A DNA stretch of 64,000 nt from Guillardia theta CCMP2712 (GCF_000315625.1 NW_005434614.1:364404-428403); one strand, 5' to 3'. Numbered from the stretch's first letter, positions 1-64,000 are shown. The notes: a model not told the origin generated them from the sequence alone. Numbers and translations are program-made.

Positions 1-2158
1 ACTGCCCGAGCAGCTGGATACACCTCTGTACCAAGTTTCTCGTCGTGTATTTATGTCAAAAGTTTGCCTCCTTTACCGAATCCTCCCCCCCAGATTGTCT
101 ATCCGCTTCAGCAAACGTGTTCTGCAGACTGCGTCAGTTGTTGTGGAGAACTCAACTGCACAATACCGAACAACGCGACCTGTTGTAGAAGGGCGCATGC
201 TATCCGCGGAGCCAGTTTCCAGATGGACGTCAAGGCAATCACTCAGGACTACGTGCAGAGAGTTGATGTGAACTTCTCTTTTCCTGAGGCAGTGCTGCCT
301 GTGCCAACAACTATCCAGAAGAAATGGGGTTGTGGTGATGTCTCCTTCGATCAGTGTACCTCTAATCCTTCCATCTCCAACGATGTAATGACGAAAACCC
401 TTTTATTTGCAAGTTGCTCGGTTCTGATGCAGATACCGGTCAGGTTACAGTGAGATTCAGTTACGCACAAGGCCAGGACTCTATGACAGGAATTTACAAG
501 ATTTGCTATCAAGCTGTGCAGGTTTGTTTGTACCCCTTGGGTGCTAATTGTTAACACAGTACGGTCTAGGTTTCAGATCCGCTTGTGAACAATGAGCTCT
601 GGGCTAGATTCTATGGAGGAAGTTACACTCAGAACAGCTGCCTTGTCTGCATCGCGTTGAGGATAGAAAGCGAACCTTTCTTTGTTGAGACCACGCTCTT
701 GCAGCAAGGCTCGACGGACAACTCAGTAACAATCCCTCTAGCAGTAAGTCAGATCTTGCCCTCGAGAAACCCTTTAGGAAATCATTACAGGTTGGGCGGA
801 CACTTCGAATCAATCTCCTAGCTGCATACAACATGGGAGGCTCAACTGCTAGCTTAGACATCTTCCCATTATCCGAACCGGGTCTTCCAAGCGGAGGGGT
901 CCTGTCGGCAACCAAGGTGGTTCGTTTCTTCCATATTTCGTGTATAAATGGAGTTCACAGCAAGTCAACTTGACTGGATCTGCTGTTCCTACTGCGTTTC
1001 AGCGTTCTTTCGACTTCACCCCTCATGTACTGACCTTTGCCTGCTTTTTGGTGTTTTGATACTGTAACAGGTTGGGCAACAAGCTCAGACGTTCTCCGTG
1101 TGTTTTGCAGCCAAGAGAACCGACATTGCTCTACAGACTCCACTGAACAGATGTTATATCATACAAGTGTATGAGGCAACTGTGTTCTGGAAAGTAGAGA
1201 AGGTGCAATTCGCGCCTCAAAGATTTTCGAATGAAGTTTGATGAGCAGGTTGGAACCAGCAATGTGATTGAGCTCAGATACCTGCGAGATACTGTGACTG
1301 TCGGCTGTCCGGTATCATACTTTCTGTACGCCAAGAGTCAGTTCTACAACATAGAACTTGAGCCAGACTTCAACTCAACCTGCGACGGATGTGCTTTGAA
1401 CGAGACATACGTGGTGCCTTCCTGCTCGAGCGATCCGAGCCTAACTTGCTGCGGCAATGGCAAGTGCGATGGGTTCGAGACAGGCATCAGTTGCCCAGTA
1501 GACTGCAAGAATGACAACTTCGATCTCAAGCAGTTGGTCTTGGGAAATTCAGCGAACGAATACACGAGCTCAATCCAGTTCTCGTGGACTCCAAAGGCGG
1601 ATATGAGAGGGCGGAAAGTATACTCCTGTCTGAGGGCAAAGGACGCAGTGAGCGGAACAGGAGCAATTTTTCAGAAGCTCACTCCATCGATTGCTCCGTC
1701 TTTCTGCTTTGTTTTTGATGTGGAGAAATGCAGCTTCTGTCTGAGCGGAGGGGCGACGTTTGAGCGGATCACTCGCACATTTCTCTTCAATCACGACTGG
1801 CTGCTGTTGTACAACAACAACCCCAACATCCCAAATCCGGACTCAGTTCCAGCTGAGACACGGCTTGTCATCGGTCCCACCTACACCGTCAAGCGGGGAG
1901 ACACAGTGATGAGCATCGCAGGTGCGAGCGGCTGGAAGTGTTTGCGCCTTGTAACTCATTTGCACAGCGTGGGCGAAAACAACGGTGAAAGGCATTCTAG
2001 ACCACAACCCTGACATGGCAGATCCTAACTTCCTTCCCCCGGGCTCCACAGTGTGCCTGTCGGTTTGCAGTCAAGCGGCCTCATATCAATGGTAAGAGGG
2101 TGAAACGCAGTGAGATGTAGGGGTGGAACATCTCCGCAGGTGTAACTTTATTGTTTGA
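1..2158 (+). CDS. Cys-rich protein with two C-terminal LysM domains; multi-exon, 5' end lies upstream of the window
   Basis: ORF 1231-2013 has ...WLLLYNNNPNIPNPDSVPAETRLVIGP and YTVKRGDTVMSIA. After a short intron it continues AWAKTTVKGILDHNPDMADPNFLPPGSTVC, completing the second LysM. Also a CGNGKCDGFETGISCPVDC Cys motif. Confidence 0.8.
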
Positions 2159-2200
2159 GTTTGCGGCATGTACATAGAGAGAGAGCTGGTTCAAACGCTG

Positions 2201-5200
2201 CTAGTCCTCCTTCTCCTTCTCCTTCTCCTTGCCCTCCAGCACCTCAGCGAAAGCATCGAAGAGAGCTCCTACGGGTATGGAGTACAATCCAATCCCTGCC
2301 ACCACCAAGCAGCACGCCAGCACCTGTCCGAGGGGAGAAAAGTCAACCTGTCCCCACTCGCCGCTGAGGAAGATAGCTGTAAAGTAGAGCGAGGAAGGAA
2401 TGTTGTCAAACGCTCCACCTAAAGCTGGGTTTCCACGATCGAGGAGGTAGAAGCCATAGGCGGAACCGACCCAGATGATTAGAGCGAGGAAAGACGTTGC
2501 AATGAGAGTGTCCTTGGAGGCGCGGAAGACGTCGTCGATCAGCGTGAAAGCCTCAGTGTAGTGCTCCCATTGCAGCACCCTGAGCAAGCGGAGGAAGCGA
2601 GGAAGCGCAAAGTCATACGAAATGCCACAAGCTGCCCAGTACCACTCGAGGTAGAAGGGAAGGAAAGCGAACATGTCAGCTGTCCCAAAGAAGGAGGTCA
2701 AGTAGCCCATCCGTGAGAACCTGAGCATAAATCAGCCTCTCCTTTCAAAGGATCAGACTCACCCGGCCCTCCGATCATAAGGAGCAGCAATCACTCGCAG
2801 GACATACAAGACCGTAAAGAGCATCCCGCATACTCCCTCCAGCGAAGCGAAGAAGCCGTCACCGATCTGAACTCTCATCGCCTAATCGATTGCTCAGTGA
2901 CGCTCGATGATCAAAAACAGACGCACTGGATCAGACTCAAGGATGATCAAGACAACATCGAAGCCGATGAAATAAAGCATGAGGTTGTCGAACCAGACAC
3001 CTGTGTCATCGTCCGGGGACAGCATGATCTGAATCTTGGAGGCGAAGGAGCCGTCATTGAGGTAAACAGGATCTTCAGCCTGAGCAAACAAAATCAGGGT
3101 AGCTATAAGGATGTACGATAATTCAACGAGCCATGGGTGGAGAGGGCGCAAACGAGTAAGTGAGCTTGACAAGCTTAAAGAAGCAAGAGATAGCAAGGAG
3201 AAGAATGAAGAAGAGTGGAGAGCGATAAATGGGACCTTGGCTTCTCTATTCTCCTGAGATTTCATTCCTCTTCGTTTTCTCTGCTCTTTGTAAGCTGTAG
3301 GCTCGACAAGCATGAAGAGGATTACCTCTTTGAGAGCCACGTCTGTGAAGCCATTTGCAATGATTCCCGAGGGGATGCTTACGATTCCCACAGCAAACAA
3401 GCACATGAGGAAGCAAAGAAATTTCCCCGCGAGTGTGTAGTCGATAAGGGGATAGTCTCCAGAAAGATGTATCAACGTGTAGGACATGGCAGAAGGGACA
3501 TCCTTGTAGCGTTTTGCCTGCATGAAAGTCAGCAGGCAAAGTCAGAGGCTTGACGACCTCTCACCATTGTCACTCCATTTTCAGTGGGATCCAGCAAATT
3601 GTTCTTCTCCGTCATCCACATCAACGTGCTAAACATAAGCCAGAAAACTGTCGCCGCAAAGCCTGTAACAGCAAGAGGAAGCGAATTTTCACGAAAGACG
3701 TCGTCGATAAGCGTGATAGACGGGATGTACCTGCAGCAAAGACTAAGGAACTTATCGCACGCACACAAACACTCTCGTACTTGTCCATCTTCAGCAGTCG
3801 GAGCAGACGGAGCATTCGCAAGGCCTCGTCATATTTGTCCACAAGTCCTCCCGGAAACAGGAGCGACCAGTAGTATGGGGCAATGGTGAGAAAATCTGTA
3901 GAATTTCAGAGGGATATGCAGGAAAATGCATCAACCGATAATGGCATAGAAGGAAAAGATGAATCGCATTCTAGGAAACCTCTTGCTGGAAAACAATGGA
4001 TCTAGAGGTGCTGAAATAAGACGAAGGATGTATTCAATCGTGAAAATGCAGACGGAAATCTGATCATCAAAAGAAAACATCAAATATCAAATATTAAATG
4101 TCAAAAATGAACAATCAAGTTCAAACCAGCTCGATATGATCTAACAGATGTTTATGCTCCTTGCTGAAGTCTGGCAATGTTTCCATAGACTTTGAAGAAA
4201 TAAATGGTCACAAAACACCAAAGAGATCAGAAAAAGAGAGCAAAAAGATGCATACCTGTTGGAAGACAGTGGCGAAAATAAGGTAGAAGAGAATCTGTTC
4301 AAAAATGCTTCCTAGCAATGTTCTCCCTTCTACAAATTGCCGAATAGGGAAAAGAAAGCTTTCTTCTTGGCTATGAGACTCTTGCTGCTGGCTGGCATCC
4401 TCGTCTTTCTTAGAGTATCTCTCTGTCGCCCACTCTTCGAAGCCGTTTCCAAGTATGCCTATGGGGATGGCAAACGTTCCAACAGCCAGCACTCCCATCA
4501 CTCCAGATATGACTTTGCCAAGGGGCGAGTAATCGCAGAGCGGGACCTCACCACACAAATTGAGCAGCGTTGGCCACATGGCATCGGGGATAGAGGCATA
4601 GTAGTGCTTCCCGTCCGGCGCCACCAACTTGGGGTTGTTGCGCTCTAGCAGATACATGACAGAGGAGAAGAATATCCACAATACTGTTGCTGCAAAGCCG
4701 CTGACCGCCAACACATCTCGGTTGTTGAGAAGAATATCGTCGAAGATGGTGAAGACTTTCACATAAGATTCTAGCTTGAGCATCCGGAGGAGTCGGAGAG
4801 ATCTGACGAACGAGATGTTCACCTCGAAGGGCCAGAGGTCAAACGTTGAGAGAAAGAATGGAAGAATAGCTGAAAGATCCACGATAGAGTAGAACGTTCC
4901 AAAGTACTTGATTCGCCCAAAGAAGCCGCTGTAATCGGGACGAACACCGACAGCATAGAATCTCAAGAAATAGTCCAGAGTGAAGACAATCACTGACACG
5001 TCTTCAATTCTATCAAACCATTTCATCAAACTTTCATACCGATGCATGTATTGCATCGAGTCCATCACAAAACCAAGAACATTGCACAAGATTACCACGA
5101 TCATCGCCTTCTCATACATTCGCCCTGCATCGGTATAACCATAGAGAAATCTGAAAGCCTCAGATTGAATATCTCCGCACAACATTGGTTCAGAAACTAT

Positions 5201-7039
5201 TTCAGTTTCATCATTCTTTTCCTGCTTCTTTTTCTTAGCCGCATGCTCCTCAAAGCCGTTTCCAAATATGCCCGTAAAGATTCCAAAGACGGCGCATGCT
5301 ATTGCGGAGGTGAACACTGCAATCACTTTTCCTAATGCGGACCTGTCGTTGACCAGAGGGAACTCTCCGAATAAGTTACAAAGGGTGAAATACGAAGAGC
5401 TTATAGTAGATTTAGTAATCTGATGAGCAACAAAAGATTTTCACCTGGCGATGCTTGTGAAACGTCCATCCATCGCTGGATTGTTTCTTTCCGCCATCCA
5501 GTTTGCCCCTGACAAGATGATCCATACCTTTGAAGACTTTAAACAAAAGCAGAAAAACATTTGATTGCATGCTCACAGCTGATCCTACAAATCCTGATTT
5601 GAATATCAAGACCTTATTTTCGCGATAGATATCGTCAAAAACTGTGAACGCCTCCAGGTACCTTTCACCAAATCAATTTTTGGTGTCTTTCGTTTTGCAA
5701 ACAGAAATCAGAATTGAAAGGAGTTGGTGAGACCTTCCTTCTAGACGCATCACTCGGAAGAGACGAAAGATCCTCAGAAACTGAGATGCTGGCAAGTCGA
5801 TGTAAACCCCTTCGCCTTTGCAAGCAGCCTGATAACGAAGGTAACTGAGCGACTATCAGGATTGTACTCATACTCTTGTAATATACAGCGAGTAAAGCTG
5901 CAATTGAAGAATCAATGACTGTAACAGATACAAATGATCGTTAAAATTTAGAATCTTGCCTCGAAGTAGTAAGGAAGAATGCTTCCAAGGTCAACGAGGG
6001 AGTAGAAGGAGAAAGTCCAGCGCCTAGTGTTTGCATCAGCTCAGATACCATGGTGACCTTGTAATCTCACAATCGTGTCATGAAGACATCAGTTTTTCCA
6101 CTGCATTGAAACTTAAGACACAAAGAACAAAAGAATTTGTTCCTCCTTGCCTTTTCACATGAGTCATAAGGTGTTCAGGATCATCGGCGGAGCTCCACCA
6201 CCGCAACGCATATTCAACAGTGAAGAAGAAGACCTGTTTGTGGAGAGGTCAGCTCATGGATCGATCATACTATAGACTAGTGTTACTGACCGAAAAGGTT
6301 TCTAACGAATCAAAGAAATGATACACACTGGGTTCAAATCCTTCAACCTGCACGAAGGATCACATGTTTGCTTGCTTAAAGACCAATAACAAATATCATG
6401 TCGATCTTCTCGCATATTGGCTCAGCCATATAGTTTTTTTCATCATTGTTGAAGCTTTATCTGTGCTGCACTAGGACATAGCAAGAGATTTTTATTTTAC
6501 CGAGTCAAGTATGAAGCACACAACGTTCAGAGTGATCAGCAAAATCGAAGGTACGACCTGTTTCAGAAAAATCAACAAGCAGATGCACTTTGATGGACAT
6601 CAGCTCACAAAATATATTCCGTATTCATCTTTGGCATCCAGGAACTGATGAACACTGAAATATGCAGCATTAGAGCAATGAACATGAAAAATCATGACAA
6701 CGGGTCCACTAAGGTCTAAACCAGGGGTCTCAGAAATGATTTCGAGTGAATCGTTTGAGATCACGAAAAATCAAATGAACAAACTAAAAGAAACTGGTAA
6801 ACCAAAGAAATTGGTTCAGGATTGAAAAATCAATACCCACTGCACAAAGGTACGAATCCTTCACTGATGGGGCATAAGGGGCATAGCAATGGCAACACAC
6901 AATGTTGCTTCTTCTCATTCGTTTTAAATCTCCAGAAGTCGATAAGAAATCTTTGAACACGAACCAAAAAGTGGACAAGATACTTAAGGAGGAAATCAGA
7001 AAACAAGGAACAAGCTCACCGATGCCGAAAGGATGCCAT
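2201..7039 (-). CDS. Four-repeat (4x6TM) voltage-gated-like cation channel made of Kv/KCNQ-like units with non-GYG pore loops; multi-exon, start approximate
   Basis: Four S4 segments: FLRIFRLFRVMRLE, FVRSLRLLRMLKLE, ALRMLRLLRLLKMD, PRFLRLLRVLQWE. Four pore loops: TLCNLFGEFP, TLLNLCGEVP, TLIHLSGDYP, TAIFLSGEWG. Four S6 segments: IFTGIFGNGF, IPIGILGNGF, IPSGIIANGF, IPVGALFDAF. The repeat-I S2 exon VFFFTVEYALRWWS lies at ~6160-6233. Confidence 0.85.
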
Positions 7040-7165
7040 GACGTTCTGACAGAGGTCGTAAAAATCATTAGTCAACCATTTACCATTGGTAGTAGCAGTC
7101 GGTCAGAAGAGCAGTAATAGTACAGTAGTTAGACAATGATATTACGCAACAGATGAGGCATATCC

Positions 7166-7193
7166 AGGGTTTAGAGGGTTTAGGGTTTAGGGT
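7166..7193 (+). repeat. Short interstitial telomeric tract (TTTAGGG-type)
   Basis: agggtttagagggtttagggtttagggt directly abutting an LTR. Confidence 0.85.
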
Positions 7194-8735
7194 TAATCGA
7201 ATCAACCTCCACCTCACTGGCCAGAATCTATTTAACCCAAGATCCACCAAAGACTAAACCAACACTTCCTTTATTCACAGCAGTCACCTTCCCTTCAGTC
7301 CCTTGCAACCAAGTACAATGCACAGCGCGCAGTGGACACGTGTCCTCCTAACCCCCTCTTCTCCGCCTGACCCTCAGGCTCGTCGATTCCTTAATTCCAG
7401 ACCTATGTCGAAACCCACTTCCATCTCGCTGAGCTTCGTCCACCAATGAGACGCAATACCCTGAACTTCTCGCCGTCTCCAAGAACTTATCCGAGTTCTT
7501 ACACCCTCCCTGACGAAGTTAAGCGAGATTCTCAGCTCACCCTTTTCCAACATCATCTCCAAGCTGTTGCCCCCTTCCCTGGTCCTCCTTGCATCCTTGA
7601 TCACCCCCTTCCAGCTCCATGCTCCTTCCTTCATCCTCATCTCATCCTCCGACCTGAAAATCCCTTCCAGCATCCTTCCAGCATCCCCATCTCATCCTCC
7701 AACCTGCATGCTCCCAGGCTGCATCCCAATCACCTCCTCCAAGCTCCAAGCTGCTTCCTGCACCCAGCTTCTCCTCCAAGCTCCAACCTGCTTCCTGCAC
7801 CTAGCTCCTCCTCCAAGCTTCAACCTGCTTCCTGCACCCAGCTCCTCCGCCAAGCTCCAATCTGCTTCCTGCACCCAGCTCCTCCGCCAAGCTCCAACCT
7901 TCTTCCTGCACCTAGCTTCTCCCCCAAGCTCCCACCTGCTTCCTTCACCTCGCTCCATCCCTCTTTTACCTACACATCCTCCTTCATAGAAACCTCATCA
8001 GTAACATCAACACTCCTCCACCACCTGAACTTGAATGTGCGCACTGCACTTGTTCATCAGGCTCCCCCTCTGATCAGTCAGACTCCCCTGACACCTTTCT
8101 GATCATCCTGTCATCCTCCCCATCATTGTATTTCAAATCCCACTGTTTTCAATTGTCATCCATCTGACTTTCTCCATCCAAATTTTTCAACCCAATGATG
8201 TCCATCAATCATGACCAATGTTTTGTCCTAACTAACCTGCTCTACGGGCCCATCTAAAATCTCTATCTAACCGCGGTATGAAAGATCGATTTGGCGCCAT
8301 TTTCACCTGAGAGCTCTTGATAAAAATCATTTGCATGCATTGTTCTTTTCGACCTCATGATCTTTCATTTGCCTTTCCCATCAATCATTTCTTTTGAATC
8401 ATTTTTCGATTTCTCAATTTCTCAATTTCTCAACGGCCGATTAAATTTCGATTTCATTTCTGACGATCATGGGTCTTGTATTTGATCATGATGGAGGCGT
8501 CACCTAACCTGTTTGACTGAACCCAGAGTTTCCTTGAACAGTCTTCGGGAGAGCAAGCTTCATACCACGCCCAGCCAATCATCTGATTCTACTTCTCCAT
8601 AGCAAACCTTCCTTCCAAGGTTCTCCCTCCCTGAATCAGAGATTGGTGTAGGCGTTTGCTCAATGGCACAAGCTGTACGAAGAACCTCATTGTGTACAAG
8701 CTGGGATAAATCCCACTGAAGTTCCAAGTTGCTCC
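7194..8735 (-). mobile_element. 3' fragment of a Ty1/copia relative: 310 bp LTR (7194-7503), PPT and long 3' UTR
   Basis: Starts taatcgaatcaa, compared with tattggaatcaa at 18243. Shares gagttcttacaccctccct (LTR end + PPT) with 18722-18740, and ccctccctgaatc (~8625) with ~19940 and ~20017. Confidence 0.75.
7740..7955. repeat. Tandem repeat, ~37 bp x ~6, in the retroelement 3' UTR
   Basis: Unit caagctccaacctgcttcctgcacccagctcctccgc with variants. Confidence 0.9.
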
Positions 8736-11490
8736 CAAAGCGCTGTCTCCAGGCCTTCATCAGCATCGCGTGCGTCTCGTGCATCACCGTCTTCGTGCTA
8801 GCAGCCATCACGATCGCCATCACCTGCGGATCTTGTTCCTTGCGCTCCATTACCGGCACCAGCATCAGCGACGTCTTCCCTACCCACTCTGAGCCCCCCA
8901 GGTCGATCCTGCGGTCCAGCCCCCTCACCTCCTCCGCGTGCTCGCACACCCAGGGCTCTCCGTCTCGCTTCCCTAGCATCCAACCATGTCTTCCCGTGCA
9001 GGAAAAGGTGATCATAGAGACCTCGTCCTTGGAAGCATCGGACGAGATGCAGTACAGCAGCGGCTCCGCTTCCTCCTCTTCCCTGTGCACCAGGGCGATC
9101 TGCCATGCAGCGTCAGGGCGTGGGCGAGCAGCTCGCGCCATGTGCCTGCGCGATCTGAGCATCGAAGGCAGACATCCAGAACCTCGGGTCCTCCACCTGG
9201 GCAGCAAAGGAAGTCACGGACGCTGGGAGGCCCTCCGCTGCTCCTACCACACATCCTTGTTGGAAGAGAGTGACAGCGTGAGAAGCGATGCGGAGGACGA
9301 GCGCCAGTTGATCCTGCTTGACGTACAGCTGCTCGTTGTGATGCATCACGTTCCCCAGCAGCACCGCAAGCCACTCGGTCGTCTCCACGTCTGACTCGGA
9401 GAACCTCTCCGCGTTGCTCCCGATCGTCAGCAGCTGGACAACCGCGTCAACGTCGACGACATCGATATCAACAACAATGTCATCAAAATCAACTTCTACA
9501 ACATCAACGACAACAACAAGTTCATCAAGGTTGTCAGGGACTAACCGCGCATGGAGTCGTGGAGTTGTCAAGGATGGGGACACAGAGGACTTCAGAGCGC
9601 GAGTGCTCAGACCCTCCCACCTCCAGGTCGAACGGGCCCAACGAGCCGTCGATGGTCTCCTCGTCCTTGACCTTCACTCACAGGATCAGCCGTAAGCCTC
9701 GCCCAGCTGAGCCCCACCTGGACCAAGCTCTTCTTTCTCAGCGCCTCAGCCGCTATCCCACCCTCTCTGACGTCAACGAACTTAACGCGCCCGCCGTCGC
9801 CGTCGGGGAACTTGCGGCGGAACGTCAGGAAGGGCCCGGGACTCTCCGACTACCTCGAGGAACTCGTTGGTCTGGGCATCCACCCACGCTAGATGCGCCG
9901 CGTGAGCCCCGATGATGGCGGGAAGCTTGGCGGCGATCTTGAGCGACATGGCGTGTCGCTGCATGCCGATGGTCTGCCAAGACATAAGACTATGTCACGT
10001 GAGACGATCGCCACCTGGTTGACGAGGTACAAGATCTGCACCTTCTTGTCGTGATCCTCTGCATCGGGTCAGGTTCGGGGGCTCGAGTAACCTCGTTCTC
10101 ACGCTTGGAGGCGACGGGCTTGTCGGCATGTCTTGCCAGCTCCAGCACGACTCGACTCACGGGTGATGCCATCTTCTCGCTCGGGGCCTCAGGCTCCCGG
10201 GCATGCTCGTTGCTCGAGCTCTCAGACGGTCGCGCATGGTCGTCGGGTTGGGTCTGCGAGATGCTTCAGTATCGCCACGAGCTTCTCGTCCTCGTTTGCT
10301 ACCTTCGCTCCTCCTCTCATCGCCGCATGCCCCGCAGCTCTGACCTCACGGCGAGGAGAAGCTGACGCAGCAAGAGAGGAGCGGGGGGTAGGCTTCTTCC
10401 TCGCGCTGGAGGGCTGTGAGGGGGGCTTGGGGTTTAGGCCTCTCTCGGTAGGGAGTTGGAAGCAAGGTTGTCGCTCGGGAGCGAGTCGAGTCGCCTGAGG
10501 AAGAAGTGTTGACTGCCCGTGAGCGACGGCTCGTCCTACGGGGGATGACAGGGCCTGGTCCAAGTCTGTTTGGCAGCCTTGAGATTTCATCCTCTTCGCG
10601 TATCCCTCCACGCTCTCTCCTCCTTCCTCCCCCTCCCAGCCCTTGTCGCGCGGGCTCGCCTGAAGTTTTCGGCTTGAGGGCTGCAGGTCACAGGAAGTGA
10701 GTGGAGCAGGGGAGAGGCTCCGACGTGCTCGCCTGCCGCCTCTGCCTCGCCTTGCTCATCCTCAGCCGAGTAAAGATCTCACTCCACAGGGCCCATCGCT
10801 CCATGCCGATCGACCTGAGCTCCTCCCATCAAATGAAACAAGTCCTGCCCCTGCCCCTGCCCCTGTCCTTGCTCCTGTTCCTTCTCCTGCTGCTGCTCCT
10901 GTTCCTGCCCCTGCCCCTGCCCCTGCCCCTGCCCCTGCCCCTGCCCCTGCCCCTGCCCCTGCCCCTACCCCTGTCCTTGCTCCTGCTGCTCCTGCTGCTC
11001 CTGCTGCTGCTCCTGCTGCTGCTGCTCCTGCTGCTGCTCCTGCTACTCACTTTTCTACAAGCAAAACGAAATCTTCGAGCTCGATATCTCCTATCAGCAG
11101 CGCCTCCACCTGAGAGTAAGGGAATGAATGGCAAGGAGGTACAAGGACGTCGGAGTACTCGCAGAAAGGCATGCGACTTGTGGAACTCCGGGTCTGCAGC
11201 GCGTCAGAGCGACGAGGCTGAGGAGCTTGAGCTCACTGAGATCTCCTGCGTGAAGTCGGGGCGATCTCAAGGCGTCTACAGGGAAGGCGTCAGCACAGAG
11301 TCGCAAGGAGGAACGAGCTGCCGCACAAGAGTTCGACTCGGAGGAGAGCCTGACGGAGGGAGGGAGGCGGGAGAGGAAACCAGGTCTCGCTTCCACCACA
11401 TTCTTGTTCAGCTTGTGGTACATGACGTTCTCCCTCTCACCGCACCGCCTCCTCCTCCTCTCTCCCTCCTCCCCTTCGCCTGCTGCTAGC
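8736..11490 (-). pseudogene. Disrupted GAF-domain protein gene flanked by retroelement fragments
   Basis: GAF-like WVCEHAEEVRGLDRRIDLGG..KTSLMLVPVME..QVMAIVMAA. The upstream frames are broken by stops and frame switches, and the C-terminus runs into retroelement 3' UTR. Confidence 0.5.
10845..11045. repeat. (CCCCTG)n / (CTG/CTC)n low-complexity tract
   Basis: Visible directly. Confidence 0.95.
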
Positions 11491-11496
11491 CATGGT

Positions 11497-12830
11497 GTTA
11501 GCAACGGACCGAAAAACGGTCAATGGCGGGGCGGGCCCGGGCAGGATCAAGTGGTTGGGAAAGAGAAGAGAGACGTTATCAGCTTATGTTAGAGTCAACA
11601 ACAACGCTATGCGACTTCTGACATACACTTGTTGCAACCACACATACATGTCAATATGATGGGCCCCTTGCTTCTTACATACACCAGTCACGGCAGTCTC
11701 TACAACTACAGTCAGCACACAGTTGCGACAGAAATCATACTGCTTTGATTCTGTTAAAAAAGCTTTTCCCCCCATATCCTGCAACTGCGCCTCCCATGGC
11801 TGACTCCATTCCTCTGAACCAGCATGAACTCCACCCCTCGCGTAAAGTATGTCCAGATGCTCACTGAACGCCACTGATCTCAGCGTCATCATTCCAACAA
11901 ACTCCTTGAGTTTTGAAATCTTCTCCAAAAAGAAAAGATCCAACTGCCTTCCACCTCGTTAACGGTAGAATCTTTGTAAACAAGTCTGCTGGCTGATATT
12001 TGGTAGACACTTTGACAGGAAGTAGCTCGCCCTCATCCACCATAAGCACCGCAAACTTGGCACGTAAGGCGATGTGTTTCAGTCTAGAATAAGCTCGTTT
12101 CTCGGTCAACAAACGAATACACGGCTCGTTATCCAGCAAGAGCAATGTCGGACGTTGCTGGCAAAAACCCAACTGTTGAAGTAAGCTGCGGTACATCTTG
12201 ATATGCTTGGCAGCTACCGACGTCGCATAGATTTCTGCCTCTGACGATGAAAGTGATATGACTTTCTGTGCTTTCGAACCGTAAGAAATGACCCCTCCGT
12301 TCATCACGATAGCCCAACCTGATTGACTTCGGCGCGTCAGGACATCCGTCCCCCAGTCACTATCACTCGCAGCTACGAGTTCATTGTGAAACACCTCCTG
12401 ATTGACAGATACACCTAGAATCCCTTCGGCTTACCCCCTTCTTTTTCTTCTTGCCAGAAGCACTCACTGGATTGCCGGAATCACCGTCATCAACGGGACT
12501 ACCATACTGATCCGACACCGTCTTGGACAAACTTTGCAACTGCTCCACATAATCTCGAATCTGCCCGCTCTTCCTCCAACAAAATTTGGCATTCAGGAAA
12601 AGCAAAACGACCTGCCTTTTCCATTCCTCCGTCAACTCGCCATCCACATTCACACTCTTGTTCTTTTCCCATACAGTATGAAACTCACCACCAAAATTAC
12701 CGAGTTGATCGAGTGGAAACTCTCGTATCAACGGGCCCAAACACAAGCCCAATCCTGTCCGATATCGATTCATTGCATTCTGAATCGGAAGCAGAAGTTC
12801 ATCCAATTCCTCCTGTGACGTCACAGGAGG
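11497..12830 (-). mobile_element. Internally deleted, 5'-truncated Ty1/copia remnant with the gag N-terminus joined to RNase H; possible short LTR at 11497-11623
   Basis: ORF 11861-12394 is copia RNase H (SDSDWG..RRSQSG..SSSEAE..DN..KHI). ORF 12381-12824 (TSQEELDELLLP..FPLDQLGNFGGEFHTVWE) aligns with the gag at 25181-26869 (TSKEKLEDLFLP..FPIDETGSFVGEFHEMWE). Termini tgttag..ctgaca are tentative. Confidence 0.85.
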
Positions 12831-12831
12831 A

Positions 12832-12854
12832 AGGGTTTAGGGTTTAGGGTTTAG
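12832..12854 (+). repeat. Short interstitial telomeric tract (AGGGTTT)3AG
   Basis: agggtttagggtttagggtttag. Confidence 0.9.
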
Positions 12855-12973
12855 AGCGCCGGTTATTTCAGGCAAGCGCCGGTTATTTCAGGCGCAGCGC
12901 CGGTTATTTCAGGCACCATGGAGCGCCGGTTATTTCAGGCACCATAGAGCGCCGGTTATTTCAGGCACCATGG
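12855..12973 (+). repeat. Five copies of AGCGCCGGTTATTTCAGGC with 1-7 nt linkers
   Basis: Visible directly. Confidence 0.95.
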
Positions 12974-13058
12974 CTGCACGCGTGGTGTAGGGGAAGCTGC
13001 CAGGGCGCCAAGGAAGCTGCAAGCGAGAGGTTTGTATACTTCAAATAGCTTTCTAAGT

Positions 13059-14307
13059 ATGGTTCTTCAGTATGATGAAAATGTTCGCAACCTGCTGTAT
13101 CGGAGATCATGCCAATACACGCAGAGCGGACTTGTGGATGCCTCTGTCCTCGAAGCTGATCTCGTCGAGAGGGTGAAGAGCTTCGCGAAGCGTTATCCGA
13201 ACAGCAGGACAGCCCAGGCTTGCAAGGCTGTGGAGGGATGCACCCCCGACGCTATCGCAGAAGCCATCCGCTCGACATGTCAGCAGGCACGACGTGAGCT
13301 TCTGCAAGAAGCGATGACTGGATGGAGTGACGCATCCAGAGAGTGGTTTATGCAGCAGATTGAAGAAGCCAAGAAGGAGAAGGTCGAGACATACACCGCC
13401 TCAGCAGGCAACGAGGTGACTTCCTTCATCTCCATGACTCTCCTGGGCATCTCCTCGGTGTATGTCAACCATGAAGAAAAGCTGAAGAAGAAATTTGAAG
13501 AGATCGGACTGATCGTAGACTCAGTGCAAGAGAGTAAAGCAATCATGTGGAAGGCTCCGTATAGACCCGAGATAGCGAGTGCTGAGGAGATCCCGGTGAC
13601 TGTTTCCTTCCTGCGCAATGCACCAGCGGAGAAGCTCTGGCAGGGAAGAGAGGACTTCGCGATCGATGGTCGCAAGTTCACAGCTGTACATGTGAGCATC
13701 GTACACGATCGATCTTTCAAGATTCGAGCCAAGAGAGGACCCTGGGGCAAAGGGGGCAGCTTGGCAGAGCTGACTCACCTGCTAACCTTGGGCGGCATGA
13801 CAACGGCTGAGATAGCTGCCGTCTATCGCTATCAGCTGCTGCGCCAGTCCCTTGCAGCGGTCCAACTCCAGCCGCTGGCAGGCATGCTGGTCGCTGGGGC
13901 GCCAGGACAGCAAGTCCACAAAGGCTTAGGTCAGAAAGGCTTCATCGCTGTAGGGGCCAACGTCATCTGGAGACAGAGGGAGGTGGAGTGGATCGTCTCC
14001 TCGAGCTGCCCAGAGGCGAATGATACAGCATTTCGAGCTTTCCGAGAGAGCGAAGCGATGGAGGGAGTACACCTGACTCTGTTCAGCGAGGACCCGAAGA
14101 TCAGAGAGGCGCTCGCAGTCGAGTTGACAGCTGATCGCTTTGTGTCCAGAAATAAGTTGAAGAAGGCATCAAGGATGCAGAAGAAGGCAGGCGGCAAGGA
14201 CGGCAAGGAGATCAAGATCATCATCAAGTCGACGGCGGCATCTGGTCGCTTCACGAGGAAGGAGATGGAGGGGCTGTGCAACGGCGGCAACACGTCTATC
14301 GCAAGAG
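13059..14307 (+). mobile_element. Intronless RRM-like ORF, probable ORF1 of a non-LTR retrotransposon, truncated by a gypsy LTR
   Basis: Over 1.2 kb without introns in an intron-dense genome. RRM-like pattern MTLLGIS..EEKLKKKFEEIGLIVDSV..VTVSF..AEKL..IDGRKFTAV, a basic segment and 5' tandem repeats. Confidence 0.5.
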
Positions 14308-14554
14308 TGTTGTATCCATGAGGATCCGGAACCTCGGATACTCGTCGGATACTCTGCCGGATATTCCCTATATAGGCGGACGCATCTCGTGCGGACGGCC
14401 TCCTGAATTTCCCCCACTTGCATGCACAGTGAGTGTGGGGGTTGTGCGTAGTTTACCTCCTAGTAAACTTAGAGACTTCTATTTCCTGCTTCTCAATCTT
14501 CTTCATCCTTACTTTACTCGTGTCGTTGACAATCTCTGTGTTGTGTATACAACA
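14308..14554 (+). mobile_element. 5' LTR (247 bp) of the Ty3/gypsy element
   Basis: Perfect 8 bp inverted termini TGTTGTAT...ATACAACA, an internal TATATA, and gag ATG 25 nt downstream. Confidence 0.85.
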
Positions 14555-14578
14555 TTCTGGAAGCGAAGTGGTTGATTC

Positions 14579-16080
14579 ATGACCTCGAAACAAGGAAGAG
14601 GAGGAAAGAAACCTCAGCCGGAAAGGAGCCCTCAACCTCGATCTAAGCAATCAGGAGCATTTCAAACAGAAATTGCTGAAGAGAGTTCTGAGGAAGAAGT
14701 CGAATGGAGCGAGCGGCTGCAGCTGCAGCAGCAGCAGCTTTCTCCGAGTCAGACCAGTGGATCTTTGACTCAACCTTATAGGGATGGAGATGTACAACGT
14801 GAAGCGCTGTCTAGCGCGGATCAACGGGCCCGAAACAAGAGGGATACTCCCTTGCGAAGTATTCTGCGATCAGAGGAGGCAACTCAGCGAGCAGCCTCCC
14901 CTGCAACATCGGTACGTCTGCCAAGCTCGGAAAATTTTTCATCCGACCCCGTCATGTCCTCGCCAGTGGCGCAGGACCGAGCTCTTCTCCTTCTTCGTCG
15001 AATGTGTGCCCTCCTGGCTGACACCATGCAGGACGAGCGTTTCCACATGCTCGCCAATGCTGCCGACCGCATCTCGCACGGAAAGTTACCCTGCAAGATG
15101 CTAATGCTGATATCTATTCAGCTGAGGAATCAGCTAGCGCTGAATCCTCTGATCAGGAACCAGTCCTCTCCAATCGGACTCTCGTGAATGTGCTAACGAA
15201 CTCCAAGAGTTTCAATTCCAGCCGCATTCCGATGTACAAAGGTTTTGCTGATCCCCGCTCTGTCGAAGAATTCCTTCGTCAGTGCAACCGCGAATTAATC
15301 GCTCAAGAGATCCCAACTCGCAAATGGGTGAAGAGCATCACGCCGTTGTTCACCAACGAAGTGATGGTGGTGGTAGAACGTAAGTACGGAAAGAGTCTCG
15401 AGGCCATCAACAAGCTTAAATGGGATGAATTTTCAACTCATCTAAGTTCGTGTCTAGCCCCGATGCGGCAAGCCAAGAATTATCAGACTCAGCTTGATCA
15501 GCTCAAGCAGCAGCCCAACGAATCCGCCTGGGCGTACTTGACTCGCGCCACGACACTCTTCGCAACGCTCGAATCGCAGGTAGGGTCAGCCATACTGTAC
15601 TTCAACGATCAGCCACTCCGGAAATTCATCAAGGGATTTTCGCATACGCCGACGCGCACGTCTATCCACACATGGTTTACGATTTATCGCAGTCAGTACG
15701 GACACGGAGAAGACATGTTCTCTCGCCTAGTCACTTTCATCACAGTTCTTCTGGACGATGGTGAACCGCTAACAGTGTCTAAGCAGCCTAACTCAGCTGC
15801 TGCTAACGCTGCGCAGACCTCTTCGCACACGAAGGCCAAGGCCAACGGTGGGCAGAACAAGAAGAAGTCCAACGGTAAAGAAAACCAGCGCAAGCAGAAG
15901 TCCATCCGTTGTTTTTACTGTCAAGAACCGGGTCACATCAAGCCGGACTGCGAGCAGTACAAGCGCGAAGTCGCCCTCCAGCAGGAGCGCCATGAGAAAC
16001 TCATGGCAACCCAGCATGAACAGCATGTTCAGCTTTTAGCTGCTCTTCAACCGCTCGCGACGCGTGCGGGAAACGAGTAG
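14579..16080 (+). CDS. Ty3/gypsy Gag with one frameshift near 15080
   Basis: Retrotrans-gag-like core and CCHC knuckle CFYCQEPGHIKPDC. ORF 14579 shifts -1 near cacggaaagtt into the 15184 frame (KVTLQDANAD...). Confidence 0.85.
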
Positions 16081-16127
16081 CGGCGGCAGGCAACGAGAGG
16101 GGAGCATCACTTGCTCCTCCTGCCGCT
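16068..16127 (+). promoter_or_regulatory. -1 programmed ribosomal frameshift signal between gag and pol
   Basis: G GGA AAC slippery heptamer at 16068-16074, downstream stem gcggcagg/cctgccgc with an inner ggagca/tgctcc hairpin, and a -1 frame that is open into pol. Confidence 0.85.
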
Positions 16128-18242
16128 GGTCTTTGCCCCAGCCCTCTCTTACCAGGTAGCAGCGCTTTACCTCCTCATCGGAGCTCGCTAAGCCATTTCG
16201 TGCTGCCGCCTGATCGGAACGCGTCGTGCTCAACGGCCGCGTCCCTTCCTACGGGTCAACTACATGTTTGCCCCTGCTTAGCCCTCAGCCGTGGCGACGC
16301 CTCCGCGCCGCTTCAGCTCGCCTTACCCGATCTTATTCGGCTCCCCGTTAGCGTCAGCTCTTCCCACCAGACCGTTGCCCTGCTCGATCACGGCGCGACG
16401 ATCAATATCATGTCTCAGCAGCTTTTTCAGCAGCTGGGCCTCTCCGAGACTCTGCTACAGCGTGATACGCAGTTCACCGTGCAAGTTGCGGACGACCGCC
16501 AAGTGCAAACCCTCGGCGCCGTCTCGCTCGCCTATCGCATCGGCCGCTTTTCAAGCAAAGATACGTTTCATATCTTGCCACGTTGTTCTCAACCCCTGAT
16601 CTTGTCTCTCCAGTGGATACATCGCCACAACGCTGTATACGTTCCGCGGACCCGAGAAGTGTTCGTCGATTCCCCCAAAGCTCGACGCGCCCCTCCGATT
16701 AGCTTGCCAGTTCAGCATCAAGTGCCCTACAAGGACTCGGTCTTAGCCGTGACAACCGTCTCGCTCACCGATGCTCACGCTCTGCGTGTCGCCAATCCTA
16801 ACGAGGAATGGTTCTTGTTGCACCTGCATGTCCCAACGACAGCTTCCGCCTCGGCATCTTCCGCCGACCCGGCAGTGGGCGCCCCCGCTCACCTTGCTCA
16901 AGCCCTCTCTGAGGAATTCGCCGACGTCCTCGTCGACGACCTGCCGCAAGGACTTCAGATCAACCGTCCCCCTCAGTTTGACGCTCACATTCAGCTCAAG
17001 CCAGGGACCTTGCCCATCAACTGCAGGCCATACCGCATCCCCCTTCATCTTGAAGGAGAACTCCAGGCTACCATCGCGTACATGCTCGAACACGACATCA
17101 TCGAACCATCCAATAGTGAGTTTGCCTTTCCTGTGCTTTTCAGTCGACGTCCCAACGATCCACGCTCCCCAACTGATCCCAAAAGCTACCGCTTTTGCTG
17201 CGACCTTCGCCGCTTGAACCAAGTCGTCTTGAATCAGCAGACCGCCGCAACTCCTACCGTCGATGAGATGTTGGAAAAGATCGCCGACACAGTCCGTCAA
17301 GGCAAAGCCCGTCGCAAAACCGATGAGCAGCTATGCATCACTACGCTTGATTGTATCAAGAGTTTTTGGCAGGTACTCGTACGTGTTCCTGATCGCCGAT
17401 ATCTCGCGTTCATCACACCGATTGGTCACTACCAATACAAGCGCCTACCATTTGGATTCATCACTGCCAGCAGCATATTCCAAGGATTCATCCAGCAGGT
17501 CCTCCATGATCTACCCCACACGTTTGCATACATCGACGACATCGTCATCGCTACGTATTCCACCTGGGAAGCTCATGCCGATCACGTTCGCGCCGTGCTT
17601 CAACGCTGTCGCGAGCATCAGGTCTTCCTTAAGAGAGAGAAAGCTCAATTCTTTCGCACTAGTGTTGACTTCTTAGGTCACCGTGTCTCCGCCGACGGCG
17701 TGACGACCCAACACTCCAAGACGGCGGCTATCTCCGCGTGGCCGCTACCGACGACTACTAAACAAGTCAAGATGTTTCTTGGACTAGCTTCCTATTATCG
17801 AAAGTTCATCCGCAACTTCTCGACAATAGCAGCCCCTCTGACTGACCTTCTCCGCAAGGGCGCTCAGTTTCAGTGGACTGCAGCATGTCAAAGCGCGTTC
17901 GACAACCTCAAGCAAGCTCTGACGTCTCAGCCCCTCCTGCATCACTTCGACCCGTCCATTCCCACCGAAGTGCACTGCGACGCGTCCAACGTTGGAATAG
18001 GAGGCGTACTTCTACAGCAGCCTCCCAACGCCCCCGCCCGCGTCATCGGCTTCTACAGTCGTAAGTTGACTCCGACCGAACAACGATATCACGCGACCGA
18101 ACGAGAGTTACTCGCAATCAAGGATACCATCCTTTTCTTCAAGTTCTACTTGATAGGGACTCCATTCAAGGTCTTTACTGATCATCAAGCTCTTACGTAT
18201 TTCCAGACACAGAAAGACATCAACAGCAGATTGATTCGTTGG
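16068..18242 (+). CDS. Ty3/gypsy Pol (PR-RT-RNase H), truncated before integrase
   Basis: ALLDHGAT protease site; PYRIP, RFCCDLRRLN, LPFG, YIDD, FLGH, FLGLASYYRKFI; CDAS, ERELLA, TDH, RLIRW. Confidence 0.95.
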
Positions 18243-18732
18243 TATTGGAATCAATTCCTGACTCCTAGAGTCTGTGCACAGATGAATGACTAGTAGAACA
18301 GCTCAACAGCTGACTGATAAGTCCAAAGACCAAGACTCACAGATGATGTGCGCACGAAGACACCAATGACTTTCACAGCCAACCAAACACCTCAGATAAC
18401 TCAGATCAACTTCCCAACAATCCCCAGCACTTTATTCCCAACACTCGTAGCAGCAAGACCAACCAAACAGCTTCCCTTCACACACCACCGCCTTACTTCC
18501 ACCACTGTACGAGTGCTGCCTCTTCGACAGCCGGCGCCTCTTGATTCCTCCGGCGCCGCCTCAGCTTCCCCAGGCTCCAACCAACCGGATCTTCTAAGTC
18601 ACAGACTAAGCTCCAGCCCACTAGCTTGGACCTGCAGGCTTCACTTGGTTCACAACCTGATTAGACGCATCCCTTGAACTTATCGCGTCTGAAAGAACTT
18701 CTGAGAGGTTTGTCAGAACCTGAGTTCTTACA
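18243..18732 (-). repeat. 3' LTR of the copia element
   Basis: Matches 26858-27347; preceded on the minus strand by the PPT. Confidence 0.95.
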
Positions 18733-20215
18733 CCCTCCCTTTGGGAAGCAAGTCAGAAGTCTGCAACCTTCTCAGCTTGTCAAAATCATCTGCTTAACAG
18801 CTAAGCAGCTGTCCCTTGCGATGTCCTCCTTTCCAACGCTCGCTCAAGCTTTACAAGCTGACTTCCATGCTGCTCTCCTCTCCAAGGTCATCTTGCTGCT
18901 ACCACTCCATCAACCGTTCTGCACAGGCTCATCCCCCATTTTGCATGCCTCCTGCGCTCCTCCTTCGCTTCAAGTGTGCACCCTGGTGCACCTGCGTTTC
19001 TCCTCCTGTGACACCTGCGCTCCTCCTCCGCTTGCGCTGCGGATGCAGTGCAGTCGCACCTCGCCAACAGTGCACCTGTGCTGCTCCTCCACCTGCGCTG
19101 CGGCTTCTCCCCACCATCGTAGGGCCTGCGCTGCTCCTCCAGCGCTTGCGCTTCAGCAGCACTCCTGCAGCACCTGCGCCGTCCTCCTCTAGCGCATCCT
19201 GATGCTCGTGCACTCAGCTTGTACCATCCGCATGCCACTAGAGACGCTCCTCATCCGCCTGCGCTGTCCGCATGCACCTGTGCTCCTCCTCATCTTCCAT
19301 CATAAACTCTTCCTAGCTGCCTGCAGTGTCAGCTCAAGACTAAGTCCTGAACACATCTGCATCTTTCAAGTCAGACAGCTCCTCCTCCTCTTCAACCTGA
19401 TCCTCATGATGGGATTGGTCATCATGTGACCTCTCTGAAGCGTGCACATTGAGCAATTGAATGAAGACGTCTCCACCCATTGATGATGCCAAGAATTTAG
19501 AATTCCAATCAAGCTCCAGAGATCAGGTTCAGAATTCTTGCAATTCCTTGATTGATCTCTGATTGTTTTGAACACAATTTTCTCGTTTCTAATCTATGGG
19601 CCCTTTCTATCCTATCTACCCCGGGGATCATTGTTTTGCCAAGGCACAATCATTTTTGACGTCAGCGCTTTCATTTCAACCACATGACTTATCGATCTCG
19701 ACTCATCCGTCATTTCTTTCTCAATTTTCATTTTTGGCCATTCAATTTCATCGTTCACTACCGTCATGGGTTCCATAGATCAGGATGAGCGAGTTTCTAA
19801 GATACTAACCTAGAACAGATGTCTTGGTTGCAGCTAGCCACAGGCTTGAGGAAGACGTGTCTGTCTTTATCCTCCTTCCGATTCATCCGATTCCTTCACG
19901 TTCTCCATGAGAGTCTCCTCGGTGACATCACCCGAGACACCCTCCCTGAATCGGATAGAAGACGGAAGACTGACAATTCTCGAGCGACACGGACACGGTG
20001 GCAAGGGTCCGAGACACCCTCCCTGAATCGGAGAAAAGACGGAAGATAAAGCCTGGAAGCCACCGCAGCAGGATCGGTTGAATCTCCTTGTCGGAGACTG
20101 GAGCTCGGATCACCGTCAATCACACACGGGGCATACAACTTTGGCGACTGACGGCATGGGAACAGAGTAGCACTGTCCCCGACAGAAGCGCAGAGAGCAT
20201 GACAGGCGAGCATCC

Positions 20216-22771
20216 TCAGAGCAGCATATCCGGTAAGGGGTCTCCGAAGAGAAATTCACCAAGGAGCCTCCACCGATTCAAAGGCAGAACTTTCGTCAGC
20301 AAATCACCAGGCTGATAAGAAGTATGAATCTTTTCTGGATAGAGCTCGTCCTTTTCTACCAAATCAACAGCATACTTCGTTCGAATATCAATGTGTTTGA
20401 GTCGACTATAACTTCGCTTGTCCCACAAAAGCCTCAGACATGGTTCATTGTCGATTAGCAAGAGAGTAGGACGAGTCTGCGTAAATCCCATCTGACCCAA
20501 GAGATTTCTATAAAGCTTGACTAGTTTCGCGCATGTGGTGGCAGCATAAATTTCAGCTTCTGAAGAACTCAGGGCAACAACCTTCTGCATTTTCGAACCA
20601 AAGACGACTACCCCACCATTCAGAACGATTCCATATCCGCTTTGACTCCGTCTCGTAATAATCTCGGTACCCCAACCAGCATCACTGAATGCAATCATCT
20701 CATTGACAAAACACTCCTGGTGGTAATATACTCCGTGACAATGGTATACGATCTGAACCTCCCGAGTAGTGTAAAGGTACTGTAGAAGATGAATTAAGGC
20801 ATCCATATCACACTGCCGAGGAGCACGAGCAAAGCGACTAAGGACGCTCGTCGCGAATGCGATATCAACCCGCGTACAATTTGCCACGTAGAGAATGGAC
20901 CCCAGAAGACTCTGATAAGTGCGGACTTCCTTCTTGTTCAACAACTTACCCTCCAAGTGATAAGTCTTGAGATAGTGACCAGGTAATACCGTTTTGACAC
21001 CCCTGGCAACGATTTCAAAGCGTTCAACAATCTTTTCAATGAAATGCTGTTGTGACAAAGTTATCCGACCCTGATCGTCATTCTGTTCTATTTTAATGCC
21101 CAAGAAGGTACCTGTTGCCTCACTCCCCGAAAAGTCGAATACTGTGTTGAGCTTCTCAAGAAACTCAATCTTAACTGCTTCAGTTTGAGAGACAATGAGT
21201 AAGTCATCCACGAAGACAGTCAGAAGCAAGACGTCCCCCGCACAGTTGGAGTATCGGTAGATGATCTCATCATGTCCTATCCCACTTGCTCCCACCGTCT
21301 TCAACACCTGCGTGAACTTAAGATACCATCTCCTTGGTGCAATGCGAAGTCCATAGAGCGACTTCAAGACTTTGAGGAGGCACTCAGGAGGAAGACTCAT
21401 GATATCTGGAGGAATCAAATACACAGGAACCTCCAAGTCACCATACAAGAAAGCAGCAGAGATATCCCTGAATGTGATTCTCCAACGGTTGCCTGCCGCG
21501 ATGCTCAGCAAGAGCCGGATATTGTCCAACGATGTAGTCGGTGCAAACAATTCTTCAGATGAAGGAAGTAAGTTGCCCATGATAACTAGCCGCCCCTTTC
21601 GTTTCAAGATCTTGCCCTTCAAGTCTCGTTTTGAAGTATACACCCACAAGCCGCGAGCAAGGACAGAATGATTTGACTCCCTGTTTTTCTGATCACGCGT
21701 AACAACTTCCCAGACCCCACGACTTTCGATCTTCGCAATTTCCTCCTTTTCAGCCTGCTCCCAAAGATGCCGATCCGGACGACGTAACATCTCTGACCTT
21801 GTCTTGGGATCTGGTAACTTGTCAAAACTACTTTCGTTCTCCACATTTCCTGCATCGCAAGCCGCTGTCATAGCGTAATCTGCCTGATTCTCAGGCATTG
21901 CAGCTGGATTGTCACGGTCGGGAGACATCAGAGATAACAGGTCAGACGCCAGCTCCACCGCGTCCCATACGGGAGAGACCAACGCTAGATTCGCCACAAG
22001 AAGACGCGTATCCCTGAAAGTAGGGTCCACATTAGCACTGACCTGTGGGGCAGATGACACAGGATCGACATGCTGTAAACGAGTTTTGTACATCTCATCC
22101 CTCCATACTGGAACAAAACGCTGGGATGCTGGCTGAAGGCTTGTCCTGTCTTCCCCCCTGTCCCAAACATACAAGATCTCTTCAGATTCAGTCGACCCCT
22201 GCACAATATCTGTAACTTGCAGATACTGCGAAAATTGCTTGTGCTGGGAAAGTACAACCACTTCAGGCGAACCCCCAACTGTAGCTTCGACAACATCCAT
22301 GATCTCATCCGCTGCACGATCAAGACAGGGTTTAAAAACTTTGGTATGGTCGGTCATATCACCAAAGACGTTCGGTGGAAAGCTGCACGAGTAATAATCT
22401 GCTAACATGCAGACCTCTGATATTGTCTCCCCACTTGTAAGCACCACCATTGCCTTCTGTTCGGTTTGTTCCAAAAACTTGATGTCAGGATCAGTGACAG
22501 ACCGTAACACCCAGTAATTTTCGAGAGTTGGGAAAACAATCCGCGCGAGAAACTTTCCCTCCTTGAAAACCATCTGCAAAATTTTGCCTTGCTCTACTTG
22601 ACCATTTACAAGAACTTCGACATCTCGATTGACATATTTGCTTTCCAAGACCCCTCGCTCCGCCTTGAAATCCCTCCGTGTTCTTCTGCCTGCTGGAGGA
22701 ACTGGAGACATTGCACCGTCAGGCACATATTCGGTATCATCCCTCAACCGATGCTCTCCTGTATCCTCCAC
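20216..22771 (-). CDS. Copia linker + reverse transcriptase + RNase H
   Basis: KRKGRLVIMG, DISAAFLYG, KSLYGLR, FVDDLL, FSDAGW, SSSEAE, KHID. Confidence 0.95.
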   Translation of the reverse strand: MEDTGEHRLRDDTEYVPDGAMSPVPPAGRRTRRDFKAERGVLESKYVNRDVEVLVNGQVEQGKILQMVFKEGKFLARIVFPTLENYWVLRSVTDPDIKFLEQTEQKAMVVLTSGETISEVCMLADYYSCSFPPNVFGDMTDHTKVFKPCLDRAADEIMDVVEATVGGSPEVVVLSQHKQFSQYLQVTDIVQGSTESEEILYVWDRGEDRTSLQPASQRFVPVWRDEMYKTRLQHVDPVSSAPQVSANVDPTFRDTRLLVANLALVSPVWDAVELASDLLSLMSPDRDNPAAMPENQADYAMTAACDAGNVENESSFDKLPDPKTRSEMLRRPDRHLWEQAEKEEIAKIESRGVWEVVTRDQKNRESNHSVLARGLWVYTSKRDLKGKILKRKGRLVIMGNLLPSSEELFAPTTSLDNIRLLLSIAAGNRWRITFRDISAAFLYGDLEVPVYLIPPDIMSLPPECLLKVLKSLYGLRIAPRRWYLKFTQVLKTVGASGIGHDEIIYRYSNCAGDVLLLTVFVDDLLIVSQTEAVKIEFLEKLNTVFDFSGSEATGTFLGIKIEQNDDQGRITLSQQHFIEKIVERFEIVARGVKTVLPGHYLKTYHLEGKLLNKKEVRTYQSLLGSILYVANCTRVDIAFATSVLSRFARAPRQCDMDALIHLLQYLYTTREVQIVYHCHGVYYHQECFVNEMIAFSDAGWGTEIITRRSQSGYGIVLNGGVVVFGSKMQKVVALSSSEAEIYAATTCAKLVKLYRNLLGQMGFTQTRPTLLLIDNEPCLRLLWDKRSYSRLKHIDIRTKYAVDLVEKDELYPEKIHTSYQPGDLLTKVLPLNRWRLLGEFLFGDPLPDMLL

Positions 22772-25280
22772 GGTTGATCTCCAGATGTCAGGCCTTGGAC
22801 CGAGGAAGGTGGAAATTCCAATTGGAGGCGCTTGCTCGCGGAAACTTCACTTGCGTCAGGACCAGAGCCTCCCTGACAGTGTCGCTTCCTGCCAGACGTT
22901 GCAACTTCCTCAGGAATTTGCAATTCTGTTTCACTCGCATTTTCCGAGGAGTCTTCGTCGTAGTCAGATGCCACTGGTGCACAAGGTACTAGTTCCTTCA
23001 ACAATTCATCCTCCACATTAGATGCCTGAAAACGTCGGCAACGTAATGGAAAATACAGCTCGTCAAACGTAAGATTATTCGTATGGACGATTCTATCATG
23101 CTCGATATCCCAAACCAAATACCCCACCTTATATCCAGAGAAAGCGCACGCGTTTCCCAGATTTAAACCATGAATTGCTGGATCATCCACCTTTGACGTG
23201 CGTAGTTCATTCTTGAAGAAGGTGCTGCACCCAAAAACCTTGAGCTTGCGATAGTCAAACTGCTCGGTTGTATATATCAAGTATGGTGAGGAATACCCTA
23301 GATTTCGTCCACTAGGCAGAATGTTGTACAGTAAAACTGCCTGCTGTACAGAATGCTCCCATTTGGTCCTTGGTACTCCGCTCTGACGTAGTAACGTCCG
23401 ATGAATGGACATTACGCTTCTGATTCCACGTTCAGCGAACGCATTGTAGACCTGAGAGTACTCTGGAATTTTGTCATGTCGTATCCCATGATCAACGAAA
23501 AAGCTCTCCAGCTCCACAGAGCTGAATTCTGAACCGTTGTCAGATACAATCTTCTGTACCTTAGGACGAGAGCTGTCACGATCCTCTTGTAACAGTATTT
23601 CCTTGAGGATAGCAGCCGTCTGACTTTTCGTGCGCATAGGTCGTACTCGCACAAATCCGGAAAAGACGTCCACAATGATCAAGAAATATCTATAACCACC
23701 AGGCTCGGATTGTACAATCATGTCTTTCAAATCAATATGCCAGACTTGATTGACCTCTGATGCCCGCTCCTGTCGGAAATCCGACTGTCGATGGATCGGC
23801 CGTGAGACGAACTTTGCTATTCTACAGGTGTGACAAGGAGATTTCTTTAGGCGCCTGTCGTACGTGATATACTTCACCGAATCGGCTAGTAATTTTTGAA
23901 TCTTTGCTTCCAGATGTCCGAGCCGAAGGTGCCAGATGGCCGATTCTGTCGCAGCTGACAATCGGGACTGCTCACACATGTTCTCCTCTGGCTTGAGAGT
24001 CACTAAACTTGATGGACCCCCACTGTAATTATCACCATTGCTCGTACCAGCGCAAGAGGTTGTACTGTTGCACGCCACACTAATCTTCCCATCTCCCATG
24101 AGAACCGTCTGCAAAAAGTACAACCTATCTCGTTGGAATACATCGATTTTCAATGCACCATCTTCTGAGCAAATGTAAGACTTTAGGGCACTCCTGGAGC
24201 CCCGTGATAACATGTGGTAGTCAGTCCCAAGAACATCATCCAAGCTAAGCAACGATATCGGGACAAGCGGGCATACGCGAACGTTGACAATAATCTCGTC
24301 CAGACAGGTGTTAGTTGTTGGACAAACCAGTTGCAGTCGTAATTTTCCAACCTTATCACAGACGACAGTACCTCCAGCGGTAAGCACCTGAAATTCAGGT
24401 CCAGCTTGGACATCAAACAACATAGACTCTTCCTTGACCATGGAGATATTAGCACCAGAGTCCAGCAAGAACGTATGGCCTCCAGCTCCTTCTTTCTCCT
24501 TTACCTGCAATGCAATTTCCTGCAATTCCTCGATGGTAGACGTGGAATCGAGACCAAATGTGAAATTTGCTTTCCACGCTCCTTGCCGTCGATTAGCCTG
24601 TGATGCAGATTCCGTTGCATTCTGGGCCGATGAGCGTTCAAATGGATTTGCAGGAACAGAAGATTTCTTTTCTGACTCATTCCGCTGGCCGTCTGCGTCA
24701 GCCTTCTGCTGGTGACTGTGTGAACTTGAAGAAGCATTCGCTGCCATGCGTTGAGCTGCCTGAATCAACGCTTCCCCCATCTTGCGCGTGGTTTCAGCGT
24801 CCACAACTCCCCCTGACAACAAATTCTGCAAGACAGATGACGGTTGTTCACTTTCAACCCCTCGAGGGTTAAACCGCTGATTTTTGTAGTTGCCATTATT
24901 TTGATTGTAGTTGTTGTTATTGTAGTTGTGGTTGTGATTGAAATTTCCATGACCTCGACCACCCTTCCAACCTTTGCCTCCATGTCCTTTCTGTCCACCC
25001 TGACCTCTTCCATAGCCTCCTTTAAAACTTCCTCTCCCTCCATTATGGTACCCATCCTGATTCCTCCTTCCCCTGCCACGGTAACCCGTATGGTTAGGTC
25101 CGCCGTCCCCCTCGCCTCCGCGGCCAGGGAAACCACCACGGTATGAGCTAGGGTCAAACGCCGCCTGATCTTGTCCCGTCCTACCAGGTCCTGAAGGAGC
25201 TTGACCAGAAGCCTGGTAAAACGTTGGGACGTTCCCGACCGGACCTTGGATAGGAAATGGATACATAGAGGCACGGTTGA
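22744..25280 (-). CDS. Copia RGG-rich Gag C-terminus + protease + integrase
   Basis: LLDSGA, IWHLRLGH..CHTC, WHIDL, SDNGSEF, AERGIRS. Confidence 0.95.
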
Positions 25281-26648
25281 CCTTGAGCATAGAAATTGAA
25301 AAACGGGTCTTGGCTGGGAAACATGATACCTTGTGGATATGATGGAGGTATACTCCCACGAACTGGGTAATTACCATACCATTTGGGATCGACGTGAGAA
25401 TTCTCTCCCGAATCCGCTTGACCACTGTTTTCGCCTGACCCCGAGGATCTCTTCTTGCCCACTGCAACTTCTCCGACAGCCTGCGGTTCATTCGGTACCA
25501 ACGGTTCACTTGCCACAGTGATATTCACCACTGACACGTCTCCCTTCGCATCCATCGCGGGCGTCACGGTCGTAGTCGTCTTGCTTCTAGTTTTTAAGAT
25601 GCGCCCCCAGTGGAATATTTCGTCGAGAGAAATCTTTTCTGGTCTCATATTACTCTTCTTCCAATTTCGCAATTCTCTATTCAATGCCAATGACTGCAAC
25701 GATTCACAAGTCGATTCTTTACACCTGGCATGCAAGAGTTCAGCGATCTGGATCTCTAACGGCCCCATCCTTTGGTGTGCCCCCACAACACCTTGAATAC
25801 TATCCTTGAGATTCTTAAACAGTAGCTTGATTTTGTCCACGTTCCTCCAGAAGGCTTCTTCAGACTCAAGTGGCTGTTTCGCTAGCGCTCTGAGCTGATC
25901 TCTCCCTTCGTCCTCAGTAAGCTCGATAAGCTCAGCTCCACTTCGTTGCTTTACATTCCAGCGTACCAGTGCCAAAGTTTTGAAGAATGCCAAAGGATAG
26001 TTGCCTCCTCCTGACATCTGCCACTCTATGTCGAAATCATCCTTTAGCTTAACTCGAAAATAACTGTTCGTGCTTACAAGTACCTCAGCAATATCTTCAA
26101 ATAAGACTTCCACCTCCTGTCGATCAGCTGAGGATCTGAACAACCTCGGTGATATTTGGTACTTGTGTGGAGAGAAAACCACAGATGTATCGAGTGGATT
26201 ACCCATCTCTCCATCCTCTGAAGCACCATCAATCACATCCTCGCTGGCTGCGATTGCCTCCTCGAATTTTCCTCGCAACTTCTTAAACTTCTCAAGAGCA
26301 TCCTTGAATTTCTTCCCATTCTTCCAAATGTACCCAGCATGCAGAAACAACGCCGTGACCTGAATCTTCCACTCCAGCGAAGAGAATTTTTCTAGACCTT
26401 CTGGAGACGACTCCCACATTTCATGAAATTCTCCAACAAACGATCCAGTCTCGTCAATCGGAAACAAGTCCAACAGTTTTAAGAAACAAGCCCCAAGATT
26501 CGGACGAAAACGACTCATGGCACCTGAGAAAGGAAGGAACAGGTCCTCGAGTTTTTCCTTGGAGGTAACCTTCCCATGCTTCAGCTTGTCGACCTGAACA
26601 TCACCATGGCTTCGTTTCAACTCCTCTTGCAGATCTGGCATGCTCATG
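25181..26648 (-). CDS. Copia Gag N-terminal part
   Basis: Position after the 5' LTR; homologous to ORF 12381-12824. Confidence 0.75.
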
Positions 26649-26857
26649 ATCGTCAACTTGGAGTTACCAATACCGTTCCAAAAAAAATGAGTAACAGCGT
26701 ACAGTACAACAACCAGGAGCCTTAAAGAGCCTTCAAACTCGTTGTCAATTCGACGCACAAAGACCAAGAGCCCTTTAACTCGTTGTCCTTGGAATCTTAT
26801 CGTAGAGTCTTTTTGTATTCCTTTGTTCGTGAATACAAAAAGAAAATTTTCTTTTTG

Positions 26858-27347
26858 TATTGGAATCAATTCCTGACTCCTAGAGTCTGTGCACAGATGA
26901 ATGACTAGTAGAACAGCTCAACAGCTGACTGATAAGTCCAAAGACCAAGACTCACAGATGATGTGCGCACGAAGACACCAATGACTTTCACAGCCAACCA
27001 AACACCTCAGATAACTCAGATCAACTTCCCAACAATCCCCAGCACTTTATTCCCAACACTCGTAGCGGCAAGACCAACCAAACAGCTTCCCTTCACACAC
27101 CACCGCCTTACTTCCACCACTGTACGAGTGCTGCCTCTTCGACAGCCGGCGCCTCTTGATTCCTCCGGCGCCGCCTCAGCTTCCCCAGGCTCCAACCAAC
27201 CGGATCTTCTAAGTCACAGACTAAGCTCCAGCCCACTAGCTTGGACCTGCAGGCTTCACTTGGTTCACAACCTGATTAGACGCATCCCTTGAACTTATCG
27301 CGTCTGAAAGAACTTCTGAGAGGTTTGTCAGAACCTGAGTTCTTACA
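26858..27347 (-). repeat. 5' LTR of the copia element
   Basis: Matches 18243-18732. Confidence 0.95.
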
Positions 27348-28050
27348 CACCGTGTTGGACCGCCGGCCGCTCGGTCGGAACCGGACCGTCGGTCGGGCCG
27401 GGCCCCGGCCGGCCGGCCGCCAGGCTCAGTGGGACCCCGCGGCGGCGAACTTCGGAAACCGTCGTGACCGTGTGAACCGGGCCGTTTGGAACTCCGAACG
27501 GTCCGACCGTCGTGACACCGTGACGGACTCGGCGGATCGGACCGGCCGCTGCCACACATGCCAGTGACACCGCCGAGTCGGCCCGGGGGCCGGGCCCACT
27601 GAGTGGCAACGGCGTCCGAAGTTCAGCAGTTCAATGTGACTCTCAGTGCGCCGGGGTGTCACGGCCCCCCGGCATGCCCGGCCGGCGACTCGCCGGTCGC
27701 CGCCCGGCGCGGCCGCCGTGTCAGGCTCACTGCCGGGACGGTCCAGCGGCTCCCGGTTGAAAGTTCAGTCGGCGCGGCATGAAACCGTTCGACTCGTCAC
27801 GTGCGGCGGCCGCCACCACTCTTCCCAGAGTCCGGCCCGGGCCGGAGAGTCTGCCGCGCGGCTCAGTGAAGCCCCGCGTGCCGCGTGCCGGGCCCCGGGG
27901 CCGCTCAGTCACTGAGTCACGGTTCCAGCCTGGCCGCCGCCCGGCGCCCGGCCGCTCCGACGCGTGAATCGCGGCGCGGCGGCGCGGCGGCCAGGCGAGC
28001 CTCGACCCGATCATCGCCGAGTCGGCCGGGCGGATCGCCGGCCCATTGTC
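27348..28050. promoter_or_regulatory. GC/CpG-rich island upstream of the CM-PDT gene
   Basis: Sharp GC rise with many TGAGTCA/TGACTC/TCAGTG words. Similar islands occur at ~38560-38900, 51180-51800 and 52920-53390. Confidence 0.45.
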
Positions 28051-28104
28051 TGTTTCGTCCGTTATATCCGTTACAAAACCAGGGTCGGCTTAGAGAATTT
28101 TACC

Positions 28105-31100
28105 ATGGCCTCCAGGTATACCTCCGCTCTCCCTCCATGCTGCTTCCACGAGCTCGACTTTTCTCCCTCCTGCTTCCTCTTCCAATCTTCATCTCTCCTT
28201 TTCGTCGTCTACTACCCCCCCTCGACCATCCTATCACGTTGCTCTTTCCTGCTCCATCCTTCCACTCTACTGCTTCTCCTGTATGTTTTGTTTCATCGCC
28301 CCCTCCCTCCCCTTCCTCAACCAACTCACCCCCAGCAGTACTTCTCTCTATCAACTTTTACTTTGCTCTTACCTCCTTTCTACCATCTTCCTTCCGCTTC
28401 CCTCTTCCCTTTTCTTCTCGTCTCTACTATGTCAATCCACGTCATTACTTTCCTGTTCTTACTTTTCCACCAACTTCAAGCTGTGTTGCATGTGTTTAGT
28501 TCAATCTTGTATCTTCATTCGTTCGTTTTGTCTCCTCTTCCCATTTCAAATTTGCCACCTGTCTTGTCTTCCTATCGGCCTTCCTCTCTCCCTGCTGCTC
28601 CTCGCGCTGCCCCAGACCCTCCACGCTTTCCTTCACCTTGTTGCTCTGTTTGCAAGCCTGGGTCTGAGTGATCATGCGTGCAAATGCTCTTGTTGTCTCA
28701 TAACCAACTAGTTATGTGCATGTGCTGTGAATGGTTTCGGCCGCAGCTTCTCTTGTCAATGTATCTATTGGTTCCCTCTTGTGAATCATGCGCTGCTCTC
28801 GTATCCATCACAGAAGGCTATCCGAGAACAGCTTAGAGGGCAAGGAAAGGATTGAAGGAATGCAAGGAAGGATAGCTTGAGAGGGGGGGAGGGTGGAGGA
28901 TGCAGTGGAAGGGGGCTGTATTTGGGAAGCAGAGATGAAACAGCAGCCGCTGCTGAACAAACTGCTTAACAAGAAGCAGCCGTGTTGCTGACTTACTCCC
29001 CCTCCTTTGCGCAGTCGCTCAGGCGTCTCGGGGCTTCTGCGCATGACAGGTCTGATGTCGTTTGCAATGGCAACCGGGTCTTACATCACCAACAGCGCGC
29101 ATATCATCAAAGGAAGCATGCTCAACGCCGATCAAGCCCGATGCCGCTGAGCTGCGAAAGGTTGATGAGGATGACTTGGAGTCGAGGCTGCTGACTTGAG
29201 GGATGTCAGACCGTGGAAGACTGCGACGAAGCGCTGGTGCTGCTCCTGCACGAGCGAGCTCGAGCGCTAGAGACTGTTAGATCCCCAGCAGCGCTAGAGA
29301 CGAGCTTCCTCTCACTGTTGCTGCAGCTGTGGAGTCTGGAGGGACCGGCGGATGGGATTCCCTCAGCCGAGTTGAGTCCGAGCGAGATGGATCGGGTCAA
29401 ACAGGCGCACAGCTGCTGCAAGGAGGAGGGTCGCAGCTCCTTGAGCGACTCCGCCATTGTCTCTGTGTTCCAGGCGAGCTCGTGGACCTCCTGTGCCTCG
29501 AGCTCCAGGCTGATCTCCCAGCAGGAGTTGAGCAGGGTGTGCTCGCAGATCAGAGACTCGGTCGCTTACTTGGGCCCTCCGGCCACCTTCACCCATCAGG
29601 TTTTCCTCCTTCTCAGCTCGTGTCCTCCTGGTCATGTCGCCTCAGGCTGCAAGGAGTCGCTTCGGGTTGAACGCGATCTACCTGCAGGCAAGAGCTCCCT
29701 TGTCCTGATGCCAGGGTGACCGGAGGAGCAGTGTGACAGGATACCCGACGTGTTCCAGGCCGTCGAGAGGGGGAAGGCAAGTGGTCGAGCTCCTTTGCAT
29801 CTTCCGCTCATGCCTTGCAGGTTGGGTTTGGCGTCGCTCCCGTGGAGAACAGCACGGAGGGAGCCATTTCGCAGACCCTTGACCTGCTTGCTACCACTGA
29901 GCTCCAAGTGGTCGCCGAAGTCTGTCTTGACATCAGGCACAACATGCTCTCCAACGCCGACCTCCATAGGATACAGCGAGTTTTCAGCCACCCGCAGGCC
30001 CTCGCCCAGTGCAGGGGTGGCTTCAGGTTGCTGCTTTTGCCAGTTATCACCTGCTCCTCCCCTTCTCCTCCTTCTCCCCTCTCCACCCCCCTCTCCACCC
30101 CCTTCTTCATCCCCCTTCTCCATCCCCTCCTCTCCCCTCGCAGCTCCATCCTTGGTCCGGCTCAAGTTCAGCAGGCGAACCTTCCTGGTGCAGAAATCAT
30201 CGCCGAGAGCAGCACAGCGCGGGCAGCGCAGCTAGCGGCGCAGGCGAAGGTGCAGGAGGAGCTGGTGAGGTTTTCAGTGGAGGTGACTGGAGTGCAGCCG
30301 GAGGAAGGGATTGCTGCCATTTCCTCCCTCTTGGCGTCGGAGGTCTCGTGGTTGGACAAGGAGGCTGGTTGGTAACGCGGCTTCCAGCTCTATGACCTTC
30401 CAGTCAAGGCGACTTCCATCCAGGACCTCTCAAACAACATGTCAGATGCTCGTCCTCCCTCCTCCCTCCCTCGACCTTGTGCCCCATGGGCTCTTTCCTC
30501 CCCCAACCTTCCCCTCATCCCCCTGTCTGCTTTCCTCGACCTCATTGCTGGTCCTGCGCCTTGTCTCTCCCTCCGCCTCTTTGCGCTTCCTCTCTCATCG
30601 CAGACACCTCAGGACGCGCTTCGTCGTTGTGCGGCAACAAAGTCCAGGTGAGCTCGGGCGCTGCCAGCGCGATAGCGACAAGGTTGACGATGAGCAGGGG
30701 GGATGCCGGACACTCAGCCGACCGGGGATGACAAGACCATGCTTGTCCTGTGCATGGCGGATAGGTAGCGCATGCTGAGCTCGCGACGGCTCAAGCTCAT
30801 TCGCTTGTAGGGTTGGCGCACTTCACGACGTCCTGCATGCCTTCCAGCAACGATCCGTCAACCTGGCGAGGATAGAGTCCCGTCCGTCCAAGAGCAAAGT
30901 GACCCATCTCCTCTGCTGTCTTCCCCCACCTTCACCTCCTATCCTTCCCTTCCCTCCCCTTGTGCATGCTCAGAGGTCCCGACACATGTAGCATGATGCG
31001 TGCGAGGACTAACGGCACCATCAGGCGTGGGAGTACATCTTCTTTGTGGACATGCATGGACACTACAAGGTCAGATCGTTTCATTCATCTCCGATTCATC

Positions 31101-31283
31101 TTCTAATTTTCATGTGACAGGATGAGAACATTCAGGGAGTTTTGCTTGACCTCAAACAGCAGTGTTCTTTTGTTCGGTAAGTACAAAAATCCTTCCCCTG
31201 TCACACTCACTCCTTTCCACAGCGTTTTGGGCTCTTTCCCCTTCATCCGTCAGCCATCGGCTCATACTTCACGCAAGACTTAA
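28105..31283 (+). CDS. pheA: Prephenate dehydratase with N-terminal chorismate mutase-like domain and C-terminal ACT domain (P-protein); multi-exon, start uncertain
   Basis: DCDEALVLLLHERAR; VAYLGPPATFTHQ; APVENSTEG; SHPQALAQCR; SSTARAA; TRFVVV; GALHDVL..NLARIESRPS; WEYIFFVD; VLGSFP. Confidence 0.92.
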
Positions 31284-32107
31284 CATCGTCCAGAGCTATG
31301 ATGTGAGAGTGAAACAACGCGATGTTACGGCTATGAGTGACAAGACAACAACAATATCAAGTATTGTACACATTCATTGAAATCTGAATGACAACATACA
31401 AACTGCTATCGACACAACAACTTGCATGCGCAGCGCGAGTTCAGGTGCGGACAGCACGAGAGGGATGCTGCCAATGAGCATCGCAGCTATCAAGATGCCA
31501 CGCGTCGAGTTTCAGCCTAGCAACTTCCGGACATTGTTTGTCTTGCAAGCAAGGCTCTGATATGTCCTTGACAACCACCGTGAGCATGCCATGTCGAGCC
31601 ATGTCAAGAAAGCCACTCTTGTGGCTGTAAGTCTGGGACAGGATGCGGCAGATCATGCTCTCGTTCACTCGCGTGAACTTCCCTTGTTCATCTCGATCCA
31701 TGACATCCTCCTCCAGGACTGCCAGGCAAATGATGTTGCAATTCTCCTCAGTGAGCAAAAGCATGGTTTATTCGTCGATGGCGGATGCACAGGGAATCTG
31801 TTCGTTTGAATTGGAGCTCAACAAGAAAGTACGATTCAGACGTCAAGCTCGATGGGAGTCTGCAGGTACAGTTGCAGCCACAAACTCAAACCTGGACGTG
31901 CCCAACGAGATCAACCAAGAGGGGAAGCGAGCTTGGGAGGAGCAAGAGGGGAGGGAGGGTTGAGAGAGGAGGTAACAACAGCAAGACTTGAGCTATGGAA
32001 GGGGAACTAGCGCAATGGCAGGCTGTTTGTTCACTGACCACCAGGAGGCGGCAAGGAGGGGCAGGGAGGACAAGCAGGGGCAGCACAGGAGGGGTATAAG
32101 TCACCGT

Positions 32108-33131
32108 CTGAATCGGGGTGGGGTGGTAGGATGAATCAAGAATGGCCAGGTAGGGGGGTACTTATGGTAGGAGATAGGGGTGGGTCCATTTGATTGTTTC
32201 GTCTGGTTCGGTGGGGTCCTTTGTAAAACAATTGTAGAAGTAAACACAAGTGCCCGCCCACCCACCCCTACCACATACCCCTGTTTCCCACTCTAGCCTG
32301 CACTACCCCTCGTTTTCCCTGTCCTTACCCCTCCTACATCCCTTGTCTAGTGCCTGCAGTCGTATAGCAAAGTCCCAGGATACCCCACCCCCTACCCCTA
32401 TGTCTACCACCCACCGCTGCAACAATTCTTATAATGACCCCACCGTTTCTCAATTGAAATCAATATTCCCACCCAGCCATTAGTACCCCTACCTACCCTT
32501 GTAGTCGCAATGTTCCCCCAAGGTCTTTTTGACCCCGGGCGGTCCCCACCCCCACCCCTATCTTTCATATGTACCCGTGTGGTGGAGATCAGTCCCAACC
32601 TCGCTCCCGATGGGGGTTCCATTTATCGGCCTCATCAGAGATACGATCTCGTATGGGGGGTAGGTCAGGATTGGGGAATGTGGAGAAGTCGGGGTGGGTC
32701 ATTGGGAGGAAATTGATGGGTGGGTGTTCCAACTATTGAAAATGAAAGTGGGTAGGTGGTGAACATATCTGAAAGGTATAGTTTGACAGGGGTGGGTGGT
32801 TTGGGAGGGACCTGATGGGTGGGGTACTGGAGGGATCTGATGAGGGTAGGGTTATAGTTGGGTTACGACTGATGGGGAATGTTGGGAGGCGAAGATTATT
32901 ATAACATTTTACACAGAATATTTCAAATCATGCAAGGATTTATTTTCAAATTTCCTGTATTGTTTTGAAATATTAGACTTGGTAAGTCCGCTAATCCCCT
33001 CAGATCGACGCTTTACTACCCCACCCCTGAATTTTCCAAGAATTTCATCTAGCAAGCACCCCTGCTAAATTTCAGTATCCGCCCTACTACCCCCCATTCC
33101 AGCAGGATTTCACCCCACCCTCTGTGTTCAG
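32108..33131. mobile_element. ~1 kb non-coding G/C-run foldback or MITE-like repeat
   Basis: Imperfect inverted ends ctgaatcggggtggggtg / caccccaccctctgtgttcag, with alternating G-run and C-run blocks. Confidence 0.5.
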
Positions 33132-33595
33132 GAACCCCAGGTCCCCGACAACATGAGGACGGTGACGCTGGTGGTGCAGGCATAGTAGGAGGGAAGAGAT
33201 TGAGCTCAATGAAGACAGAGTCTTGAGACATGAAAGTTGTTATGCGTCTTGTACTAAGGAAGCGAGCATACAATAAGACAAGGATGGCATAGCGAGTAGA
33301 AGTCACTATCATGCGACATTGAGCGGATTCGAGATAGGCAGGAATATTCTGGACAGGAAAGGGATGTAACAGATGAGTCTTTTCGTCGTCGATCATTTGA
33401 TGAGGAAGTAATGAGGTGAAATTGTATATTCTTTTGCTCTATTGGTCAGTAGAACAACGGTCAATAGAGCAAGCCTGATCGATTTCTTGCTCCGCAGCAG
33501 TGTAGTTTCAACTGCTGAAAGGCAGCAGAACCGGAAAGACAACATATCTGTGAGAAGATGCGGCATTGACTTCAACGGATGTTTTCAGGGCTGGC

Positions 33596-34706
33596 ATGCT
33601 GAACGGCATCCCCAGGTCCTGCCACCTGTTGGTCGCCTTGCTCTTGTCGGTGGGGATGGAGGCAGCGGTCGCGTTCAACCCTCCTCTGAGCTCGATGCTG
33701 AACCGAAGGGAGGCGATTTCTGACCTCGTTACCAAGACTCTCCAGTACACTGGGATCACTCAGATCCCTATCTTGACCGGCAGGCAGACAGGTGAGGAGG
33801 AGGAGGAGGAGGAGTCCGTGTGTGTTTGACTGTTAATTCCCACGGCAGCGGCCCCAATGCGCAACCTGGTTGTCTTTGACTTCGATCACACCCTGATCGG
33901 GGTTGACTCGGATGAGCATGTGCTCGGGCTATCGTCCGACAAGGATGCGGCCAAGAGGAGGTTGGCAGAGGCGGGGGCAGCCAAGAGGTGGTGCGAAGGG
34001 TTCGCATCGGAGCTCGAGTGCTTGCAACGCGAAGGAGTGACCATGGATAGGATCAAGGAGGCGCTCGTGGAGATCAAAGTCGACGAGGAGCTGAAGGAGA
34101 CCATTCACAGACTGGGAAACTTGGACGGGGTTGAGCTCAGGATCTTGTCGGATGCCAACAACTGGTTCATCTCCACCGTTCTGCAGTCTAACGGGCTGGA
34201 CAAGTACATTACAAAGATCGTCAGCAACGTGGCTGAGGTGGACGGAGGGTTCCTGCATGTCAAGCCCTACCACACCTCCCCGCATCCTGAGGGCTCTTCC
34301 TCACCCGCCAACCTCTGCAAGGGCCGGGTGATGCGATCGTGGCTGGACGAGGTCCGCTGGGACCAGGTTGTCTACTGCGGGGACGGGCCTGGAGACTTTG
34401 AAGGAGCGGTGAATGTTCCGCTGAACGGAAAGATTCTTGCAAGGAAGGACTGGCCTTTGCATCGGCTGCTGGAGAGGAGCAAGGTGAGAGTTGGAGTCCT
34501 GGTGGAGTGAGCGGTTGACTTTGAGTGGCTAGGAGGTCAAGATGGCTCAGGTTTTGCCCTGGCAAGATCACAAGGAGCTTGCTCGTCTCCTCTCCAAGAA
34601 CGTGGAGATGCCTGTGCTTGCCATGCAGCGGAAGCAGTGGGACCTGGCGGGCTCGAGGAGTTTGAGATGGCATGAGGAAGGAAAGGCCGTGCGAGTGATG
34701 ACGTGA
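33596..34706 (+). CDS. HAD phosphatase, PHOSPHO1/2 (pyridoxal-phosphate/phosphocholine phosphatase)-like, with signal peptide
   Basis: VVFDFDHTL..DSD, ILSDAN, NLCKG, YCGDGPGDF, ARKDWPL; N-terminus LLVALLLSVGMEAAVA-F. Confidence 0.9.
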
Positions 34707-34746
34707 GGAGGAGTGAGTTATTCTTTAATGTACGCATATTTCAGAT

Positions 34747-35859
34747 TTAGAAGAGATGAGGGAGAATGAGTGATCGGCATGTGATCGCGCCGTCGGCCTT
34801 GGCGAACTCGGAGTTCTCTACTCCCACTATGTCTTGTCGCTTCACCCCAGCCATCTCTGCCAGCTTCTGCATCTCTGGCAGGAGCTCGCAGCCCTTGGAC
34901 ACGAGCAGGGCATCTCCAACACGCAGCACGTTGGTTGCCTCATGCACTGACATCCTGCCAGCAAAGTCACCCGGGTCGGCAAGGCGGAGAGTACCGGTGC
35001 ATGCTGTAACCGTGGGTCGCTCCGATCAGTCTCTCCACCTCCTGCACGAAGTGGTCCCCCCCGACAGAGTCGTCGAAGGCGATCTGATCGTTTCCTGCAA
35101 AGGTGGCAAGGGACTTCAGGTGCAGGTCGTCCTTCACTTGGATCGCATGGATACTCTTCGCCCCCTCTGCAAACTCGCTCGCAAAATGTTTGCGTAGGAA
35201 CTCGAATCCTGCCGAGCAAGTCACATGGAGCGAAGTAAGAGGAAGAGATAACAGCTTACCGGCTTCATTGGTTCGCGAGGATATCCCAACGAAACAATGT
35301 CTCCCTGTGAACAGCACGTCTCCTCCATCCAGGGTAACGTCCTCGTTCGATTCTTCCGCCATGCTCACAACGCTGTAGGCGCTCTTGAACCTATATATTC
35401 ATCAGTGCGATTCTAACATCAGCATCCTTGGTTCACCTGGATATCTCTGACTTGATCGTGAGCTCCACATCTTTAGTCTCCTGCTCACCTCGTATCTCAC
35501 CGATCACGCTATCTCGCACGCTCACATTGAAGGGGCATGCATGGAAGTGAGGCTAACCTCTCGACGGCTTCTTGCGCCTGGCCGGGTAAGGAGAATCTTC
35601 TTTCCAACAGCAACAGCAGTGTCTTCGATGAAGCAGCAGTCCGGGAGGTCGTCTGCAGCAGTCCGTCAACGGCGCCATCACAAACCTCTCCACCAGCCTC
35701 ACCTCTTGCTGGGACGTGTATGACAGACCTCACCCGCTGGGCGATGGCGTCGACATACTTCCTGTGCTGCTCTACAGCGATCGAGTACACCGGAGCATCT
35801 CCTCCTCTTCTGATCGCCCTCGCCATTCCCGCCGATACCCCCCGAACCACCGCTGCCAT
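34747..35859 (-). CDS. DDAH: Dimethylarginine dimethylaminohydrolase (amidinotransferase family)
   Basis: EQHRKYV, LPDCCFIEDTAV, LTRPG..SRR, LDGGDVLFTG..VGISSRTN, LHLKS, EFAKADGAITCRS. Confidence 0.92.
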
Positions 35860-35999
35860 TCTTATCCGGCCCTCATTCAGCAACAAAAATTTTCCGTTAC
35901 AGACCCGGTTTGCGGACGTTACGAAATGTGAGTTAGCAGTCCACGTCGACGATGCACGATGCGGCGGATCCGTAGAGTAGAAGAGAAGGAGGAGGAGGA

Positions 36000-36075
36000 C
36001 AGAGAGGAGAGAGGAGAGAGGAGAGAGGAGAGAGGAGAGAGGAGAGAGGAGAGAGGAGAGGAGAGAGAGAGAGCA
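36000..36075. repeat. (AGAGAGG)n purine microsatellite
   Basis: Visible directly. Confidence 0.9.
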
Positions 36076-36366
36076 GAAGGATGAGGAAGAGGAGGAGGAC
36101 TGCGTAGAAAAGAAAGAGGAGAAGGAGCAGAGAAAAGAGAGCAGATAAGAATGGAGGAGGGTGAGAAGAAGCTAGCCGGAGAAGGATGAGAAGGTTGTGA
36201 TCTGTAAGAAAGGGGGGATGAGCAAAGGCGCGAGAGCATGCAACATAGCGGCGACGGATCATGACAGCGAGGAAGTTAAAGCCGGATTAGATCATGCTGG
36301 AGCATGAAATGAGAAGGAGATGATAATCAGCAGAACTTGATGAAAAACAAACGATCCAGTCGAGTT

Positions 36367-38414
36367 GATGTCGTGTTTGCAGAATGGTCAGAGCTCAAGA
36401 GGAATCGAATCGACCTCCTATGGTAAGCTCTCGTTTGTTCTTGTGGGAAGGGGGAGGAGGGAGGGAGGGGGGCTCTTGATGTTGGCTGAATGGGTTGAAC
36501 AGTTCGAGCAAATGGAAAGTGCCGACCTTGGCAGTTTTGAGTCCACAAGGAAGACGATGAGGTGAAGATGAAGTTGACGAGGAGAATGAAAGCATGATAA
36601 CAATGGGTGGGAGGGGGGGAGGTGTCGAGAAGCTGTTGTGAAGGGGAGGAAGATGTGAAAGAAAGGTGACGGTCGAGGAAGAAGATGGCAAGGTGTAGAT
36701 GATAGTGGTGATAACAATGACGATCATGACGATGGTAATATTGCCTTCCTGCTCACTAGTATTTCAGGGTCTGCACATGTGTGGGAGTAGCCATGTGTGT
36801 CCTCGTGGTGCTAGCAAGCATCATGCTCTGGGATAACGTGGGGATGGGGCCGAAGAGCAAAGGGTATCAGATCAGGGAGACGACAATGTCCGCCGCCCCC
36901 CGGCCTGTGAGGGAGTGGAAGAGCAGAATCCGACAAGCAGCAACAGCCAAGAAGATGCAGGAGAGGAAGGTCAAACGCATCTTAGCTCAGAGAGCGCTGG
37001 ACCTCTCAGAGCAGGCGGCCATCGCTGACGTGGCCAACACGTACGCTCCTCAGAGCTGGTTCGCTAGTCACAAGAGGCCGGAGCGAGGTGTGTGCTCCTG
37101 GTTGTCGTTGTTCCGCTCCTTCTCGTGCATTCCTCTCGCTGCTCCCTACCTCCTCTGCTTGCCTGTCAGCTTGTTTCTCCTCCTCATTTCTTGCTCTCAG
37201 CCGCCATCCTCGCCGTCACTCGCAACCCCCGTGAAGGAGATAAGATTGTGGATCAAGTGGAAGGGGAAATGCTGGACACACACTACAAGGGACAGCGGAA
37301 CAGCGTCGCGCAGGGAGTGAAGGATCTGCTGCCAGGGATGAGCAGGAGGAGGAGGAACGAGATTATCGAGCCGCTTGTGGAAGCAGGCACACAGCGCGCG
37401 CTCCACCGGCTGTCCCTGGAGGTACCTGCTACCTCATTGTGACTTGTTTCTTTCCTCATCATGCTGCAAGGCCGGGAAGGGATGGGTGGACCGTGGGCTG
37501 GGAGAGAGGAAGTTGCACTCCGGGTGGATCACAGATCAGGTCAAGAGCGCCATCGTCAAGCCGGGGGAGCGAGAGAGGAGGGTGCGAACGAGCCACGAGC
37601 ATGCTCATCAAGTCAGACCGTCGAGGCAGCGATCGGGAAGCATGCATCTCCCAGGTACGACAAGAGGAGAGGGGGTTGGAGGGGAGGAAAGGGGAGATGT
37701 GAGGTTGTTTGGATTCGACGCGCTCAAAGCTTTCCTGTAGGGCTAGGGGACGTCAAGAGTGCTCAAGAAGCCGCGAAGGCGTTGGAGCATCTTGCCCGCA
37801 AGGTACCAGCCTGTGCTGCATCCTCCCTCACGACCTCCCTGCCTCTGACTGGAACTGCAGCGATCAGGCAGCAGCCGTGGAAGGAGCGACGAGGATGCTC
37901 AGAGGGATGACCAAGGGCAAGAGGACAACGGGCATGACATGGGGCTGGACCATCCCAAGCACACGCTGCACGCGGCCTTGAGCAAGAGAGGCCTGTCTGA
38001 GCGGGAAGGACTGGACCTTCATCAGGCGCTGGAGCGGAGGAGAGGTAGCAAGCTGCCTTGCTCGCACAGACCTGACGCGTGTGTTGTAGGCCAAAGGGTT
38101 CGCAGTGACGACGATGATCAAGGGGGCGACAGGGGGGATGACGAAGGGAGGAGGCAGGACCAGAAGTACATTCGCAAGATGGTGATGGGGAGAGGAGAAG
38201 AGGAGGATGTGCTGACGAGATCGCAGGCTTCCAAGGAGCTGCGGGGGGAAGACGACTGGGACGACTCGTCGAGAACAGCTCCTGTCGGGCAGAGCATACA
38301 GGTCCCTCTCACCTCCTGCGCCGCCGGAGGATGCTGACAACTGTGGCAGACGTACTTCTCCAAGGGGAACCAGGACTGGATGAACGCGGCTGGTGCATGG
38401 GGGGCTGGAGCTTG
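36367..38414 (+). CDS. Hypothetical single-pass membrane protein; multi-exon
   Basis: GT-AG-bounded coding blocks, TM segment VGVAMCVLVVLASIMLW, terminal exon TYFSKGNQDWMNAAGAWGAGA*. Confidence 0.5.
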
Positions 38415-39007
38415 AGGAGGAGCGAGGAGGCTCTCGAGCTTCGTGTATACTAGCACCTCTTGTCTCTGTATGATACTTGTCTTAGAGACTCATACCGTCA
38501 CCCCAGTGCCTCTGAGCCCCCCTCAGTCACCTCCCTGTTCCAACTTGCACTTCTGAGTTACCAAACATGCTCCGGCAGTCACTCGGAGCCCCCCTCTCAT
38601 CCCAGCGGCCGCAAGTTCCGAGTAAGCCGTGAAATCGGATGCCCGGCGGCTGGCAGCGGCGACTGCCACTGATGACTGTGACACTGAGCACCGGCCGCCC
38701 CGCGGCGGGTTGAGTGACTCCGGCGGCGGCACGGGGCTGAGGCACCGCCGGGCGGCCCGGCTGACTCAGTGAGGCTGCCATTTGCCGCCCCCTTGAAGCA
38801 GTGTGACTCGCCGGACTCATTGAGTGCTTTTAACTTAACTTTGAGTGCTTTCAATGGCCCAGTGCTGGTCTGATGATTCCCGGCCCGTGGGCCGAGTTGC
38901 TGTAGTACTAGACCATGTTGCGACGGCGGTTACCGTACCGCAACAGTCAAAGGTAACTAAAGTAACGGTCATCATGTGAGGCCGTTGAACTTCGGAAGGA
39001 GCTAGTC

Positions 39008-41790
39008 ATGCAGGTTACACGGTAGGAACATGGACGAGAACAGCGAGGTGAGGGAGGAGAGGAGGAGAGGAGAGGGGAGGAGAGGAGAGGAGAGGAGAGG
39101 AGAGGATAGGAGAGGAGAGGAGGAGGAGAAAAGAGGGTTTCTTGCAAGAGGATGAGACTTCATCACAGGAGTTCGACTACGGGCATGCGCGGTTCGGTGG
39201 CAGTCTTGCGACATGGCAGCGAGGATGGGGCAAGGAGAAGCCTCTCACGCCGCGCACGAGGAAGAAGAAGATCGCTCTAGTCTGTCAGAGGGTGTCGGGA
39301 CATGCTCGTGATCCGCTCCATAGGCAAAGAGGCAGGCGGAGGAGGAGAGGCAGCGGCTAGCAAGGGAGCAAGAGGCGGCAGCTTGGCTGGGTAGGATGAG
39401 AGGGAGGAGGAGAAGAATGACGGCTCTGCAGAGGAAGAGGCGAGACGGCTCAAGGTCTCCTCCTGCCGCTTGCAGGCACTTCCTGAGATGGGTGATGCTT
39501 GCAGGAGGAGGCAGAGAGGGCGAGGCTGGAGAGAGAGCTAGCAGAGAGACTGGAGAGGGAGAGGAAGAAGCGAGAGCAGCAAGAGAAGATCGATTCACAT
39601 GTGCTACCCTATACTGCCTTCCTCCTCCATTCTGTCCTTTCCTTCCCTTCCCTTCCCTTCCTTTCCCTTCCTTTCCCTTCCTTTCCTTTCATTCCTTGCA
39701 CTTCCCCCTCCCTTCTTTCTCTACTTCTCGATCTGAGAGCTCACAGATGGTCAAAGTGCGGAGAGGTTTGACGCAGGCGAGCTTTGAGAGGATGCTGGAG
39801 ACTTGCGTCCGCTTGCAGAGGTGAACATGGAGGAGGAAGAGGAGGAGGAGGAGGAGGAGGAGGAGGAGGAGGTGGTGGTGGTGGAGGAGGAGGAGGGCAA
39901 GGGACTAACATTGAGCAGGCGGGTGATGGAGCAGGAGATGCTTGACGTGCTGCGCGAGGTGGCGGAGGGGCGACATGCACGAGCGTGTGCTGAAGAGCTT
40001 GAAAGGGTATGCCAACCTTCTGCTCATTCCCAGTCCCCTCCTCCTCGTTCTGCTCCTCATGCTGTTCCCGCTCTTGCTCCCCCCGCCTCCCCCTCTCCGC
40101 CCCTCCTCCTTTCTCGTCCTTGTCGTCGTCCAGTCCTCCTCCTCCTCCTCCTGATTAAGTTAGCAGGAGATGCGGGACGAGGAGGCGGTTCAGCGTTGTT
40201 TCCTGCTGGGCTGTCTGGATGGGCTGGTGAAGGTTGTGGAGGAGGCGCTTCGACTGGATGCGCGTCTAGATGCTCGTTCTCGGATTCCTCTCGGGAAGCT
40301 GGCAGGAAAGCTGGGGGAAGTTGGAGTGTACTGGGAGGAGGAGGAAGAGGAGGAAGAGCGCACGGGACTTGAGCTTGCTCTGTTCTCCTCTAAGGCCTCG
40401 GTAATTCTCCTGCTCCTCCTGCTCCTTCTGCTCCCTGGACCTTCTCCTCCTGCTCCCTGGACCTTCTCCTCCTGCTCCCTGGATCTTCTCCTTCTGCTCC
40501 CTGGCTCTTCCTTTCATTCTGTCTCCTCCTCCTCCTCCTCCTCCTCCTCCTCTTGTTCGCCTCGCTCTTTCTCCTTCTACTACTTCCTTTGCTTGCTTTC
40601 CCTCTCAAATTTCTCAGTCAAAGTCTGAATCATCATCAGGGCCCCTTCTTCCAGACAGCGGAAGGTAAATCTCCAGTGTGCGTCCGGATACTGAACCAGC
40701 AAGTAGCAGAGAAAGAGGAAGTAGTTGTTCGCCTCCTACGTCTCGGAGCAGATCCCAACACGGTTGCCTGCTCCTCTTCTTTCCTCTCTCCGAGGCTCTC
40801 TCCTCTCTTCTTTCCCCTCTCCCCTGCTCTTCTCTCCTCTCTCTCCCCTGCTCTCCTCTCCTCTCTTCCTCTCTTCTCTCTTCCTCTCTCCTCTCTCTTC
40901 TCCTCTCCTTTTCTCTCCTCTCGTTCCCTTTCCTCTCCTCTCTCTCTCCTCGCAATTTTCTTGCCTATTCTTCTCCCCTCCTTGACATGCTCTTCCAGCG
41001 CGACTCCGTCGGCTGCTCGCCTCTCATCCTCGCCTGCGAGCAGGTGCCTTGCTTGTTCCACGGCGGCAGCTGACAGCTGGCAGGGAGGGGCTCGAGCTCA
41101 GCGGGAGGTAGAGCTCCTGCTGGATGTCAACGCAGACCCTCGAGTGAAGGTCAGGACGTTAGTCTCTCCTCCTCGTTTCTCCTGCTGTCCTCGTTCTCCT
41201 CCCTCCTCCCGCCCTCCCTCTGCTTCCCCTCCCTCTCCATCTTACACTTCCTCTTTGCCCTCCACCTCCATCCCCCCCTACTCTCTCTCGCTCTCTTCCC
41301 TTTCCCCTGCCTTTTCTCGACTTCCCTTCCAAGTTGCTCTGCTCTGCTCTGCTCTCATCTCTCCGCTGCTCTTCGTTTCGCCTCCTCAACCTTGCTCGCA
41401 GGATTTTCTCGGCCGAACTGCTCTCGAGCTCGCCTTGCGGTGGGAGCAGCAGGAAATTGCCGACCGCCTCATCGCGGTAAGAGGGGATAGAGAGATTCGA
41501 GAAGCGAGGAGGGAGGGAGGAGAAGGGGGAGAAAGGGAGGGAGGAGAAGGGAGAGGAAGGGAGGGAGAAGGAGGAAGAGAGGGGGAGGGAAGAGGAGGAA
41601 GGGAGGTGGGGGGAGGAGGAGGAAGGGATTAAAAGGGAGGAGGAGGAGAAATCAAGGGAGAGCAGGACAGAAGACAGGCATGAGGAGGAAGGAGTAGAAA
41701 AATGTGCTAGCTTGACATGTCGTTCCTGACACGTAACAGGCGGGAAGTGATGTTGGCGAAGCGCTGGACAGATTGAGGTAACACGAGGAG
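39008..41790 (+). CDS. Ankyrin-repeat protein with N-terminal coiled coil; multi-exon, ends approximate
   Basis: VRLLRLGADPNT|RDSVGCSPLILAC; VELLLDVNADPRVK|DFLGRTALELA..EIADRLI. Confidence 0.8.
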
Positions 41791-41999
41791 GAGGAGGAGG
41801 AGGAGGAGGAGGAGGAGGGAGGAAGGGAGGAGGAGAGCGAGCAGCAGGAGAGAAATGAGGAATGAAGGACGCGAGTTGAGGAGGTGAAGGATGATGGAGG
41901 GAATAGGACAGAGAAAGAGGACAGAGAGAGAGGACAGAGATGGGAGACAGAGAAGGTGAGGATAGAGGAGGAGGATAAGAAATCGGCAGGCTACGGGGA

Positions 42000-44900
42000 G
42001 AGCTCTGCTGGCTCTCAGAAGGGTTTCATGCTCGCGAGGGTTCACTTCCAAGCACCAGGGTAAGACAACATGAATAAAAGGGAGAGGGAGGGAGGGTAGA
42101 CACTGATGCTGCTGCGATGACAACTATGATGATATGAACAACAGCAAGACAATGATGATGATGGTGGTGGTGATGATGATGATGATTTGGATGTAGGTTC
42201 GCTATGCTGGACGAGCTGCGACGAAGTGGGAGTGAAAATCGTCTTCCTGGCTCTCGCTCGCTATGTCCCCATCCGCAGCTGCGACCTGCTGTGGCTTCAG
42301 CGGAAAGTGACAAGAGAAGGAGAGAAGTAGAAGACGACGAGGAGGAGGAGCAGGGGGGAGACTGAAGGAGACTAGGTGGGAGGAGGGGGAGGGAGAGCAG
42401 AAAGAGGAAGGAGAGGAGGGGGAGGGAGAGGAGAGAAAAAGAGGCATACGCAAGCATGCTCCAGGCAAGAAACGACTTGCAAGCCAGGAAGGGGCTGGAC
42501 TGTCGCCATGCTTCTCCTGCTATCGCTGTCGCCTCCTCATACCCTCTCAGCCTCCGCAGCACCTGCACATTCATCACTCGCTCCCCTCCTCCTCCTCACC
42601 CGCCTGTACCCGCCGCTTCTCCTCCTCCTCTCTCCTCGCCATCCTCCAAGCCATCAGGTAGCGAAGACAAAGTTGCCGGCAGCTCCTCTCGTACACTCTC
42701 CTCCTCCCTCGTCGGCAGTCGCTATGCTGTAGGAGCCTTCCGAAGGTTCTGATCGACATGTCATCCTACGCACATACATCCCCCTCCTCCCTCCTTCCTC
42801 TCCTGTCCTCTCTCCTCCTCTCCTCTCCTCGCCTCTCTCCTGCTCTCCTGTCCTCTCCCCTCCCCTCCCCTCTCCTTCATCCTCCCTGACCTTCTCTTCA
42901 GCCCTGCATCTCCGAGCATCGGCATCATAGAAACGTCCAGTAATGAGCCCCCAAACTCGCTGCTCCTCCCCGCCTCACTCCTCCTGCTTGTCTCGCTGCC
43001 GTGCATGGACACGCGGGTCGTATCCTCCAGGACGAGCTTCCCCCAACTTTCCTCGATCCTCTCCAATCTCGTCATCCTCTCCTCCTCTCCTCCTCTCCTC
43101 CTCGTTCTTGAGAAGCTCGAGATGCAACGGAGGGAGGGCGGGGTCTGATGAAAGCTCCATGGCCCCGCAAACGCTTCCTCCATCACCTTTCTAACTCCCA
43201 CCTGTTCCATCCTCCACATGTAAGACCTCTTTCCTCCTCCTCCTCCTCCTCCTCCTCCCTTTCTCCTCCACCTCCCTTCCTCTTTCTCCTCCTCCTCCTC
43301 CCCTCCTCCTCCTCCTCCTCCTCCTCCCTTCCTCCCCCTCCCCCTCCCCCTCCCCCTCCTCCTCTCCTCCTCCTCATTTCTTCCTTCCTCTTCTTTCATC
43401 TCCCTCCTTCCGTCACCTCGATTCCTCTACTTCGTTCCAGCACGCGGCGGCAGGCATGAAGGAGGATTCTCCAGCCCTGGAGGTCGAAGAGCGAGCCTTG
43501 TCTCTCCTCCTCCCTCTCCTGCCTCCTCCCTCCTCGAGGACGGAAGCGCTCGAACGCGACCCGCAGAGATCTTCTCTCCAACGTCTTGGCGACTTCTGAG
43601 TTGTGATGACGTCATGCCTTGTCTGCTCAACGGCTCTGCTTCCAACTTCTCTTCCTCTCCCTCGCTCCTTCCTGGTTCTCTTTCCCCCCTCCCACTCTTC
43701 CTCTTTCCCTCCCGTTCCTCGCTTCCTCCTCCTCCTCTTCCTCTTCGTCTCCTCTCCTCGTCTCACCGCTGATCAGTCTGTCGCTCCTCGCGTAGCTGAC
43801 TGACGAACGCCAGCTGCTGAAGAGTTTCTGCTCGCATGCGAAGATCGACCTGACAAACATCTGACAACAAGTCAGCAGCAGACCAGGAGAGAAATGGGAG
43901 GAGGAGGAGGAGGAGGAGGAGGAGGAGGAGGATACTCGTGCACTCAGTCGTCTAAATCTTCTTTTACGAAACGTCATCATCCTCCAAGCAGCAATGTACA
44001 GAAGCCTGCGAGGGTCTCCATCAATTCGGTTTTCCTCCTCCTCCTCCTCCTCCTGCCCCTAATCCTCCTTCTCATCCTCACTCTTACTTTTTCGTGGTTC
44101 TTCCTGCACTTGATATGTCTAGCAGAGCAGCGAAGCTCTGGACGAATTCGTTTGAGAGGCAGCAGCGAGAAGAGTGACAGTAGGAGCGGGAGGGAAGGAG
44201 CTGAAGAAGAGGAGAGGGAGACAGTGGCGGAGGAGGGGAAGAGGGAGACTGAAGGGACAGGAAGGAGAACAACAGATGGCAGAGGAGAGAAGACAGTGTA
44301 GAGGACAGGATCAGAGCAGATCAAGGAAACAAGGAGAAGGATATTCAGAACATGTATGGGAAGGGAAGGAGGAGAGGAGGAGAGGAGGAGAGGAGGAGAG
44401 GAGGAGAGGAGGAGGAGGAGGGGAGGAGGAGGAGNNNNNNNNNNNNNNNNNNNNNNNNNNNNNNNNNNNNNNNNNNNNNNNNNNNNNNNNNNNNNNNNNN
44501 NNNNNNNNNNNNNNNNNNNNNNNNNNNNNNNNNNTCCTCCTCTACCTTCCTTCCAGATCTGTTGCTAGCCGGCGCATTCTCGACACAACTCGTTCGCTGA
44601 ACTGAAAAGAAGTTGAGACACTGACGTCAGCCTCCTCCCTCTCCCTTACTCGTCCCTTCCTCCCTCCTTCTCTCTACCCTCCTCCTCCACTGTTTCTTCC
44701 TCTCTTCTCCTTCCTCTATTCCCTCTCCTTTCACTGCTCGTCCAACCTCCATCATCATGACGGATTTTCTCTACTCCTCTCCCTCCTCCCATACTTTCTC
44801 CCTCAATCTCTCGTTCCTTCCCAACCTTTCTGTCCTCCCCATCCCTCTCTCCGTCCCTTCAATCGTTTCGTCCTGCTCGTCCTCGTCCTCCTCGTACTCC

Positions 44901-45999
44901 TCCTCGTCCTCCTCACCTCCAGCCCTGTTGCAAGTTCCTGCCCCGACACCTTCACGAGCTCTGAGGCCTGAGGGAGCAGGAGGATCAGCAGCGGACGGCA
45001 CCCGATGCTCTCACCTCCTCGCTGAGCCTCCACATGTCGCGCATGAGCGAGCGAGTAGCTGCCTCCTCCATCCTCTTTGCTCTTGGTCAGCAGCATTGAA
45101 GAGGGGGGATGGGAAGGGAAGGAGCAGACGAGGAGGAGCGATCATGCACGGAGGAAAGGAGGAGAGAGAAAGTGAACGATGCATGATGGGGTGAAAGGCG
45201 TGAGGAAGGAGGAGAAGGGGAGGAGGAGATCAGGAGGGAGAAGATGGGGAGGGAGGGAGGGAAAGGAGAGAAGGGAAGAGAAGGGCGAGAAGGGGACAGG
45301 AGGAGAGGAGGAGGAGGGGTTTGAACAAGGACATCACCCTATACGCGACTGTTTGGCAAAGTAGCTGAATGCCTCTATCTTGCTCCTCGATGGAGGAGGA
45401 GAGGGAGAGGAGAGCATTCCAGGTCTCAGCTTCATGCTCCTCTCTCTCCCTCACCATCCTCCCTATCACTGTCTCCAGACCAGCATTCTTCCTCTGCAGC
45501 TCTCCGATCGTGCTCGCACTCTCCTCGAGCTGTTCACCAGCAGTCAGCAGGGGAGAAGGAGGAGGAGGTCACTTCGTGCCTCGGCGAAGAAAGTCTCCCT
45601 GCTGGACTCTAGCTGCTCCTTGTACTCGAAGCTGAGAGCCTCTGACTTCCTCTGCTCCCTCCGCACCTGCAGCAGGCAAGTAAGAGCTTCGTTCCCCCCC
45701 TCCCCTCGCTCTCCCTCCCCTCCGCCTCTCTTCTTCCTCCTCCTTCCTCCATCTACCTCCCTTCCTTCTTCCTCCTCAAGTTCCCCCTTGTCCTCTCTTC
45801 CTTATCAGCTTAACTTGACCAGCTTCTCCCCCTCCTCCTCCCCTCCTCCTCTTCCTCCACCTCTTCAGTTGCCAGCTGATGAAGATAAGCCAGTTTCTGC
45901 GCCTCCTCTTTGTGCTTGTCAACCTCGTCCAGGTGACGCTGAAGGTCTTCAATCTGTCACAGTAAAGAGCTTGAGGGACGGCTTCGTTCTTCTTCGCAC

Positions 46000-46030
<31 letters not shown>

Positions 46031-47703
46031 TTCTCCTCCTTCTCACGATTGCAACATTCTATCTCAACCTCCTCGTCCTTCTTCCTAGCCCTCCTTCCCG
46101 CTTCTCCTACTCTCCTCCTCTTCGTCCAATTAGCAGGTCCTCCTCCTCCTCCTCCTCCTCCTTCGTCCTCCTCCTCCTCCTCCTCCTCCTCCTCCTCCTC
46201 CTCCTCCTCCTTCGTCCTCCTCCTCCTCCTCCTCCTCCTACCAGCAGATGCAGCAGCTCCTCGTTCTTCTGCATAGAGCTCATTCTCCTCGCGTCTCTGC
46301 TTCCTTCTTGAGTCGAGTGCACTGCGATGAACAGCTCCCCTACCTGTGAGCCTCTTCCTCCTCCTGCCTGCTCACGACCTGATGATCTACCAGCTCATCC
46401 TGCATGGTCAAGATCTGGCAGGAGGTAAGAGGCGGAGGACAGGGAGGAGGAGACCTGGAGCAAGAGGTCCTGGCAATCGTTCTCAGCCACTCTAGCCCTC
46501 TCCTGCTGCTCTGCTATCTTGGCATGCTGCATGGCGCAAACCTCCTCTAACTCCCGCGTCGTTCTGCTCTGCTCCTCCTGCGTCGCGCTCAGAACGTCGA
46601 GTAGAGCCTCCTGCTGCCTGCATGAAAAATCTCAGGGAGCAGGCAGGTAAGAGAGACGATGAGAACGAAGGAGCGAGAGACAGGAGGAGAGTGAGGAAAC
46701 GAGATGAGGAAGAGGAGAGCAAAAAATGGTAGGATGAGATCAGCCAAGTGTTGAAGGGGAGGAGGGAGGGAGGGGAAAGGAGAGGAGGGGAGGGGAAAGG
46801 AGAGGAAGGGTGAGAAGGGATGGGGCGGGGTGGGGAGGGCTAGAAACCGTTGGAAGGCGCGGAGGAGGCGGTCAAGCAGCAGCTTGCTGGAGGCGTGGGA
46901 CAAGAGATCAGAGGATCGCATCTTTCTGATCGTCACACGATAGGAACTTCCTGCCTTCCGTCGCATCCGAAGTTGGACGAGCGGAAGAGGAGAGGAGACC
47001 ATCATTTGCTCAGCCTCCTGCACCGAGAAGGACGCAAGGCTGACCTCCTCCTCCCCCTCCTTGATCGACATCACCAAGTCCCCCTCCTCCACCCCCTGAG
47101 ACTCCGCATCCGACCCCTGCAGGACCGATCCAACGGAAGGGAACGGGCTACCGCCAGCGGCAGGGAGAAGGAAGAGGGGGAGGAAGTACTCGTCGTTCCC
47201 TGTCTGCACGGTCTCTCAGCATTGAAGCCCCTCCTAGCCTCTCAGTGTACCTTCACGCTGCTGCTGCTCTGATCAAGTATCTCCATGACAGCATGGCTGA
47301 TTCTGTGTATGCTCCAGTCTTCCATCGCCTTTTGAATTATCCTCTTCCTCCTCCTCGTCATCAAAACCTCAAGAGCTCTCCTGTTTCTCGTCTCCTGTCG
47401 CTGGTACACCTTCCACCAGTCTACCACTCTCTTTGCCAGCCTTGCATGTCGCTGCCTTTCGTGCGCAACGTTCTTCTCCTCCTCCCTCCCCCCTTCATCA
47501 GTCTGATCAGGCCCGTTGCCTTGCCTTGACGAATACTGCGTGCTATGTCCCAAGTTTGGGATCGAGTCTCCCGATCCTCCACCCTCTCCTCCTCGCTCTC
47601 CTCCCCTCCCTCCTCCTCCTCCTCCTCCTCCTCCTCCTCCTGCATCGCCTGCTCCTTCCACTGGGCTGCCTGGCGGCGTCGTCGGCTCCCATACCTCGGG
47701 CAT
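42000..47703 (-). CDS. PDZ-domain / coiled-coil protein; multi-exon, spans the assembly gap, may be more than one gene
   Basis: VGSVLQGSDAESQGVEEGDLVMSI..VQLRMRR (PDZ), followed by E/Q/R-rich coiled-coil exons. Confidence 0.6.
44435..44534. other. Assembly gap (100 N)
   Basis: Run of N between opposite-strand GAG/CTC tracts. Confidence 1.
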
Positions 47704-48007
47704 TGTCAAACTTCCGACTCGGATTCCGATGGGTTCAACTTGAAAGTGGTCTCGTCCCCCCTCGTACCCATTTCTAACTCTAAGGATTGGAGTTGCCCGC
47801 AAACAGTGTATGAGGAGGCGCCATGGACACCATGGACCCGGCGGACGAAGGTGAGGCCAGAGGAGGGAGGGGGGAGAGGAGGGAGGGGGGATGAAGTGGA
47901 GGAGATGCAGGATGAAGGGAACGAGGAAAAAGAGGAGGAGGGAGATGAGGAGATAAGAGCAAGGGCAAGATTGCTATCAAGGATTTTAGCAGCCTCTCAA
48001 GAGTTTA

Positions 48008-50214
48008 TTGATGCTCGCGCTGTCTACTCGGATTGATCCTGCCTTTCTCGCAGCAGATTCAGGGCCGTGGGAAGAATTTTATTTGGTGCTAAAGCTTCAA
48101 GACATTCAAAATGAGAAGAACAAGAGCAGGCGGCAGTACGTGCCGGTGAGCCATGTTCTGCGACGAGACAAAGATAGCATACAGCACAACATTTCCGACT
48201 CGCCAGACATCGTAGACGACATTTCCAACGCGAAGTTGTTGTCCATTCTTCGACACAAGCGGCATGGTAAGAAGTCTATCAGACATCTGGTCAAGTGCAA
48301 AGTCGAGGGGAGCTCACTAGTGTTCTGGGAGCCTCAGTTGAATCCTCTGACGGCGGAGAAGGACGTCGAGGTGTTGAAGAAGCCGTTCTCGGGCAGGGTT
48401 GATCTCAACGCCTCGAGCATCGTTGAGGTCGATCACACCGGATACGAGATCGTCTTACACGTCGTCGAGTTCTCTGCTGACAAGACGGACTTCGCCATCG
48501 ACTCGTACTGCTTCCTCCAGGCTCCTCAACACATCCGCCCCCAGACAAACCTTGAGGACTTGGGCGCTCTCCTGAGGGAGCGGGTGGCGATGATGCGTCC
48601 CTCCAGGGGCTGGCAGTGAGGTATGACGTGAGTGTGCGGAGCGGCGGAGTAGGAGCGACCCTCGCTTCAGTAGGGCAGAGCTCGAGTGGGAACCTCAAGT
48701 CGGAGGTGTACGACTCGATGATCCTAGTCGATGGCTTCATCCCCATGAGCTGCGGCAAGGACGTCACGTCTAACCGAGTGCTCAGCTCGAACTTTGCTGT
48801 GCAGGCCACTCAGTTGGAGGCGACGCTGAAGCTGCTCAGGTCAACACGGGTCGGAACGGATTCCTCGCTGGGGGTCCTAGATGCGCTCTTGGAGAAGCAA
48901 GGAGTGCAGGCTGACTCGCCCTTCGCTCATACGCTAGCTGGTGCATCTGATGAGAAGGAGCAGGAGAGCGAGGAGGTCGTGTCCTCCTACGCGCCGCACG
49001 TGATGCTGGATGGCATCGCCGGTGAAGTGTGGGATCTAGAGAGCTCGAAAGGATACGTCGCCCTCCGTCACATCCACCTGGGCATGGCGGTCTTACTGCC
49101 AGAGGCTTCATCGGCGACAGCCGTTGCCATGGTCTCGAGCGAGGGCGATGAGTACAGACTCGAGGAAGACGGCGACCTCGAAGCCCGTGACCTCGACTCT
49201 GTTCAGCGACAAGTCATGCTCCAGTTTGCAACGCGAGTCAAACCATCGCGCGCTGGGGAGAGCCAGCAAGGAGCAACTGCCGACATGAGCTTCTCCTGGA
49301 GCCGCTCGCATGACTGGAGCAAATCCACCAACATCGGGGCATGGAGACTGTCCCAGCAGGGGCCCAACCGATGTGCTGTCACCCTCCAGAGAGATCGCAA
49401 CATCGGGGTCCACCTGCTGTGCAACGGCTTCGTTTACATCGGGGGGAGAGATGCAGTGGTCCATCTCGCCTCAGATGCCGCGCTTGTCTCCCCGACTAGG
49501 ATCGCCCTGTCCGAGGTTCCCTCGCTGCTCCCAGACCTGCAAGGGGATGAGGCCCCGCATCACCTTGAGCTGCACAAGGTCAACGACGTGGCCTCATACA
49601 GCCTGCAGGAGACGGAGCACATCTTCTTGTTTCCTCTAGGCAAGACCATCCCTCCTGTGCTCATCACTGTGCAGGGGGCTGGCAGGATCATCCTGTCGAC
49701 TATCCCCGAGCTCCCCCACGGTCTCAGCATTCTCCGCCAGGACGATCGCAGCTTTCAGCTCATTGGCACCCCGATGAAGCTTGTTGACCTCACGCGCTAC
49801 AAGCTCAAGGCTGCAAATCGTTTCGGCAGCATCTCAGTCAATTTCAAGCTGCAGGTCATGGAGAAGCCGAGGGATCTGATGTACGACACTACCAATCTAG
49901 AGCTGACGCTCGGGAAGTTTGTGATGACCTTCCCCAGCAATGTGGCCGGGACCTTTCCTCTCCGCTTTTCTATTCACCCGAAACTCCCAGCTGGTATCAA
50001 GCTCGACCCACAGACTGGTTCCATCGGAGGTCAGCTGGACGAGACGTTCGACTTCAGTCAACCTAATCCACTCTCCTTCACCGTCACTGCGGAGAATTCC
50101 GTTGGTGAAACCTCCTCAACCGTTGTGTTCAACGTGGTCCCTCCGCAGAGCTCTCTGAGCAAAAACAAGACGTCGCCGTGGTTGCTACCCAAGCCGCAGA
50201 TGCCCCTTGTATGA
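48008..50214 (+). CDS. Hypothetical protein with two C-terminal putative Ig (He_PIG-like) domains; frame break near 48600
   Basis: PELPHGLSI..LIGTP..YKLKAANRFG and PKLPAGIKLDPQTGSIGG..FTVTAENSVG. Confidence 0.7.
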
Positions 50215-50548
50215 TAGATCCTCCTGGCGGTAAAAACTGACCGGCAATTCATATCCCTTGTCTGCAAGAAGCTTATTCATGACAGTCTCGTCACTGAGCC
50301 GCCCGCCATGAGGCAAAAGGTGGTGTATGAGGAGCCTGTGTTGGTTGTCATAGACCACCCATTACCTTGATCTTCAGCACTCCTGCAAAACTTTCACTCC
50401 ACAAGACCGTGTCAGAACAGTGAGGAATTTTTGTTTCTTTCTGGTTGAATTCATTTATTGATTCACTTTGAGAGGATTTTTTTCACGATGATAAGATAAC
50501 AAAAGAAAGAGAAGCAGAAAAACGCATTAGCTATTCACAAATGAACAA

Positions 50549-50797
50549 TTAGCAGGGTTCGGCTGCTGATTTGGGCTGTCTGCAATGGCCGGGCGTGCAG
50601 GGAGGTTCAAGTTTACGCCTTGATTCCAAGATTCTTGCGCATGTAGCTCTTGCGCTCAAGATACTCCCTAGACACTGCTTGCCATCGCTGGTAACTCTGA
50701 TTCCACTTCTAGTCTCCGAAGCGTTTCTCACGCAGTTGCGCGTAGGGATGTCGACCAGTGTCACAGTGCGCGAGGGGGCGACGGTTTGATCGAGCAT
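50549..50797 (-). CDS. Small hypothetical protein (paralogue A)
   Basis: RTVTLVD..GIRVTSDGKQCLGSILSAR, homologous to 52229-52402. Confidence 0.55.
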   Translation of the reverse strand: MLDQTVAPSRTVTLVDIPTRNCVRNASETRSGIRVTSDGKQCLGSILSARATCARILESRRKLEPPCTPGHCRQPKSAAEPC

Positions 50798-51302
50798 GAT
50801 TACGACACAGACTGCTGTTGAAGGAGGGAAAGGAGGAACGAAAATAGAGCGAGCGAGATGGGGAAGACAGTCAGAGGAGAAGACGAGAAGACGAGAAGAG
50901 AATGAGTGGAGTGAGGAGGAGCGGAGAAGTTGCTGTGTGGCGGGAGAGCAGCTGGCAGCTTCAAGAGTTGGAGGGCAGGAGGGGCGATTTGCTCGGTTTA
51001 GCTGACATGTCCTGTACCCACCCATCATTACCACTCATCCAAACAGTAGAATGGAGGGGTACCTCCTGATAACTGTTGGAATCTCATCCCAATCTCGAAG
51101 TAAGCTCACGGCCTGTAGTAAAGAGTCGAGGACACCAGAGGGACCGACGGTGACCCTACCCTACCAGCTCCCTGCAGGTCGGACCCGTAGCTGGACTTGA
51201 CCGCTACAGGTGCTCCGTCCGGACTCCCCGGAGCTCCGGGAGTCCGCGGCACGGCGCGGTTGACTGAGGGCTCGTAAAGGGACTCAGCTAAAGGAGTCAG
51301 TG

Positions 51303-51584
51303 AAGGGGCTGGTAAACTCTTTTACTCAAAGTTAAGTTAAAATCACTACCAGCTGGTGAACTATCGGGTGACAGTGAGTCACTTGGAAGGCTGTCACGGG
51401 CAGTCAGCAAGTTTGGGGACAGCAGTTGGCAGGATTAGGTTTGGTTCTCGCTGTCTTTTCTCTTCTCGCCGTTTGGCCAGTGCGACAGTGTCAGGGTCAA
51501 GCCTCCTCGACTCTCCTGATCATATCGGATTGTCCTCGTACTGATCTTTAACTTAACTTTGAGTAAAGAAAGTCAGCACCCCCT
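51303..51584. mobile_element. MITE-like element with ~45 bp imperfect TIRs
   Basis: aaggggctg..tttactcaaagttaagttaaa versus tttaacttaactttgagtaaa..cagcaccccctt. Confidence 0.75.
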
Positions 51585-52228
51585 TGCCAAGTTGCATCTG
51601 AGTACGGTCCGCAAGCCCGCCTCCGCTACTGGGGCAGTCACGGCGCTGTATCGCCACTCGGCGGAGGCTCGGCCCGGCTGGGACCCCGGCCCGGGGCGTC
51701 CGGGTGACTGCGGCGTCACGGCCAGTCCGGGTTGAACTTGCTTCGGAACGACCGTGACTCTCACTAGCCGCGGGACTCGAAGTGCGGATCGCAACATTGT
51801 GATGCAGGAAGTTCAATCATGTCAAGACAGGCTCTTCACCGTCAGACAGGATGTTCATTTCGATTCCAAAATTACATCCGAGTGAGGCTGTCACTGCATG
51901 ACTTGATCAAGGTTGGAGTTGAGTCCACACAGCGCAACACACTGACAGCGCTACGGTAGGCCGCGTGTTGGATTCTGACAACAAGAAGATCATAGTACAG
52001 GGTGATTGTTGGCCGTTTGATATCATTCAAACTCTATTTATACACCTCTTATCAAGTTTCAGATCGTCTCTTATTCTGAAACGACAATCATATGCTCATT
52101 GAATATAATACAAAGATAAGAAAAACAAACTACGTTTCTTTACCATGCTGGACTTTCGTCATTGCTACTTTTTTCTATCCCTTTGGCAAAGTGGGTACAA
52201 CAAGAATGCATTCAGTACATTTGGAATC

Positions 52229-52402
52229 CTATGACCAAGTGACCTTTGTTCTCGCGTTCAAGATATTTCCCAAACACTCCTTGCCGTCGCTCGTGATTCG
52301 GATACCGTGTTGGCCGGCTTGACAACTCCTTCTGTGAAATGAGACTTTCTGAGACTCGATTATCCTCACGGTGCGTAGAAGAGCAACGTCGTTACGAGAC
52401 AT
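52229..52402 (-). CDS. Small hypothetical protein (paralogue B); 3' end uncertain
   Basis: RTVRIIE..GIRITSDGKECLGNILNAR. Confidence 0.5.
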   Translation of the reverse strand: MSRNDVALLRTVRIIESQKVSFHRRSCQAGQHGIRITSDGKECLGNILNARTKVTWS

Positions 52403-53466
52403 TGTGTTCACAAAGATTCAGGAAGTATGCGAGATGCTTGGTCCTACTAGAGGACTGATTGAAACCGATGCAGAGTAAGGATTGAACCAATGGTTCCAAG
52501 ACGAAGGTGGCTAGTGCACGAAGAGATTGGCTTGCTATAGGATGCGTGTGAAGCTTTCAAGAACTTCTACTCCGAGGAAGATGAAAAAGCGAGGGCAGGT
52601 TCAATGTAATCAAGGCAAGTTGCCTGCTGGACCGGGAGGACCCCTGGCCAGGGAGGACCACCCACTATACTACCGTACTGTACCCCACTTCATTGACTAC
52701 TGGGTGGGGGTGATCATTTATGCAACTCGCTACAGTACCGAGCCGTGCAGCAAAGTCGGTTAGACTTATTTACTACAGAGACACTGTCAGCAACCGACTC
52801 AGTGAATCGGATAAACCTCTTCCGGCGGATCATGACATTACGCCGCGTGTCGCACTACGGTTTAGCCTCGTCTTCTTCACTCAAAATTAAGTTAAAATTC
52901 TATACGAGGACAATCGGATGATGCCGCGCCGGGCCCACCGGGCCTGCCAGCCTGAGCCTGAGTACTACTACTACCGAAAGTTCGGACAGGCTCCGGGACT
53001 CGGAGCCTGGTCGGACTCCGGCGGGCCACCAGAAGTTGACCGGGGGGCCCTGATCGGACCGTGAGTCACTGCCTGCCGCCGCCGCGCCGATCACTGTCGG
53101 TCGGAACTTCGGAAGTTCACAACGAGCATCACTGGGGCCTTTGCCAACCGTTGAACCCATCCCGGCACAATTATGCCCAATGCCCTCAGTCACGTTTGAC
53201 AGTCACGGACGCGCCGCCCGCGGCCGGCTCAGGGGCGGCGGGCCGGGGGGCGGACTGACGCTGAGTGACTCTGTTGCAAGCCTAAGTAGGAGGCTGACTC
53301 GAGACCGGGCCGCAGTGCCACTCCGAGTGAGTTCCGGGCTCCCAGGCTCGGCGGAGCCTCGGACCGCCGGGCCGGGCTACCGTGCCGTTTTACTACCGGT
53401 TAGTCAAAGGCAGTCAAAGTTTTTTTACGGTCAATTTTTTTTTACAACCGTCGAGGCTTTTCAAGA

Positions 53467-56400
53467 TGACGGACTCAGTAATGCTGGGGTTGCAGGAGGA
53501 GCCTGGAGAGGGGGGAGGAGGCGCCGCGATGAGCGACGCGTCAGAATGCGAGGAGGCAGAGAAGAGTCTGCACCAGATCCTCTCGGCGCTATCAACTTCC
53601 ATAACAGAGAAACGATCGTTGCAGGAAGCGAAAGTGAAGATGGAAGGGGCCCTTGCGGAGCATCAGAAGAGTTTGCTGCGACTGAGAGAAGCTGACGGAA
53701 GAAGGGGCATGGAGCTCGAGGCGCTCAAATCTGCCATGGAAGTTCTGAAGAAGAAGTCCAGCGAGCGGGAGGATGCGTTGCTGAAGGAGATGGAAGAGAT
53801 GAGAAGGCGGCATGGCGAGGACATCGATAGAATCAGCCAGTCAAAGTCACATGCGATCGAGGATATCGAGAGGAGTTACAGTGAGGCGTTGCGGACGGCG
53901 CAGGGGAGAACTCAGGAGGTCCGAGAGGCAGAGAGAGAAGCAGCCGAGAAAGCGACCCGACTGGATCGAGAGGTGGAGGGACTGAGAGTAAGTACATGAC
54001 GTTGACTTGTGGCGAGGCTGACATGGGTTGTGATCAAGGCACAACTACGCCAATGTGAGAACGAGCGAAACTACCAGGCGTCCTGTCTCGAAGAGGAGAG
54101 AAAGAGTTTCAACAGATTCCGGGAGGAGGCACAACGCAAGAAGGCTGAACTTGAACGCAGAGTCCTCGAGCTGGAAACCAAAGACTCTGAGCTCCAGAGC
54201 AAGAACAGGACCTTGCAGCTAGATCTTCAAGCGGAGAGGACAGAGAGGGAGAGGCTCGTCCAGTCTCTGAGGGAGGAGATCCAATCCCTCACGGAGTCAA
54301 GGGAGAAAGCGCGGAAAGAAGCAGGTAAGCAGTCATGAGGGGCTTCTCGGCATGACATGTGCTCTCAGGACACGCCTTTCGTTCCACAGAGCATGCAAAC
54401 GAGGAGAGCATGCAGGCCAAGGCTCATGCAGCCCAGCTGACAGAGACCGTGAAGCGCCTGCAGACGTCTCTCGCTCAGGTGGGAGGCGAGCTGGAGGGTG
54501 TCAAGGCAGCCAAGTCGCAGCTGGAGAGGGAGCGCCAGTCCGAGATGGAAAGCCTGGAGGAGCTGAGAAGGTAAAGAGGCTCCTTTTGGGCCCTTGCTGA
54601 CTGACGAACATGCAGAGCGCTGAGCCTTCGGCAACAAGACCTCAAGGACAAGCGACTGCGAGCCCTCGACCGCCTTGTCTCCTTCAGGAAAGGAGCTTCC
54701 CCAGCACAAGGGGAGGAGAACCGGCCTGTCAACGGCAGGGATTCGCCTGCTGGTCTGCCTCAGAGTCCAAAAGAGGGCAACGAGGCCGCAAGAGAGGCTC
54801 GCTATCAGCTCTCCCAGATTCCCAAGTTCGTCCCGAGTCAACGCCCTGAGACTTCAGACGAGGAGGAGGCGGAGAGTAAATCAGGACAGGACGGGAGCTC
54901 CACACACGAAGAGCCCCTGTCAGCAAGACCAGTCCCGTCCGACACGTCGCCGTCTCCTCCTCGTCTTGAGCAGCGATGGAACGAGGAGAGGATCGCAACT
55001 TTGGGGAGGAGAGAGGTCCGGGGGCTGACAGAGGTGTATGTGGTGTCAGCAAGGAACCTCCCAGAGAGGTTCAACGAGGTCAGTTCGCCTCCTGCTCCTT
55101 TTGCAGTGACCGCAATGGCAGAACATCGCGGTCGAGGTCAACTTGCAGGGACAGATGGCCCGCACAAGGTGCCCCCCTCCTCCCTGCCTTTCCCCTTCCC
55201 CTTCCCCTTCCCCTTCCCCTTCCCCTTCCCCGTCCCCTCCCTCCTTCAACTCTTCTTCTCCATGCTTCTCTCCTGCCTCCTGCCCCCCCATCTCTCACAT
55301 ACTCCCTCTTTGCTGCGTTCATCTCCTGCAGGTCTCTGTGCTGACGTCACTCAGGGCAAGCGTGGCGGGCAAGCTAGAGTGGCATGCTCACTTCAGACTT
55401 CCTTCCGAAGACCCGAATAAGGTAGAGGAACAGGGGAGGGGGGAAGGAGGAAAAGGGAGGAAGAGAAGAAGGAATGCTTTGGAGGAGGAGGCGGAGAATG
55501 ATTAGGTGGTGGAGAGAGGAGGGAGGAGGGAGGAGGGAGGAGGGAGGAGGGAAGAGGGAGGAGGGAAGAGGGAAGAGAGAGGAGAGAGGAGGGGAATCTT
55601 CGTTGAACTTGACGAGCACGATGGGCAGGACCTCGTTCTCTTTGACCTCATCAAAACTTCTCGTGAGTTCTCCTCCTCGTCCTTCGTTGCAACCCTCAAA
55701 CTCTCCCTTGTCTTGACCCCTCCCCCAGCACACCATTCTTTCTTCGCACCTCCTCTCCCCTCCCCCCTTCACCATTCTCATCCTCCATACCACCTTCTTC
55801 TCATCCTCTGCCTCTTCCTGCATCCATTCTGTCCGCTAACTCTCTTCCTTCAGGGAGGGAGCTGATCGGACGAGTTGCCATCCCTCTCAATGTATGTTCT
55901 TCTCCTCCTCCTCCTCCTCCCTCCTGAACTGTCGCAGCGGGTGGTCAGGAAGGGACGAGAGGCCGGCTGGTACGAGCTGAGAAACCAGAGTGGCCACCTT
56001 GTCAAATCGGAATCAGGTCAGCTCCGTTCCAGCTGGAGATGTTTGACACGTCAGCAGGGGAGGCGGCGATGCTTCAGATCGGATGTGCCGTGGTAACGGT
56101 GCATGAGGGAGCGACGAAGCCCTTCTACAGGGATCAAGTCTGGCTGCCCAGCAGAGGGGTTAGCTGCTCGCCTTGCCTTCCCCTGCCCCTTCTTTTCACC
56201 TCTCTGTTTCCTGTTCCTCCTTTCTCTTGCCCACCAAAAAACATTTTCGTCTTGTCCTCTCCTCTCCTCTCCTCTCCTCTCCTCTCCTCTCCTCTCCTCT
56301 CCTCTCCTCTCCTCTCCTCTCCTCTCCTCTCCTCTCCTCTCCTCTCCTCTCGAACGATCTAACTTGCTCACCAGACCTCCTCCCCCACCTCCGCCTCCTC

Positions 56401-56859
56401 GGGCTCTTGGAAGACGGGCTTCATCATCTTCGATCCCTACAGTCAAGTTTGCGCCTCCTTCTCACCTTCTCCAGCTTGACCCTTGAAAAGGCCTTGCACA
56501 TATCGTCTGTTGAGATTGAAGAATTTCCTCCCTTCGTTGCAGGTAGCAGGAGGAGGCAGGGGGAGGAGGTTGAGTGTTAGGAAGTGAGGAGATGAAGTGG
56601 AGGGGAGGAGGAGCAACTCTGACCGGTTTCCTACACAGGAGACGAGCGCTGCCTGCTCATCCGATCGTCAAAGTTGGCAGTGAATCCTCAGGTCCCTCCT
56701 TTCCTCCTCATTCCTCGTCCTGCTCCCTTCCTGCTCCTCCTCCTGGACTCCCTCCTCCCCCACCCCTTGGCTCTTCTCATCGCGTCCATTTGTGCAGGAC
56801 CGGAGGACCATCCTCCTTTTGAGCTCTGATGACGATCAGCGACAAGGTCAAGCATGAGT

Positions 56860-56952
<93 letters not shown>

Positions 56953-57141
56953 CCCTCGTCTTCTTCGTCCACCCTTGATGTTACTCGCGTCTCCTGCCAC
57001 TCACAAGCGAGCGTCTCTTGCAGTGCTCTGCCCCCGCAGTGACAGCCTAGCACGTGAGTGGATCAGACTCTTCTGCGAAGGTAGAGCCCGTCTCCTGCCT
57101 GCCTGCCTGCCTGCCTGCCTGCGTGCCTGCCTGCCTGCGTG

Positions 57142-57172
<31 letters not shown>

Positions 57173-57318
57173 TCTTTTCCCCCTTCATTGCTCCTCGTAC
57201 TGCTCTTCTGTACTTTCACCCGTCCCTCTTCCTTCTGCCTCCTCCTCCTCTTGCCCTGGCTCTCGCTCATGGCTGTGGTGCAGCGGGAGCAGCAGAGCTC
57301 GCTGACTGGGATAGTTTG
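53467..57318 (+). CDS. Coiled-coil protein with C2 domain; multi-exon, 3' end approximate
   Basis: Long heptad exons at 53467-54870, then EVYVVSARNLP, KLEWHAHFRL, LIGRVAIPL, WYELRN. Confidence 0.7.
56256..56351. repeat. (CTCCT)n microsatellite; (CTCGTC)n at ~56863-56960 and (CCTG)n at ~57094-57172 lie nearby
   Basis: Visible directly; intronic. Confidence 0.95.
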
Positions 57319-57479
57319 ATGGGAGGGCGGGAAGATGTCGATCGTTCCGTTCCGATCAGAAGAAGAGAGCTGTGATGTAGAGGAGGCAAGGCACGAGACG
57401 CAGGGAGGAGGGGCAAGAGTGAATGTAAGAGGGGAAGGAAGGAGAGCAGGAGGGAGGAGAACGTTCAGGTCAGGTCTCC

Positions 57480-59453
57480 TCAGTCATCGTGAATGTACGG
57501 GTAACTTCGCAACCGCAAAATCTCCTGCTCCTCCTGCTCCTCCTGCTGAGCTCCGACCCCAGCAGGAGGGTGAGCCGAGCTGAAGCACTCTCGGCAGAAG
57601 AATCCTGCCGGGCTTGTCAAACATGTCAGAAGTCTCTTCCCAGCTGAGCTCCACCTGGGGTCTCCTTGCTCATTCTGTCGGCGTATGTGACGATCCCAGC
57701 AGTCCGCTTGTCACAAGTTTGACATCTGCGGGCAAACGGCCTTGTCCTCCACACCTCCCTCGGGAACTTCTCTGGAGCACTTGACGTGTCACGTCGGGTT
57801 AGCAGCCCCCCTACCCCCTTGCTCACCCCGATCTGAAGGCGAGACCCACCTGCCCTCCAGCTGCGAGAACGTGATCTGCCGGGGTTGTCAGCAGCTGGGG
57901 AGCTCAGACTCTAGAGCTTACCGCGTGCTCGCAGCGCCCTCCATGGCAGAAGAGGTACTTCCTGCCTACGGCGACGCTGAGGGAGGAGAACTGAGTTCTG
58001 TCCAGCTCTGCGACCCTGACAGCTCGGCGTTGCTTGCAACTTGTCAGAGCGATGAGAGACGACCTGTCAGCTCACCCTGTGCTTAACCTCGTCCACAAAC
58101 TTGTGCAGGATGCGGGAGGTGAAGTCCTGGTGGGCGGGTTGACGAGAATCCACGTAGAAGACGTCTTCCACGAAGACGAAAGAGGGGAGCTTTCTACTGT
58201 CTGCAGCCCCCAGGGGACGAGGAGGATGTAAGGACGCGATTCGTAGCATGATTGTTGCAAGGTGGGTGGAAAGAGCAGAGAGAGACATGGGAGAAGAGGA
58301 GACGGGAAGAGAGCGAGAGCAAAGGAGAGTGCGGAACAAGAAAGAGGGAGAAGGAGGGAGCGAAGAAGAGAGAGGGAGAAGGAGGGAGCGAAGAAGAGAA
58401 AGGGAGAAGGAGTGAGCGAAGAAGAGAGAGAGGGGAGCGAGGGAGAAGTATGTGGTAGATGGGAGGGAGGACAAGGGGACAGGGCAAACAGGGGGCACCT
58501 TCATCCTCCATAGTAGCTGTTAGACACCATCCTTCGGTCTTCGAGATCTGATCTAGAGGAGGAGGAGGAAGAGGAGGGGGGGAGCATGGAGAGAGGCAAG
58601 GAGAGGAGGCGAGAGAGAGAGTGAGAGAGTGAGAGAGTGAAGACGAGAGTTTGATGTCGGCATGTTCTCACCGATCAGTTGTGACATGGGCTGCGAACCT
58701 AGCACCTCGTACTCCAACACCTGACGAGCGAGCTGTCACTTCTCTTCCTGCCTTCCCCTCCCTTCGCAAGCTACCTTGAGGTCCTTGTTCCGATGATCGA
58801 TCTGAACGGTGATCACCGTTTCGTTGCAGGCATGCGGCACCTCCGTCGGCTCTCCAGCAGAGGCAACATGCTGCTCGCTAGTTCTCGCAGACGTCAGGGC
58901 AAAGTTCTTGGGCTTGTAGTACCGCAGACGCTGCCTGAAGACGACCGTCAGCCAGCTCCACAGCTACCTGCGGCCTCCAGCCTCTCCCCTCCCTAACTCT
59001 CTCAATTGCTCGTCCTCGCTACGTTCTCCTCCTCTACTGTGGCTCCTTCCTTCTACAATATATCTCCACCAGATTCATCTCTCCTAACCTCTTCTGTTTC
59101 GGCCCCTTCGGCGTTGCTGGGCTGGGAGGAGCAGGGGAGGACATCGCAGTCCCGTCGACGCGTCTTTGCGTTGTACCCCTCGCCGTCTCATCCTCCACAT
59201 CCTCAGCAGTCTGTGCGCTCTCCCCCTCGCCAGGGCTTCCATGCGCAGGGTCTGTGGAGAACGAGTTAGATAAGTGTGAACGCAACTTTTTTCACAACAT
59301 GACTTGTCACCTTTGTGACTGTCTGTCCAGAGGTCATCTGTTGCCAGTATACCCTTGTCATCCAGGGTGCTAGCATAAAAGTTCGCCTGCTGCAGAACAG
59401 AGCGAGCGAGCTCCTGGAAGCTTCTCAAACGTCAGACGGCCTTTCACTGCCAT
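57480..59453 (-). CDS. SNAPC3: snRNA-activating protein complex subunit 3 (SNAP50); multi-exon, start uncertain
   Basis: EYEVLGSQPMSQL; FVFVEDVFYVDSR..DFTSRI; FSSLSVAVGRKYLFCHGGRCEH; RRCQTC..FFCRECF; YPYIHD. Confidence 0.88.
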
Positions 59454-59940
59454 GATCGTTGGCTCACCGATCAATCGGCACCGGCTGCCATGGCCACATG
59501 AACCTAAGACAGTGAGATAAGGGACACGGAGATTCACAATCACTACTGAGCCCATCCTCGCTCCGTCCCTCCGTCCCTCCCTCGCTCCTTCGCTCGCTCC
59601 TTCGCTCGCTCCCTCGCTCCCCCTTTGCCTCCCTCATTGCCTCCCTCCTGTTCGCCCGCCTGTCTCATCTCCATCCTCCTACCTCCCTTCCCTCTTCCTA
59701 CAGGGTGCCCATCCTCCATTTCCCGAATCTCATCGCCCTCATACGATACTCAGTCGGATTTCTGATGGCCGGGCCCGCTGCCATCGCCGGGAAAACGGTC
59801 GCCGGGCCCGGCCGGGTCACCGGGTGTTAAACTGGGGGACGGAGGGGGTAGGGTGGGTCCAGGAATGAGGGTGGGGTTGAGACGACTCGGATATCCGAGG
59901 TTGACAGATGTCATGGTGGAGGGACGACGGAACAGGGATC

Positions 59941-62900
59941 ATGAAGGGAGAGGTGATGGTGAGGAGGGAGAACGACAACAAGACATGGAGCAAGAAAGTG
60001 AAGCAGGATGCGACATGCTGGCAGAACTTGATGAGGGGAGAGCCTTCCTCTTGCCGACAGCACTCTGCCGAGAATGGACTGACGGACAAAGCACGGCATG
60101 GCTCGGCAGCCATGGAGAGAGCGAGTGCAGCTGATCTGAGCCCCTCGAGTGCAGGACAGATCGATCATGTTGTTGAGGGGCGTGAGAGGAGGGAAAGTCA
60201 TAACGCTCTCCATCGCAACCCATCAACGACAGGTACAGAACCTGTTCCAATGTCGACCTGGCCGTCGAGGACATGGCGGAGGGTCTTTCACTCTCAACAA
60301 ACCGTGGATAGATATGAAGCTTTCCTCACCTGCCAGAACTTGACCATTCACCCGAACGGCAACAGCAGATGGAGGACCTCAGTCAAGCACGTTATCCCAA
60401 TCTCGACCATTCAGAGCGTCTGGACGTCAGACTCGGTGTTCTATCACCACCTACACGGCAAACAGCATCACGATATCAACATGCCTGTGGAAGAAAACGT
60501 TTTCATCTTGTTCATGGCAGAACATGTGGGCAATGTGTTGTGCCGGGTGGATGTGATGATCTGACATGAGTCGAGCAGCTCTATGGTGACAACTATGGCA
60601 TCCGACCGCGTCAGATTGTGACAGTAACATGCAACAACGTGGCTCACCATCGAATGTTCTCTCGTCCTGTGCTGACACGTGAGACAGGATGAGGACGCTG
60701 AGCGTTGGAGCGGCGCGATCAGGAGGCTCATGGAGAGACAAGAGTCGTTACCTCGACCCACTGGCGCCCTGAGGTTCTGGCAGAACCGGGTGAGAATCTT
60801 GGAGCTCTTGACTGTCATTCGATCTCACTGAGACATGTCTTGACTGCCAGTGCTGGGAGTACTACAACGGGTTCTCGAGGAGATGGCTCAACTGCGCCGT
60901 GCTCATAACTTACTTTGCTGGCAATGTAGTCGAAGTTGTCTTTCTTTCCTACTTTCAGACCCCCGAAGAAATCCAACGGACGTTCACTCAAATCTACATC
61001 GCTTTCTCCGTCTTCTTTACCTTCGACGTCTGCACATCGTTATATAGCTGCATGGACTGTCATAGAGTCTTCATCTACCTGTCTGGTAAGTCCTTCAGCC
61101 CCTTCTTGTCTGAGAGTTCCTTGCTATGCTGCGTGATAGGCGATGGAGGAACCCTTCTAGACGCTGACTGCTTGCCTGTGCTGCCTTGCAGACTTTTGGA
61201 ACGTGTTTGATATCGTCATGGTACCTGCTCCTCCTTCTCCGCCGCCTCCCCCCTCCCCTCCCCCCTCCCCTTCCTCTATCATTGCTGACTTTCGCTACAT
61301 TCACCTCTGCTCTTCTGTCCCCACTTTGCTTCCCACCTCTCCGTTGAACCTCTTCAGGTCTCATTGAGCTGGGCATCCATCAACTACGTCACTGCCTCTT
61401 CCTCCTCCAACTTCTGGACGGCCATGCCTCTCATCAGAACAATCCGGCTGCTCAAGATGGTCGACGTCTACCGGGGGTTCGGCTACATCGTACACGCGAT
61501 CCGCATGGCCGTGCCGGAGATGGGCAGTACCTTGCTCGTGACTGTCATGGTGTACGGTATCTTCGCCATCCTCGTGGTGAGAAGGGGAAAGGGAAGGGGG
61601 AGGGGGAAGGGGAGGGGAAGGGAAAGGGAGGATATGAAGTGATATCTTGCTCTGTGATTCTCAGGTGAATCTGTTTGCTGCTGACTCGCCACGTTTGGAG
61701 GTTCATCGCTACCATCTTCCTCCTTTTGCTCCTTGTTCCGCGTCCTTTTTGCCGGCTTATTTGTCCTGCTTCTCCTCTCGTTAATTTTCCATTCAGCTGT
61801 TGTTCTATGATTGTTCTTGAATTTGCCCCCACATTCATCATATGTCCTTGATAGTTTGCCGTTACCAAGTCACTGGTTTACATTGCAGACCTTTAGCGAA
61901 GCTCTCTTCACGCTTTTCCAAGTTTGTCGTTTCATTGTCTTGCGATAGTTTATGACATCTCAATCTTCCTACTGTTTTCCCTCGTCCTCTCTCCTCTTCT
62001 CCCATCTCCTCTCCCTTGATCTTGACTCCGCTGTCTTTCCTCATGTCCTATATACTCGCCCTGTTTGTTTCTGTTTCCGCCGCTTTCGTCTCGTTTCCCT
62101 TCCCACAGATCAGTACCTTTGATGACTGGACAAGTATTGTGCGGGAAGTGGAGGACAATGGAGGAAACTCTGCACTTGCAAAAGTACTCTTCATCTTGTT
62201 CCAGGCAAGTACGTCTATACATTTGTTCCCTCATTCAGTAACATGGTCTTTGCAGTTGATCATAGCTTTTACCCTCCTCAGCCTCGTTGTAAGCATGTGA
62301 GGTACAAGTCTCAAAGATGCTAATGTTCGACCAGAGCGCTGTCTTGATCAACAACTTCCTGCTGTTCAAAGGAAGAATGGCGCAGGAGTCTTGTGCTTCA
62401 GACTCAAAGTACATCGATCTACAACATGTTGCTAAGAATCCCCTCTACCAAGTATCGCTAAAGATCATCCAGGAGGACGTGGTTGGAGACCAGGTAGCTC
62501 CCTGCCTTGCTCCAGTTTCTCCTTCTCTCTTCTCTCCTTCCCTCCTCAGCAGCTCCCGCCCCTCCTCTAGTCTCTCCTTCTCTCTTCTCTCCTTCTCTGC
62601 TCAACTCTCCTGAGCCTTGTCTCCCCCAGAGCCGCCTCACTCGCATGGCGCAACTGATCTCGGACATGTGGGAGGCGCTGCGAGCGGAGGACAAGCACTG
62701 GCTGACCTACGAGGAGCTGAAAGAGAGGATGAAGCAGCTGGACTTTTCGCCTCCTGTGGTCATACCAAGGTCCCTTCCTCCCTCCTTCAGTACCTTCTTC
62801 TCCTCCTCAGGACGTGAGGACATCATTGACGTGAGGGGGTTCGAGCTTCTCATCAGATTCGCATGCACGACAAGCGAGGTCCACAGGATCAACGAATTCT

Positions 62901-63523
62901 GCAGCAGGTAAACGACTTGCTGTCAGCCTCTCCCCCCCCCCCCTCGCCTCAACTTTCATCGTGTCCTGCTCCGTTGTTCACTTTGTCAAGCTGTTCCAAC
63001 CTTCCTGAAAGGTCCTTGGGGTCTACAAGTTTGAAAATTTGCTACCTCTCCTCCTCTCCTCTCTCCTCTCTCCTCCTCTCCTCCTCTCCTCTCTCCTCCT
63101 CTCCTCCTCGCTCCCGTCTCCTGTCTCATCTCTATGTTCATCTACGTACCGTGATCTCATTCCTGGCCTCGATCGCTGACATGTTATTTTCTCCTCTCCT
63201 TTGTGAGCAGCAAGGAGAAGTCAGGGGATCTGAACGTCTTCAAGCTCTACTTCCTCCATGCCCTCAATGCCGTGGTCGAGCTTGGAAGCATTGTTAGAAA
63301 TAAGGAGAAGGAGGAGGGGAAGGGGGAGGGAGAGGAGGGGCTGGCAAATCAGATGACAGCACGGGAGCTGGAGCTGAGTGAGAGGGTGCTGGAGGAGCTC
63401 CATCGATGTCAAGGGCACCTTACTGCTGCGCTCTCTTCCTCCAGCAGGTGGCTCAGACCCGTCAGAGCTGTCAAGCAGCAGAACATAACGAGAGGGGGTA
63501 AGGAAAGAGTTTCGAGGAGGTGA
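59941..63523 (+). CDS. Single-domain Nav/Cav-type 6TM channel with N-terminal PH-like domain and C-terminal EF-hand-like region; multi-exon
   Basis: FWNVFDIV (S3), LIRTIRLLKM (S4), TFSEALFTLFQ|ISTFDDWTSIVR (pore), AVLINNF (S6); PH-like VIPISTIQSV..DAERWSGAIRRL; LTYEELKERMK. Confidence 0.85.
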
Positions 63524-64000
63524 GAGGAAAACAGGAGGAAGGCAGGTTTACTGCTGAATCAAGACTGTACAAGACCCCATGAGCTTCTCGGCATGTCTCG
63601 TTTCCTAAGGCATGCGACTCCCTTGCTCGAGCTCAGTCGTCTTTCGTCCTCTTCCTCGCTCAACCAGATGCTGAGGGGCTGAGAGAGGGCAGAGACAGCG
63701 AGTGAGGAAAGACGGCAGAAGATGCACTGTAAGTGCGGAAGGTCCATAAGTGCTGGCACATGAAGAAATGATTATGGCAGCTGTGAGGGACGGGGAGAAG
63801 GAAGGCGGCTGGTAATCAGGTGGGGGGAGGGAGCAGAGAAGAGGTGGGGTGAGTGGTGGAGGGGGGTGAGGGGAGGGGAGGGGAGGGGGAGGGGAGGGGG
63901 AGGGGGAGGGGGAGGGGAGGGGGAGGGGGAGGGAGGAGGAGGGAGGAGGGGGAGGAGGGAGGTAGGCGGGGGAGGGAGGGAGGGAGGTTGGAGGAGTAGG

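Follow-up and report, generated by a model that had tools for sequence, protein, structure and literature searches.

What is encoded near the start of this stretch of a cryptophyte genome? The window, by which we mean the whole 64,000 nucleotides of Guillardia theta CCMP2712 that were analyzed (GCF_000315625.1, NW_005434614.1:364404-428403), carries on its minus strand one complete gene for a channel with four 6TM repeats. The start codon, ATG, lies at 7039-7037 (A at 7039) and the stop codon at 2203-2201, its last base being 2201. The gene is present as a single copy in the 87-Mb genome and has the following structure.

2201..7039, minus strand: complete coding sequence of the four-repeat channel (21 exons, 3285 nt, 1094 aa; spliced RNA contigs and continuous ORF)
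7020..7223, minus strand: exon 1, 5' UTR plus the initial 20 coding bases (the X6 and X9 contigs both stop at 7223)
6654-6609, 6557-6501, 6347-6291, 6233-6151 and 6100-6071, minus strand: exons 2-6, S1-S3 of repeat I (deduced, outside the listed joints)
6023-5960, 5897-5874, 5828-5734, 5661-5577 and 5527-5445, minus strand: exons 7-11 (joints in X5, X6 and X9)
5399-4256, 4189-4127, 4059-3936, 3895-3781 and 3730-3565, minus strand: exons 12-16 (joints in X5, X6 and X9)
3517-3326, 3280-3236, 3079-2927, 2881-2763 and 2720 into a 3' UTR that runs to below 2000, minus strand: exons 17-21 (joints in X5, X6 and X9)

In each of three contig sets derived from RNA, which come from three studies (X5, X6, and X9), one spliced contig runs from 7223 to below 2000. 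The 15 exon joints listed are identical in all three and, after cut shifts, show minus-strand GT..AG borders, except for one GC..AG. Joined, the exons yield a single uninterrupted ORF of 1094 aa; this product was used for translation, HMMs, alignments, and trees, and single exons served as queries in database and fold searches. Exons 2-6 were deduced in a search pruned by the depth bins, which also drew on the total cDNA length, the splice signals, and the open frame. One chain alone fits the bins exactly (42/124/28/79/0), with a sum of 273 nt, GT..AG borders, and an open frame, and its product is colinear with repeat I of homologs (36% identity, E 1e-18). The linkers between repeats are short and lie within exons, exon 12 reaching from the end of repeat I through the whole of repeat II into the beginning of repeat III. 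The gene is expressed, and the single transcript supposed in the preliminary description is what the three studies contain: one spliced contig across all repeats and no separate transcripts. In a raw-read RNA run, X24, the gene was hardly covered (short reads with a 3' bias, ~6% of the run sampled); the few reads, at 2181-2542, have the same strand as the neighboring minus-strand polyadenylated RNA and lend weak support.

The protein consists of four 6TM repeats, each with its own S4 and pore motif.

5234..7039, minus strand: repeat I, aa 1-270 (HMM domain envelopes)
4421..5179, minus strand: repeat II, aa 289-541, entirely within exon 12 (Pfam Ion_trans 1.7e-21; AF2)
3329..4366, minus strand: repeat III, aa 560-815 (HMM domain envelopes)
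2231..3055, minus strand: repeat IV, aa 840-1085 (Pfam Ion_trans 2.5e-12; HMM envelopes)
5661..5777, minus strand: S4 of repeat I, split by an intron, LRIFRLFRVMRLEGR
4766..4807, minus strand: S4 of repeat II, VRSLRLLRMLKLES
3730..3821, minus strand: S4 of repeat III, split by an intron, LRMLRLLRLLKMDK
2564..2602, minus strand: S4 of repeat IV, PRFLRLLRVLQWE
5357..5374, minus strand: pore motif I, LFGEFP, with E227 at 5365-5363 (E in 60/62 family members)
4541..4558, minus strand: pore motif II, LCGEVP, with E499 at 4549-4547 (E in 61/62, pore-helix W in 62/62)
3449..3466, minus strand: pore motif III, LSGDYP, with D773 at 3457-3455 (D in 61/62, never E)
2351..2368, minus strand: pore motif IV, LSGEWG, with E1043 at 2359-2357 (E in 56/57 aligned, W in 57/57)

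Repeats II and IV match Pfam Ion_trans (PF00520) at 77 and 46.9 bits (curated cut-off 25), and an AF2 model of repeat II (pLDDT 87.4) contains helices S1-S6 and a pore helix at 201-213. [quoted passage not shown] Every S4 carries three to five R/K residues at every third position. The four repeats with intact S4s that had been read from the DNA are thus present in the ORF and in the HMM envelopes, and the four filters that had been read alongside them are exact. There is no GYG anywhere in the 1094-aa protein, and T-x-G-[YF]-G is missing from all four repeats. Both HMMER and MAFFT alignments show a P-loop with two residues fewer than that of GYG channels; anchored C-terminally, the acidic residue aligns with the Y of GYG, leaving a two-residue gap. 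The protein still has the first filter glycine and, after the filter, the P..[ST]..GK segment. Repeat II has exactly the S6 motif IPIGILGNGF, and repeats I, III, and IV have variants of it.

How widespread are such channels? The Guillardia theta protein is a member of a large, ancient, and widespread protist family that has no name. A database search returned 4105 matches, with 152 clusters below 1e-30; many are proteins of 1000-1500 aa in which four stretches match. Together with the Pfam scores, matches at this level lie far outside what chance would produce. Carriers include cryptophytes, an apusomonad, Mesostigma, dinoflagellates, Perkinsus, and chrysophytes, and an atlas search also labeled diatoms and haptophytes as such. 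The 62 full-length members share the repeat order I-II-III-IV. Strong constraint acts within the family on the pore helix, filter glycine, acidic ring, and S6 gate motif, and all four repeats show conservation of their S4 arginines. Stand-alone single-domain genes with an LTGE[YF]P pore are also extant (P0135, P0133, and P0149). We found no published description of the family in the literature or in two broad channel survey datasets, nor any earlier functional characterization there. Neither the 2018 nor the 2020 dataset contains the RefSeq accession of the Thecamonas member (some 2018 Thecamonas entries are given by locus tag only), and the S4 strings of the Guillardia theta gene are not present in the 2018 four-domain channel dataset. 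A partial S4 match in that dataset, between repeat I and the repeat IV S4 of animal Cav1, was taken as coincidence.

To which channels are the individual units related? A phmmer search of the PDB gave KCNQ1 as the best match (1e-17), then Kv1, Kv2, and Kv4; the best 60 of the 65 matches below 0.01 were all K+ channels, with no Cav or Nav among those 60. The pore domain alone, at E<=1, matched K+ channels only, including MlotiK1, and the Foldseek top 50 for repeat II were all KCNQ, Kv4, Kv1, or Shaker. These results agree with the Kv/KCNQ-like units of the preliminary description. With the four-repeat HMM, scores were 107-160 bits for bacterial K+ channels and 52-150 bits for multi-repeat proteins that carry GYG. 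Among the family's nearest relatives are proteins with GYG and two or four repeats. Those with two repeats (P0103, P0134, and P0137) are relatives outside the family clade, and those with four (P0046 and P0081) were concatenated separately and more recently. A homolog search with a two-repeat GYG protein brought in bacterial K+ channels and no animal KCNQ, CNG, or HCN. In a per-repeat maximum-likelihood (ML) tree, the family and bacterial-type K+ channels form sister groups (100/99); KCNQ, CNG, HCN, TPC, BacNav, CatSper, and EukCat sequences were outside this tree, so their placement comes from the PDB searches only. Placing the family with Cav/Nav on one side in an approximately unbiased (AU) test is a test of the monophyly of the sampled K+ channels, which was not rejected (p 0.12), and we therefore make no claim that the family nests inside K+ channels. 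Of the K-channel lineage proposed earlier, then, the kinship stands, and positions within or beside the K+ channels both fit.

Kv7/Kv and MlotiK1-type bacterial channels share with the family the 6TM unit, a charged S4, a long S4-S5 linker, and a pore-helix W, and Kv7/Kv and bacterial 6TM K+ channels also share P..[ST]..GK and the S6 motif P-x-G-[IL]-[LI]-[GA]-x-G-F. The S6 likeness to KCNQ that was noted from the sequence is therefore real, but it is not specific to KCNQ, since bacterial 6TM K+ channels have it too. A Kv7/Kv channel is a homotetramer of one 6TM subunit, whereas the family channel has four units in a single chain, lacks GYG, has a P-loop two residues shorter, and bears an acidic residue after the filter glycine; the Guillardia theta protein also lacks a T1 domain, calmodulin (CaM)-binding helices, a KCNQ-type C-terminus, and a CNBD. 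Tandem Kv-like channels (PMC7576140) and CNGK are precedents for more than one K+ channel-type 6TM unit per chain. The former, however, have two repeats with TVGYG-type filters, in contrast to four repeats without GYG, and CNGK keeps its CNBDs, a I+III / II+IV pattern, and TVGYG-type filters, whereas the family has a short acidic filter and forms a clade of its own.

What might such a pore do? The explanation that we consider probable, taken as a whole, is a voltage-gated cation channel of K+ channel-type origin that is not K+-selective and is likely permeable to Ca2+. From the sequence, we infer how the channel is gated, which ions it selects, and in which membrane it sits. The charged S4 of each repeat, together with its long S4-S5 linker, leads us to expect gating by voltage, in a domain-swapped, Kv-like manner. 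In the pore, TxGYG is replaced by the shorter P-loop [L]-x-G-[E/D]-x-P, with its acidic residue ~3 residues past the pore helix, so that four repeats would together form an asymmetric E/E/D/E ring. The ring may abolish K+ selectivity and create a site for divalent cations, giving a depolarization-gated cation channel, probably for Ca2+; by analogy, it would be the functional counterpart of the Cav EEEE locus.

A charged S4 is no guarantee that a channel is gated by voltage, as TPC illustrates, and the repeat IV S4 has only three charges and those of repeat II vary across the family. The protein might accordingly be an organellar lipid- or ligand-gated channel with vestigial S4s (cf. TPC), a pathway for protons or another ion, or a non-conducting voltage sensor. 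We regard this as unlikely: the S4 arginines are kept in all four repeats, a conducting pore is favored by the strong constraint on its helix, filter glycine, acidic ring, and S6 gate, and the only Pfam domain is Ion_trans, with no ligand-binding domain.

A voltage-gated channel that selects or prefers K+ through an unconventional filter is a considerably poorer candidate. The nearest relatives by sequence and fold are all K+ channels, and the first filter glycine and the P..[ST]..GK segment after the filter are kept, as such a channel would have them. Against this, Y-G is gone from all four repeats, the P-loop has lost two residues, and a near-invariant acidic ring has no part in K+ selectivity; the loss of contiguous carbonyl sites abolishes that selectivity, as in CNG and NaK.

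CNG and NaK are among the closest parallels to the nonselective or Ca2+-permeable pore that we favor. In CNG channels divalents bind at the filter glutamate, and the filter of the bacterial NaK channel is another case of lost GYG. Like these, the family would combine a K+ channel-derived pore with loss of Y-G and an acidic residue after the filter glycine (G-E/G-E/G-D/G-E). CNG channels, in contrast, have a CNBD and four identical filter residues, whereas the family has no CNBD, a long S4-S5 linker, and E/E/D/E; since the pore-only PDB search at E<=1 returned no CNG or HCN, the likeness to CNG is one of motif only. A 2020 survey noted the CNG "TIGE" as the one deviation from TVGY/FG at the level of a clade; it also made the point, for Kv versus HCN, that sequence alone does not reveal selectivity (PMC7576140).

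Did the four-repeat architecture arise separately from that of Cav/Nav? The repeats of the family have an origin distinct from those of Cav/Nav: the per-repeat ML tree places all family repeats together in one clade (100/99) and those of Cav/Nav in another (100/100). Repeats III and IV are sisters (96/89), not the I+III / II+IV pattern, and an AU test rejected a clade of family repeat IV with Cav/Nav repeat IV (dlnL 208, p 7e-8). Because the clades are separate and repeat IV orthology is rejected, the tree supports an independent rise of the 24-TM architecture, as had been proposed from the DNA, and the family repeats do not fall inside Cav/Nav in this tree, which lacks TPC. Profile searches point the same way. 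Among Cav, Nav, Cch1, and Guillardia four-domain channels, the four-repeat HMM found nothing at E<1e-3 except one voltage-sensor match of 17.9 bits, and the reciprocal HMM retrieved Cav/Nav and not the Guillardia theta channel at the same threshold. When a full-length family member was the query, a word-index homolog search yielded 27 family proteins and not a single Cav, and TPC appeared in no PDB search.

Could the family nonetheless be a divergent branch of Cav/Nav/NALCN/TPC, descended from the same four-repeat ancestor, with its Kv likeness due to convergence or a long-branch artifact? The global architecture is alike, and the best matches of a full-length model of the Thecamonas homolog (pLDDT 84, pTM 0.85) are Cav2, Cav3, Nav, and NALCN; it superposes on Cav2.1, Cav2.2, Cav3.3, Nav1.7, and NALCN over ~1300 columns (TM ~0.6). 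The acidic ring also resembles EEEE/EEDD loci, and the repeat I S4 matches a repeat IV S4 of Cav1 over part of its length. Such a global match, however, is expected of any single-chain 24-TM pseudo-tetramer, and identity is only 12-14%; profile searches fail in both directions, the separate clades are fully supported, repeat IV orthology is rejected, and the duplication pattern differs (III+IV sisters). We consider shared descent very improbable. With Cav, Nav, NALCN, and Cch1 the family shares the single-chain 24-TM pseudo-tetramer and an asymmetric acidic pore ring; it lacks the T-x-[ED]-x-W motif, also in the wider form T-x-[ED/K/A]-x-W, and the long extracellular loops of Cav/Nav/NALCN, and its linkers are very short. 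Profile likeness to Cav/Nav is limited to weak voltage-sensor matches, and the repeats are not orthologous. TPCs, which are Cav/Nav kin, have two 6TM repeats per chain and dimerize, as opposed to four repeats here. Least probable of all is that the four repeats are an annotation artifact in which at least two adjacent genes or transcripts were read as one: exons 2-6 were deduced rather than directly listed and a contig spanning two genes is no proof of a single transcript, but one contig with precisely excised introns covers all repeats in three studies, every junction keeps the frame open, the short linkers lie inside exons (exon 12 joining repeats I, II, and III), and the order I-II-III-IV is common to 62 homologs.

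The origin that we favor would thus start from one K+ channel-type 6TM unit, of bacterial 6TM K+ or Kv7-like kind, that was multiplied fourfold in the ancestor of the family, independently of the Cav/Nav/NALCN lineage. A fuller, more tentative scenario, which we consider possible rather than probable, runs from a bacterial-type 6TM K+ channel through an acidic-filter single-domain form, such as P0135, P0133, and P0149, to a Cav-like pseudo-tetramer that would provide depolarization-activated Ca2+ entry in many protists.

Cav/Nav channels are marked out by their 24-TM pseudo-tetramer with an acidic ring for selectivity, a design usually regarded as a single invention. Here the Cav-like design was apparently attained a second time, from K+ channel-type units, in distant protists. 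The family would be a natural experiment in how a K+ filter becomes a divalent or nonselective one, and in why the E/E/D/E asymmetry persists, with the D of repeat III never E. It is also a candidate Ca2+ entry pathway for algal and protist excitability, relevant where four-domain Cav channels are reported missing. EukCats, protist voltage-gated cation channels found also in cryptophytes, have been proposed as alternatives to four-domain Cav (PMC6509283); they are single-domain and BacNav-like, whereas the family is four-repeat and K+ channel-like. An alternative Ca2+ pathway has been sought in pennate diatoms (PMC11085791), and, if our reading is true and the family is present in lineages reported to lack four-domain Cav, it could be that pathway. 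With ~1100 aa and minimal loops, the protein is compact, an attractive feature for expression and cryo-EM.

Are the four repeats encoded by one gene? The coding sequence, on the minus strand, begins with an ATG at 7039 and ends with a stop at 2203-2201, in exact agreement with the coordinates of the preliminary description. Among RNA contigs on 2000-7400, three RNA-derived sets from separate studies (X5, X6, and X9) each hold one intron-free contig running from 7223 to below 2000. The contig joints across the gene comprise 15 that are listed and 6 more that are unlisted. The 15 listed introns (40-156 nt) are all GT..AG on the minus strand after cut shifts, except one GC..AG, and once joined, the exons read without a frame break from S3 in repeat I through to the stop. 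Five small 5' exons lie among the unlisted joints and hence were reconstructed under four constraints: the depth bins, the 273 nt absent from the contig coordinates, splice signals, and a frame that stays open. The sole chain fitting the depth bins exactly is 6654-6609, 6557-6501, 6347-6291, 6233-6151, and 6100-6071, and its product is colinear with repeat I of the homologues (36% identity, E 1e-18). The model totals 21 exons, 3285 coding nt, and 1094 aa; since it needs 20 introns, it leaves one of the six unlisted joints unaccounted for. A single raw-read RNA run had almost no reads on the gene. With one spliced contig in each of three studies and one open frame of 1094 aa, the proposal that one transcript spans all repeats stands. 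Database, fold, and genome searches were queried by single exons, among them exon 12 (5399-4256), which carries the whole of repeat II, and the joined protein was used only in local scripts.

Repeats of the 1094-aa channel (window 7039-2201, minus strand)
Repeat I, aa 1-270: S4 LRIFRLFRVMRLEGR; pore LFGEFP; S6 FGIFTGIFGNGF
Repeat II, aa 289-541: S4 VRSLRLLRMLKLES; pore LCGEVP; S6 IPIGILGNGF
Repeat III, aa 560-815: S4 LRMLRLLRLLKMDK; pore LSGDYP; S6 IPSGIIANGF
Repeat IV, aa 840-1085: S4 PRFLRLLRVLQWE; pore LSGEWG; S6 IPVGALFDAF

Gene model, repeat domains, and pore motifs together confirm a four-repeat 6TM channel, with very short termini and inter-repeat linkers. An AF2 model of repeat II (25 aligned repeat II sequences; pLDDT 87.4) contains S1-S4, an S4-S5 linker helix, S5, a pore helix, and S6. 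The shortened acidic filters are present as first reported: in alignment the P-loop is two residues shorter than in GYG channels, and when anchored on the post-filter P..[ST]..GK segment, the acidic pore residue falls on the GYG tyrosine. The S6 motif IPxGILGNGF, also put forward at the outset, occurs in repeat II, with variants in the other three. One string of the repeat I S4 (window 5661-5777), RLFRVMRL, recurs unchanged within the repeat IV S4 of animal L-type Cav (PMC5824947), which we take as a coincidence between low-complexity S4 segments.

Do the repeats belong with K+ channels or with Cav/Nav? A phmmer search of the PDB with exon 12 placed KCNQ1 on top (1e-17), followed by KCNQ2-5 and Kv1/2/4, and the best 60 of 65 matches below 0.01 were all K+ channels. 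So were all 60 matches of the pore domain alone at E<=1, MlotiK1 among them, while the best 50 Foldseek matches of the repeat II model were all KCNQ1/2/4/5, Kv4.2, Kv1.x, or Shaker. With an HMM built from the four window repeats, scores were 107-160 bits for bacterial 6TM K+ channels and 52-150 bits for multi-repeat proteins that carry GYG; against animal Cav, Nav, Cch1, and Guillardia four-domain channels, it gave no match except one of 17.9 bits to a voltage sensor. Conversely, an HMM made from one of the Guillardia four-domain channels matched Cav/Nav at 50-140 bits per repeat and did not find the 1094-aa channel. The Kv/KCNQ-like identity of the repeat units is borne out by the PDB and Foldseek results.

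A per-repeat ML tree (96 repeats, 245 columns, LG+C20), sampled without KCNQ, CNG/HCN, and TPC sequences, united all 40 family repeats in one clade (100/99) and all 24 repeats of Cav, Nav, and Guillardia four-domain channels in another (100/100); as a result, the family's repeats do not group within Cav/Nav. A larger clade joins the family to some GYG tandems and to bacterial-type K+ channels (100/99). Repeats I-IV each group largely across taxa (IV, 100/99; III, 96/90), and repeat III is sister to IV (96/89). Orthology of the family's repeat IV with that of Cav/Nav finds no support: an AU test rejected the two as one clade (dlnL 208, p 7e-8). Because searches, HMMs, Foldseek, the tree, and this rejection agree, a single origin of the four-repeat layout in the family's ancestor, independent of Cav/Nav as had been suggested, is supported by these comparisons. 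Descent from a K+ channel lineage, the other half of that suggestion, holds as K+ channel affinity; monophyly of the sampled K+ channels was not rejected (AU p 0.12), so the family may be nested within K+ channels or sister to them.

A whole-protein model of the Thecamonas homologue (47 aligned family members; pLDDT 84.1, pTM 0.85) superposes on Cav2.1, Cav2.2, Cav3.3, Nav1.7, NavPaS, and NALCN over ~1300 columns, with TM ~0.6 and 12-14% identity. The overall build is therefore Cav/Nav-like, whereas the parts are Kv-like.

How widespread is the family? Exon 12, run against the database in an exhaustive HMMER search, returned 4105 matches, 152 of them below 1e-30, and many were proteins of 1000-1500 aa with four matched stretches. 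A cryptophyte, Hanusia phi, supplies the nearest database protein, 91% identical over repeat II; other members come from Thecamonas trahens (XP_013759166, annotated "ion transporter"), Mesostigma viride, Symbiodinium (auto-named "Shal"), Polarella glacialis, Perkinsus chesapeaki, and chrysophytes. Look-alike clusters in the ESM Atlas carry mostly diatom (313 members) and haptophyte labels, with generic names only. The order I-II-III-IV was found in 62 proteins, in which the ring position is E in 60/62 for repeat I, E in 61/62 for repeat II, D in 61/62 (and E in none) for repeat III, and E in 56 of the 57 aligned for repeat IV. Equally conserved are the flanking G and P, the repeat IV W, and the pore-helix W. 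One relative, P0174 (808 aa, eukprot), has EF-hand Pfam domains too, hinting that some members may be Ca2+-regulated.

Within the Guillardia genome (87.1 Mb in 669 contigs, the window being C60:364404-428403) the family is single-copy. Apart from this gene, just one locus matches, a single-domain GYG channel of 22% identity, which in the tree lies outside the clade of family and bacterial-type K+ channels. Ion_trans matches number at least 147 in this genome, several of them Cav/Nav-type four-domain channels encoded in single intron-free frames of 1500-1960 aa, unlike the gene described here with its 21 exons.

L042:855-2465 (contig C54), minus strand: single-domain GYG channel, intron-free, 537 aa, canonical TTVGYGD filter, weak query match
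L036:921-6323, L037:651-6530, and L041:469-5196: Cav/Nav-type four-domain channels, intron-free ORFs (examples)

Is the acidic filter tied to the fusion of four repeats? Three database proteins of ~300 aa (P0135, P0133, and P0149) are stand-alone single domains with an LTGE[YF]P pore.

L046:4001-4924 (P0135): complete 307-aa gene between ordinary eukaryotic genes, NCBI assembly GCA_008690995.1
L047:4001-4930 (P0133): single-domain relative, LTGE[YF]P pore

In a quick tree the three group together within the clade of the family, so the acidic filter does not depend on the fused state; presumably the three assemble as homotetramers with an E/E/E/E ring. Two metagenomic four-repeat proteins, P0046 (1493 aa) and P0081 (1748 aa), keep GYG(D) in all four and in at least three repeats, respectively. 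In each of the two the repeats group with one another, which suggests that K+ channel units were concatenated four-fold independently in these cases too.

Full-text literature searches found no description of the family, which does not prove that no paper exists. Ten Guillardia proteins appear in a 2018 survey of four-domain channels, whose S4 table lacks the S4 strings of this gene (PMC5824947). In a 2020 survey of Kv-type channels, which includes no Guillardia sequences, CNG is the only clade departing from TVGY/FG (PMC7576140); a 2024 diatom Ca2+ channel survey and a 2025 chanome preprint cover known families only. The family thus appears uncharacterized in the sources checked, and the novelty is at the family level within the voltage-gated channel superfamily, with channel function predicted only.

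What might such a channel conduct? Voltage gating would be Kv-like and domain-swapped, given the charged S4s, the S6 P-x-G motif, and the length of the S4-S5 linker, and loss of Y-G together with a shorter loop would remove the stacked K+ sites. An acid right after the filter glycine is the CNG-type solution, found likewise in NaK; in both CNG and NaK this residue binds divalent cations and the pore is non-selective. The CNG filter reads TIGE (PMC7576140). A single chain could also fix the E/E/D/E asymmetry, much as the EEEE/EEDD loci of Cav are fixed within one chain. Because of these features, we favor a voltage-gated, non-K+-selective cation channel, probably permeable to Ca2+; the lack of K+ selectivity seems quite likely, and for Ca2+ permeability the balance is about even.

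Three features flank the gene.

7249-7400, minus strand: extreme RNA depth directly upstream of the channel gene
7446-8102: repetitive low-complexity stretch, strong C-skew on the plus strand (GC skew -0.64)
1231-2013, plus strand: 260-aa ORF convergent with the channel gene, without a Pfam match

Depth at the first reaches ~1000x in raw reads and tens of thousands in X5 contigs. Taken with a poly(A) addition site near 7258 and with alternative letters in ~20-50% of reads at 7311, 7318, 7331, and 7334, such depth points to the 3' end of a gene that is expressed at very high levels and may be multi-copy or allelic. The low-complexity stretch, whose plus-strand frames encode Pro/Ser/Leu-rich repeats, may be part of this highly expressed minus-strand neighbor. 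At the other end, the X6 transcript contig extends ~300 nt below 2000, so the channel gene and the convergent ORF probably have overlapping 3' ends, or else the contigs merge two genes.
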